Source of the DNA: Calcarisporiella thermophila CBS 279.70 | Lineage: Eukaryota > Fungi > Calcarisporiellomycota | Reading direction: 5' to 3' | Length of the DNA stretch: 64,000 nucleotides | Assembly: GCF_041956535.1 (NCBI RefSeq) | Contig: NW_027192196.1 | Span: 737,823 to 801,822, forward strand | In this document: positions 1 through 64,000 of the stretch, piece after piece | How positions within the stretch are numbered: the stretch's first letter is position 1 | Layout of the letters: each line of letters opens with the position of its first letter | Notes under the pieces: model-generated | Seen by the model: the letters and a program-made list of their open reading frames with translations, nothing else | Database searches by the model: none | What the model was told of the DNA's origin: nothing | Program-made: the position numbers and the translations under genes

Positions 1-2
1 CA

Positions 3-329
3 CAAACGGTAATTGGTGGGCTTATAGGGGGAGCAGTATGCTTGGGTCTTGTTATGGCATCGGGCATTATAATTTGGAGAAGGAGACGGAATAAGATTTG
101 GAATCGTGAGATGCGGGCACATCTAGATGATACTGCCACAGAAGGTCCGGAGATGTACAGTTTTTCAGCAGATAATATGCAGGGGGCGAATCGTTCATTT
201 GCATCGAAAGCAGGCGCTTATTCTCACGACTCACTTTCTACAAAAAAACAGCACTCCTTAAGTTTCAAAGAGAGGCCGCGAAAGCCTTTCAGTTTCCGAT
301 TCAGTTCTTTTAATTATCATGTATGGTAG
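3..329 (+). CDS. 3' end of a single-pass membrane protein (Mid2-like TM helix plus cytosolic tail); 5' part lies outside the window
   Basis: Frame is open from the window edge: QTVIGGLIGGAVCLGLVMASGIIIW followed by the basic stop-transfer RRRR; stop at 327-329. Confidence 0.7.
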   Translation, partial: QTVIGGLIGGAVCLGLVMASGIIIWRRRRNKIWNREMRAHLDDTATEGPEMYSFSADNMQGANRSFASKAGAYSHDSLSTKKQHSLSFKERPRKPFSFRFSSFNYHVW

Positions 330-1317
330 AACCATACAAAAGTTCTTGTTATTTGTTTACCTACGCGTTCCTTTACCATTTCACAACCGCATTATTGGCC
401 TGTTCCGTACAGTTTCTGCTTCAATTGTTATATTGCACAGAATTTTGTCAATGATTTTCATGCTTTAGTCTTGGCTGTTAGTGTTGAAGACACACACACA
501 TATATTTATATGCCTTCAATGTTAATTTTAAGTAGAATGATTGATTGACTTTGGTGTGTTCAGCTACATTAAATTCTTTCTATACAATATATTTTCCATG
601 TTTCTCGCATATTCATTGATACTCTAGGGCACAAATTGAAATCTTTTTATATTTCAAAACCTTCATCATTTTTTCATTTAAAATATTATAATTGAACTGT
701 AGCTCTATCGATGTGGTATGGAGAAGGTTGGCTGAGTGACTCGGTGAGAGCTAACTTGCAGTTCTATGCCACCAGGCGAGTAAGGTTCACCGGAGAAATC
801 AAAATCCGCTCAATATCGACAGGAGGAAAGCTCACGAGGTAATATTGCCGATTTTAACATATGAAATGAATGAAGCCCATAAAAGCTTTTTTTCTATAAA
901 CTCCATTATATATCAAGCATCCCAGTAGTAAATCTTGCGGTTGCTGAAATGAAGAGTGTTGGGTACTCCTATTTATTTAATGTAAAGCTGAATCCCAATC
1001 TGAATAATGACAGCAACATTTCTCTTTGCTGTATGGCTGTTATATTCGGTTAAAAGACATTCTAAGTATAAGTGAATCCCAAAAGAGTTTCCTCAGATAC
1101 ATTTCTAACGCGCAATAACGCTCACAATATCTTTATAGTATCATTTCAAACACATTTCTTTTAAAATATCACAATTACAGTCACAAATACTGCCCAAAAG
1201 TACTTGTCGATTTTTGATTTGCTGTTCGCTCTATTTAAGAATTAACTTGAAAATTTCCCCGCGCTTTCTTCACATTTTCAATTGTAAAAGACTCTTTACC
1301 CATCTTAATATATCGAA

Positions 1318-1658
1318 ATGAATAAGTCACAGGGTCGTCGGAAGCAGCAAAAGGAACCTAAGGTATGTTTGTAATTACACTATTGTTTCTCCTGCAATTG
1401 ACACCACTGTGATCTTGCAATTCTTTTCCATAGGCTGTACGTCAAAAACGCGCCGAACTAAATTTGAAAGCGAAAGAGCAAGCACAAAAGGTCTGATATC
1501 TTTCTATGTATTGCACAACACCTAACTCATGCTTAACCTTATTTCTTGATCATTCATAGTATATTATCCCGATTTTGGGTGGACTCTTCTTGCTATTTGC
1601 ATTTATTCTGTTTTATTTGTACGGTTTCGGGAAAAAGAGTACAGCTAATCCTTTGTAA
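1318..1658 (+). CDS. Small 66-aa single-pass membrane protein with basic coiled-coil N-terminus (SMCO4/DUF4519-like architecture)
   Basis: Three exons 1318-1362, 1434-1490, 1560-1658 with GT..AG introns give MNKSQGRRKQQKEPKAVRQKRAELNLKAKEQAQKYIIPILGGLFLLFAFILFYLYGFGKKSTANPL. Confidence 0.7.
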
Positions 1659-1895
1659 CTGCATTGGAAAGAAATACTCGCTGGATTCTAGCTTATTTTT
1701 TTTTTGTTTGTATTATAACTATTTCTTTTAATTTCTTTTCTTGCCTGTCGATATCTTCTTTTTTCCCCCCTTTTGGGCTTTGAGCTCAGATAATATGTGA
1801 CAATAGGAATAATAGTGATGCCCTTGTAGCCGGATAATTTTATTTTAGAAAAAGAAATATATTATATGCTTCGTACAATACCATTGTATAATGTT

Positions 1896-2546
1896 TTATT
1901 CGCCGAACAACCGCCTAACTCTTTTTAGGACACTGTCTTTTTCAGGATCATAAGGGTGGTCCTTAGAAGGTATCTCTAATACTGTAGGAAATGCTTGGTC
2001 ATGATCATCAATCAGCTGGCGAATATCATCAGCAATCTGTATTAAGGCAAAAAATAATGAATATTGCATTGCAAAAATATTCACATAACAATCCCCTTAC
2101 GTGTTGATTAATTAAAATAATAGCGATGTCATTACGCTGCGTGAACTCCACAAAGGCTGCCTCGATAGTTGAGAGCGGCGTTTCTAGAGAGAGATATTAT
2201 TGGAAAAAAAATTGTTGGTATTCCTAGTTAATTAATCCCGTTTGAAATGATATAAGCATACTCGAGTCAACAACCAAAAAATTCTTCTTTTGTTGCTGAT
2301 TAATGTGGCCAACTCCTGCCAAAAGAATTCCCGTTACTGAATCCTAAAAACATATACAGCCGCGTAAGTGAGAGATGCTAATTGAAGTCTTGCGAGAATT
2401 TTTTAAAGCATCCTATAAACGAAATTATTTCCACTAATCGAGCTGAATGCAAGAAAATCAAACATGATACTATCATGCTTTCTAATTACCTCATCGCCGA
2501 TCACAGCGATAAAATTACGATCTTTGTACAGTTGAGTAGTGGTCAT
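1896..2546 (-). CDS. VMA7: V-type H+-ATPase subunit F
   Basis: Spliced product [31 protein letters not shown]...[31 protein letters not shown]. Confidence 0.96.
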
Positions 2547-2658
2547 CGTTCTAAATCCACAGCAGAGAACCAAGGGTGGGTGGAGATTTTCGAGGCCAGT
2601 TCAATGACTGCGCCTCTCATCATAAATCATTTCTGGTTATTGTTGTTAAGCGGTACTT

Positions 2659-4079
2659 ATGTCCATTTTCTGTTCTTATCTGTCACGGTCGTTCTCCTCC
2701 TCTCAATTTGCAGTCTTTCGTCGCACATTTGTGAATATGGCAAAAACTATTGGTACCCACGATGGGCATTTCCATTGTGATGAGGCGCTCGCTGTCTTCA
2801 TGTTGCGGCAAACTGCACTTTTTCGCAACGCTAGCTTAATTCGGTCGCGCGATCCCAAAAAACTCGCAGAATGCGACGTTGTCGTTGATGTTGGAGGAAC
2901 TTATGACCCTGAGCGGCATCTATATGACCATCACCAAGTACATATTTCATTCAAATCTGTGATGCGTTTTCTAATTTTATTCTCGGTTAGCGGGGATTTT
3001 TCGAAACTTTTGGACAAGGTTACGAGACAAAATTGAGTAGTGCTGGACTTATTTATAAACACTTTGGCAAGGAAATAATCGCTTCGAGTCTAAAGTTGGA
3101 AATAGACGATGCAAACGTTGAATTGCTCTATAAAAAAATGTATACGGTAAGTTGATTTTCTGGATATTGTCATTTCGACACCACTATACTCCTCTTTTAT
3201 GTTTAAAGGATTTTATTGAAGCTATCGATGGAAATGATAACGGCATTTTACAATATCCGGCAGAAATCGAACCAAAATATAAAGAGAGTACTAGTCTGCC
3301 TGCACGTGTTGGGAGTCTAAACCCATGGTGGAATCAAACCTCCACTGATTCAGAAGTGAATGTACTATCTTTAAATACTCTTGATGGAACACTTTGAATC
3401 GCTTTGCTTATGAGTTTTTCACTTCAGAAACGATTCGAAAAAGCAGTTTTGCTTGCTGGAACTGAGCTCATCGATCGAATCCAATTTTTGGGACATGCAT
3501 GGATACCAGCTCGCGATCTTGTGGTTAAGGCAGTAGAGAATAGGTTTGAATTAGATCAAAGCGGGCAAGTCATCAAACTTGAAAAAGCATGTCCCTGGAA
3601 GGTGAGAATTAGAGTAACCTAATACATCTGGGCTCTAGATAACGTAATTGACTTGTTTTACTTAGGAGCATCTATTCAATCTAGAAAAAGAGTTGAAGAT
3701 TGGCACTCCAATTTTATACGTTCTTTATCCTGACGAAAAGGCTGTACAATGGCGTATTCAGGCTGTACCAATCGACCCCAACTCTTTCCAGAATCGCAAA
3801 TCACTTCCCGAATCGTGGCGAGGATATCGAGACGAAGAGCTGAGCGAACGTGCCGGAATTAAGGTAGCAATTGAATGCTATTTTAGTTATTTTCGACTAC
3901 TGACATGAGCTTCCCCTGAATAGGATTGCGTGTTTGTACATATGAGTGGATTCACTGGAGGTAATTGAAATGAAAGGCTATATGGAGTTAGATAGACTAA
4001 TAGATAATGAAAACTTTTAACAGGTAATAAGACTTATGATGGAGTCGTAGAGATGGCCAAAAAATCCTTGCAAAACTAA
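2659..4079 (+). CDS. MYG1: MYG1 exonuclease (UPF0160), 7 exons; second in-frame ATG at 2737
   Basis: Motifs IGTHDGHFHCDEALA, DVGG..DHHQ, KLSSAGLIYKHFG, DGNDNG, LPESWRG, FVHMSGFTGGNKT. Confidence 0.93.
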
Positions 4080-4307
4080 TGTTAATAACATATTCTTAAG
4101 CCATTTACAACCCTGTCTCTTAAAAATTTGGCACGATTTAAAAAAGCCAATATAGATTGTAATAATTGAAAATTTAGTTGGACGTCATAATCTAAATAAT
4201 ATATAAATCATTATACATCATATGATGCAATACTACGTTTAATAGTTTCAGTTCCTCCTTATTGCTCCCACTTGATACGTCATAATTAGTATTTAAATCT
4301 TTTAATG

Positions 4308-4330
4308 ATGATATATAATATATATATCAT
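4308..4330. repeat. Short hairpin (10-bp arms, 3-nt loop) next to the long palindrome
   Basis: ATGATATATA-ATA-TATATATCAT. Confidence 0.75.
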
Positions 4331-4332
4331 AT

Positions 4333-4379
4333 AACATACAATTCCGAATTTCATAATATGAAATTCGGAATTGTATGTT
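4333..4379. repeat. Perfect 47-bp inverted repeat (23-bp arms, 1-nt spacer)
   Basis: AACATACAATTCCGAATTTCATA-A-TATGAAATTCGGAATTGTATGTT; arms are exact reverse complements. Confidence 0.95.
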
Positions 4380-4487
4380 CGCCTGCCTCATTTCATGCAA
4401 CAGTCTCAATATAAGCCACATTCTTCACAAATAAAAATTTTTCGAGCAAAATACCGTAGTAGTCTCGTTGAACGAAATCTCTACCTA

Positions 4488-4880
4488 ATGTTACCAATCA
4501 CAAGACATATCCTCAAAAAATCTCGCCAACTTCGTACTTACGCGACAAAGCATGGTGCTAATCCACTCCCTGAAATGTTTGACCAGAGGATTGTTTTGTC
4601 CAATGGTGCAACATATGTGATCCGTTCAACTTCTCCACGGCAGCAAGTCGTGCTCTCTAAAGACACTCGTAATCACCCACTTTGGAATCCCGACACATCC
4701 AGCGAGAGCCTGCAAGATGAGAGTGGTCAGCTTGCACGATTTGCAAAGAGGTTTGGAGATATGGAAGGATTCCATGAAATCGATGTCATGGATTCTGGTG
4801 AAGCAGTGTCTTCCATAAGCAAAAAGGCAATTGCAAGTGCTCAGGCACCAAAGAAAAAGCCAGAAAAGGGTAAAAAATAA
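4488..4880 (+). CDS. Mitochondrial ribosomal protein bL31m (yeast Mrpl36-like)
   Basis: Basic presequence MLPITRHILKKSRQLRTY, then FDQRIVLSNGATYVIRSTSPR..LSKDTRNHPLWNP..GQLARFAKRF. Confidence 0.8.
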   Translation: MLPITRHILKKSRQLRTYATKHGANPLPEMFDQRIVLSNGATYVIRSTSPRQQVVLSKDTRNHPLWNPDTSSESLQDESGQLARFAKRFGDMEGFHEIDVMDSGEAVSSISKKAIASAQAPKKKPEKGKK

Positions 4881-5927
4881 CGTATTCCACATAACCCTTC
4901 TCGGAACCTGCATTTAAATGGAGGCATTGCTATTTTTTGTGTATTTTTTATTCTGAAGATATTTAGAAATATAGAACCTTTTTGTTTGCAAAGTGTCATT
5001 AGAATTCAGGTTTATACCTATCTTAATAGGATGTGTGAACGTTCAATAATAGGGACTTGATAAACTTATTTCATTATTCAAAGCCCTTTATTTATCCCAT
5101 AGATGATAGATATACATGCTATCTGACCATATCTAGCATCTCCATTCCAGCAGTCTTCCATTGGAAGTCGAGTCCAAAAACTAAGTTTCTGCACCATTAA
5201 TTCTCCTCTATGATTCGAGTGTTAAATTTTATTATGATTCAGGCTTGAAGTTTTATTTTTGTATACCTTGGGTGGAATAGGCATATACTAACGAACAGTA
5301 TTGCCGTAATTTGGGAGCAAGGCAGTCCCTATTACTAAACACTAAAGAGGACGCGAAACTTGGGAAATCCTAGTGATACCAAGATGGGAATGCATAATTA
5401 AATTTAGGCGTCCTTCAATCAGCTAAGTTGGATATTTAGCACCGGGGAAATAGCCTTAAACATGTTTTGCGGATTGGGCTGTACTTGGATATTTCCTTTT
5501 TCCTTTTTTATTCTGTCAGCTATCTGGATTGCTTATTTTATTGCATGTCATTTATGCAATAATCTTCAAGATGGAGATCGGTTCAATAGGAACAAAGCTC
5601 AAGAAGGTTGGACCAGACAGACACTTTTTATCCTCCACGATAAATATTACTGCTCACCTTTGAATATCGAACTGAAATCATAGACATGAGGGGGCTTTGC
5701 CCAAGGATAATTAATTCTAGCGTTGAACAGCGTTTTTCAGGTGATTTTAATTCTTCGCACCCTTTCGAATAGGTTTCATGCGCAGATTAATGTAGGTTTT
5801 TTGTGTGAAAGCTTCTAACTCTAAAACTAAAAATTTTCAGCTGAGATTACCAATTTGAATTTTTTCGAGTTCACACAGTAGTACCTTTTGCCTTCAGTGC
5901 GTCTTCATTGTCTCTCTTTAATTAAAT

Positions 5928-7269
5928 ATGAGCAATTCAAAACCCGTCCTAGATCCTATACTGGTCCGTAATCTTCATGTTTCTTTTCCAGCTCCCATAG
6001 TTTTGATAATGTCATTTTTATTTAAAATAGAACACTTTTTCAGGAGTGAAGTGCTTACTGCTTTTAGGTAAGTCCCTGTTCTATTTCTGCCTACAACAGC
6101 TACCAATCTTACATCTCTCACTTGTAGCCGGTAATTTAACCTTTACTACCCTCAAATACCTACTCCGTCTCCATGATGGTCGTCAAAGTTTTGGTGATAT
6201 GCTCTTCAGGGCCACCATTGTAACTATCCTTAGTCAACGCCTTCCAGTTGTCCGCTTCTACATATACATACTTGCGCGTCTTATTGACAAGTTGATGGGC
6301 GTGAAACCGAGTCAATGGGTGAGGCCTGTAAACGGAAATGGATTCAAAGGATATTTTGTGCAAGATCAATCGGAGAGAGGAGATCCAGAAATAGTTATTC
6401 TATTTATGCATGGTAAGCGCGTTTCTTATCTTAATCACGTACATTAAGTTGCTAATAATAATTACAGGAGGCGGCTTCGCCTTTGGAGATGCACTGATGT
6501 TTATGTCTGCATATATCAAATGGGTGGAGAAAATAAAACAAGTTACCGGAAAGCGCGCTGCTCTGCTTTCAATCGAGTACTCGTTGAGTCCAGAAGCGAA
6601 GTACCCTACACAGTTCAACGAGTGCGTAGCTGCGTACAAGTACTTGCTGGAGGAGAAAGGCTTTCCGGCCAAGCGGATTATCATAGGTAATTTCCTGTCG
6701 CAATGCAGTCATAGCAGTTGAAAGTCTCCCGGTTAATTTTTTTTTTCTCTCGCTTTATAGGGGGGGACAGTGCAGGAGGCAATCTCGCTATCTCATTGGG
6801 CGTCAAATTTGCGGAGGATATAATTGAGGAAATTCCTGGATGTCTTCCCTCCCCCGCGGGGCTACTACTCATATCGCCTTGGTGCAATATGGCACACGTT
6901 GCAGCTTCTTTCCACCGCAACGCCAAATACGACATAGTTAGGCGTTCAGGTGTAAATAGATGGCGTGAGTATTATCTCGGCAATCGTGTACATCATGTTG
7001 ATCCGCGCGTCTCCCCGCTGCAGGTGAATCTGTTCCGTGGATTGCCACCGTGTTTCGTGACACTAGGTTCAGTCGAATGCTTCTACGATGACATCAAAGT
7101 GCTCATTGATAGACTGAAGACCGACGGCGTGACTGTAGAGGTGTGGGAGGAGCCCCGTTTACACGAGTTTCCACTTCTCCCGGATACAGGATCTCTATCG
7201 CCCCTCACTACCATCAATCGCGGGGCAGAAAAACTCGCTCGTTTCATAAAAGAGCATGTACTGGTTTGA
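5928..7269 (+). CDS. Alpha/beta hydrolase of the HSL family (abhydrolase_3; steryl acetyl hydrolase-like)
   Basis: HGGGF oxyanion motif (split by an intron), EYSLSPEAKYP, nucleophile motif GDSAGG, LLISPW, HEF; 5' exons approximate. Confidence 0.85.
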
Positions 7270-7721
7270 GGAAAAGAGCTAAACTAAAATATTCGCGGCC
7301 GCTATTTATTTATTTAGTTCTAATAAGCTCTGTCCTTTCCTTCCAAGCTGTCTTGTGTTTTTAGCTCTTTTTTTTTTTTTCAGCTAATTGTGTATCAGTG
7401 GAAAATGATCTTTGTCGAGCAATTCTTTTTTTTTTCATTCTTTCAAGCAGTACCAGTCTTTCCTTCTAATCAAATAATTGATAATGAATCTTTACCGAAC
7501 CGTTTAGTAATAAACTGACCTGCCAGAGCTGAATTTGCTCCAAGACATGCAGGCTCGGCTGCACTCAGTTCTTAGAGTATAAGTGGGCTGAAAAAAAAAT
7601 AAAATTAGTTCATCGTGAAAATAACATTGAGTTGTAGACGACGTCTGAAATTTACCAGTAAGTTAGAGATGTAATAGTAAAAGGTAAAAATTAAAAAGGC
7701 GTGTAATTGTATAATTGAAAT

Positions 7722-8872
7722 ATGATAGAGGAGCAGGATACAATATATAAACATTTGTGCGATGCACACTGCCATCCACATGACGACGTACCTAATCTTG
7801 AGCTTATACCAAAGCTTAGAGCTGGCCATCTTTGCATCATGGGTGTTCGCACAGATGACTGGAGCGTTGTCGAGAAAGTAATAGAATTGTGCGACCGTGA
7901 TGAATTAAGAGGAAAGATAATTCCTTGTTTTGGTATGTGCATATGATTAATGTAGTGTTTCATATTATCAAAAATATTGTATTGTATTCCTTGTATAATG
8001 TCCGCATTCTATGGGTAGCTCTAATGTTTATAACAATAGGTTTGCATCCGTGGTTTCTTCATTTATTACAATCTCCAAATTCGCAGTTGAAATCCAAAAA
8101 TGATCACTATCGCCAGATTCTCACTTCAAAAGTAAAAGAGGATATCGACCATATCATTGATCAGCTCCCTGAACCGATTGCTTTTGCCGAATGGTCGACT
8201 GCTCTTCGAAAATATTTGTCGAAACATGAACAAGCTATTGTTGGGGAGATAGGTATCGATCGTTCTGCTCGACTCCTCGATCCTGCTACACGAGTCCCAA
8301 CCAGTGTACAATGTAGCATTGAATACCAGTTCGAAATATTCGGTTTTCAGCTTGAGTTGGCTCAGGAATTCAACCGCCCAGTCAGCATTCACTGTGTCCA
8401 AGCATATGGCATGTTGGTTAACTTTCTAGAGGCGAAGTTCAAGCCAGCTTCCCTGCAGAAGCTAAAAAAATATCCATCGCTACTTCTGGAGGAAGACGAA
8501 GAGGATGGTGCAGAGGGACATCCTAATCAAAAAACCCAAGAGCAACCTCTTCGTTTATGTGTACACTCGTATGGTGGATCCAAGGAAACTATTATGTCCT
8601 TGATGAGACTGGAGCCTCAGATCCGAGTATATATTTCGTTTTCAATTGCGATTAATGCTCGGCTCGGAGCACGGTTAAAAGAGCTAATTAAAGCGGTTCC
8701 GGAGGATAGACTCCTGCTGGAAACTGACTATAATTCACCAATTGGATTAGACGACAAGTTAATGGAGGTGGCATCCTTATTCGCTGAGGCTCGTGGTTTG
8801 AGCCTGGGAGAAGTTGCTAAAAAGACAAAGGCAAATTGGTATTACTTTGTATATGGCCACAACCTATCATGA
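7722..8872 (+). CDS. TatD-family metal-dependent nuclease
   Basis: DAHCH, GLHPW, VGEIGID, SIHCV, HSYGGS, LLETD; one intron near 7933-8039. Confidence 0.9.
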
Positions 8873-9150
8873 TGATTTCCACCTTATTCTTTACAGATAT
8901 TTTTCATACAATATATGCTTGCTCTACATTTTCAAACTGACGATACTCTTTTTACGTATTGTTCTATATAGAATATACCAGGAGCTTTTGACTGAATGCC
9001 TAGTAAGCAGCGTTAAAAGTATTATTAAGCAAAAAGAAAAAAGAAAAAGAAAGTTTGCAAGAGTGGATAGATATTTGTACATGAAAAATAAAATAATTAG
9101 AAAAATGTCTTTTCAACCAGTCAAAGTTTCTTAATTAAACCGGAGACATT

Positions 9151-9393
9151 TCAAATGTAGTCGTTAGAAAGATCTTCAATCTCGAATTTGATCAAATGTC
9201 GTCCAGGTATCATCACTAGACCCACAAATCTTTTCTCCGCTCCATTGAATTCTTCTGTATGCGCGAGAATTACGTTTTTACCCTTGTCAGTACATAGAAA
9301 TGTACCTATAAAAACTCGACCATCTGAAAGCGTAATGCGGGATTTATGGTTGAGAAGAGTTCGTAGCTGGGCAATGGCTGGAGTATCTGTCAT
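9151..9393 (-). CDS. NAA38: LSM-domain protein, NatC auxiliary subunit (Naa38/LSMD1/Mak31-like)
   Basis: RITLSDGRVFIGTFLCTDKGKNVILAHTEEF..RFVGLVMIPGRHL, an Sm fold with the CTD signature. Confidence 0.8.
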   Translation of the reverse strand: MTDTPAIAQLRTLLNHKSRITLSDGRVFIGTFLCTDKGKNVILAHTEEFNGAEKRFVGLVMIPGRHLIKFEIEDLSNDYI

Positions 9394-9551
9394 CGAATGT
9401 CGTTTTGCCCTTCAAGGACTGGTAATAACAGGAGGCTATTATATCAATTCTATACACTGCAAAAAATTACTGCGCCCCACTCCTAGAAATAAATACATTT
9501 GTATTTTTTTATTTTTCGGTTTATCAAAGTAGATCGAGGAATACAATTACA

Positions 9552-9938
9552 AGTAATGTCCATTTGCTAATATGTTCTAGTTGTGTAATTGGGTGGATAT
9601 TAATCGTATTCTAATGATATATATCTGGCTCCTTTTTTATGTATAGTGGCAAAAAAAGCTAAAGCAAGGTGAATGAAGCTCTAAGACTTTCTACTTTTTC
9701 AATTGCTGAGATCTTTAGCTTTTCGATAGAACGATCCTCGTCAAACTGCTCTCTACAGCTGGGACCGGGTTTTTCTATACTGCTACTCGGCCACGACTGA
9801 ATCCCAAACTTGCAAAAATGAAATACGATCCAAAAGGTATTCTATCTCCAAATTATTCATTTCACCCGAAATACTTAATAGTCCTATATTTACTTAGTGA
9901 AATCGCACGTACTCTTCACAGAAACCAAGATCAAGTAA
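9552..9938 (+). CDS. MRPL39: Mitochondrial ribosomal protein bL33m
   Basis: Spliced [56 protein letters not shown]; ATG appears split by intron 9553-9646. Confidence 0.9.
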
Positions 9939-10054
9939 AGCATGTTGTAATTTTATTAAAAATAAAGAGAAAAAACTGTCCAAATATCTAAACATATTTC
10001 GTTTGGTTGTATAACAAATGGCAGTTATGGAACATGGCTATGTAATTGTAAATT

Positions 10055-11802
10055 TCAAGCTGTTTTGAAAGGAGCAAAGGCCTTTCTAAAAGTGGCAGGA
10101 CCGGTCCATACACCTCTAAGAAGCCCTTGCCAGTAAATCTCGGGAATGATCTATACAAAACCAATTATGTCAGCAAAATGTATAGTGATCATGGTTTGTC
10201 ATTAATTTTTTCAATTTCACCTCCTTATTTAACCACATCATAGATTCCCTCTCCTTGCTCTGGTCAATAGGGAAGGTCTCAAGCGGCTTGCCATCGAATC
10301 CGGAAAACTCTGCTAAAATTAGCTTATCCGTCCCAACAATCAATGGGCATGATGTATACCCATCGTATCCTTCTGCTTCAGTTACAGGAGCTTTTCCTTC
10401 CAATGCTGCAATTAATCCCTTCTTTAACACTAGCGATTGTGCTGCAATAGCAGCGGCTGTTTTTGAAGTGGGCACAGAAGTGCAATCACCAAGTGCAAAC
10501 ACATTTTTAAATCGGTTATGCCGCAGGGTGAACTGATTAACATCGACCCATCCTGCAGAGTTTGCTAGTGAGGAAGCGGCAATCCACGAAGGAGGTCCCA
10601 TTGGTGGAGTGACATGCAATAAATCATAGTTGTAGGTGACAGTTGAGCCGTTGTTGTCACCGCCAATTTGTTTAAATGTTGCCACTTTGTTAGAGGCATC
10701 GATCTCGGTGAGCTCGTGGAAATAGTTCACTTGAATATCGCGTGACTTGGCGATACGTAGTAGCTCCTTTCCATAGTGGTCTATTCCAAAGATCTTTCCT
10801 AGTGAAGTGTTATAGATGACTTTCGATTTCTCGCGCACGCCATTTTTCCGAATCCAATCTTCTGCAAGGAATACTATCTTGACCGGTGCACCCGGACACT
10901 ATAACCAAGAAGTCTGTCAATAAACGAGGTATCTTATGAGTATAGCCGCACAACAAACCTTGACAGGTGTATTGGGCATTGTAAAAATAGCATTTCCTCC
11001 ATTGAAATTTTTAATATATTCCCAAGTTTTTGTTACCGTCTCAGCAGAGTAATTGCTAGCAACTCCATCTTTTCCGATAGACTCTTTTAGCCCTTTGATC
11101 TTATCCCAGTTGATCTGTATACCAGCTGCTACTACAAGAAAGTCGTATGAAATCTGAACAGATAATAGATTAATTAACCTTATAAAATATCTAATTCTAT
11201 ATGAAAGTTCATACCTTGTTGCCATCACTCAAAGTTACACTATTATGCTCTGGCTCGGCTTGGATTACTCGGTCACGTATCCAGTTAACATTTTGTGGAA
11301 TGACCTCTGACATAGGCTTCCGTGAATCTTCAAGGGTTTTGAGGCCACCTCCTACCAAGGTCCAAAGAGGCTGGTACTGATTTACCGTCACACAAAAGAA
11401 AAAAAATACATAAGTAAATATATTTGAGCACAAATGTCGTTAAAAGGTTCATTTAAATGCAGGAGACTCTCATGGACCACGAAAAACAGTCTAAAGTGGA
11501 AATATTAGGTTATACTAATTTACTCACAAAATGTACATTGGAAGGCTCAATAAGAGCAACGGAGTTGTTTCCAAGAAGCTTCGAAATAGTTGAAGATACA
11601 GCGAGGCCACCTGTACCTCCGCCTAGTGGTCATAAGAAACAATATTAGGGAAGCCTATATACACGCAGGTGACAGGTGTCTTGTACTTGCCCACTACAAC
11701 TACTTTATACTTTTTAGTATCTTTGGTAGTCTCTGCGACAGTAGCAAGGCTACGTCTGACAAATGGTTGAAAGTGTTTGAGAGTTCGTGGAGCAGCGAGC
11801 AT
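10055..11802 (-). CDS. SQOR: Mitochondrial sulfide:quinone oxidoreductase (hmt2/SQOR)
   Basis: VVVGGGTGG FAD motif, YQPLWTLVGGG, VKCPGAP, SKTAAA, YDGYTSCPL with both catalytic Cys. Confidence 0.93.
11623..11690 (-). other. GC-AG intron in SQOR
   Basis: Donor G|GCAAGT and acceptor CTAG|GC restore VVVG-GGTGG. Confidence 0.85.
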
Positions 11803-12593
11803 GATATTCGCGAAAAAATCAATTTACAATTAATTTCTAAGCAACAAAGAGAACGCGATACTTAAACTATATTCTTCTAAAATATCGCATCATCGTTCTG
11901 GGGAATTGCATAATTTTGTGGCACAGGTCTCTTCAACTGGTAGAATCCAAGTTTGATCAGACATGCTGAATTTAGAGATTGAATTTAGAGAAGAATCAAA
12001 ATATTATACGCATCTGCATATGTTTATATCTCCTTTAAAAATTCGATACCTATGGTAACATTTCTCAAAATCTTTGTTACAAGCATTCTTCAACTCATTA
12101 TCAAAATTTTATACTAATTACATACCAATATATAAGACGCCGTGCTCAATAATTTGTATGATAGAGTATATTCGACAAAAAATACCGTTAGAAATTTCAG
12201 TAATATGGATTAGATTTATCAGCCACACTTCAACTCTGATTTTTAAAACCGACATTTGAACAATGTTCAAAAATTTTTACAGTTAAAAACAGGTCCACTC
12301 CTCAGTATATTCGTGATGTGTAATGCTTCGTTGGATTAGCTAGTTACTATCACCAATTTTTCCATCGTGTTTCACACATCGTGGCACTGCTGAATCGTTG
12401 TTTATCGACTATACGAGAATCCAATTATGGCGAGAAATAAGAATTATGAGAAATTTGCCCCATTTTTTGCTCGTTAATCAAAATCAATTTTAAGAAAGAA
12501 ATATCTCTACATTGTCAATGAATCTTTTCACTTATTTCACTACCTTCTCTTCAGTAAATCATAGTTGCAAATCGGTGGACCTATTCAGGTTGT

Positions 12594-12641
12594 AGTAGTT
12601 ATACACCAAATTAAAAGCTTTTAATTTGGTGTATAACTACT
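12594..12641. repeat. Perfect 48-bp palindrome with no spacer
   Basis: AGTAGTTATACACCAAATTAAAAG|CTTTTAATTTGGTGTATAACTACT. Confidence 0.95.
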
Positions 12642-12645
12642 TCAG

Positions 12646-12668
12646 CTAACCTAATAATTTTAGGTTAG
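12646..12668. repeat. Short hairpin (9-bp arms, 5-nt loop) next to the long palindrome
   Basis: CTAACCTAA-TAATT-TTAGGTTAG. Confidence 0.8.
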
Positions 12669-12876
12669 AAAAGTCTGTGTTAGCCACATCTGTGCTGCGC
12701 CATCTAATCGAACGTCACTCTTTTGTTTATTGAAACTTGAAGTAGATAAAGAAATAGGTTGATTAAAAGAATTATAAGAACTTTAAGGGCAAGCGTTCCG
12801 GGAGAGATTGTGTGGAAATCCTATAGTATTTTTACTTAATCATATTTCTGCTCGAGGCAACCAACGCGCGACTGAT

Positions 12877-15101
12877 ATGGCCGCGCGAAGTTTGTGTTGC
12901 CGATTGTTAAAAAATCTTGAGGATCCACCGCGAGGCCGAACAAAGCGAGCGCAATGCGGGAGGGCACGTTCGCTCTTAGATCCCCTCTCAATGTCTATTG
13001 GGATATCAGCAATACTTCCGCGTGATCCATCTACGTTTCTACCGGGATTTTCCACGGCGTGTCGCGCCAAACGAGTAAGTTTTCTTCCAAGTGAATCCAT
13101 CTTATTATGCTAATTGCTTATCCATAATTCAAGTTGTCGACTATTCCCGTAAGACGGAACAAGCACGCTGCTACTGTTCTAAAATGTTCATCAAATACCC
13201 ACTCACTAGCGGACTCTATTGTCACAAAGACCAAGTTTTGTTTAAAAGAAAGTACAGTTTCGAAGAAAACATCCAATAATTTAGAACAGGGAATATCAGA
13301 GTTCAAGAACAAAATCAAGCTGGATCCCCATTCTGAATGGGTTGCTGAAATCGAAAAGTTATCCCATGGACATCCGGCCGCGCTGAGCAGTAATAATACC
13401 CTATTGACGAGCAATGAATTCGGCTTAAAACATTACTCGCTTCTGTTGCGTCGACTTCGTTATAATGGTCGTTCTGGTCTTATACGAATGTTTCAGGTCC
13501 TGCGCAGTATGCGACACGCAAAACTCCAGCCTCAAAATGAGCACTACACTGAAGTTCTTCTCGAATTGGCGCGTAATGGCGAAGCGGAGCGAGCTCGCCG
13601 TTTATTTTTGCGTATGGTGAATATGGGTGTTTTACCAACATCAAGCAACTATACCTCACTTATAAACGCCTACTGGCAATGTTCAAATGTTGAGCGTGCA
13701 CAAGAGTGCTTCGATGAGATGATTTTGCGTGGATTGCGGCCAGAAGTAACTGCATATGGCATGCTTATTGATCTACATGCCAAACGCCGTAATATTCCAA
13801 AGATATTACATATACTAAAGCATATGTCATCGGTGGGGGGTGAAGCAGATATCGTTGTGGTTTCTTCTCTGGTTGAGGGATTGTGTAAGGCAGGCAAATT
13901 GCGGCAAGCTACTAAGGTAGTGGACCAAATGCGGAGTATTGGCATCAAGCCAAATCAATACGTCTATTCCATGCTTATGGATGCCCATGGTAAACGGGGC
14001 GACTTGCGAACTGCAGCCAAGTTATTGCGAGATATGAAGAGTTGCGATCATATCGAGCCTGATGCTGCAATCTATACCTCTTTGATTGTCAACCATCTCA
14101 AGTACGGCAAGTTAGGGCAAGCAACTTTTTATTATAAGAAAATGCTTCAGGCGGGTGTCGAACATGATTTGCTCTTGTTCACAGCACTCATCTATATGTG
14201 TGTTGTGAATTCAAATCTTGATGAAGGACGGCGCCTTCTACGTCAAATGCGTGATGCAGGTTATGCGCCTAACCACGTTGCATTTAATCATTTAATGCAG
14301 TCTGCTGCTAGGAATCGAGACAGAGATGCAATGCTAGCCGTATTCTATGAGCTGATTGAAGATGGCCATCGACCGAACGCGCATACATTCACAACCCTAA
14401 TCAACGCAATGCTCCAGAAACGTATTACGGAGCGTGCTGCACTCAGGCTCTTTCGAGATTTGCCTAAACTTGGAATTGAGCCGAATGAGGTTACTTATGG
14501 TGCTGTGATCGCTCGGATGATAGACGCACGGCGACATTCAATAGCTTGGCGACTCTTTTACCGAATGCGTGAGGCGGGGTTACAACCGACTGAGCGTATT
14601 TATACATCGCTGATGTCGCTTTGTATAAGTGTGGGAAATTTTCGTGGTGTCTCTAGATTGTATCACCAGTTACTTGCAGATGGACACATTCCAACCCTCT
14701 ACACATATACAACACTCATAACTGCTCACGCTAAATCTTGCAATATGGCGCAAGCACTACAGGTTTTCCGTGAAATGCTTAATAATGGTATCGCGCCCAA
14801 TGTCGTCACTTTCACTGCTCTAATACAGGGCTATGCAATCGAACGCAATCCTCGCTTAGCTCTGGCTGTGTTTCAACATATGTTACAACAAGAGATCGTG
14901 CCAAATGAGCTTACTTTTAAACATTTGTTTGATGCTTTACGTCGTGGAGGAGTGGGGCGGGATGTAGTTGAGACTTTATATATTCGACACGTGCGTGGTT
15001 TGGAGGTGATAAAGCATAAGATAATTAATCCTCTTAGAACAAAGGATTGGCCGGATGTCACTCCTCCCGAGATTTTGAAGGATATTTCTTTGTATACCTA
15101 A
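12877..15101 (+). CDS. P-class pentatricopeptide repeat (PPR) protein, probably mitochondrial
   Basis: About 13 contiguous 35-aa repeats plus 2 degenerate ones (e.g. VVTFTALIQGYAIERNPRLALAVFQHMLQQEIVPN); probable first exon 12877-13074 (Arg-rich) and phase-0 intron 13075-13133. Confidence 0.9.
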
Positions 15102-15431
15102 TATTTTTGATGCTATTTCTTGAATTGGGAATCTTCTTCTTTTCCGATGTATTTTTTCTCTTAACAATTCACTTTTTAAATCAAATTGATGCTTTATGTA
15201 AAATATATTTTTTTATTTCAAATATACATTTTGACTATTTACTTGCCCCGCCTCATAGAAAGATGTTCAATAACTACTCTTGATAAAGTATAAAAATTTT
15301 ATTATTAAAGGAAAATATAAATAAAAGCACCACGATAAACAATAGTTTTAATTAGAACTTTTTTAAGCTATATTAGTGTAAAGTATTATTATTTTATCTT
15401 TAATTCGTATTACTTATTCTCGCATTCGAGT

Positions 15432-18400
15432 TCAATAAGGAATTCCTAAAGAATAGTGAGATTCTATCAGTAATTCTACCTGAAAATATCATTTGATTAT
15501 ATTCTTACCATTAGTGATGCGCTGGAATTCATCATATAGAACTGTTCGCCTATTTTCGTACGAATCTTTTATTCTCTCTAACATGAAATCTGCAGCCTGC
15601 CGTTCTGAGCGATCCAGTTGGAATCGTGCTCGTAATTTGCGTATTGTTTGCTCGCCTTTAAAGCACGGCAGGCCTGAGCCAAGCATGAGTACGACTGTTT
15701 GAACTATCTGTTCTGCATAAGGTCGCGCTGCCAAGTAGGATTTAACGCACAGCTCACAAAACTGGCGGTAGGCTTGTGATTCTCCACCACCACCCATAAG
15801 TTGGATCATTTCTGTAGTGAGCTTGAATGGAGAGCTTTCAAACGTGATTCCTCCAGGGGCAATGTCCAGAATGAAACCAAAATCTGTAATTAAAAGATTT
15901 GTTACGAATATCGGTTACAAAATGGCTTTCAATCTGGATTGTAAAAATATACCAATATGGATCGTATGGCCATCCTCATCTAGCATGATATTTCCATTAT
16001 GACGGTCTTTAATTGCAAGAAGATATGATATCACAGAATACGCCGATACACTCTGGATGTAGTTGTTTCTTGCCTATTTTGTATAATTTAAAGGACAAAT
16101 TAACACAGATGAATGGATATATCAAGATATAGAATTGAGGCTACTTTTTGAAAAGCGATAGAATCCAACCCTCCATACTTGATTAGGAACCAGCTGCAAA
16201 AGTAAATACAACCGTTAATTAACACGTTATACTTCATGCAAAACACCCAATCAAATAAGTACTCATAGAGATTATTAATCTTCTCACGACCGAGCATGTC
16301 TCGCGAGATAGATCTCGGGATCACGTCAATTACTCCACACTAAATTAGAGTAAAATTAGATTTAATAAATACAAACAGCATCGAAAAATTTTACCCCTGG
16401 TGCAGTGGCAACGATACGGTACGGAAACACGTACAAGTCAAGCCCCGCATCCGCGTAAATGTTCTTGAAGATAGCGATAAGCTGTAATGCGAGCACGTCT
16501 TGGCGACAGTCATCTCCCACTTTGAAAATAGCAGATTGCCACACATCGACAGTATGCTGAGTTTGCTCAGCTGGTTGTCCTTTAATGATGGCAGCTCTGA
16601 CTGCATCAGAGTCTTCTTTTGTCTTGCGTATCTTAAATGTGGCCAGGAAGGGTGCTTTAGCATGGCTCTGTAATGGTTTGCCGGATTTATAGTCTATATC
16701 AACAACAATCCCTTCTGGGTTACTCGGAAGGTAAACGCCAACGTCAACCTTGATCTTCGCCATTTCTTCGTCAATTTTAGCCTATTTACATCCATTAAAA
16801 TAGAAAATTTTGGTAAGGTATGAATATCTATGCAACGTGATTTCCATCAATATTGACCTTTTTCTCAGCTTTGCTCTTCTGAATATATGGCTTCAATTTT
16901 CCTGAAATGCCAGTGACTTCTCCAAAGAATTTGAATTCCCGTTCGTAAAAGGCTTTGGCTTCACCTGATAGCTGTCCGACAATTCGTTCGATCACCGACT
17001 CCAACTTGGGTTTGAGTGGATCTGGAATAACGGCCTCCTTGTCTGCATCGCGGAACATGTTTGCTTTCATATTCCAGATGATCTGATGAGCAAAGAGTTG
17101 TGAAATGCCAGCAGCCTCAAGAATGAACTGCTCTACATAACCAAGTTCATCATAACGCAGTGCTTGAACAAGTTGTGGAACATAAAAGAATACAATATTG
17201 ACGGAAAAATGTTCAAGAGAGCGCATCGCATACTGAAGTATTAGTGGATGATTATTATAGGCTGGCAAGAAGTAAGAGGCGGCAATGATTGGAGGCACAG
17301 GGGCCCAATAGAGTAGATACTATAATAATCAAAAGATGGGTTAGCACTAGTATTATGGAAAACTCTATGATTTAATAAGACAAAAGTTACCTTGAGGTCA
17401 ACAGATGGCTTCTTGGGTACTCCATCACCGAGGAGGAATTGCAATGCTTCTGGTAGATCCACTGCGTCCATTGGATTATTAGAAACAAGGTTTTGCAGTT
17501 CATGTCGGATTGTAGACACTTTGTAACGAGCTGCAAGTTGAATCGCAAGACGGGGTGAGACTGTCCAAGCAAAACGAACAATATGCTTCCAGTTTTCCTC
17601 TGTCATACTTCGCTCTACTTTGGATGTGAAGCCAGGAGCCACCTGAGTAGAATTAGGGGCATTCAGTGGGTTGTTCCAAACAAGCCGGCGGTTAAGCTCG
17701 CTTTCCGTAGCCAAAAGCAGAAGACGTTTTGATTGCTCATGCCAGCGCATAATCTCTTCACGTGTGAGTCCGGCAATTTTAGTGCTTTTTACCGGAGCGG
17801 TTAAAGTGCCTCGATATGTTACAATAGTATCCATAACGAGCTGATCAGCTTCAACTGCTTTGTAAAATTCATGAAGAAGCTTGATATCAGCCATCATCTT
17901 AACCTTGTTTCCTCCGTATCCCCAGCTATTTTAAAAAACAAATAGTATTCAGGAAAAAGTAAACCGGGTAGGCTTTATATCAAATACATACCTGGGAGGG
18001 AGAGCAAACCAAGAAAAGGCAGCATTGTATAATCTCGAGCGGAACATATGCTCACACAGCGCTTCAAGTCGATTCCCCTCTAATACTTTAAATCCTAGCA
18101 ATGCAAGGCGGAAGCGAGGTTGTAGCGCCAATGGATGAGTGCTCATATCTCCAGAAGCATCGAAAGTCATTTGGAGAACACGTAACACGAGGTCAACCAT
18201 ATGACGATTACGATAACGGAATGACTGGAATCGGCTTGCGAGAAATTCCATCCAGGTGAGGTGTGGTCCAAATAAAAAGTTTGCTAGTTCAATGTTTTGT
18301 TTAATTGCTTCTAGATCGGATGGACTATAGGACATCTGTTTCTCAAATGGATCTTTCCCGTTAAGGGCATCTGAGAAAAGGCCTTTTCTATGCTTCTGGG

Positions 18401-21400
18401 ACCAGGACCAGGCTGTCGCCATCTCAACCATAATACGGTCTTCAGTCTCAGGGCGTTCGACACACATCCAGTTCCAAATTGCAGTGCCAATTTTAAGTGA
18501 TTCAGGTGTAAAAAGATACACAGGAATCCAACATAAGTAGCGCAGGATCTGCTCATCAACTTTGGGTAAAGTGATAAGCACAGCAGCTGCTCGGTTCAAT
18601 GTCACATGCAGCTCCCTTGGAGAAACAACCTTGGTGCGCTGGCGTATTCCCAAGGTTAAATCCTCTAATTGTTTGCGAATAAAAGGTACTTGTTCCTCAA
18701 TTATATAGTCACTAAGGATGCGTGGGTTATTAATTGCAAGCGTGTGTTCTTATTAAAAACGAGAAATTAGCTCTTCAACTATTTAATGTATCTATGACAG
18801 ATAATATACCAGCTAATTCGTGTAGAGAAAGATAATGCTGCGTACCCGAAATCTCGCCACGGAAATGTCCTTTTGCCGTTAATGAGCTTATAAACTCAGA
18901 TGCGCCGTCAAGATTAAGACTGGAGGCTCCGGTTTTTAGGCCTATGGATATATATATATGTGTGTGTGTTTTCAATAGAAAGAGTGATTTATGTCACCTA
19001 CAAGAATTATCGTGAATCTTTGGTATAGTACGCCCAATTTCAAGTGCAATTGATCGACCCATATGAAGACTTGCTGAGTCCTGGAACGGATCATACTCAC
19101 TCAGGTAATCTTGTAGCAAACCGCTTACTGTCAAAGGAGCATGATTCATAGCTTTCAGGAGCCAGTGGCGTGTAGCATCACACAGTCGGGTTAGCATCTC
19201 ACGTCGAAAAGTATAAGAGTCACCCAAATCGAGGGTAACACCCATACGAGGTGATGTAAATTGATAACGCGGGCAATATTCGTCTGTAAGCTCCCCTTCA
19301 CAACTGCACCATAAAAGTTGTACTAGTTCCAAAAGCAGATGTACCATGTTGCGGTCACAAAGAAGCTGAGGAAATGCGCCCACAAGACGATCCACATAGC
19401 GAACAGAGAGAATGTGGATTTTGCTCAGCCGATGGCAACAACTAATAAGAAGTTGCCTAACCTCATGCTGCATATTCTCGTCTACGGCTTTGATGGTCGC
19501 TCTGCGCATAATTTCGTTCATATAAACTTTGAAAACCTAGATAGAGTAAAAGTAAGAAGCAATATCCAAATTTAGAGCACGTAAAAATACCTGATCAGCG
19601 ATGGCTTCCATGCAGTTAGTTAAGCGACTATTCGCGACTCCTTGATTGGCAAAGTATCTTAGTACAAATGAAGGGTTGCCTTGGCGTCCACGCATAGTTT
19701 CACTATGGTATACAGCAAGGAGAAACACGGTTTGCGCGAACGAGAAGGTTCGAATGTCATTGGCTTGTGCAGGAAGGAATCCTGTAAGCTGGTTACGGAA
19801 CTGCACCAGATCATGATCAGAGAATCCACGACGTAACACTGAATTATATTCAAGGTCGCTCTCAAGATAATTTGTCGCTGTTTCGAGTACAAGTGACGGT
19901 GTCTTGAGAGCAATGCCTCGCATTGCCTCACGCCAAGAGCCAACATCATTGACGAAGCCATAAAGTACGCATAAAAACCACAAATTACGGAACAGACTTG
20001 TTATTTCTTCTGTCGGGTGTTCGTGAGGGGAAAATTTGTTGTGCATCAGTAGGGAAGAAACCACGGGTAGTAATGACCCAAGTTCTTTCGTTTCAGCAGC
20101 ACGAGGTGCTCGTCCCAATTTTGAATTAGCTTGTTGCTGTATTTGCACACCCTTATCAGTGAAGAGACTTAGCAATTTAATCAGGTACTTCTGATAAAGT
20201 TCAGGACGGCTTTCGATGCGTTTTGAGAGGTCGTGGTGAGCATTGATTATCTAAATAAAAGAAATTTGAATCCTTGATGCTACTTATTTTCATCAGAAAA
20301 GATATCAAAATGTACCGCATTAGCAAGAACTTCGTCCTCATCGACTGAAGGTTCTTTAGCAATTGTAGAGAAGAGAAGGGTAATGTCCGAAAAAAGATTC
20401 TCTGGTGCAATTACAGCTAGGTCTACTAATTTTGCGAGAATAAAGGCGCCAAGCTCAGGTGACGATTGACGACGACGTTCGGCCAGCATGGAAAAAGTCG
20501 AAGCAGTCACCTGGTAAGTAATAAGGTATGTGAATTGCTGAAATTATAGACTGGAATAAAATGATGCCAATAATATCATACTTTATCATTTTTGCAGTAG
20601 CATGCAATACCAGACATGGCCGCGACCGCATTTTGACACACCTGAAGACGCTCTCCCTCTTCCTTGTTCCGATATACTGACCAGTCGTAGGCAGAAGAAG
20701 AATCTGAACGTGAAGTCACTACACTTGGGGCAGGTGCATTAGTAGCATCATTAGCAGCAGCGCCGCTCACAATCGCTATGGTGTTTTGAAGGGAATAAAG
20801 AGTAGAAAGTGCAACCTTCTCTCCAGGAAGTCCCTAATATAGATTAATTCCGCAGGTTAACGTTTACAAAATGTGGATAATCCTGCCGATAGCCAATATT
20901 TACTTTCAAGCACTGTGCTAATCGTCGAATTGCATAATCCATAATTGAGCAGTTGGTGCCGGGAACATTTACTCCTTGCTCAAAGATATCAGAAGGAGAT
21001 GTTAAGTATCGTCGCATTAGATTAAGCATATTTGTGGTAGTTTGTGGGAAGCTGCGATAGATTATATTATGTAAACGGAGTTAATAAAAAGACTTGTGAA
21101 AAAATAAAAAACGCCATACTTCAACGCAAGAACCGACGCAATATCTAAAGAAGCGGAATCAACTTTGACGTCTGGCGATGCATGTGTTCCCTGTAATCCG
21201 GAATTCACTTTACCAATTAGAGAATCGTCGATTTCACGTAGACCTATTGAGCATAATCCAGCAACGTGCTAGAGTGAACATAATTAGCTTTATAGTAAAA
21301 ATCAAAAAGTACCAAATATTATATTTTACCAAACTGCCAGCTAGTATACCCTGTATATAAAGATCAAGGGAAGTAGGCCTAGCCTCAAGCATACAAGCAT

Positions 21401-22691
21401 CGCGAACCTGCTGTATTTCATCGTGGAATCCAAGAGAAAGTACATAGAGACCGCGTAGAGCTTTTTGATGCTCTATCAATGAAATATCCGAGCCACATTG
21501 TAAAAGCATCTCAAAAAGTGCGGGGAAATTTTGAGCGACTGGATTGCTTGGATCGGTACGAGTAGTATTCATGGTGCTAGTCTGTTCACCATTATCCTCA
21601 TTAGCTATCTCCTGTTTGGAACGAGAATTTGAAGTAAGGATCTTGGCAAGCATATTACGAGCCGCCAGAAGTATATCGAGAATAATGCGATTATTGCTGA
21701 GTGGATTTCCGCTCTCCCAATATTTTGCGAGCAGACGGCGACTATACACGCTATTATCTGTGCTCTTAAGACATGAGGCAATCGACTCTTCAATATGCAA
21801 GAGAGAATCATCGTTTATGAGTTCTCGAGTATGTTCAACTAGGGAGTGAAGATGTTCGCCAAGCCAAGGGTATTCACTGTTTTGAATCGCGCGGAAGAGT
21901 CCATTTAGCGAAGGAAGGACAAAAGAGCAAACATAATCGGCTAAAAAAAAATTAAATTTTGCTTCAAATAATAATGCTATGTGGAAGACCAACACTAACC
22001 ATTTCCGCTTTTGACTAAGCTGGTGAGCCGTCCCATATATGCCCAAACCGAATCCACGATTGTACGCGAGACCTTAGAATTTTTATTCGCGATCTTGAGT
22101 AGAGATGTTGTCAAGAAGTTGGTAACTCGATCAGCAGGAGCATATTCTAAAAAATCCGAGGATTTGCTAAATTAACTTGCATGAAACTAGTATACACTAA
22201 TACTTACGTTTCCAGTTCAAATTCTCTTCAAAAGTATAGTCTGGCAAATGTTCGATATAAGCGAGTATTTTTTTAACGAGATCGTGCTGTCGATCCTCTG
22301 ATACATTCAAAGTATATTTAGCAAGCGCTTTCAGAGCATTTTCATGGCGTTTATTCTATTAGATTAGTAGAGTCGATTACGCGAGGGTTTTTTTTATTAT
22401 ATTTATTGTGACACATACCAAATTCCACAGTGATTTATCCCCATTGACGCCATTTAACCCCCCATTGGCCTCCGGTAAATAAGGCAACCGAGCAAAAAGT
22501 CGATTCAAATCCTCATCTGTTGTCCCTGCTTTTGGGTGGACAAGAAGCTCGGCAAGCTGGTCGAGAATAAGTGAATGAAGATCGAGTTCAAGGCTAAAAT
22601 CGGCACAATTTTATAACGATTAAGGTGTTGTCAATAACTATCGTTTTTTTAAGTCCAACATATATTATAAAAACTGTTACCTGTCAAGCAT
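15432..22691 (-). CDS. STT4: Phosphatidylinositol 4-kinase type III alpha, multi-exon
   Basis: [51 protein letters not shown]; C-terminus NGIPY. Confidence 0.95.
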
Positions 22692-23082
22692 AGCATTCAA
22701 TCTTATGGGAATGGGAAAACTAAAAACAAATATAATAAAATGATGAAGATAGAGGTTTGTGAAATTTTAGAGTTATGAAATAAATTGGGGTAGTAACCCC
22801 ACGTGAAGAATACCGAGGTATCAACACATTTTTACCTGGAGTTACATATAAAAAGAATGTTCTAACTCAAAAATAAAGCACTAGCCTTGCAGACAGCTCT
22901 GTATGCTCTTATAGACACCAGGTGGTGCTCAAAAGAATCTCTCTCTATAGAAAGGTAAACGTATATACGAGTTTATATCATGAATAAAATGAATTTCAGA
23001 AACTGAAATCAATTTTCGTATATCGAAGTAAATCGAGATTAGAAAAAATTAAGTACTCATCGTAATTTTTTTACTCCTACAC

Positions 23083-24170
23083 ATGAGCAAACTCGTAAAA
23101 ACACCACCTTTAGTTGACATCAATTTGTCTATGGTTTCCATTCATGAGGGTATACTCATCTTTGCTTATATTATACTTCGAGGATAACTTATTAAATAGA
23201 TTTAAATCTTACGAATAGTTACCATACATCTTAAAGAACCACTAGCACCTCGACTAGGTTCTAAACGCAAGCGCCTTGGGCTACAAATTCTGAATGGGAT
23301 GGGAAGGATTGAAATCTTAATTGCAAAACTAAATGAAAGCCCTGAACAAGTGATTTCTATTTTGCCTGCATTCTGCATAATAATGATATTAATTATTTGA
23401 TTTCCTCTTAATCGATTTAGGAAAGAAGAGTAATAGAAAAGGAAATAGAGCGACTGGTGCATGATATTCAAATATCATTACAGCAGCTAGAAGATCATGG
23501 CAAGCCATTGGAGGTAATTTTATTGTAGCTGTGTTTACGACTAGAGATAATGTTAACAGCATTATGATTTCTAGTGGTATATCTCGGATTTAGGATTATC
23601 CAAAATTTTTCCCAGAACGGCCGAGCTATTCGGCTACGGAAAGGGAATGCATGGGAATAAAGATGCCCAAGGTATATATTGGTGTTTCTATCTATTGACA
23701 TTATGTTTTTTGTCGAAAATTGCATTAATATATTCAATATCTGTTAGCACATTTCCAACAAATGAATATTCTCAATCAATTGGTTACAATTTCATTGCGT
23801 TTACAAGCAGACCTTAAGCTTATCAATCATAAGTACATTGCACATCAGTTGGCCATCTTATACGTAAGTCGAGATAATTTACATGGATATTGTTAAGAGT
23901 TTAATTTAACAAGACACATTTTAGCAATGCATTAACCAAGTCGGAGGAAGCTTTACAAAGTACAAGTCACGTATAGAGGCTAACTTCGATACGGTAAAAG
24001 CGACGCTGAACGCGACTGAACATCCGCAATTGGACATAAAATACCAAGAGTGGCTTGAACAGTTGACAAGTGATATTGTTGCAGATGCACTTTACAGTGG
24101 GCGATTACCATCACAATCGCAGCCTCTTGTTGAATTTTTGTATCGCTTGCAATCTGATGCGACATGTTAA
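23083..24170 (+). CDS. Uncharacterised 249-aa helical protein, 6 exons, absent from the ORF track
   Basis: Exons 23083-23149, 23219-23349, 23421-23513, 23575-23671, 23748-23863, 23925-24170 join in consistent phase via GT..AG introns to 750 nt with no internal stop. Confidence 0.75.
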
Positions 24171-24343
24171 TTTAATAAAACGTTATATATCATATTAGAT
24201 TTATTTTGATTTTTCGTAAGGCATATTAGTGGATGATTGTAGATGATTATGAACGAAATGTAATGATAGCATATGGTGAAATTTACATATATCACATATG
24301 AAACTGGGTGCCAAATTAAATATTCAAGCTACAGATGTGTTTC

Positions 24344-24850
24344 TCACAAAAACAATAACCAAACTACAACAAATATCTTAGCACCATAAGCTGGATCTGC
24401 CCAATTTCCTGCGCTGTATACCTGGGTGACTGTTGGCTGAGAATTAGTTGCAATGAAGGAGCCTTGAGATGTAGGATTTGCTCCGATCGAATTTGGCGGC
24501 ATAGATGCTATCTGACTTGCTCCTCCAGTTAATGATTGCCCTGCAAACACAGGCCTCAGCTGAGCCCCTTGATCCTGATTCAATGAAGGATCCTTTGCTG
24601 GTACAACTTTCTTTTTATCCTGTTTGCCGTTCGGTATTGGCTGGATATTCCCTCCTGGTATAGTGCCTGCATTGGAGATAACTACATCAGGATTAAGAGG
24701 CGTACCAGCAGAAACACCTGGAGTTTTGACATGCTGCTCCTTTCGTTTTTTCTCTTTGTGCTCTGCCTTTTTTTCTGGATGCTGCTGAAGATGGGCACTT
24801 GTTGTGAGGGCAATAATTAAGAAAAATAAAAGAAAGAGCCGGGATTTCAT
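24344..24850 (-). CDS. Secreted, probably GPI-anchored low-complexity protein
   Basis: Signal peptide MKSRLFLLFFLIIALTTSA; P/Q/S/T-rich body; hydrophobic C-terminus YGAKIFVVVWLLFL. Confidence 0.7.
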   Translation of the reverse strand: MKSRLFLLFFLIIALTTSAHLQQHPEKKAEHKEKKRKEQHVKTPGVSAGTPLNPDVVISNAGTIPGGNIQPIPNGKQDKKKVVPAKDPSLNQDQGAQLRPVFAGQSLTGGASQIASMPPNSIGANPTSQGSFIATNSQPTVTQVYSAGNWADPAYGAKIFVVVWLLFL

Positions 24851-25171
24851 TGATTTATTATTTCGTGTAAGCAAATGCTGAAAACGTGGAAATGACAAGG
24901 AGATGATGTTAAATTGCGGAGCATACTAAATACTGGAAAAATGGTATACGAAAGGAAAAAAGGGAAATGCGAAAAGACTTATGGTCATATTAGTTCCCGT
25001 TTTTGTTCTGATCTATCGTTTATGCAAATATAAATTAAACGCGTCAAATCAAATGCCGTGTTAATAAATAACAATATATTCGCATTTCAATGGATTTTAC
25101 AAGCCCAATAACAATAAATAGATCAGGGGGAGAAAAAAGGGATATCTATGTGTATAAAAAGAATGGCGAAT

Positions 25172-28100
25172 TTAAAAACTCGAATTATGTTGTGGCTCGT
25201 ATTTATGTGGGTAGGTTTGTTGATGATGTTGATAAGATGGCGTCTCTTGATGATAATAAAACTGTTGTTGTTGTGGGAGAGGTGGGACTGGTGGTGCATA
25301 TCCCATTCCTGAATTGTGGTAGTCATATGGCTGCTGAAGAGGACCCAAGTCATCGCTAATATCCGAATACTCATCGCTGTAGCCGCCAGCCTGCAGAAGT
25401 TGACTTGACATGTCATTTTGTACTCCCAGTGCTTGGTGGCTAAGATATGTATTTCCGGAAGCCATAGTAGCGCGCTGACGGTCTTTTCGTTTTGCTTTGC
25501 GCATGCGCTGTCGCTCCCAATCGTCCCAGCGCTTCATCGGAACTTTGGATGCATCAAATAGGCCTTCCTTCTTGCCATGATCATCACCTTTAGTCTCTCC
25601 AGTGACTTTTCGTGTCTCACCCCAAGAAAAGTCGTCGAAGTGCCAGTAGGCATAGACAGGCAAAATCAAATTCCAAACGGGAAGCGCAAACAGATAAACA
25701 AACATCCACATCACGTACACGAGCTTGCGCGATGTGATAAGAATGAGGATCGCAGGAGAAAAGAGCACAATCACAAGGAGTATCACTGGGATAGATGCGG
25801 TAAAGGAAGTAATGGGAGTTTTGGCGATATTAGCAATTAATACAACGGTAAGGCCTAGCGCAACAGGCAACGAGACCGTTCCGATAAGATCGAGAAACAC
25901 GACAAATTGCATAGAGAAACAGAAAGTTCCACATAGATTGCGAACGAGTACCAACTCAAGTAAATTGTGGATAGTGGAGTTAATCCACCGTCTACGTTGA
26001 GACAGCAGCACGCGAAACTCATCTGGAACTACAGTCTTGCAAATTGCTTGTGGCATAAACATCATTTTACGATGGGGGAAATTACGCAGCATAAGAGTGG
26101 AAAGAAATCTGTCTTCACCGAGCAGAAGCAAGTTTTTCTGGTGGAGGGTGTCTACAACATTCTGGGAATACTCTTGTACGATTTCAGGCTTTGTAATGAT
26201 TGGAACCCAATCATCGTCGCCTTTGCGCGCTTTCAACCTAATCAAGTTATGTACTTTAGCTTTATATTTCAAAGCAATAACAAGTCATATAGGATACTCT
26301 ACCTGTACATACAAAAGCAACCAGGTAAACATGTAACACCACCAAAAATAGACTCGAACGCTTTTCCAAGGCTTTCAAATAAAGTTGACTTATTACTATA
26401 GGTAACGTTTGTTGATAAAGAAGAATACTCACTGATGAGATATGTAATACTCGTACACTTGTATAGCCGTCACCCATGAGTCTCGCTTGTTAGCAATCTT
26501 CGTTTCCCCACACAGACCCATAATCAAATTATCATTAATCATACAATTCACAAGTAAGCGAAGTGAATCAGGGTAAACTTTAGTATCAGCATCCACCTAA
26601 ATAAGATAAAAAGCATTAGAATTCCAGAATTTAGTGTTATGCAGAAATACCTACCATCAATACAATTTCGAAGAAATCAGGTGTAACTCCCATTAAGTGT
26701 TGAATTTTCCGAAAGAGGTCATAATCAAGAGCAGTCATGCGGTCATTATAGGTAACGCGGGAGAAAAAATTCATTAAAATTAGCTGCGAATCACGCTTTC
26801 CACGGTTCCCTGGTTTGCCTTTGCCCTGCTCCTCCGGCGTGCCCCACTTGACAATCAAAATCATTGGAACTCGATGGTCTTTGCATTCTGGAAATATATA
26901 ATATAAAGATATAAATATGAAATCAAATTTGGATATAATATTAAATAACTAACTAAAATGGCCTGCATAAACTTTAGCCATATTATGTTGCTTTGAGCCC
27001 TGTGCGATTGCAATGTAGCTCTGAGGCTTGGGATCTTGGAATGCGGGGTCGATTTCCATCATGTCAATACAAATATCAGGAGTTGACTTGTCATTGCCAT
27101 GCCCAGTAATTTGTCCATCTAATAAAGAGATCATCAGTATAAATATTTTAGATCAAAAATAAGTTCAACTCTTACCGGCAATTATAAATAATAACTTGCG
27201 ATCATCAGGGTATATCGTCGAAGCCAGCGATTCTACAGTATTTCTAATAGAGGACTCTCCTTCCGAATAACAGGTCACCAGCATTACTGTGAAAAGGTCA
27301 TTGCCAACATCCGTCCAAGTTATTCCACTCATTCCACTGAGTGACTTTGAGGAATCATTACGCTTAGCCCACGGAGCATTTGCCATTTCCATTGCGCCGT
27401 TATGTATCTGGCGGACCGTGGGAGGAGGTTTAGAGAGCCTCCAAGAGATAAACCATGAGAAGACGAGTGCCATAGCAAAACGAGCAAACAAAATCCCCAG
27501 CACAATAGTGAGCGATACGTAAAGCACAACCGAGGCAACAAAACAGCTTGGTTTCGCTTTATCTATGTGGCCAGCGTAATATTTATCGACAAGGCATTGT
27601 ACTGCATCCTTTAGCTCTGGTTGACGAAAGAAATGCCTAGTTGCGTCCTTGCCACCCACAGGGCGATTAGAATTTAACACCTTACGAATTACAGCATCAA
27701 CCAAATCTCCTGGAATTGGGTTTGGGTTTGCATTGATATATGGATCTAAGTTGAGCACATTGCCATCAACAATGAAATAGTTATGTAGACCATCATAACC
27801 CATTTGGACCCAGTCGTATCCGACTTGTTTGGATTCGTTCCTTAAGCCATATTTCGCTAAATTAGCCTCAGTGAAGGGTTCAAGAGGACATCCATTGTTG
27901 CCATTGTCGGTCTGGCAAGGGTTGAAAGTTACAGCCCTATATCGTAGAATATTTTGGCGCTGACAGGATAAAATGTTAGTTCCATGCTGAAAATAGTTGG
28001 TTGCGTCAGTCCCAGAGATAGAGGCAAGGTTAAATAATTCTCTGGACTTTTCGGTCGGGGCCTTAAAATTCTCTATATTAAAATGCCAGCCCTGTATGCC

Positions 28101-28535
28101 GACGCCTATATATTGAAGAGTCGTACTTAGCATGCTTTAGAGGATGACCAAATGCAAAAATGAATCACCTTTATGAGCTGTATCATTATAAGGAATATAA
28201 ATATTGGATATTTCTTGCGGCGGACACAATAGAGTCTGAAATCCGATAGTAAAAAAAGCAACAACTGCTCCAACCAGCATAATAAGAAAGCAGAGTGCAA
28301 TTTTTTCTCGCCAAGCCTGTTGCATACTCTCATCGGATTTGCCTAACTTAGTGAGCAAAAACCCAGGTGCCCAAAATGTGACGATTCGAGAGAAAAGAAC
28401 CCAGGGATCGAATGGTTCACGATCTTTGTGTCCCGTGAGGAGAGGGGTAGGATTCTGGTATCGCTCCGGGCGGATAAGAGTCTTACCCCTCGCAAGCTGA
28501 GTCGCTCCTCGAGTGAGCTGTCTATTTGGTGGCAT
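25172..28535 (-). CDS. Chitin synthase, division 2 class IV (Chs3-like, no myosin motor)
   Basis: [61 protein letters not shown]. Confidence 0.95.
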
Positions 28536-29010
28536 CTTTTAGAATTTCGAATTGTTTACGATAAATAATAAATACGGAGAATATGCAAAAATGTAAATCG
28601 GAAAGATAGGATACACTAAGAAATCAAAGTAACGGAAGGATATAATAAATAATAAAGAAAATGAGAGGAGGAAAGACACAAAACTTCCGCGATACAAAGA
28701 TGAGGGAGGTGGAGAGAGTAGGAGTGTGAGGTATAGTAGTTATCAATACTTCCCCATCTGACTGGTCCCAAACTATGAATATAACTATCCTATCTCTCAG
28801 ATGTCTAGAGATGATGAAATTGTGGAAACGGATGAGATGAGAAGTGCCAAACAATCTAAATCGAAAATATAGTTACCCGAATCTTCAATCAACCAACCAC
28901 TCAGCTTGAATCGTTGCAAGCCATGTCAGTGGCACAGCTATTTTGAACGAAAGATTGTTGGTAAGACTTATGGCTCTCTGTGAAATTGGAGGTTAGGTGG
29001 CAACTTTAGA

Positions 29011-32000
29011 ATGAAAGGAAAATGGCATTTAATAGTGGCCATCGCTGGGTATATTTGCATATTAGCAAATATAGTAGAAAGCTTTTCCACGGAAAGGAGG
29101 TTAGCTTTAAGGTAATTTGATCGTCTACTTTTGGTTTTATCATATATTAACGATATCTTATCTGTTATTCTCTAATCGAACAGAGATGCGGCAAAGGTTG
29201 GGAAATTAATATTTGGCACAATTTAGCACCTCTTCTTTTTAATTACATTTCCATTTTTACTTGCAGGAGATGTTTTTTCACGGTTACAATAATTATCTCG
29301 ATCATGCATTCCCACAGGATGAAGTAAATGACTCCTTTTGCTCTCCTTAGACATCGTTAGCAATTCTTAACACTTCTTTTTAGCTTAATCCAATTTTATG
29401 CTCGGGAAGGGGTCACGATAGAAGCGATCCGTGAGTTATATATATCAGCATACATATATATTCAAATAGGTCAATTAATAAATTTTCGAATAGTACAAAT
29501 ATAAATGTGAATGATGTCTTGGGCGATTATTCTCTGACGCTAGTGGACTCTTTAGACACGCTTGCAGTATGTTTTATATAGATTTATATCTTATGCTATT
29601 GCTTTCACGCTTCCAATTTTACAATAGATCTTGGGAGAACAAGCGGAATTTGAAAATGCAGTTAAGATGGTGGTTAAAAACGTAAGATTTAATGTTGATA
29701 GTAAAGTTCAGGTATTTGAGGTGAATATTCGAGTCCTAGGTGGACTGGTAAGAGTTATGTCGATATTCATTCGCGCTTCAATTTGATAACTATAACTCTA
29801 CTCATACTAGCTATCCGCACATATCTTAGCATCAGATCCCTCCCTCGGACATGCCATCCCAAGCTACGGTGGTGAATTACTTGATTTAGCATATGATCTT
29901 GGAAAACGGCTATTGCCCGCTTTTAAGAAGTCGCCGACTGGCCTGCCTTATCCCCGAGTATATTTTTAAATACGATGGTTACTTCCATCCTATATTAACA
30001 ATAATTTGCTATTAGGTAAATTTACGACATGGCGTTCCGAGAACAGAAACTACAGAAACATGTACTGCAGGAGCAGGTAGTTTAATTCTCGAATTTGGTG
30101 TTTTGAGCAGACTTACAAAGGACCCTTCATTCGAAGTAAGAAGCTAGATGAACAACAATACTTTAACTTTGTTGTAAATAACACAAATCTTCTTTTCCCA
30201 TTGCAGTTAGCTGCTAAGCGAGCGTTATATGCCCTTTGGAATAGAAGATCCGATTTAGGACTACTAGGGAATGTTATTGATCTTCAAACAGGCCAGGTAA
30301 TTTAGAATTCTATTTTTTAATGTTTCATACCTTTCTGTCATAACATTGCACGTTCCTAGTGGATACATACTGCTTCTAGTACTGGAGCTGGAATCGACTC
30401 CTTTTACGAGTATCTGCTGAAAGCCTATATCCTATTCGGGGAGGATGATTATCTTGAAATTTTCTCCGAGGCCTATTCTTCTATTATCAGATATATTCGT
30501 GATGGAACAGGCCATGTTTACCGTAATGTGCACATGCACAACGCAGTGCTTATGTCAACATGGGTAGACAGTTTATCAGCTTTCTTCCCAGGATTACAGG
30601 TGATTTCACATTTATTCTCATTATCTCAATCAACGATTTAATTTTATTGGACAAGGTGTTGTATGGAGATTTGGATAGTGCAGTTAAATCCCATCTTCTT
30701 TATTACAACATTTGGCGCAAATATGGTGCGCTTCCAGAGCGATTTGATTTGCACACCCAACATATTAATATTGCGAGTTATCCTCTACGCCCTGAACTAG
30801 TTGAGAGTACCTATTTTCTTTATCAGGTAATCAATACACAACTTATACTTAAATTATTAGTTTTCTGATAACACTAAGTCATTGTATTTCCATTATATAA
30901 AATACGTTAGGCGACAAAAGATCCATTTTATCTCGAAGTTGGTGAAAGGATCCTACATGATCTTAACAATCGCACTCGTGTGAAATGCGGTTTCGCTACA
31001 ATTGGAAATGTAATTACTGGAGAGCTTGAGGACAGAATGGAAAGCTTTGTACTTAGCGAAACGTTCAAGTATTTATACTTATTGTTCGACACTGATAATC
31101 CTATTAATAAGATGGATTCGAATTACGTATTCACAACTGGTGAGTAATTGCTTGAAGATTTCTCCCAATCTCATACATTTATATTATATGCGAAATTACA
31201 TTTTATCATTTAGAGGGTCATGTTCTGCATCTTCCTCGTTCGTATCAAAATCCCAAACCTCCAATTGTTGAAACCTTCGCTGCTCGCCTTCGTAAGCTCA
31301 CTCGTCGTATTCCATCACCACTTCGTGAATGCCCTGCAGTAAACAAATCTATGTTTTCCACTATACCTGCGAGACCAGATGCAGAATTTGCTCGCGAAAC
31401 TGTAGGAGTTACGGAAGATCGACATTCCCATTGGCATAAGCTTGGAGGCTACTGTGAGGTAATTTGTCCAATTGATTCTATTACTTAAGAAGAGCTATGT
31501 GGGAGGGATTGATTGCTGAAAAATCTACGTGGAGCTATTTTTTAACGCGCATTGAATTTTTTACATAGATACCTAACACGATGCCGCCTACAATTCAGCT
31601 GGTGTTTGGTCAAGAGAATGAAAGCACCAAGGGATCGATTATTGAAGATGTGCGTGGTCTAATTGCTTCAACCTTGTCCGGACTACGTGTTGAACTTTCT
31701 CGTATACTGAAACCCAAGAACGGATACGAAATTACTCGTGTAGAAAACTATTGGTAACATTTAATTTAAGATTTATATCGAAATATATATTAATAAATAT
31801 CATATATAAGAAGGCTTGCACCAGGACAAGTATTGAGAGTTGGGCGCAAGGAATTGAAATCCTTCCTCTCAGAACAAGAGAATGAAGATGACAGCATACA
31901 AGAGCTAATTAAAAATACTCTGACTGGGAGGGGAGAGCGAGGGATTGCGCTGATAAGCCCAGTTGACTCGGCAGAAGTTTTTTTAGCCGCTGAAGCTCTC

Positions 32001-32516
32001 TATGGTCCTCCCGTTCCTCTCCTTCAGCAATCCGCAAACGAACGAGAAAAAGGGATAAGAGGTGAATTGATATTTCTCGGTCCATCTTCATATGGATGCG
32101 ATGAATATACGGCCCAGCAGGAAGCGCGCGTTCGCGGTAAAGTGGTGGTCATTCCACGAGGGTCATGTACTTTTGCTCGAAAAACTATATTCGCACAACG
32201 TGCTGGCGCTCTTGCTGTTATTTTTGCGAATATGGGAGACGAGCTCTTTACACCTGCAGGACCTGCACCAGATGACGCGGATGCAGTGTTGGTCGCGCAA
32301 TTTGGCGAAATCACCTTACCTAGTGTACTCGTCTCTGGTAGCGCTATCGTAAATCTGATATCACTTGCAACAGAAAAAGAGCCTTTTCTCGTGGAAATAT
32401 ATCGTGATGCTCAGCAGAGCATGAATTTCAAGGAGAGGCAGCGAAGATCTCAACAAAGAGAGATACAACTCACTGTTCATGGACTGCCTATATTGAACAT
32501 GGAAATGATAGACTAA
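29011..32516 (+). CDS. GH47 alpha-1,2-mannosidase-like EDEM/Mnl1 protein with C-terminal PA domain
   Basis: Signal peptide; [73 protein letters not shown]; PA motif [15 protein letters not shown]. Confidence 0.92.
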
Positions 32517-33198
32517 TCTATATCCTTTGGATTTTCTTTTATGCGAGTGGGTTAAAAATATAAACTACGATTGATTTTTCTAATCTTTTGCCGCACTTGT
32601 TCAGAGCTTTTATCAAAACAAGGCTGAAGACCAAGCATGTTTAACTTCCACTTTTTTACCTTGCAATGAGAAAATGTCCCTGGAGTAACTTCTATATTTT
32701 TTATCCCACAATAATCTAAAACTATCCCTCAAGATAACAAGCGACTTCTAATCGACAAACAGGAAACGTACACTAATTTGAGGAACCACTTTTTAAGAGA
32801 AATATTGTAAATGACTATGTGAACTCTGAAGAAATATCGGATTAAGATCATGCGTGAGTATACGCGTTAACTTGAGTTTACTTAACCCAAATCTTACAGA
32901 TTTAAATTTCAATTACACGCAACTAAAATCCATTTACTCCTGGCTTTCAATTACGAAAGTGCGATGAATACTATCCATCAATTTCCTTCTCTTTTCCATG
33001 CCATTAATATCATCGGCATCCTTGATAGCTTTTAAGGCATTTGAAGGCTTTTATAATAGAACACTCTTGGGTATTATGCTAAGTACAATACTCAAATATC
33101 AGAACGAAAAAAAAAACTCAGAGAATCGACAATAAGTGATGAAAAAAGGGACATTTACAGGAAAATTTAATCAAATATAATCAAATATAAAAGGTTAA

Positions 33199-34716
33199 TC
33201 ACCACTGCTCCATCACGTTCTTAAGTAATCGCCCTTCTTCTGGGAGCATTGCCATTTCTAAGTGGAATCTTAATTCTCTTTCATGCACTATCTGTGCTGT
33301 GAAACTAGAAGCTTTAGCACACTCGGGAGGACCAGTTACGAAATAAGTGGATTGGCCAGCTGTAATTTTGTCGAGGATACCAAGCAGTCCAGGGTCAAAC
33401 TGTTCATCCACCTTTGCATCGTCTTCATCCTCAATCATCGGAGTCAGTGAATCGCGCACGTCGAGTACTCCTACGCCAGGTCCCAGCCCCGGATCTAGAG
33501 AGTTCGTCGTCTGATTCAAAATATCTCTATGCTTTTTTTCATAGAGAGTCATCCAAGTGACAATATCAACTTTTTCTTTCAGTAATCCAATCGCCTCGTG
33601 ATGCCCCTGCTCCATCTGATTACTATGCCAAGTCGAAGAATGCGCATAGCGACCCTCAAGTGGATAATCCGTTGCCAAATATACAGTTGATATATTAAGA
33701 CGCTGCTTGATCCCATTAAGGTGATTAGCAAGTTTCACTGCACATTCTGGCAATACCTCAGCTGGCATTGTTTCCATACGCCAATGGACAGCAATGAACG
33801 GTCTAAGGGATTCCGCCACACTCATAGCTTGGTCGTACCATAAACGATCATAAACCAGAGGAGGCCCCATAGAAGTCAAATTAAATAAAGGGAAGCGTAA
33901 GTCATATCGCACAAGAAGAACATCTGCCGTATCCCGACGGAACCAGCTCATCATATTGAAATTTCCCTTATCGTTCTCTAACTGTTTGATTACTTTCTCT
34001 CCAAAATTTTCCATTGCATCCTGGGTCATGGGCGCGGGAATTCGAAGCGGTAAATGGCGAGCGTAGTTAAGTGGTAGTGATCGTAAGCAGTATTTTCTAT
34101 GTAACTTATACGATGCCGGTAATTCTCCCGTCATCTCTCGTTCTCTCTCAATCATCACAAATTGAGCTGTTGGAGCTCGATGTCGTTCATGAAGCCAGTT
34201 TGAGAATGCTTGTTGTGTTAAGAAACTAAATTCATTGAGAGTTTCGTTGGTAAAATAATGTGAAAAAGGAAATTGCTGGCATGAACCAAGGCGGCCCTTG
34301 CTTGCGTTCGGTAGAACGACAGTACGATTAAGACTTTTAGCCAGCAGGGCTAGCTGGTGGAAATGTATCTGCGCTTTCGATTCTTGCTCACCAACCCATA
34401 CAGGAAAAAGAAACTTACAGGGCGATTTTCCACAGTACTTAGCATCGATCTCACGCTGATGACGAAGAGTAGCAATTAAACGCTGGCGGCTTAAAGTTTC
34501 TTGTGTGCTTTGATGGAAGTTTATAAGTGTGATATAGAAAAAAGCAGTTGCAGAAATAAGCGATATGAGGACAAGGAGGGAACGCATACGGGATGGGATT
34601 TGGCGAATAGATAATTCTGTCCGCGGAATAGATGGTTTCCGTCGATGGCCCGGTCGTGTGTATATTGGGAGGAGAGGCGTTTTTGACGAGGGAGATATTG
34701 GGCACTTCAGCTGCAT
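33199..34716 (-). CDS. Type II membrane glycosyltransferase, GDP-fucose O-fucosyltransferase-like; intronless
   Basis: N-terminal TM; LAKSLNRTVVLP, FIAVHWRME, VYLATD, ILDKITAGQSTYFV, SSF. Confidence 0.75.
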   Translation of the reverse strand: MQLKCPISPSSKTPLLPIYTRPGHRRKPSIPRTELSIRQIPSRMRSLLVLISLISATAFFYITLINFHQSTQETLSRQRLIATLRHQREIDAKYCGKSPCKFLFPVWVGEQESKAQIHFHQLALLAKSLNRTVVLPNASKGRLGSCQQFPFSHYFTNETLNEFSFLTQQAFSNWLHERHRAPTAQFVMIEREREMTGELPASYKLHRKYCLRSLPLNYARHLPLRIPAPMTQDAMENFGEKVIKQLENDKGNFNMMSWFRRDTADVLLVRYDLRFPLFNLTSMGPPLVYDRLWYDQAMSVAESLRPFIAVHWRMETMPAEVLPECAVKLANHLNGIKQRLNISTVYLATDYPLEGRYAHSSTWHSNQMEQGHHEAIGLLKEKVDIVTWMTLYEKKHRDILNQTTNSLDPGLGPGVGVLDVRDSLTPMIEDEDDAKVDEQFDPGLLGILDKITAGQSTYFVTGPPECAKASSFTAQIVHERELRFHLEMAMLPEEGRLLKNVMEQW

Positions 34717-36019
34717 AGTGCAGATTCACAACGTAATAAAAAAACAGTACGAGAAGGAACGTAAAAGTGAAAACTAATGATGAATATTGGGGTATGTGCT
34801 GAATCCTTTTTGATGCAAATTAATTTCAATAAAACGATAGATTTAGTAAGTCATTGCTAAGGAGTTGGGAAAAAAGAAAATAAAATGAGATCTAACCAAA
34901 TTGGAAATTAATTGAGTTATAAACAATCATTGGATAGCCGTAATAACCTCTTAGAGCTGATTTTCGATAGTCTTTTTGCAACTATAGGAGAATCTGAACA
35001 TATGGCGAGAAGTTACCAGGAAATATTGGCATAGCAACTCATACTCGCAGGTAGATAAATAGTGCGAATTGTGGGAAAGGAATCTCTTAGTGGAAAGTGG
35101 ATCAAGAGAGTTTCTTCATATTCTCTATAGAAATCAGTATCCATTTTCAAACTCCGCTGCTAAATTCCAGGATAAGCAGAGATCTTGGAACTCGGGACAT
35201 ATGAAAATCTATGACTTCCAACTCCGAAGTTAGTTTGTAAGAGGTTGTTTTGAGAAATATAATGCATCCCGATCATCTAAAGTGCTGAGATGCCGTAGTT
35301 AAACTATTATAAATAATAAATTATACCGCTGTTTTGACGCTATTTTAGCCATCCTGGGCTTCTGCCCTGCCCGTGTTCCAGACCTATGGAAAAGGTCACC
35401 ACTTCCAGCTCTATTTAGATACTCAGATCTGTCATATATTGTTTCTGTATTTCGTAATGTTAATAGGGACAGTAAGAATATGCCTTTGGACAGTTTGTTT
35501 GGCGGAATATTCGACTAAACAAGTTTTGAACTTCTCCACACCTGTTCATTACTGTTTAGAAAAATACAATTATGTCATCGCTATTTTCTCTACAGGGAAA
35601 TGATCAACCGCGATTATCTTTCTTTAAACAACGTTAAAATGATATCACTATTCCTCAGCCGAACATATTCAGTCTTGATAAAACAACTCAAAAAATACAC
35701 GAATATACAATAATAAACATTATCCTTATCTTTATATCTATGATATCTATTCACCAAAGCTCTCGCTGATGGTTAAAAATTCATTTTCAATGGTTTTTTT
35801 TTATAAATCCATAACATCTCTCTTGCAAGGGTGTGCAATGAAACTTCTCACACAGACAGGGGTTTCTGTATTCTTACTTGTATTAAAATGTCATTGTGTG
35901 CTCACGCCCTTCCCTATTCCCCTTATTTGTTCGGCATATATTAGAACATCTACCCACCTCTTTTTTTTTTTCTTATTTCTAATTTTTGACATTCCTCAGA
36001 GCAAGCTTTTATTAACCAT

Positions 36020-37837
36020 ATGGCGAACATTAAATCAGCATCAGTAGTTTTGCGAGTGTTCCCTGCCGTGGCTCTAGTCACGGTTTTTTCGACAATCATA
36101 ACTTTATTATACGAAAAAATGGGGTACCAGCTGAGCATTGGAACCTCGCTCATTACCACCATCAGCATGGTTATTTCATTACTAATAGCATTTCGCACAA
36201 AGTAGGTAGTATTAAAAATTTTTTTCATCATCATTTACTAATTTATTACACTTGTTGCATTACAACATTGAAGTACTGCATATGAAAGGTAGATGAATTG
36301 TGATTCTTTTTTTAAGTAAATTGTAAACTGTATTTTCTTTTTCCATTTCAAAAAAGGTATTGGGAAGGACGGCGTCTTTGGTCCACAGTTAATAATACTG
36401 TTCGAAATTTCGCGAGAAATATGTGGGTTCAGGTGGAAGAGGAGACCACTGAAGACGTTCTCACCAAGAAATCAGTCATTAATTTGTTGGTCGCTTTTGC
36501 GGTGTCTACGAAACATTATCTTCGAGAGGAATTCGGTTACCATTATGCAGACCTATGGACGCTTGTTCAGCATATTCCTCGCTATTCTACACCGGCATCC
36601 AATATCTCTCTTGAAGGACAAGGCAAACTAACTAAAAAACCAATAATTATTAAGCTCTTTCCATGTTTCTGGGATATGCCTGAACCTCCCAAAGCAATGG
36701 AAGTCCCTGGAATGGGTGTGCAAGCACCTAATGAAGAGTCTGCTCCTAGTAATATCCCACTTGAGATCACCTATTTATTAAGCTCTTATATTCGAAGGGT
36801 GCACCTACTTGAACAAGCTGATATAGCTACCATCTCTAATCTCTATGCCATTGTCAATACAATGATCGAATGTTTAACGGGCTTTGAAAGTACACTTTGA
36901 CACCAATAGCTGCTCGTAAAATTACCTCTGAAATCTATATTCCTTGATTTACTAGGAATTCGTCGGACGCCGATGCCTGTCTCATATGCCCTACATCTCC
37001 ACATAAGTGTTTGGGTGTACTGTTTATCGCTCCCATTCCAGCTAGTTGGCACCCTACATTACGGTATTAGCGTATAATTTATTACGTTTCCTAAAAAATT
37101 TGTTGGCCAACGGTTTTTGTCTACTATAGTTACTATTGTAATATGTTTTATTGCCTCGTATGTTTTACTAGGAATCGAAAGCATAGGTGCAGAGATAGGT
37201 AATATCATTATAACATACTCATAATTCAGATCGAATTACAAATTCTCTTTACAGAGGATCCGTTTGGATATGACCCGAATGATCTTCCGTTGGACGAATT
37301 CTGCACGTAAGTTTTATATTTTCATTTAATTAATGTAATGAATAGGATAAATATGCTAATCCTATTATATTTTTTAAAAGAATCATTAAAAGAGAACTGG
37401 TTTGTAAACTCTTACATCCCCCCACTTCTAGTCTCTCCAATTTCACCTTTATTTTCCTCTTACTCTAGGATATAATTACTTCAAAGCCTGCACCCAATGC
37501 TGACGAATGGATATTTAATAACAGAAACAAGCCTTTCACAAATATTGGGTCCGATGCAGTTGATCTTAGAACCACTTCCATGGACGAAGCGCATTCATTA
37601 CTAACTGCCGACGGAGAAAAGAAAATGATGTCGTTTTCACCCTTACCTAGAGCTGAAGCTGACAGCCCACATTTAGCGGCAGAAAATCAAGACCCTATGG
37701 TTGAAATTCCCACACTTCAACTTACGCCAGTGGCAACTCGAGATCGTCGCCGTAGTCGCAATAGAGACAGGCGTGGAGAGTGGACACCTGAATTGGAGCA
37801 TCGAAGTTCTAAATCTAACTATTTCGCTGACATTTAA
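36020..37837 (+). CDS. Bestrophin-like (UPF0187/YneE) anion channel
   Basis: LLIAFRT..AYERYWEGRRLW, TPMPVSYALHL, LGIESIGAEIEDPFGYDPNDLPLD. Confidence 0.9.
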
Positions 37838-38126
37838 TCCACATGAATAATCAATATTCAATCATTCCTGTAAAGCCTTTTCTATACGCCATTTATCTCA
37901 TATTATGTATTATAACTATTGTGTATTTTTCGGCATTCTTCCATGTAAATATTTTGACCAATTCTAATAATTGAAGAAGACAAAGGGATATTATATCGAA
38001 TGTGATTAAATAGCGGGTGTGATAAATTAATAGCCAGTATTTTATTTACTTAATATCCAGTAATAAAATGTATGTTAATAAAGAATGATAATAAATTACA
38101 ATATAAAATTGATCGTATAATATTAT

Positions 38127-38513
38127 TTAATACAGCTCAGACTCATTTCCATCTTGCACTTTTCTTTCTACTTTTCTTGCAAAATCATCAATTTCCTCAT
38201 CAGGCACCAGGTTTGCCTGTTGAGCCTGATCTTCGTCAAGTAGAAGTAAATCCTCTTCTCCTTGTTGCTCTACAAGATTGCCGAAAGGATTTCCCGATAA
38301 GAATCCAGAAGAGCGATCCCATCGTGTTTGGGATGCAAGCAGTGCTTCAAATTCGACATCACGTTCGTCTTCTTCAATATAATGTGGATCAGGAAAGTAG
38401 TCGCGACCACGAAGCGCTACTGCACCTCCGACGGAAAAACAAGGACAGAGATGCGTAAGTAATGTGCGCCAAAACGGTTGATCTGTCGAAGACTGGAAAC
38501 ATGAAAATAACAT
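38127..38513 (-). CDS. Hypothetical acidic protein with a Cys-rich N-terminal patch (LCPCF)
   Basis: 128-aa ORF with coding-like composition inside AT-rich flanks. Confidence 0.55.
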   Translation of the reverse strand: MLFSCFQSSTDQPFWRTLLTHLCPCFSVGGAVALRGRDYFPDPHYIEEDERDVEFEALLASQTRWDRSSGFLSGNPFGNLVEQQGEEDLLLLDEDQAQQANLVPDEEIDDFARKVERKVQDGNESELY

Positions 38514-39006
38514 TTTATAAAACTATTTAAGCTAACTAATAAAAGAAATCTTTATCAACAAATCCAAAATATCTGACAAATAGACCTCAGCTCATTGATT
38601 CTCTCAATTACACTCGCTTTCACAGACAAGTCCGGAGCGACTGTTAACCGAAAAAATAAAAACTGTGGCTTATCAAAAATCCTATATTTTAGATGAGTTT
38701 GATAATTTTCTTAATTAACACATATAAATTAAAAATGAATACATATAAATATTTAAAATTATTAGGAGTGAAAGGGCGTTCTGTGATTATACATTTTTCA
38801 GTTACAGTATATAGGCTAAGAAGTATTAACTCATATACATTGACAGTTATCCTTAAATCCTGCTTCATTATGGCCAATTCGGGATTGCGAGCAGATATTA
38901 TCTTAGAATGCTTTGCTGGTTTTCTTTTAAAAGTTTAACGGAGTTAAATATCATCAAATGATACCATACAACAACAGGGAAAACTTACCACATCTCATAG
39001 GCATCT

Positions 39007-39288
39007 CTATATCATAGTCGCAGGAATTTTACTACTGCTTCTATCCACTAATCCACGGGTATACACTGCAGCTGGAGTATTGATGCTGCTTGATCTTCTT
39101 AATGAATTAGCTGCCTGAATAAAGGATGTTCTCGATTCGTACCCAGTGGAGTTAGGGCGATTCTTAAGAGAGCGGGCACGAGAAAGCTGACTCGGCAATG
39201 TTATATTCTGAGGAGGATTTCGAAGGGCACCAGAGGGTGCTCGGATAGGGTTCGAAGTTGATTTCTTGCGAGATCCGAGACAGAACAT
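39007..39288 (-). CDS. Hypothetical small basic Ser/Arg-rich protein
   Basis: 93-aa ATG-initiated ORF, GC-richer than its flanks; no recognisable domain. Confidence 0.45.
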   Translation of the reverse strand: MFCLGSRKKSTSNPIRAPSGALRNPPQNITLPSQLSRARSLKNRPNSTGYESRTSFIQAANSLRRSSSINTPAAVYTRGLVDRSSSKIPATMI

Positions 39289-40603
39289 AATAGTGCGAAA
39301 GAAAAGAAATATAACCGAATGATGTAAATTATGAAAGCTTTTACGTAGTTCTAGTTATACTATCTTTTAAGCACAATAATAGAGCAAATCGAAATCAATT
39401 CGTAACTGGGCAATTATATTTATATAGATGAATGGGAACCAAAAAGTAAAAATTATGAAACCTGGCATAATTTATAAAAACAGACTAATCGATTTTGTAT
39501 GGTGTACTGCTAAACACGAATAAAAATAGTTTGAGGTCCGAATCTTTAATAGTTTAAAATTTCCTAGATTTTAATATGTAAGATAAATGAAAAAAAAAAA
39601 GAAAAATTCAATACTTATAAGCATCGAAACCAAATAGGTGTATTACCATTGCTAGCAAGATTCTAGTAAGATTACCACTGCATTCCAGGGAGTGCATGCA
39701 ATATTTTTTATATTTTTTGAGTCCAGCACTCCAGGTTAGGAGTGAAATTGAGAGAAGAAAAAGCCTCAAATCACACTTGTATTAATTGATAATGTACATA
39801 TGATCGGCTATGTCGTGTATACTACAGAAAATCATGCTATATTCTGTAATTACTCGAGAAATTCCCCTGTCGTTTTATAGTCTTATTCATGATCTACAAT
39901 ATACCTCGTTTTTAGAGCACTTTCTTGATATCAAGTATAATTGCAGGTTCGAAAATGAATTCACATACGAATGTAAGTTTTATAGGAATGGACTAGGATG
40001 ACAGTATATGTAGGAGATGCTTCAATTTGTACCGAAATTGAGCAGCGGTACTTCAAATGTATTGAAAGATTTTTCAAACTGATCATCTTATATAAATAGC
40101 CGTTTTGCAAGTGCAATAGGGATATGGACTATAGCAGCGACATTATAATTATTAAAAATTTGGAATTGTCCTATATTGCTCGAAACACATGAAATTTAGG
40201 GCCCTTAAAATGAAAAAATTACAAAGTCAAAATACCCAAGTTTTTGAACAAAGCCCGAAATTGAAAGAGAGATATTTTGCTTGGTTGAAGTTCCAATAGG
40301 CTAAACCCCATAATAGAATTACCTTGAATTGACGTGGATAGGATGCGATTCGAAAAGGTAGCGTTCGACCTATAGTAATGAGATATTCAGAAATTTGGTA
40401 TGGAAAACTGGTCAAAATATCGATGATATTCGATACATAATGAATTTATGCAATTCAATAAATGTATCCAAGTCCAAATCTCACCTAGAGGCTAAATTAT
40501 ATCCTTCGATTATCCAAAGTTAAATTATTTAGTCTATCTGAACTTACATTCGCTTTTGCCGACATTTTGGCAACGTTCAGATGACGGAATAAAGAAAATA
40601 TCT

Positions 40604-42186
40604 ATGGATATCGATAACAAAGGAGATATCCTTCCCTCCTCAGATAATGTGCCCATAGTAGGAAGAGTAATTTCAGCATGTGGAGGTGCAATGCTTACAT
40701 CTTTGCTAGGTTTATAACAATACATATCATATATATATATATATATTCTTTGCAAATCTCTCTTGACATTCAATTTGTGGAAATTTAGTAACACCTTTAG
40801 ATGTGGTGAAAACGCGTCTTCAATCACAGGCAGCCACTGGAACTACAGAGCAATCCATAAGACAATGTTGCAGGGAAGTATTCTTCAGTGGAAATACGAC
40901 TATATCTGCGCTTGGTGAGGGAAGTTCACGAGAGTGTATTATGGCAGAACCTTCAAGGTGCATGCAATCGAGAGAAATGCGTGGGACACTGGTAAGATTT
41001 GCGAGTTAGAATACACACTGTTCAATTTTTAATTGTCTTTTTATCTTATTTGTAGGATGGAATGGTTAAAATAATACGCTATGAGGGCGTTACATCTTTA
41101 TGGAGGGGCCTTTCTCCAGTATTGTAAACTTTCTATCGTTCTTTTATGAAACACCAGGATGAGGATTAATGGATAAATATGATAATCTAGAATTATGGCT
41201 GTACCTTCAACCGTCATTTACTACGCTGGGTATGATGCGTTTAAGGAAAGATTACGTTTAAAGTCCAGACATTCACAGTTTTTGCAAGAATATTCACCTT
41301 TAATTGCGGGTGGTACATCTAGAGGTTAGTTGATTCTAAGTAGAGCTTGAATTACAGTTGCAGATTCCACTAATATTACAAATATTTTAGCCCTTGCAGT
41401 TACACTAATATCTCCTCTAGAACTTCTTCGAACTCGACTACAAGCAGAACATGGAGGATATCGGGCTGTTTTAGATGGAATCATAAAAATGGTGCGCACG
41501 CGTGGTTCACGCTCCTTATGGGATGGTCTCTCTGCAACATTATGGCGGGATGTACCATTTTCAGGTAATAGTACTATCTTTCTTCTTTCTTGAATTTCGA
41601 TTAATATATTCTCTCTGGCAGCAATATATTGGTTGGGATACGAGCGAGTCAAGGCACATATATTGTCGCGCTTGACAAAAGAAAAAGTGGATACTCGTGT
41701 GAAAGTCCTAGTATCTTTCTTTGCAGGTGCTATATCAGGATCGGTAAATATTGTAAACACTTATATAATAACAAAATATTAAAATATATGCGAATATTAT
41801 AATTTTAATATAGCTTGCTGCAATAGTCACTACTCCATTTGACACCGTTAAGACCTTACGTCAAATTAAATGTAAATTTTCATAAGCGACATTATGTAAT
41901 TTTTATAAACTCAAAGATGTTGAATAGCAAAGGATCAATTCTCCTCTAGCACCAGAATGATATACGTAATGAGGCAAGTGATTCGAGAAAGAGGTATTGG
42001 AGGACTAATGACAGGTATGGGTTATCTAATATATATCCTCTAAGCTAAATATATTTCGATTAGTTTAATCAAAGTTCAATCCCATCTATGACAGGCGCAA
42101 TCCCAAGAGTGCTAAAGATAACACCTTCTTGTGCAATAATGATATCTTCTTATGAATTTGGCAAAACATTCTTCTCAGAAAAATGA
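40604..42186 (+). CDS. MTM1: Mitochondrial carrier, Mtm1/SLC25A39-40 family
   Basis: [73 protein letters not shown]. Confidence 0.9.
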
Positions 42187-42735
42187 GCTCTTGTACATCC
42201 TCCTTTGATTCAATAATACCGTTGAAAGAGTAATTTTCGAAACTATAGACTTATTTTTCTTCTTAGAAAGTTGCACTAAGAGTTCGATAATTCAAACGTA
42301 CTGATAGCCATATTGAGTTATTGGACATGTAAAGCGTAATCCTTATACCAAACCATATATTAATGAATCATCTAATCCGAATTAAAAGGGGTTGGCGGTT
42401 TAATGCATCCACTCATTCGTACTCACTATTTTAATAGGTAGGATATTACCATGATATTGCCAACGAATCTACAAGCAGAATTGTTGGTCTATTTTTCTTT
42501 TTTTTATATGAAAATTTTTTGCCATTTCTTTAAGCTGCAACTATATTAACTTGTCACTTTTCTAAATCGATTTTTTCTGTGGACCTATTCTTTTTAGAGA
42601 TCTCGAATATGGTAACAAGATACAGCAAAAAGTATATAGTATATTAAAATGAATAAATAAATATAATTTAATAGATACGCATTAAATCATTGCTACTTGT
42701 TCTTGATATATTTAAAGCAAACTGTTTTCCTCACA

Positions 42736-45131
42736 TTATTTTTCGTAGCCTTTGGGAAGATCGCACCATCCCATATGAGTTACACACCACAGGGGAGAAA
42801 TTGGCTCGGCTGCAATTTTGTATCGATGGATCAGCCGGTGTCTCAGTTCTTGTATACGTGGATAAGCTCGCTATTAATTGATAGTCGAATTAAGATGATT
42901 GTAACAAAAAACAAAATAAGATTGCATGGAAAAACCAATCTGTCAAACTTACTTTGACGCTACCAAATGGATCATTGTAATCAATAGCAGTATTGCTTGA
43001 CCACAGTACTTCTCCGGCTGCCGCTGTTCTAGGCCAAATCATACGATCTAAATTCACTGAATCCACCTATTGAGAAAATAACCATAAATATTTTTCCAAT
43101 ATGCTAACTGTAATAGTTCAAATTACTTGTTCAGAAAAAAGTGGGACTTCTCCTCCTAGAACATGCTTTGATTCTTCCTCTGTCAGATTGGCGATCGGAT
43201 TATAGGTATACATGCGCTGCCAAGTTTTATAGGGGTCACACCAGGCACCTGACTCAATCCATCCAGCAGCATGTTTCCCGTGACCACTGTAAAATATTCA
43301 AAATATAAACTAAATTCGATGACCTCACAAAAGAGTGCATACCAGTCCAGGTACCAATAATTGCCTGGCGATGCCACTACTTTGTGGCCAAGCTTGACTA
43401 GAGCTATAGTATCATCAGAAGAGGTCCAACCCTGTGCAACTACATCTGGGACAGTGAGGTTTAGCTCTTTATTCAATAATACCTCCTGCCACACATGCAC
43501 AGTTTTATTCACTGCCTTTGCAAAGCCAACTATTTGATCGGTGAAATTTTGCATGGCATCCTTGACTGTGGATCCAGTTGAATTGAGATACTGTTGGAAT
43601 TTTGGATCTTGCTTATAGCCTAACAACCGAAATAAAATCAAGATGTAAGTAAATTGATCATGTCATATAGGAAAATTTGAAATCCAAGTATTCCGCACAT
43701 TTCAGGCCAACCTATGTAGAAACCTAGGATTAATATTATTTTAGTAAGTTAAAGTGTTATTATTCCAAACCTCATCACCCCCAAGGTGTATGGAAGCATC
43801 AGGGAACCAGCTAGCAACTTCATGAATTATATTGCGAATTATCTCCATAGACGCAGAGTTACTTATATTAATCTCCCCGGCTTTAAGAATTTGTGATTAT
43901 ATTAATAAGAAGCATATGTTTGTAATAGTTACTAGGCATACTTGGAGGCTGTGGTTCTAGTGCGCGCCAGTCAGGTTGAACATTGGGACAAATTAACATG
44001 TCTGGAAATGCTGAACCCATAGCGAAAGCATGTCCAGGCATTTCAATTTCTGGGATAATTCGGATTGCTCGCTGCGTAAAACAGATTTTCTGGTTAATAT
44101 TCTAAAAAACACTTAATTTTACAACAGTACCTCATGTGCATATTGCACTAGCTCTTTGATGTCATTCGATGTGTAAATGAAACCAGGTACATCTACATCA
44201 TAAGATTTTTCGCGTAGGTGAGGATAGATTTCGGAAGCCAAGGAATATGAGGTCTGATCGCTAAGATGCAGATGAAGCACGTTAAACTTGGCGAAACTCA
44301 TGCCATCGATGGTACGTTTCAAATCTTCAACTGGCAGAAAGTTTCGTGCCACGTCAATCATAATTCCTCGGTGTGGAAATCGGGGTCGGTCTTCTATATG
44401 CCAAGGAGCTATATATACCAGTATATATATACCAGTTAGAGCTTCAATTTGGATTCACGATATACAATAAAGACTTACCATATGCAATTACAAGCTCGCC
44501 CTTATTCATACTCACCAACTGTGACAACGTTTCGAGGCCATGTATAGCACCATATACTAAACCTTTTGTGAGCTAGATATGATATTAAAATCGGAGAGAG
44601 TGAAGAACTTACCTGTTTTTGCTTGGATTGTGGCCTTGGAGCCTTCCTGCGATTGCAAAATTTCCGTTATATATATACAAAGTGTTAATGATTACCCACA
44701 TGATATTATTTACAAATATTTACTTCAGCAGTGATTTCCAACACATAGGATTCGTCAGTAGTTAACCCAATGCTTTGGTTTGCATCTTCCACTGTCACTT
44801 GCACACCATCTAACTGGAATTCGGCTGGACCCACTTGAATCATGTTCTGACGACTCATTGCATCGCCTGACGAATTCACTGGAGTTGGCGCCCATTTTAC
44901 CTTCCAAGCCCACTTCTCGTTAATAATAAGTTCTTCATAACGATTTGCGGCCGCTCTAAGGATATCCAAGTTTGCACCTTCGCCTTGAACCACAATCTTG
45001 AAATCTTTAGCAATGCCGACTGTTTTATTCCCCTGACTGAAATTTTGGGGCAGGGGCCAGATATAGGCGCTATGCACCGTGGCAAACAGAGCAACAAGTG
45101 CAATAAGAATAGAGAATAAGTTAACATGCAT
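42736..45131 (-). CDS. Secreted beta-N-acetylhexosaminidase (GH20)
   Basis: Signal peptide, [51 protein letters not shown]. Confidence 0.92.
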
Positions 45132-45839
45132 TTCACTCAATTTATGCAGTTTGTAAAAGTAGTTGGTTTACTGAGGCCCCTCCCTCCCATAAAATTCGAT
45201 GAAAGAACGAAAAATCTCGTGAATCATCAAATTGCACAAGGTTTTTCCTCGGTTAGAGATATAAGGAAATTTGCCTTATTGAATTAGATATTATATAGGA
45301 GCACGAAGACTAATTGGGCACAGACTCTTATCCTAGTTTGGATCAATGACCAAGTTTACCCCGCGTTCCTTATTTAAGAATATCAAACTTAATCTGAAAG
45401 ATTCAACAGAAGTAGGTACTATAGCTATCGGTAGAGATAAGAATTTCTGCCAATATATATGATCAAATAGTTATATATCCAATGCCTCAACGCCAACTGG
45501 CTATTAACATAAGACACGTGTTTGGGACTACATCAACAAAACTTTCAAAATGCTTTGCCAAATAATTGTAAGTTCATATACTTTCATATACGTCCATTAT
45601 TAGTCGTATTAAAGGATACAAGTTTTATTGAATTTGCAATGGTAGGCAGAATTATGTAATATAAACCATCGTTATAGTGATTATCGTATTCGTTTTTGTT
45701 TGCCTAAATATACTCGTTCTGGAATATAAGTGCAATAAAAATATTTAGTATCACAGTATTCCATGTGGCCAATAAAATTTCTATATATTTATTGTTTTAT
45801 GTCAAAACAGAGGTATATCTATATGTTTATTCAAATTTG

Positions 45840-47884
45840 ATGAAAGATCAATATTTCACATCTTTTAATGCAACTTACTATTCGCCTCTTGGTTCCCTTT
45901 CCCCACTGCTATTAGAAGAAGGTTGGCTTCTAGTTGGGGAAACAGCTATTACACTCGCAAATGGAAGAGGAGTGGATGTATTTTATAAAGTAATGGTAAG
46001 TATAACCATGATCCAATTCCCGATGGTTAGTTAATTTAGATGAAGTACAATAGGAACAATGGATAAAGGAGCCTAATTTAGTAATTCCACCGGTGAAGTA
46101 TGGAGAAATATTTTTCGATACGGTAGAAGGGAATTCGAGAAGGATCAAACGGCGTTTAATTTCCAAACGTCCAACAAAGGATCCAGTAGTAGAAGAGTGC
46201 ATTGAAATATCTGAAAAAGCTGAAGGAGGTCCTTATCACTTTATTAGCAAATTGTTAAAATCATCTTTAAATCGAAAATTATTGAATAGTTAGGGCTACA
46301 TTTACACCCCAAGGCGAACTTCCATTTTATTATCCTAAGGTAATCTTTGATTTCTTTTTCTGATATCTTGAAGTTCTTGCAGCTGAACAAGTTTTACATA
46401 GGTGAAAGCGTTCTCCTTTATTCTATCAGAAATAAATGGGTAGGTCAACTTTATTTAAAGATATAGTAGGATATCAGAATATCAATGCATCAATTAATCA
46501 ATTTCTTGGTCATCGTGCTCAGCGTTACCAAACTGTGTATGGAAATAATGCCTTTAGAAAAGGATATGGTAGTGCAGGTGTCAGACAAGATGGTAAGCAT
46601 TTATGATATTATAAATCTCTATCTTTATTTAATTGAAAAAATGTAGAGAAGTGCATTAAAACAGCTCTTTCACACACTTTTCCGGTGGTGTGTGAACACG
46701 AGTCTTGGTTACAAGAAGCGTATGATCCATGATCAGCTAGTGCCTAAGGATCGATTTAGAAACAAATATGAGAGGCTTAAATCAAAATATGCTGACAGAT
46801 GGGTTAGGTACAGATAAATGTTGAAATATATGAATCTGCTGATACGAGCTTATATCTGAATTCAAGAAATTGGCCAGAGAAAACCGACCCTCGAAAATTT
46901 GTTTATGAAGACCTATTGATAGCAAGCTTTATCATCTCGTTGTGGGAACTTGAAGGCAGTTCGGGGTAAGTCGAATTCTCAGTTGTATTTTGCTTTTTTT
47001 AACCATATATTAATATATAGAAAATTCGTTGAGCTAGGATGCGGCAATGGGTTGCTTACACATATTCTGTGTTCAGAAGGTTATGAAGGGTTTGGGATAG
47101 ATCTTGCTAAACGAAAAGTGTGGGATTTATACGAAAACACATCGTTAGTCGGTAGTTATTATTCACTGTTTTGCAAGATTATTTTGTATTTGATAATACC
47201 TAATTGATGAACTAGTGGAAACTCTAAACCCACCTCATTTACGTTATGAGGGAGTAGAATGGTTCATCGGAAATCACGCTGATGAAATGATACCATGGTG
47301 AGTCAATATCTTTCACTTAGGGATCTTATTGAAATTGGCTTCTTAGGTTAATTTTCAAATAAAATACAAAGGATTCCTATTGTAGCAACCAGAAGTGGGC
47401 CAGATTGCAAGTATGCTGATTGAGAATAAGCATCGCTTCTATTCATGCATTCTAACACGGAAAGCAGGGTCTTTGTTATTCCTTGTTGTTTTTTTGCACT
47501 CTCAGGCAAAAAACACATTTTCTCTGCAGAGCAAATACGAAATGGGAGATACGAGTCTTACCTCGCGGAGATAGAGCGAATTATGCAGCTATGTGGATTC
47601 AGGCCTCAAAGAGAAAACCTGCGAATTCCGAGCACTAAAAATGTAGGAATTGTAGGAAGGCGTCATGGTACACTACTATTTAGATCCTTTGACTTTTTGA
47701 CGCTTATGCATATATATTTTTAGATGCGGGGTCGTATGAGCAAGCACTTTATAGCGCTAATAAGCTAGCCAGCTGTAATTTTTTGCCACGAAAATCAGAC
47801 AGAGAAAAAGATATCATGTATCACCAAAAAAAGGAAATGAGAGATAAGCGGATGGAAAATAATCGCCCGTCTCACTGTGTATAG
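45840..47884 (+). CDS. TRM44: tRNA (uracil-O2')-methyltransferase Trm44
   Basis: [57 protein letters not shown]. Confidence 0.9.
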
Positions 47885-47906
47885 AATATATATGAATAAA
47901 TCTCGT

Positions 47907-49042
47907 TTAGAGTTCAGCTAGTAACTTCATAACATCTGTGATTGATACTACGCCAATGGGTTTCCTTTCAATTAGTACCCAAACTCGATGGACTTTGAGA
48001 CGTGCCATGAGTTGAATTGAATCAATGATAACCCCAGACTTAGGCAGTGCAACCGGATCAGTTGATTTTCTATTCTCAATTCTTCGCCATCCATGAATCT
48101 TAATAATTTTCAGTGAATATCATTTATATATCTAAAAAAAAAGCTAATAGCTACCTTCAAATAATCAATAGCTGGCAATCCAAGCCGTTGAATACCTTGA
48201 AGGGTAATACCACGCAAATCCGACAGACTCATGTTAGCAGCGATTTCATTTTCACTTTTAAAGGTAAAAATAGAGAGGTGAACAATTATCCTTTCACTTG
48301 AAAATAACTCCATTACCTATTTATGATAGGAAGCGAACTTAATTTAGCATCACTCATTTTTCTTAACACTTCAATTGCAGTCATATCATCCCGTGCTGTT
48401 ACTAGGGTTTTTTCATAATCTGAGAGAGATTTAACGCAGATCTCATTTGGAATACTTTCAGGATGACTATAGATATAACGAATAATATCACTCTGCGAAA
48501 GGATCCATGGAGTAGAATCATTAACTAGGACATGATGATATCCACTTGCAAACGCTTTGATAGACTACTTTAATATCAGAGATGAACATAAAATAATCAA
48601 GATCTAAATTCACTGACGTACCACTTCCATCTTTTCCCATCCTTCGATATAATACATTCGGTAGCTTTCTGCATCCGCATCCAACCTAGTAACATTCTCG
48701 ATAGGATCAGATAATTTCTTTGCTTCTAGGGTTACTGCATGATTTTCAACACTAGCATAGCGGAGAATATAATCCAAAATATCCAACAAAGTAATAATAG
48801 CCTGAACTCCTTTATTATGATCATGACTAATATAGGAAGAGATGTGTATTTTCAATATAACATTTAAAAGTCTAATACGAATATTACCTGTAAATGGGCA
48901 AACAAGTTATGTTATTAATTGACATTGTGCTAAGTGCCTGGCGTACGGGCATTTCCGGGCGCGCAGCGATCAGCGAGCGATGTGGAAAATGGGCCACACG
49001 CCGAAATTCATCCACAGTGATATTACAAAGTTCAATGGGCAT
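47907..49042 (-). CDS. Tandem CBS-domain protein (Sds23/AMPK-gamma-like)
   Basis: NNITCLPIY, IITLLDIL, ILSQSDIIRY, NMSLSDLRG, KVHRVWV..PIGVVSITDVM. Confidence 0.8.
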
Positions 49043-49279
49043 GGTGAAAACTATTGTAGTTTGCCACTCGATTTAATCTTTGCCTAATAAAATTAAAATA
49101 CAAAAAACATTAAATACCGAATAGAATTTTGGAAATTTCAAAAAAATTTCAAAATTTATAAAAAATTATAAATTTCAACTTTTATTTAAATTTTTCCTTT
49201 TTATTTTTTTTATTTTTTTGGTTAAATTTGATTTTATTTCTCAAAATACAAAATTGAATAGGAAGCGTTTTAATAATCC

Positions 49280-51272
49280 TTAATTCTTAGTAGTTTTAGA
49301 GGTTTGAGAAACTCGCTGTCCACTGGTTGTTGATGAGAGTATTTGTTCGTCAATAAAAAGCCAAGGAAGCATCTCATTCCACTGATCTGCCCACGAAGTA
49401 CTAGCAAAGAGCTGCGCGTACTCGCGCATGGTTTCAAGGCGAGGAGCATTTTTGGAAAATTCCTTAAACAATGACTAAGAAATTGGGACAATTAAATAAT
49501 TAAATAGTATTAATTATATAATAACTTATGAGCTGACTTACTTCAAATTGATCCGCTAGCTCATTAGCATCGTTGAAAATCAGTCCATTTTTCCCGTTAT
49601 CAACAAGCTCGTGTAAACTATGAATCAACAACAGAGAATTACCTCTATAGCGGCAAAGTCAATCGTAATCTGATATCCTTACCACTCGAAATTTAACGCA
49701 CAAACTGGTAAACTACACCCGAACATATCTACGATCTTCATTGGTAAATCTTTTCCAGAGCTTGATCGATGCAAACTGACACCAATATCAGCAGAACCTA
49801 ACCAAAATTGAATACTAATTATAAAGAAAAATTAAATGCCTCGAAAAAGATAGAGTTTTTACCCAAAAGAAGAGGATAATCAGCGGCTTCGAGCCATAAA
49901 GTAACAATTCGCGTATAAGCAAGTTGCATTTTGCTTATTTTTTCTTCGTAATAGTGCTTCATTGGGCCTTTTCCAGTAATCGCAAAGAGTATTTTCGGGA
50001 ATTGTCCATTCTTATTCTGTTCTGCCTCAGAAGCCCTTTCCTCATATCTGGAAATTGCGTCCAACAGAAGCGAGAAATCCTCGTCTTCTGTCCAACTAGT
50101 GCTACTTACTACTAATAGCGGACGATCAGGCCGAAATGCAGCGGTTTTTTCGGAACCTTCTCCAGCATCAGTGATATAAGTGAAAAGTGTCGATTGGTCA
50201 CTGGTCGGAATGGACCAGCCGTGTGTTAGAGTTTGTGATTCAAGAACATTTTCCAGGCGCACTCGCTTATGAAACTAATTTAATCAATGGTAAATAAATC
50301 GTATAAAAAAAATATAGATAATGAAATACTTTATGAATTTCGTTGACAGTTAATCGCTTGAAATGTCTTTGTGGTTTATCATAAAACACAATTATTTTTC
50401 CTCTATCATAAAGTGAAAGGATAAGAGTTAGATACAGGTTTTCTGATATCCTCAAACAGAGCTTACTTGACATTCCATTTCTTTAATTCATCTGCCATTG
50501 CTTGTGTAACACAAAGATGAGCATATGCCTTACTCCCAAATTTCTTTTCATACCTTAGGGCGCAAATAAGATATGTTAATGGTTTTTAAATATAGAACAT
50601 CGAACAAAATGAATGACGGCAAACTAACCATTTTGCAAAATTGACAATAGGGTGCGTTGTTCCCAAACGGAGCGCAAGTTGACTATATCCGAAATTATGC
50701 CAATCAATAATAAGCCAGGCACTTCGAAACCATGCCACTAGTTGTGCAACTGCCAAGGTTGGAATTGAGGGAGGATTCTAATTGCAACATATGTAAGATT
50801 CTGATCGAAGAAAATTAAAAGATTAGATTACTTGGACGAAGATGTAATTTGGAGCTACAGTTGCAATTCCCATTATGAAGGTTAACTGTACTGTCAGCCA
50901 AATCGCTTTAAATGGAGAGAATAAGAGATAGAAGATCTTAGGAAATCCGGAGGGCACCTTCCACGCTTCACTAATTTTGATCACTTTAATATAGCGGTGA
51001 GTGCTGACTCGTGCAATTGGTTTTGTATCCACATAACCAATGAGGTCGACAGAACATCCTGCATCGGCTAAAGAAACAGCGTGGTACTGCATGCGCGGAG
51101 ACCTTCCAATATCTCCTAAAACTAGCATCTGGACATGGGGACGGTTCCTGAATGCCGCAATGTTACCCGAGAAGGTGTAGAGACGGGCAATGCGACCAAT
51201 GAGTGCAAAAATAATTAGCCCTATTAGCAATATACCGATTGTACTATAGGATGAATCGTATTCTGAACTCAT
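49280..51272 (-). CDS. ALG1: Chitobiosyldiphosphodolichol beta-1,4-mannosyltransferase
   Basis: [59 protein letters not shown]. Confidence 0.95.
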
Positions 51273-51428
51273 GTTTCTAATGAAATAAGTTGGTAATAAT
51301 TAGGACATTAATAAGGCTCCCATGTTAATATCGAGACTGCGACTGTGACTGTTTATGAATTGAAAGTTATTTGTAAACATTATCTGTTACTTTTAGCCAG
51401 TATTCTTTATATATTAATTTAAGAGATC

Positions 51429-54400
51429 ATGTCAGTTTCCAAGTTAGACTCGTTAGGAAATGATGTCCAAAGTATACAACTTAAATCAAGGTATATTCAA
51501 TGATATATCTGCTTTATATTCAATGAATTTAATCCAGAGTTTAATATAAACCAATGTGGGATTTAGCTTTGTATCAGTAAGGACTATAGAATCAATCTAC
51601 AGCGGGGGAAAAGTTTCTATAATACAAGGATCCGATAAAGAATATGGGGGCGATTTACTGATAGCAACAGTCGGAGAGGATATTAATATAATTGAACTCG
51701 AAAGTGGGTTACAGAAATTCAGATTAAAAGGGGTAGTTATTTATTATTTTAATTTTCAAATTGTGATATATTTACAATATAATGGCTTTACAAAGGATAC
51801 AGAGATAATTACTACTTTTGCAGCTAAACCTAATGGCAAGCATCTTGTCTCCGCAAGTCGAAGTCTTGTTATAAAAATTTGGGATTTATTGACTGGTCAG
51901 ATTATTCGAAGCTTCAAGGTGAGTGAACTGCACTAGCATATTAAATATATTTCCTTATTTATTGACGTAAATAATTCATCTCAATTCTGTAATAGGCTCA
52001 CGATGCACCAGTCATAGCCATGGATATAGATTCGACATCCACTCTGGTGGCAACAGGTTCAGCAGATAGTACTGTAAAAGTATGGGATATAGACCGAGGT
52101 TATTGCACACACAATTTCAAGGGACATGGAGGAGTAGTAAGTGCTGTGCGATTTCATCCTGATAAGAAGCGGTGGATGCTCGTATCTGGGGCAGACGATT
52201 GCCAAATTCGCCTCTGGGATTTACAAAAACGATCTTGTCTCGCAGTCCTAGAGAGCCATGTAAGCGTCATCCGTGGTCTCGATTTCACCAATGATGGAAA
52301 TCGCCTTGTTAGCGGCTCTCGTGACAAGGTGGTAAATGTGTGGGATCTACAGGATTATAAATTAATAAACACGTTTCCAGTCTATGAGGTGAGTTAATAT
52401 TCTTTGTTTTTTAATTTCTTGATATAAAGTCTAATGGGCTTTTTATATAGACTCTAGAAACGGTTGGTGTACTGGAGAATGGCATATCTGTTAATAATGA
52501 CGGAACAAACCAAGAGCTCTTTTACACCGGCGGAGAGAAAGGAGTTGTGCGTATCTGGGATTTGAAGAGTGGTAAACTAGTCCAATCAGAGAAAGATGAC
52601 AAGGCGACGAGATACATTAATGACATTGTGTAAGAGATATTAACGAAATTATATTGATTTTAGCAAGTAATAATATTAATACAATTTTCGCATAATAGTT
52701 ATCTGAGGCACAAACGATGCATGGCAGTCGTGACCAGTGACCAAAACATCTTATTCTATAACTTGGACGAACAATTGAGCTGTACTAAGCAGGTTGTAGG
52801 CTATAATGATGAAATCATCGATGCTGCTTATATAGGTAGTGAAGAGCAGCATCTTGCACTGGCCACTAACAGTGAGCAAATACGAGTATTTCACCTTGAA
52901 AAATACGACTGTGACCTCGTACTTGGTCACACAGATATAGTCCTATGCTTGGATCGGACTCGTGATGGGACAATGCTCGCTTCAGGCTCGAAAGATCGTA
53001 CTGCGCGGTTATGGGCGATTAATATCGATGCTCAAGAGCGAGAAAAGCGCTATCGATGTTTGGCAGTATGCGTTGGTCATACTGAGGCTATAAGCGCAAT
53101 TGCTTTACCGAAAAAAAGCAACTCCTTTATACTTACCGCTAGCCAAGATCATACTGTGAAATGCTGGGATATATCCAATATTGGTATTTATTTGAGTTTT
53201 GATATTATAAATATTATAAATTTCAAATCACTGACACTTTTACTTTTTGATTTCTTAGATAAAGGAAAAGAGGATCTTCGCCCCCGAGCACTATATACAC
53301 TAAAAGCGCATGAGAAAGATATCAATTCTATTTGCGTGGCCCCAAATGACAAATTGTTTGCAACCGGTTCTCAAGACAAAACCGCTAAAATATGGTCAAG
53401 AGAAAATGGTCAATTATTGGGTACATGTCATGGCCATAAACGAGGAGTGTGGTGTGTTCAGTTTTCTCCTATCGACAAAGTATTAGCCACAAGCTCCGGA
53501 GATAAAACAATTCGCATCTGGAGTCTCAATGATTTTAGTTGTTTGAAGGTATTAACTGCAATATTATCTCTCATTTATTGTATATATACTAATTACAAAT
53601 ACGTTTATCAAATAATATGTAAAGACATTCGAAGGGCATACCAATTCTGTGCTTAAAGTCTCATTCATCTCTGCCGGAATGCAGCTTATGTCCTGTGGAT
53701 CTGATGGCTTAGTTAAGCTTTGGACAATTAAAACAAGCGAGTGTAACAATACCCTTGATAATCACACAGAAAAGGTCAGTATATCTAAATTAATATTCAA
53801 TGAAAACATTTAACTAACGCCATCAATGACGTCTAGATATGGGCAATGGCGATTCGAAAAGACGAGAAAATGGTAGTAACAGGGGGTGCGGACTCCGTTG
53901 TAAATTTTTGGGAGGATCGAACCAAACAAGAGCAAGAGCAAGAGCTGAAAGAGAAAGAAGAAAAAATTTTAATGTAAAATAATGCTTTATTTGTCCACTT
54001 TCCAGCTAATTAACATCTTTTATTGAATATATTCTATAGGGAGCAGGATTTGGCCAACTACTTACTCAAAAAAGACTATCGTAATGCAATCGCCCTTGCC
54101 ATGTCATTGAATCAACCATATCGCCTTTTAGGCTTGTTTACTGAGCTTTTAAACAATGTGCATAAAGCAGCGAATAGCATTGATGCACAGCAAGATTGTA
54201 TAACTGGATCGCAAGAATTGGATGAGATTCTCTCAGTCTTAACAAAAGAGCAAATTGAAAAATTATTAGAATATGTGCGTGACTGGAACACTAATTCAAA
54301 GCACTCTCGGGTGGCTCAGACAATTCTTTACGCATTATTACATACATATTCTTCTGATCAACTTGTTGAAATTTCCGGGTTTAAAGAGGTGAGCAGTTTA

Positions 54401-54603
54401 TTTTCTGTTTCTTCCAAAAATAATAATCGACGAACATTGGTTGTTAGATGCTTATTGCCATGCTTCCGTACACTGAACGACACTACAAAAGAGCTGACGA
54501 ACTACTTACTGCATCCTTCCTAGTTGACTACACACTTCATTCGATGGATGCACTTCTTGGTTATGATAACGATGCCCAGCCACTCGAGATGGATTTAGAA
54601 TAG
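51429..54603 (+). CDS. UTP13: U3 snoRNP WD40 protein Utp13/TBL3
   Basis: [62 protein letters not shown]. Confidence 0.93.
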
Positions 54604-54890
54604 ATCTTTAATTCAAATGCGCTTCTTCACTTCTTTGTAAGATAAATAACTTCAATAAAATGAAAACACCTCACATTATTATTTCTCTTCAATCGTGAAG
54701 AAGATAGAGCTGTTCTAAATATTTTCCATTATATTGATGTTGAAAATCTCTCATACAAAAAATGCAAAAATAAAACAAAACAATAGATTCCTAAGTGGAT
54801 TCTATTATTGAGTAAAGTGATGAGCAGTTAAAATCCATATTCTCCACGTAAATATTTGATATTGAGAATACGTTCATAAGCTTTTTATCT

Positions 54891-55615
<725 letters not shown>

Positions 55616-56181
55616 TTCGGTAATACTTATGATCAAAGCGACAAAAAAACTACGTGTACTGGGAAATTTGGGAAAAAAAATGCAGATAGTCCAATTGAGG
55701 AAATTCGAATCTAATTAATATCAATTTTGTTAGCAAAAGTGTACATATGGGATGAATAAATTAAGCTAGAATGGAAGTTCTCTATTTTACCATAATTCTT
55801 TGCTCTTTTAATTCAAAAGCATTATAAGAGCTTGGAACCGTGAATGTAATAGAGTATAATATATAATATACGCTAAATAAACAATTGACTCTCAAATACT
55901 TTACTTTTGGGAAAATGAGCGTGAGGTTCAAACTCGTGTCAATTTCTCCAAGGTTTTGATTATTAGGATCCTTAAGCCAAGTGGACCTACGAGTTCAGAC
56001 TTTAAATCAGTTTTAACTATTACTACCTCTGTTGAGAAAACTTACTATTGGAATCTTGTTGAAATCATAGATAATTATACTCTTTCGTGACTGTTAAGAT
56101 TTAGAGTTTTGTGGCAATTAAATATTGAAAAATTCTTTGTGAAATAAATCTCCTATCATCAAGAATTAGTTTTGAAATTAA

Positions 56182-57737
56182 ATGGTTGAAAAAGAAGAAC
56201 ATAGGCAGAGGCTTCGTGTAGTGTCTCTATTGCCTTCTGCCGCCGAATGCATTGCTATGGTAGCGGGTGCGGATGTGATAGTTGGAAGATCTCACGAAGG
56301 TAATCAGTTTTAATTCATGATAACTAACCAATTGTAAAATGTTGCTTAAAGCATCATATGATTACATCGCCCAATATATAATACAAAATGTAGATGATTT
56401 TCCTCCTAGCATTCAAAGCTGCCCGATCTTGACCTCCGCAAAAACAAAATTTACGACATCAGCAGACGTTGACCGGCAGGTTTCCGAGGCTCTTTCTCAG
56501 GGACAAAGTCTATATGATCTGAATGTTGAGCTGTTAAGTAGTCTCAAGCCTGATGTTGTGATAACCCAGGTTTTAATTAACCAGTCTTATCATTGTTGGT
56601 ATTTCTATGTTAACAAGGTTTCTTTTGCTAGGACCTATGTCATGTACATTACTCTAACTTCTATTTGGTTAATATAATATATCTGATAATGTCGATATTT
56701 AATAGGTGTGCTCTATTGATTTAATTACAGTGCAAAGAATTGCAAAACAGCTTGACCCAGGTATATATAGCCTTTTAGTAAATTATTTTATCTCAATACC
56801 GACATAGTTTTATCAATTAGAACCCAAAGTCGTGACTTTAAACCCTCTTTGCTTTGAGGTAAAATAGATTCCAAGCTGGCTTATTCATGTCAGTGGATCT
56901 AACTGAATAATACAGGATGTATTAAAGGATATTGAAGTTGTGGGTGATGCACTCCAGATGCCTTTGCAAGCTCAACGCGCAGTAGATCATCTTAGTAGAC
57001 GAATGCAATACGCTGAATCTATTGCAAAGGAGAATATGGCCAAGAAAAATGGGAAGAGGATTACATGTTTATTTTTGGAATGGGTGGATCCATGCTTTGT
57101 TGGAGGTAATTATGGACATAACTAGTTTCATTTGTAAGATTCATACATCATTGATTTCTTAGGACATTGGACTCCACAACTGATTCATAAAGCGGGCGGT
57201 TTACATTCGCTAAATGCTCCTCCGAGTGAATATAAAGGAGCATCTCGTTCGTATGTCTGTTAAAAGCTTTTGCATCTCACTTTATTTACTCAAAAAATGA
57301 GCGCTTTACATATTAGAGTTGCTTTATCAAATGAAATTGTTGCGAATAGCCAGCCTGAAGTAATCATTGTTTGTCCGTGTGGATTAGATATTGAAGAAAC
57401 TGAAAGAGAGATGAAGAGCGTCGTTACACTTCCTTGGTGGAAGGAAATGGCTGAGCAAGCTAAAAAAATCGTCTATGTAGATGGAAATCAGGTAGGGCTC
57501 TTCCCTTGTTACATTTTTATCTTCGATGTGAATACTATTAAATCTGTCTTTTAGATGTTCAATCGCCCTGGCCCTCGTGAGTCCAATCTTTTTATATGCC
57601 CGGCTGAGTTATTAGCTAAGTAGAGTCTCCCTAACATTTTTACAGGTCTTGTAGATGCTTTCGAATGGCTTGTTGGCTATTTACATGACCGACCCGATAT
57701 TATTCCCGAAGGATTTCCTTACAAGATAATAAAATAA
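56182..57737 (+). CDS. BtuF/TroA-like helical-backbone binding protein (cobalamin/siderophore-binding fold); no signal peptide; about 10 exons
   Basis: RVVSLLPSAAE, VGRSHEDDFP, LKPDVVITQDLCHVCS, FLEWVDPCFVGGHWTPQLI..AGG, PEVIIVCPCG, VDGNQMFNRPGPRLVD. Confidence 0.85.
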
Positions 57738-57859
57738 TTCAAATTTATTCTATGGAATATCTAAGAATAATATTGAGTATTTAATTCCATATATGTAAAC
57801 GTTCATCAATGTCGCATTAAGAAAAAACTGGGATTTAGGTAAAATAATCTTCACACAAA

Positions 57860-58614
57860 ATGAATATAACAAGCATAGGATTATTTCGATCGCTATCTTT
57901 CGGACGACATTCCTGTAGAGCCATCTTCTCAGCACCTACTCCTCGTGGCGTTCGATTTTATTCCGAAAATAGTCAAAAAAATAATAATGAGGATGGAAAG
58001 AATGAAAATTCACAAAGCCAACTAGCTACTGACCAAACAAAAACCGAAAATAAAGCAAATGAAATCGATGAACGCATCACCCTACTTGAGGCTCAAGTTG
58101 CTGAATGGAAAGTAAGATTTTCCTTCACTATGTGTAAATATTATTTGCTCACTATAATTTCCGTCAGGACAAGTATATACGATCTTTGGCAGAAATGGAA
58201 AATGTAAGACAGCGAACTCGTAAAGAAATGGAGCAAGTATCAGAATACGCTATCCAGAAATTCGCGAAAGATCTCCTGGAAACGGTTGATATTCTTGGTC
58301 TGGCGCTGAGATCAGTTCCTGAGCAAGCCCGAACAGATAATTCTCCTGCTAATGCAAACTTGCGTGACCTCTATACAGGGCTGAGCATGACCGAAACCGA
58401 GTTAATTAAAACGCTCCGACGTCATGGAGTAGAACCCTATGGAAAAGAAGGCGAGATATTTGATCCTAATGTTCACCAGGCACTGTACCAATCTCCAGTG
58501 CCTGATAAAGAGGTGGGCACTGTTTTTCGGGTGGAAAAGCCCGGCTACATGCTTAAAGGTCGTATATTGCGCCCAGCACAAGTCGGTGTGGTTGCTGAAG
58601 CCACCTCTGCCTAG
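57860..58614 (+). CDS. MGE1: Mitochondrial GrpE nucleotide exchange factor
   Basis: Presequence; LAEMENVRQRT, YAIQKFAKDLL, FDPNVHQAL, GYMLKGRILRPAQVGV. Confidence 0.95.
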
Positions 58615-58929
58615 GCATTTGATCGAACCGACTGCAATGCAACTACCTCGTGAAATCATATCTAGTTTCTGCATTCTCTAACTTCACAAACGCTATGGCT
58701 TACTGTTCACTTTCGGCTAGGTTGGCCGGAGGAGTTTTTTTTTTCGTCAAGTATTTTACATGCAAAAGATACTTTACTATATCTGACAATTAACCAAACA
58801 GTCTTCCCTATATATTTATTTTAAAAATACAAGTCTATCATATTTGCATGAAAGAAGAATAAACCGATAAAGAAAAATATTGTATTTTAATTATACAAAA
58901 TATCCAATAAATACAAACTTGGTTCCACC

Positions 58930-59807
58930 TCAAAGTTTTAAACTTTTCTCTAATTTTTGGTTATCTTGAGAAGAAAATGCATCCCGTAGCATTTTTTGAG
59001 AGTCTTTGGTATATTCGACCAACTCGCGCAGTAGTCTAGTTTGCCTCTTAAGCGTTTTTCGTAGCTTACGATTCTCTTTGTGTAAGCCGCGGATCTTTCG
59101 AGATAGCTTTTTCAGATGATTCTTTTCTGCATTGGTAGACGAATTATCATACTCAAATTGTCGTAATGGAATATGTGGCTCACTCAAAAAATAATCTGAT
59201 GAAGAAAGGCGATTAGTGGCAGAGATATTACGGTACGGTGCGATCATTTTATATGCAGGATAAGAGGTATTTGGAATCTTTTTAGAGAGAGGCGGTAGCT
59301 TGATGGAATCGATCGATTTGCTTTCAATTGTTTCAGCGGCGTGCTCTTCTTTACTTTGATCAGTTGGGTTAAGTTCACTCTCTCCATTTAACCTGCCAGC
59401 TTCTGAATCAACTTTGCTGTGTTGTGTAACATCTACCTCGTTGATGTTTGTAGTGTGGGGATTTAAAGTATTGACAGGCTGAAGTTCAGGTGGCAATGGA
59501 GTCTGTTAAAAACAAAAAATATATAGTTGATAATCAAAATTCCAACACCCAATATATATGGATTCAATACCTTACGCTGATTGAGTTTTTTAAATTTTAC
59601 CCAACATTGGTCTGTGGTTTTATTATAGCCTAGGGTTGCCATGCGACGAGCCACCTCGTTCCAAAGAGGACGACGACGAGACCGTTGAGTGAACAAATTA
59701 TCCATCTCATGGCGAATTTGTATTAGCGCGCGTGTCTCATCATTTGTCCATTCGGCTCGAGGAGGTGTTTGATTAACGGGCTGTAGAATTGCTCCAAAAT
59801 CTGTCAT
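58930..59807 (-). CDS. Trihelix (GT-1/Myb-SANT-like) transcription factor with C-terminal coiled coil
   Basis: WTNDETRALIQIR..LWNEVARRM..GYNKTTDQCWVKFKKL; one intron; heptad-like C-terminus. Confidence 0.85.
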
Positions 59808-59901
59808 TGTTATAATATTTTTAAATATTTTGCTCTGCGTTACGAACCGGTGCTGACCAGGTAGTTCGAATAAAAGCGAACCGTACCATTCTGTGTGAAA
59901 A

Positions 59902-59909
59902 TGACGTCA
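59902..59909. promoter_or_regulatory. CRE/ATF-type palindrome about 95 bp upstream of the trihelix ATG
   Basis: TGACGTCA in the 118-bp gap between the ADE1 stop and the trihelix start; function unproven. Confidence 0.3.
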
Positions 59910-59925
59910 CAATTTATTACTCGGT

Positions 59926-61251
59926 TTACAAAATTGGCTTTTTGCCAGTTAGCAATTCAAATGCCTCAATATACTTCATCAAAGTATTATCAGCTACATC
60001 TTGTGGGAGCTCAATTGCACTCGTTTTGTCAAAGCTTATAGATTCCAGATAGTTACGTACATATTGCTTATCGAAACTAGAATTAGATAAATGCACATTA
60101 TGGATTAAGAGGTAAATAATTAGAATAAATTCAAAGTGGTTAAAGTTTACCTGTCTTGACTTTTGCCAACCTCATAAGTCTTAGAGGGCCAAAATCGAGA
60201 AGAATCTAAAAGTCATATTTAATAAATGTATAATGATGCATCGATGGATTAAACTAGATTTACCGGGGGTAAGAATTTCATCGACTAGTACAACATTGCC
60301 TTCAGCATCAGAGCCAAATTCAAACTTTGTATCGGCAATAATGATGCCGCGACTCTTTGCATATTCCCTTGCCTATATTTCTCCATAAATATGAATTTGA
60401 ATTTAACAGCATATCAAGCTTAAAATTTATACCTTTGTGTAAAGTTCCAAGGAAATCTTGGAAATAGTATCAGCGCTTTTTTCGCCAACTATATCTTTTA
60501 CTTTGCTTGGGTGAATATTTTCATCTACAAGAGAAATATAAGCCCGAGTTTTCAACCAAATAGCTGTTTACTACATTACCATGCTGACCAATTTCAGCTT
60601 TAGTGCTGGGGGTAAAGAGTGGAGACTCGAGTTCTTGACTTTCTTGAAGGCCATCTGGAAGGGGAATATTGCATACTGTACCCCTCTCTTTATATTCTTT
60701 CCAAGCGGAACCTAATACGATTTAATATATCATTAAAATTCTCAGATTCACACCATTTTATTTTAAGCCGTATTTACCAGCTATGTATCCTCGTACAATG
60801 GCTTCCACGGGAAATACTTTGAGCCGCTTAACCAAGAGTGAGCGTCCTTCGAGTTGATCTCGGTATATTTTTACATTCTCGGGCATGGAATCAAAATCGG
60901 CGGTAATAAGATGATTTGGCACAATATCCTTGAGTAAATTGAACCAGAACACGCTAATTTGAGTAAGAATTTTTCCTTTACCAGGAATTCCCTAAATACA
61001 AATTAAAATTTTGAGCATTGAGCATTATTTCTATTGCAATAACTGAATATACATTCTTCATGACAACGTCAAATGCACTAAGGCGATCGGTAGCAACAAA
61101 TAACAAGCTCTCCTCATCTACTTTGTAAACATCTCGCACCTTTCCGCGAGCAACAAGTTCTAACTTAGGGCAGTTACTGCAAAACAAAGGATAAATTTCG
61201 GTTATGGTAACTACGTTTATAGTATTTTGTCTACCTTTGTAGAAGAGCCAT
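59926..61251 (-). CDS. ADE1: SAICAR synthetase
   Basis: [69 protein letters not shown]. Confidence 0.96.
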
Positions 61252-61742
61252 TCTTTCAGTTCAGTTATTACTTAGTTTTTTAAACCATAATAAACCTAGA
61301 TAAATGATTACGAAACAGTCACCGAAAAAGCCACTCGTCAACAAAATATTTAGTCCAGTTCATTTATTAAGGAAATCGCAGTATTAGAGTAATTACAAGC
61401 TAAATGTCGTGAGTAAATGGAGACTCCAATGCTATTGATTTTAGCATGAAGCACTATGATCTCACTGTATGCTTTAAAAGCTCTATAAAGAAAGGACTTG
61501 AATTCAAGGAGACAGCAAAACACTCTCTGCAAAGAATTCTCACAGTATTTAATGATCTCTTTCCATCATCTTATATAAAATGCTGAAAGTAGAAACTGTG
61601 GTCTATTCGCTTACTCAGAACGAATTATATAGAGCTCTAATTTAAGGAAAAGAGATGTGAAAGGTAAAAGAACAATAAATATATAAGCAAACATTACTGC
61701 GCCACTTAGAACAATTTCGATTTATTTTAATACATCGACAAA

Positions 61743-62593
61743 TCATTGGAATATTTGTGGAAATAGCTTCCTTAGCTTGGAAGCTTCGGTTGCCATATCT
61801 TCTTGGCTCCGAGGGTGGCGGTATTCGTCGTCCATCTTCACGCGCTCTAGCTCATGATATATATCGTCATTTCTTGCAAAATCATTTTTACGTCTCGGGA
61901 GAATATGAATGTGCACATGGGGGACCTATTTTACAATTGCTATTACTTTCGAATTATCCAGTGAATATAATAATAACCTACTGTTTGTCCAGCTGCGTAC
62001 CCATCCTATAGCCATAAATGTATTCAGTATAACATTCTCTTAACACTTATATATTACACGAGTGACCAACCTGAATCGCAAATGTTAATGATTCTGCATT
62101 ATATTCTTTCTCTATTACTTTGGCAACTGTTTGAGCTGAAACCCACAAATCAGATACCTTTAATCCATAAGCGTAATGCGAGCGTTAAATATACTGCGCT
62201 TTAATGAAAAAAAAATAATGAACAGACCTCTTCCGAGGACAATTCCGTAAAACGAGGTACCACACGTCTCGAAATTACTAGTACATCTAAAGTGTAAGTG
62301 CGTTAAGGAATATTCAGAAAAATTACAGTCAATCTGTAAAATTAACAGAGCCAAAAGGATACGACCCCTGACAACAATAGATCGAAAAAAATCAGCTATT
62401 ATTATGGTGCAAAAACAAAAAAAAACTGACTCACGGGACAATGGGCTTTAGATTAACTAGTCCAAGAGAGAGCTGCAGATATATGTATTATTATAACTGT
62501 TTTAGTAATTAATGCATTATTGCCACTTACTTTACTCTGATAAAACACTTCACTCTTGCGTATAACATGTGGTCCGAAAGAATAGGTAGACAT
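61743..62593 (-). CDS. HNT2: Fhit-branch HIT protein (Ap3A/Ap4A hydrolase)
   Basis: FGPH..VFYQSKLSLGLVNLKPIVPGHVLV, QDGYAAGQTVPHVHIHILPR, RTPPPSEPRRYGN region replaced in frame by ..MATEASKLR C-terminus; possible alternative ATG at 62599. Confidence 0.92.
62287..62362 (-). other. U12-type (minor spliceosome) GT-AG intron
   Basis: 5' splice site GTATCCTTTT; branch site TTCCTTAAC 15 nt before the AG end; no long polypyrimidine tract. Confidence 0.92.
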
Positions 62594-63222
62594 TCTCATT
62601 AAATTCATTGTATTTATCGTAAAACCGATTTGGCTAATCTACTAATTTAAATTGGCGCAGTTTAATATTCGATTTATTATAAAGGGTTGATTACTTTGTC
62701 TATTAGACCGAGAATAGTATTAAATAAGTACATTTGTACTAATAGTGAACCTACTGTAAGAATATACACATTCAAAAGGTCTATCCGACAAGGGCTATCT
62801 AAATATTATTATTTTTTGCTAAGTAAATATATAACCAACCCTAGCGCTATATCAAATGCATGGGTAGTGTTGATAATATTTTTCTATCTGTTGTAACACT
62901 CTTCATCAATACTTTAATGTTAGAGGCGCGTATATAAGAAAATAATCGTTTCTCAGTATGCTTTAAATATTTTGGATTTTCTACACTGTTCTGAGGCACT
63001 ATAGAATTTGCCTTATCGATTTAGATTCGGATTCAGATTATTCCTGCTTGAGCTACTTTCCTAATCTTGGAATTTTCCCATTTTCTCTAGGGACTATTTT
63101 TGCAAAGCGGGGATCCTTTTAAGTTGTAAGTATGTATCATCTAAAAGAATAAGATTACGCAAATTTCATGAACATTTCATCTCTTGGATTTTTTTCAGCT
63201 TTTTATATAACGATATAACTAT

Positions 63223-64000
63223 ATGGATTACCGCTCGCCTGCAAAACTCTCCTCTCCAATTCATATATCGTCCGCGAAAGATCAACCCTGGGATGCTTCG
63301 CTCAATTCCACTGCCACGCCTAAAATTTTCAAAAGCCCTACATCAACTTCCGCAATCAAGGAACAGGGTATAGTCCTTTCTCCCTCAATGCTTAGAAATC
63401 TTTTGCTTCAGTCCCCAATCCCAGTGCTCGCTTCGCCTATTCGACGTCCTCTTGGACTGAATCGGTCCGTAAAGGTAGAGCAATCAGGTGCAAAAATCCA
63501 TAGTAGAAACAGATCAGATTCCAGTCCTACTCGCAAGGGAAGAAAAAAGACTCGCTCTACGCCGACGTTATCAACCCATCTTCAGGAGACAGATTCTCTG
63601 TTTGGTCAAAACCTTGATCCATTTGATAAATCTCATAAACACCCTAATACAACTAGGAGCCCATCGCGTAAATTTCCAAATGTAGATAGCCAATCGATAG
63701 ATAGGAGTGAGGATAATGAGTGGGAGGAAAAGCATGACGATTTCGATATGTCCGATGGCTGTTCAACTAAGCGAAGCCTCTTTGCTGACCAGATCTCTTC
63801 TCGCAGTAAAGATCAACCTAGAAACGATCGGGAGCCATTCCAGGAATTAGTAGTACTTACGGCACCATCACCCTTAGCCTCATCTTCGCCATTAATCCAG
63901 GATAATCTTGGTCCAATAAGTTCCAATGAAAGTGGATTTCAAATTTGGGAAGATCCGGAAGAGCTTGTAAGAGAAGATATGAACGTTCACACTTCATCCG
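63223..64000 (+). CDS. 5' part of a disordered Ser/Pro-rich protein, possibly a cell-cycle or APC/C-interacting protein; runs off the window
   Basis: Frame open from ATG 63223 to the window end (259 codons); many SP/TP sites, RRPLGLN and FQIWED motifs. Confidence 0.7.
   Translation, partial: MDYRSPAKLSSPIHISSAKDQPWDASLNSTATPKIFKSPTSTSAIKEQGIVLSPSMLRNLLLQSPIPVLASPIRRPLGLNRSVKVEQSGAKIHSRNRSDSSPTRKGRKKTRSTPTLSTHLQETDSLFGQNLDPFDKSHKHPNTTRSPSRKFPNVDSQSIDRSEDNEWEEKHDDFDMSDGCSTKRSLFADQISSRSKDQPRNDREPFQELVVLTAPSPLASSSPLIQDNLGPISSNESGFQIWEDPEELVREDMNVHTSS

What the first reader, a model, noticed from the sequence alone, without database searches (positions are those of the whole stretch)
62287..62367. 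Textbook U12-type minor intron next to a 5-nt micro-exon in the FHIT/HNT2 gene
Seen: on the minus strand the conserved PIVPGHVLV motif can only be built as ..GTC CC | G GGT C | AT GTA. This needs a 5-nt exon (62363-62367) between an ordinary U2 intron (GTGAGT..CAG) and a 76-nt intron that starts GTATCCTTTT and has a perfect TTCCTTAAC branch site 15 nt before its end. It is the only donor with this signature among those I read in the window. Known: these are the U11/U12 consensus signals; Dikarya lost the minor spliceosome while some early-diverging fungi keep it. From memory, and needing a check, human FHIT has a U12-type intron at the same Gly-His phase-1 position, which would make this an ancient opisthokont intron. 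Inference: the organism has a working minor spliceosome, and major and minor spliceosomes must act 5 nt apart, so splicing is probably ordered and may be rate-limiting.
Basis: partly seen in the sequence, partly recalled or inferred. Interest (0 to 1): 0.8.

Follow-up and report, generated by a model that had tools for sequence, protein, structure and literature searches.

The report
U12 intron beside 5-nt FHIT micro-exon
In this fungus the single-copy FHIT gene can only make its conserved Pro-Gly-His motif by splicing in a 5-base exon that sits between an ordinary intron and a rare minor-spliceosome (U12-type) intron; that intron lies at the same spot as in animal FHIT genes (and in one plant-like genome), and the tiny exon is shared with distant fungi.

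Summary
On the minus strand, a 7-exon, single-copy FHIT gene (61743-62593) needs the 5-nt exon GGGTC (62363-62367). A 67-nt GT-AG intron lies upstream. Downstream lies a 76-nt intron that starts GTATCCTTTT and has TTCCTTAAC 15 nt before its AG.

The genome carries single U11, U12, U4atac and U6atac candidates and the minor-spliceosome proteins 59K and 25K. It also shows a 6-fold excess of U12 donor-plus-branch pairs.

The intron sits in the same His codon (C|AT) as the U12 intron listed for human and mouse FHIT. I read U12 signals directly at that position in a sea star, another invertebrate, Entomophthora muscae and a plant-like genome.

The 5-nt exon is also present in E. muscae, the chytrid Polyrhizophydium stewartii and a third fungus. 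In the last two the downstream intron has become U2-type. The plant-like gene has a 3-nt exon there instead. Public gene models break at this junction.

No RNA evidence could be obtained, so splicing order and kinetics remain inference. Other first-stage notes flag U12 introns elsewhere in this genome.

Verdict: real, and a new variant of a known kind.

The parts
62531..62593 (-). FHIT exon 1 (MSTYSFGPH...QSK). Further in-frame ATGs lie at 62599 and 62608.
   Evidence: The start was chosen by similarity to the MSQFRFGPH start in L007.
62473..62530 (-). Intron 1, U2-type, GTAAGT...CAG, 58 nt, phase 0
62435..62472 (-). Exon 2 (LSLGLVNLKPIV plus CC), 38 nt
62368..62434 (-). Intron 2, U2-type, GTGAGT...CTGAT...GTCAG, 67 nt, phase 2 in the Pro codon
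62363..62367 (-). 5-nt micro-exon GGGTC: third base of Pro, the Gly codon, first base of His
   Evidence: Counterparts are AGGTC, TGGCC and CGGAC in L007, L015 and L016.
62287..62362 (-). Intron 3, U12-type GT-AG, 76 nt, phase 1 in the His codon
   Evidence: Same position as the animal FHIT U12 intron.
62353..62362 (-). U12-type 5' splice site GTATCCTTTT
   Evidence: Predicted duplex with the U11 5' end is -8.4 kcal/mol.
62302..62310 (-). U12-type branch site TTCCTTAAC; 15 nt follow it to the end of the intron
   Evidence: It pairs with the GUAAGGA box of the U12 candidate.
62228..62286 (-). Exon 4 (AT plus VLVISRRVVPRFTELSSEE), 59 nt
62158..62227 (-). Intron 4, U2-type, GTCTGT...AAG, 70 nt
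62071..62157 (-). Exon 5 (VSDLW...TFAIQ), 87 nt
62006..62070 (-). Intron 5, U2-type, 65 nt
61982..62005 (-). Exon 6 (DGYAAGQT), 24 nt
61926..61981 (-). Intron 6, U2-type, 56 nt
61743..61925 (-). Exon 7 with the histidine triad HVHIHI, including the stop codon
   Evidence: matches human FHIT residues 92-146, E 5e-12; the only copy in the genome.

Best explanation
This is the single FHIT (bis(5'-adenosyl)-triphosphatase, yeast Hnt2/Aph1) gene of an early-diverging fungus. Its conserved Pro-Gly-His is encoded across a constitutive 5-nt micro-exon. The 67-nt intron upstream is removed by the major (U2-type) spliceosome. The 76-nt intron downstream is removed by the minor spliceosome: the U11 5' end pairs with GTATCCTTTT, the U12 GUAAGGA box pairs with TTCCTTAAC, and U4atac/U6atac.U5 carries out catalysis. 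The U12 intron is ancestral. It is shared with animals and probably with plants. The upstream U2 intron that creates the micro-exon dates to early fungi. Inferred, not shown: only 5 nt separate the upstream AG from the U12 donor, so the two spliceosomes cannot be fully assembled there at once and the introns are removed one after the other. By analogy with plant micro-exons, the downstream U12 intron most likely goes first, fusing GGGTC to the 59-nt exon 4. Skipping the micro-exon or retaining the U12 intron shifts the frame into a TGA at the third codon of exon 5 (read). FHIT output would therefore depend on minor-spliceosome activity.
For: Sequence anatomy and frame arithmetic. It is the only U12-like site in the window. 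FHIT identity. Single copy. snRNA candidates, one locus each: U11 scores 53.1 bits (cut-off 39) and U6atac 47.6 bits (cut-off 33); U12 scores 44.4 and U4atac 42.9, both below the 53-bit cut-off but at E 2e-6 and 6e-5. They carry AAAAAGGGC, GUAAGGA and Sm sites. U4atac 1-25 and U6atac 26-60 form an 18-bp duplex of -32.9 kcal/mol, with both strands changed relative to the Rfam consensus. Proteins: PDCD7/59K at 33.9 bits (cut-off 27) and the SNRNP25 Ubl domain at 38.9 and 27.5 bits (cut-off 22.8). Genome-wide, RTATCCTT followed 46-76 nt later by TCCTTRAC occurs 24 times against 4 for the reversed pattern. Orthology: human and mouse FHIT are listed as minor-intron genes with GAC| and GCC|GTATCCTTT. 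The sea star L006 has GGC C|GTATCCTTTT...TTCCTTGAC...AAG|AT. The invertebrate L008 shows the same arrangement. Entomophthora muscae L007 has the same 5-nt exon plus a U12 intron. P. stewartii L015 and the fungus L016 keep the 5-nt exon with wobble changes (GGT, GGT, GGC, GGA), which indicates coding selection. Literature for splicing order: in plants, introns upstream of micro-exons are the ones detained and downstream-first is usual (PMC8831610).
Against: U12 and U4atac score below Rfam's gathering cut-off. The U12 candidate is only 100 nt long. At the homologous position the U6atac candidate reads GUCGA where the consensus has AAGGA, the box that pairs with the donor. The zf-U11-48K domain was not found. 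With a short gap of 15-45 nt, the donor-plus-branch pattern is no more frequent than a scrambled control (7 against 6). TTAAC is one base from the fungal U2 branch consensus, so the branch motif alone does not exclude U2 use. Splicing order and rate are pure inference.
Confidence: 0.85

Rival explanations
1. Intron 3 looks like a U12 intron but is in fact removed by the major spliceosome: a hybrid or relic intron on its way to U2-type.
For: Two fungi, L015 and L016, have a plain U2-type intron at this exact position, so conversion does happen in this gene. TTAAC resembles a U2 branch site. The 5' splice-site box of U6atac is divergent.
Against: The donor has C at +5 and +6, where every other intron of this gene has G or T. 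The full GTATCCTTT donor is kept from human to fungus, which only U11/U6atac pairing would explain. The genome keeps all four minor snRNA candidates and two minor-specific proteins.
Confidence: 0.06
2. The micro-exon is regulated rather than constitutive. A large share of transcripts skip it or retain the U12 intron and run into the TGA in exon 5, so the arrangement works as an expression valve.
For: Both errors lead to the same premature stop (read). Coupling of U11 binding to an upstream U2-type 3' splice site is a known regulatory device in SNRNP48 and RNPC3 (PMC8329584).
Against: Nothing here measures isoforms. The gene is single copy. The micro-exon is under coding selection in four fungi, which requires that the productive form be made.
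Confidence: 0.15
3. The locus is a decaying pseudogene and the 5-nt exon is a coincidence.
For: None beyond the oddity of the structure.
Against: All seven exons are open and in frame, the histidine triad is intact, and this is the only FHIT copy. An AG-NGGNC-GT site is expected about once per 16,000 positions, yet exactly one is found in each of four fungal loci of 96-210 nt.
Confidence: 0.02

Closest known systems
U12-type intron of human and mouse FHIT (Minor Intron Database; Olthof et al. 2019, PMC6717393)
   Same: Same gene, same codon and same phase (Gly, then C|AT of His). Same GT-AG subtype and the same GTATCCTTT donor.
   Different: The human intron is 522,707 nt and this one is 76 nt. 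In the sea star L006 and the invertebrate L008 the Pro-Gly-C bases run straight on from the preceding coding exon with no intron in the Pro codon, so there is no micro-exon. I did not fetch the human locus.
Minor introns of early-diverging fungi (Rhizophagus irregularis 205, Basidiobolus meristosporus 249, Rhizopus, Phycomyces; PMC10639083, PMC2846911)
   Same: A fungus outside the Dikarya with U12-type introns, the four minor snRNAs, and introns shared with animals.
   Different: Those surveys rely on annotated introns. Public FHIT models break at this junction, so this intron would probably be missed. No micro-exon context came up in the passages of those surveys that I searched.
Ultra-short conserved micro-exons of plants (Yu et al. 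2022, PMC8831610)
   Same: A 1-15 nt coding exon inside a conserved domain. It is missed by annotation and conserved over long times, with the downstream intron tending to go first.
   Different: That paper does not mention U12, AT-AC or FHIT. Here one flank is a minor-spliceosome intron, and the case is fungal.
U11 snRNP-binding splicing enhancer (USSE) of SNRNP48 and RNPC3 (reviewed in PMC8329584)
   Same: A U12-type 5' splice-site sequence lies close downstream of a U2-type 3' splice site, which implies cross-talk between the two spliceosomes.
   Different: The USSE is not spliced and acts through exon definition at a conserved distance that is under selection. Here the donor is a real splice site only 5 nt from the AG, in a genome of short introns where intron definition is expected.

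Membership tests
U12-type (minor) intron | 5' splice site RTATCCTTT directly at the exon boundary | tested here: met
   GTATCCTTTT at 62362-62353
U12-type (minor) intron | Branch site TCCTTAAC close to the 3' end (roughly 8-35 nt), with no strong polypyrimidine tract | tested here: met
   TTCCTTAAC at 62310-62302, followed by 15 nt ending in the only AG. 9 of those 15 bases are pyrimidines but there is no T-run.
U12-type (minor) intron | The genome encodes U11, U12, U4atac and U6atac | tested here: met
   U11 and U6atac score above Rfam's cut-off. U12 and U4atac score below it, but they have the recognition boxes, Sm sites and a co-varying U4atac/U6atac stem.
U12-type (minor) intron | The genome encodes minor-spliceosome-specific proteins | tested here: inconclusive
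   PDCD7/59K and the SNRNP25 Ubl domain score above their cut-offs. The zf-U11-48K domain was not found. 65K, 35K, 31K, 20K and ZRSR2 were not searched.
U12-type (minor) intron | Positional homology with an accepted U12 intron | tested here: met
   Human and mouse FHIT in the MIDB table. Sea star and another invertebrate read directly.
U12-type (minor) intron | Removal depends on the minor spliceosome | not testable with these tools
   Needs RNA data or snRNA knock-down.
Constitutive coding micro-exon | Canonical splice sites on both sides, and restoration of the frame and of a conserved motif | tested here: met
   CAG|GGGTC|GT. It gives PGH and a 459-nt open frame, and it is the only such candidate in the 148-nt gap.
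Constitutive coding micro-exon | Conserved in orthologues with synonymous variation | tested here: met
   AGGTC (E. muscae), TGGCC (P. stewartii), CGGAC (L016)
Constitutive coding micro-exon | Junction reads in RNA | not testable with these tools
FHIT branch of the HIT superfamily | Histidine triad HxHxHxx and a FHIT-type C-terminal helix | tested here: met
   Exon 7 carries HVHIHIL and matches human FHIT residues 92-146 at E 5e-12, with NitFhit also hit. Pfam HIT scores only 14.7 bits on this single exon.
FHIT branch of the HIT superfamily | Ap3A hydrolase activity | not tested
   Needs an enzyme assay

The most novel reading that the evidence does not exclude
An ultra-short exon directly 5' of the ancient FHIT U12 intron may be a selected, recurrent architecture rather than an accident. 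It is 5 nt in fungi since before chytrids and zygomycetes split, and 3 nt (next to an AT-AC U12 intron) in a streptophyte-like genome, with upstream introns that differ in position by 2 nt. U12 donors need no exonic pairing, so they tolerate such exons. U11/U12 bound to the donor may define the micro-exon and license the upstream U2 3' splice site, much as a USSE does. That would hard-wire FHIT output to minor-spliceosome activity.
Probability: 0.25. Interest if true: 0.75.

Novelty: new variant of a known kind. Interest (0 to 1): 0.6.

Why it matters
Minor introns in early fungi and the U12 intron of human FHIT are both already on record. Three things are not. First, here the minor and major spliceosomes must work 5 nt apart on an essential coding micro-exon. 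Second, this arrangement has been kept across fungal phyla, with two independent U12-to-U2 conversions that leave the micro-exon intact. Third, a plant-like genome shows a parallel 3-nt version.

This gives a natural, compact substrate of about 150 nt for asking how the two spliceosomes share a transcript, in what order they act, and whether U12 donors favour micro-exons.

It also has a practical side. Public FHIT models in several genomes are wrong at exactly this junction, so annotation-based counts of minor introns miss cases like this one.

Tried and rejected
- A paper search for FHIT plus 'U12-type' found nothing. FHIT plus U12 plus intron gave only irrelevant hits. The answer came from the supplementary tables of Olthof 2019.
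- A gathering-threshold Rfam scan of the window gave no hits.
- Pfam on single exons is weak or blank because the pieces are short.
- The zf-U11-48K domain was not found in the genome.
- The strict donor-plus-branch pattern with a 15-45 nt gap is not enriched over a scrambled branch motif (7 against 6). Only the 46-76 nt gap shows an excess.
- The other two GTATCCTTT sites in the window (45611 and 51792) have no branch motif and were dropped.
- P0001, P0041 and P0107 are not on record, so their loci could not be read.
- L009-L014 are intronless or metagenomic and say nothing about this intron.
- Assemblies GCA_025603075.1, GCA_053525275.1 and GCA_037126225.1 could not be tied to a named species.
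- A single 148-nt intron from 62434 to 62287 was rejected: it shifts the frame and ends at a TGA in exon 5.
- Read-through of intron 3 was rejected: it loses the His and shifts the frame.
Exons were searched one at a time by reference. No human contig was fetched or compared.

Full report
**1. What is in the sequence**

- On the minus strand, window 61743-62593 holds a seven-exon gene.
- The exons are 63, 38, 5, 59, 87, 24 and 183 nt. They sum to 459 nt, which is 152 codons plus a stop.
- Exon 2 ends GTC CC at 62435.
- Intron 2 (62434-62368, 67 nt) is GTGAGT...CTGAT...GTCAG.
- Exon 3 is GGGTC (62367-62363).
- Intron 3 (62362-62287, 76 nt) starts GTATCCTTTT. It carries TTCCTTAAC at 62310-62302 and ends 15 nt later in its only AG.
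- Exon 4 starts AT GTA at 62286.
- A search of the 148-nt gap for AG-NGGNC-GT finds this one site only.
- Removing the whole 148 nt as one intron, or retaining intron 3, shifts the frame into a TGA at the third codon of exon 5.
- The other five introns are plain GT-AG introns of 56-70 nt with G or T at +5 and +6.
- I checked the frame by translating each exon separately and by arithmetic.

**2. Is it more than chance?**

- GTATCCTTT occurs three times in the window (0.73 expected) and TTCCTTAAC once (0.75 expected).
- Only the FHIT site has a donor, a branch motif and a terminal AG/AC at the right spacing.
- The two other donor-like sites (45611, 51792) have no branch motif.

**3. The gene**

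- Exon 7 matches human FHIT residues 92-146 (E 5e-12) and the NitFhit fusion protein. It carries the triad HVHIHI.
- It is the only copy in the 28.2-Mb assembly, so there is no intron-free backup.

**4. Does the organism have a minor spliceosome?**

| Component | Score | Cut-off | Note |
|---|---|---|---|
| U11 | 53.1 bits | 39 | begins AAAAAGGGC |
| U6atac | 47.6 bits | 33 | |
| U12 | 44.4 bits | 53 | E 2e-6; has GAGUAAGGA and an Sm site |
| U4atac | 42.9 bits | 53 | E 6e-5; ends AAUUUUUGGAA |
| PDCD7 (59K) | 33.9 bits | 27 | |
| SNRNP25 Ubl domain | 38.9 and 27.5 bits | 22.8 | on two adjacent exons |
| zf-U11-48K | not found | | 25-position domain |

- Each snRNA candidate is a single locus in the genome.
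- U4atac 1-25 and U6atac 26-60 form an 18-bp helix of -32.9 kcal/mol, and both strands differ from the Rfam consensus. That is the behaviour expected of a working pair.
- Genome-wide, RTATCCTT followed 46-76 nt later by TCCTTRAC occurs 24 times against 4 for the reversed pattern. About two thirds of the hits start ATATCC.
- With a 15-45 nt gap there is no excess over a scrambled control.
- Sixteen first-stage notes flag U12 introns elsewhere in this genome. They are leads, and the pattern search agrees with them.
- The literature already places minor introns in early-diverging fungi: Rhizophagus 205, Basidiobolus 249, with none convincing in Dikarya (PMC10639083).

**5. Conservation of the intron**

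- Supplementary tables of Olthof et al. 2019 (PMC6717393) list FHIT as a minor-intron gene in both human and mouse.
- The human donor is GAC|GTATCCTTT with branch GCCTTAAC. The intron is chr3:60014153-60536859.
- The mouse donor is GCC|GTATCCTTT with branch TCCTTAAC.
- The three exonic bases fit GG(A/C) C|, that is Gly followed by the first base of His.
- That this is Gly34-His35 also rests on the PGH in the solved human protein and on my memory of the cDNA. I fetched no human DNA.
- A vertebrate-like mis-model (P0018) reads ...NRKPVVPGRIL. This is what CCN GGN C|GTATCCTT gives when the intron is read through.

Loci I read directly:

| Locus | Organism | What is at the His codon |
|---|---|---|
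| L006 | sea star Asterias amurensis (GCA_032118995) | CCT GGC C\|GTATCCTTTT...TTCCTTGAC...CTAAG\|AT GTC |
| L008 | invertebrate with a Nit gene next door | GGT C\|GTATCCTTCC...GCCTTAAC, then 12 nt ending CAG\|AT ATT |
| L019 | nearest Atlas cluster is Streptophyta | AT-AC U12 intron ATATCCTTTT...TACCTTGAC, then 9 nt ending AC\|AT GTG |

The intron is therefore at least as old as opisthokonts and probably older. The plant-like evidence is one genome of unverified identity.

**6. Conservation of the micro-exon**

| Locus | Organism | Structure | Downstream intron |
|---|---|---|---|
| window | this fungus | GTC CC\|GTGAGT...CAG\|GGGTC\|GTATCCTTTT | U12, 76 nt |
| L007 | Entomophthora muscae (GCA_014839935.2) | GTT CC\|GTAAGA...TTTAG\|AGGTC\|GTATCCTTTT...ATCCTTGAC...ACAG\|AT GTT | U12, 112 nt |
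| L015 | chytrid Polyrhizophydium stewartii (GCA_027604665) | GTG CC\|GTGCGT...ACAG\|TGGCC\|GTGGGT...ACAG\|AC GTC | U2-type |
| L016 | a third, AT-rich fungus | AAA CG\|GTAGTG...ATAG\|CGGAC\|GTAAGA...TTAG\|AT GTC | U2-type |

- Each locus has exactly one AG-NGGNC-GT candidate.
- The variable positions are the wobble bases (GGT, GGT, GGC, GGA) and the last base of the preceding codon. That is the signature of coding selection.
- The upstream intron, and with it the micro-exon, therefore predates the split of chytrids from zygomycete lineages.
- The U12 intron was converted to U2-type at least twice without disturbing the micro-exon.
- The animal loci read here have no micro-exon.
- The plant-like locus has CCT G|GTACTT...TTGCAG|GTC|ATATCC. 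This is a 3-nt exon whose upstream intron lies 2 nt further downstream than the fungal one.

**7. Annotation**

Public models fail at this junction.

- P0002 (E. muscae) and P0060 fuse an upstream gene onto ...HVLV.
- P0055 retains intron sequence.
- P0001, P0016 and P0031 have invented N-termini.
- P0018 and P0030 read through as GRIL.

Annotation-based minor-intron surveys will miss such cases.

**8. How it most likely works**

*Shown:* the signals, the machinery genes, and the orthology.

*Inferred:*
- Introns of this size are recognised by intron definition.
- The U11/U12 di-snRNP binds the donor and the branch site of intron 3. U12 donors need no exonic pairing, which is what makes a 5-nt upstream exon tolerable.
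- The upstream AG and the U12 donor are 5 nt apart, so two assembled spliceosomes cannot occupy the site together. Removal must therefore be sequential.
- In plants, introns upstream of micro-exons are the detained ones and downstream-first is the usual order (PMC8831610). By analogy I put about 55-60% on the U12 intron going first.
- Known cross-talk between U11 binding and an upstream U2 3' splice site (the USSE; PMC8329584) is the nearest mechanistic precedent, but it acts at a longer distance.
- 'Rate-limiting' remains untested.

**9. Limits**

- There is no RNA evidence.
- U12 and U4atac score below Rfam's curated cut-off.
- At the aligned position the U6atac candidate reads GUCGA where the consensus has the donor-pairing AAGGA. 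This is unexplained.
- The identity of the window's organism is withheld.
- Three comparison assemblies could not be named.

**10. Verdict**

- The U12 intron itself is a new member of a well-known kind.
- What is new is its conserved abutment to a 5-nt micro-exon (3 nt in the plant-like genome), and the U12-to-U2 conversions around an unchanged micro-exon. I did not find this described in the literature searches run here.
- Interest 0.6.

Noticed in passing
L019:1100-2745 (GCA_037126225.1, nearest Atlas cluster Streptophyta): The plant-like FHIT gene has a 3-nt micro-exon GTC (1810-1812) between a U2 intron (CCT G|GTACTT...TTGCAG) and a 927-nt AT-AC U12 intron (ATATCCTTTT...TACCTTGAC, then 9 nt ending AC). 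The U12 intron is at the same His-codon position as in the fungus. The annotated protein P0147 is wrong here.
   Followed up: partly
L015:1599-1808 and L016:1867-1962: In Polyrhizophydium stewartii and an unnamed AT-rich fungus the 5-nt micro-exon is kept (TGGCC, CGGAC), but the downstream intron is U2-type (GTGGGT, GTAAGA). These look like U12-to-U2 conversions. L016 also has Arg in place of the Pro before Gly-His.
   Followed up: partly
L004:1501-1633 (G000:C2:193832-193964): The U6atac candidate keeps GAGAGA and the U4atac-pairing stem. Where the consensus has AAGGA, the box that pairs with UCCUU of the donor, it reads GUCGA. Either the pairing register differs in this fungus or the covariance-model alignment is off.
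   Followed up: partly
L002:1501-1700 and L001:1501-1600: The U11 candidate is 200 nt long (the model is 134) with large insertions, and has 63% G+C in a 38% G+C genome. The U12 candidate is only 100 nt (the model is 151) and lacks most of the 3' stem-loop.
   Followed up: no
P0002/L007, P0060/L016, P0055/L015, P0031/L008, P0018, P0030: Public FHIT gene models break at the Gly-His junction. Some are fused to an upstream gene, some have an invented N-terminus, and some read through the U12 donor as the tell-tale peptide G-R-I-L.
   Followed up: yes
L008:1-1860: A CN_hydrolase (Nit) gene lies directly upstream of FHIT in this invertebrate. This probably reflects a NitFhit fusion that the annotation split at the U12 intron.
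   Followed up: no
window 45611-45619 and 51792-51800, minus strand: Two further exact GTATCCTTT matches have no branch motif within reach and no obvious exon context. They are probably chance matches.
   Followed up: partly
window 62599 and 62608, minus strand: Two more in-frame ATGs lie just upstream of the likely start (MNLMRMSTY...). The true start codon is not settled.
   Followed up: no
G000, 24 sites listed: About two thirds of the strict U12-like donor-plus-branch pairs begin ATATCC rather than GTATCC. This matches earlier notes that the genome is biased toward AT-AC introns. Two hits (C3:1026020 and C12:67225) look like paralogous coding sequence rather than introns.
   Followed up: no
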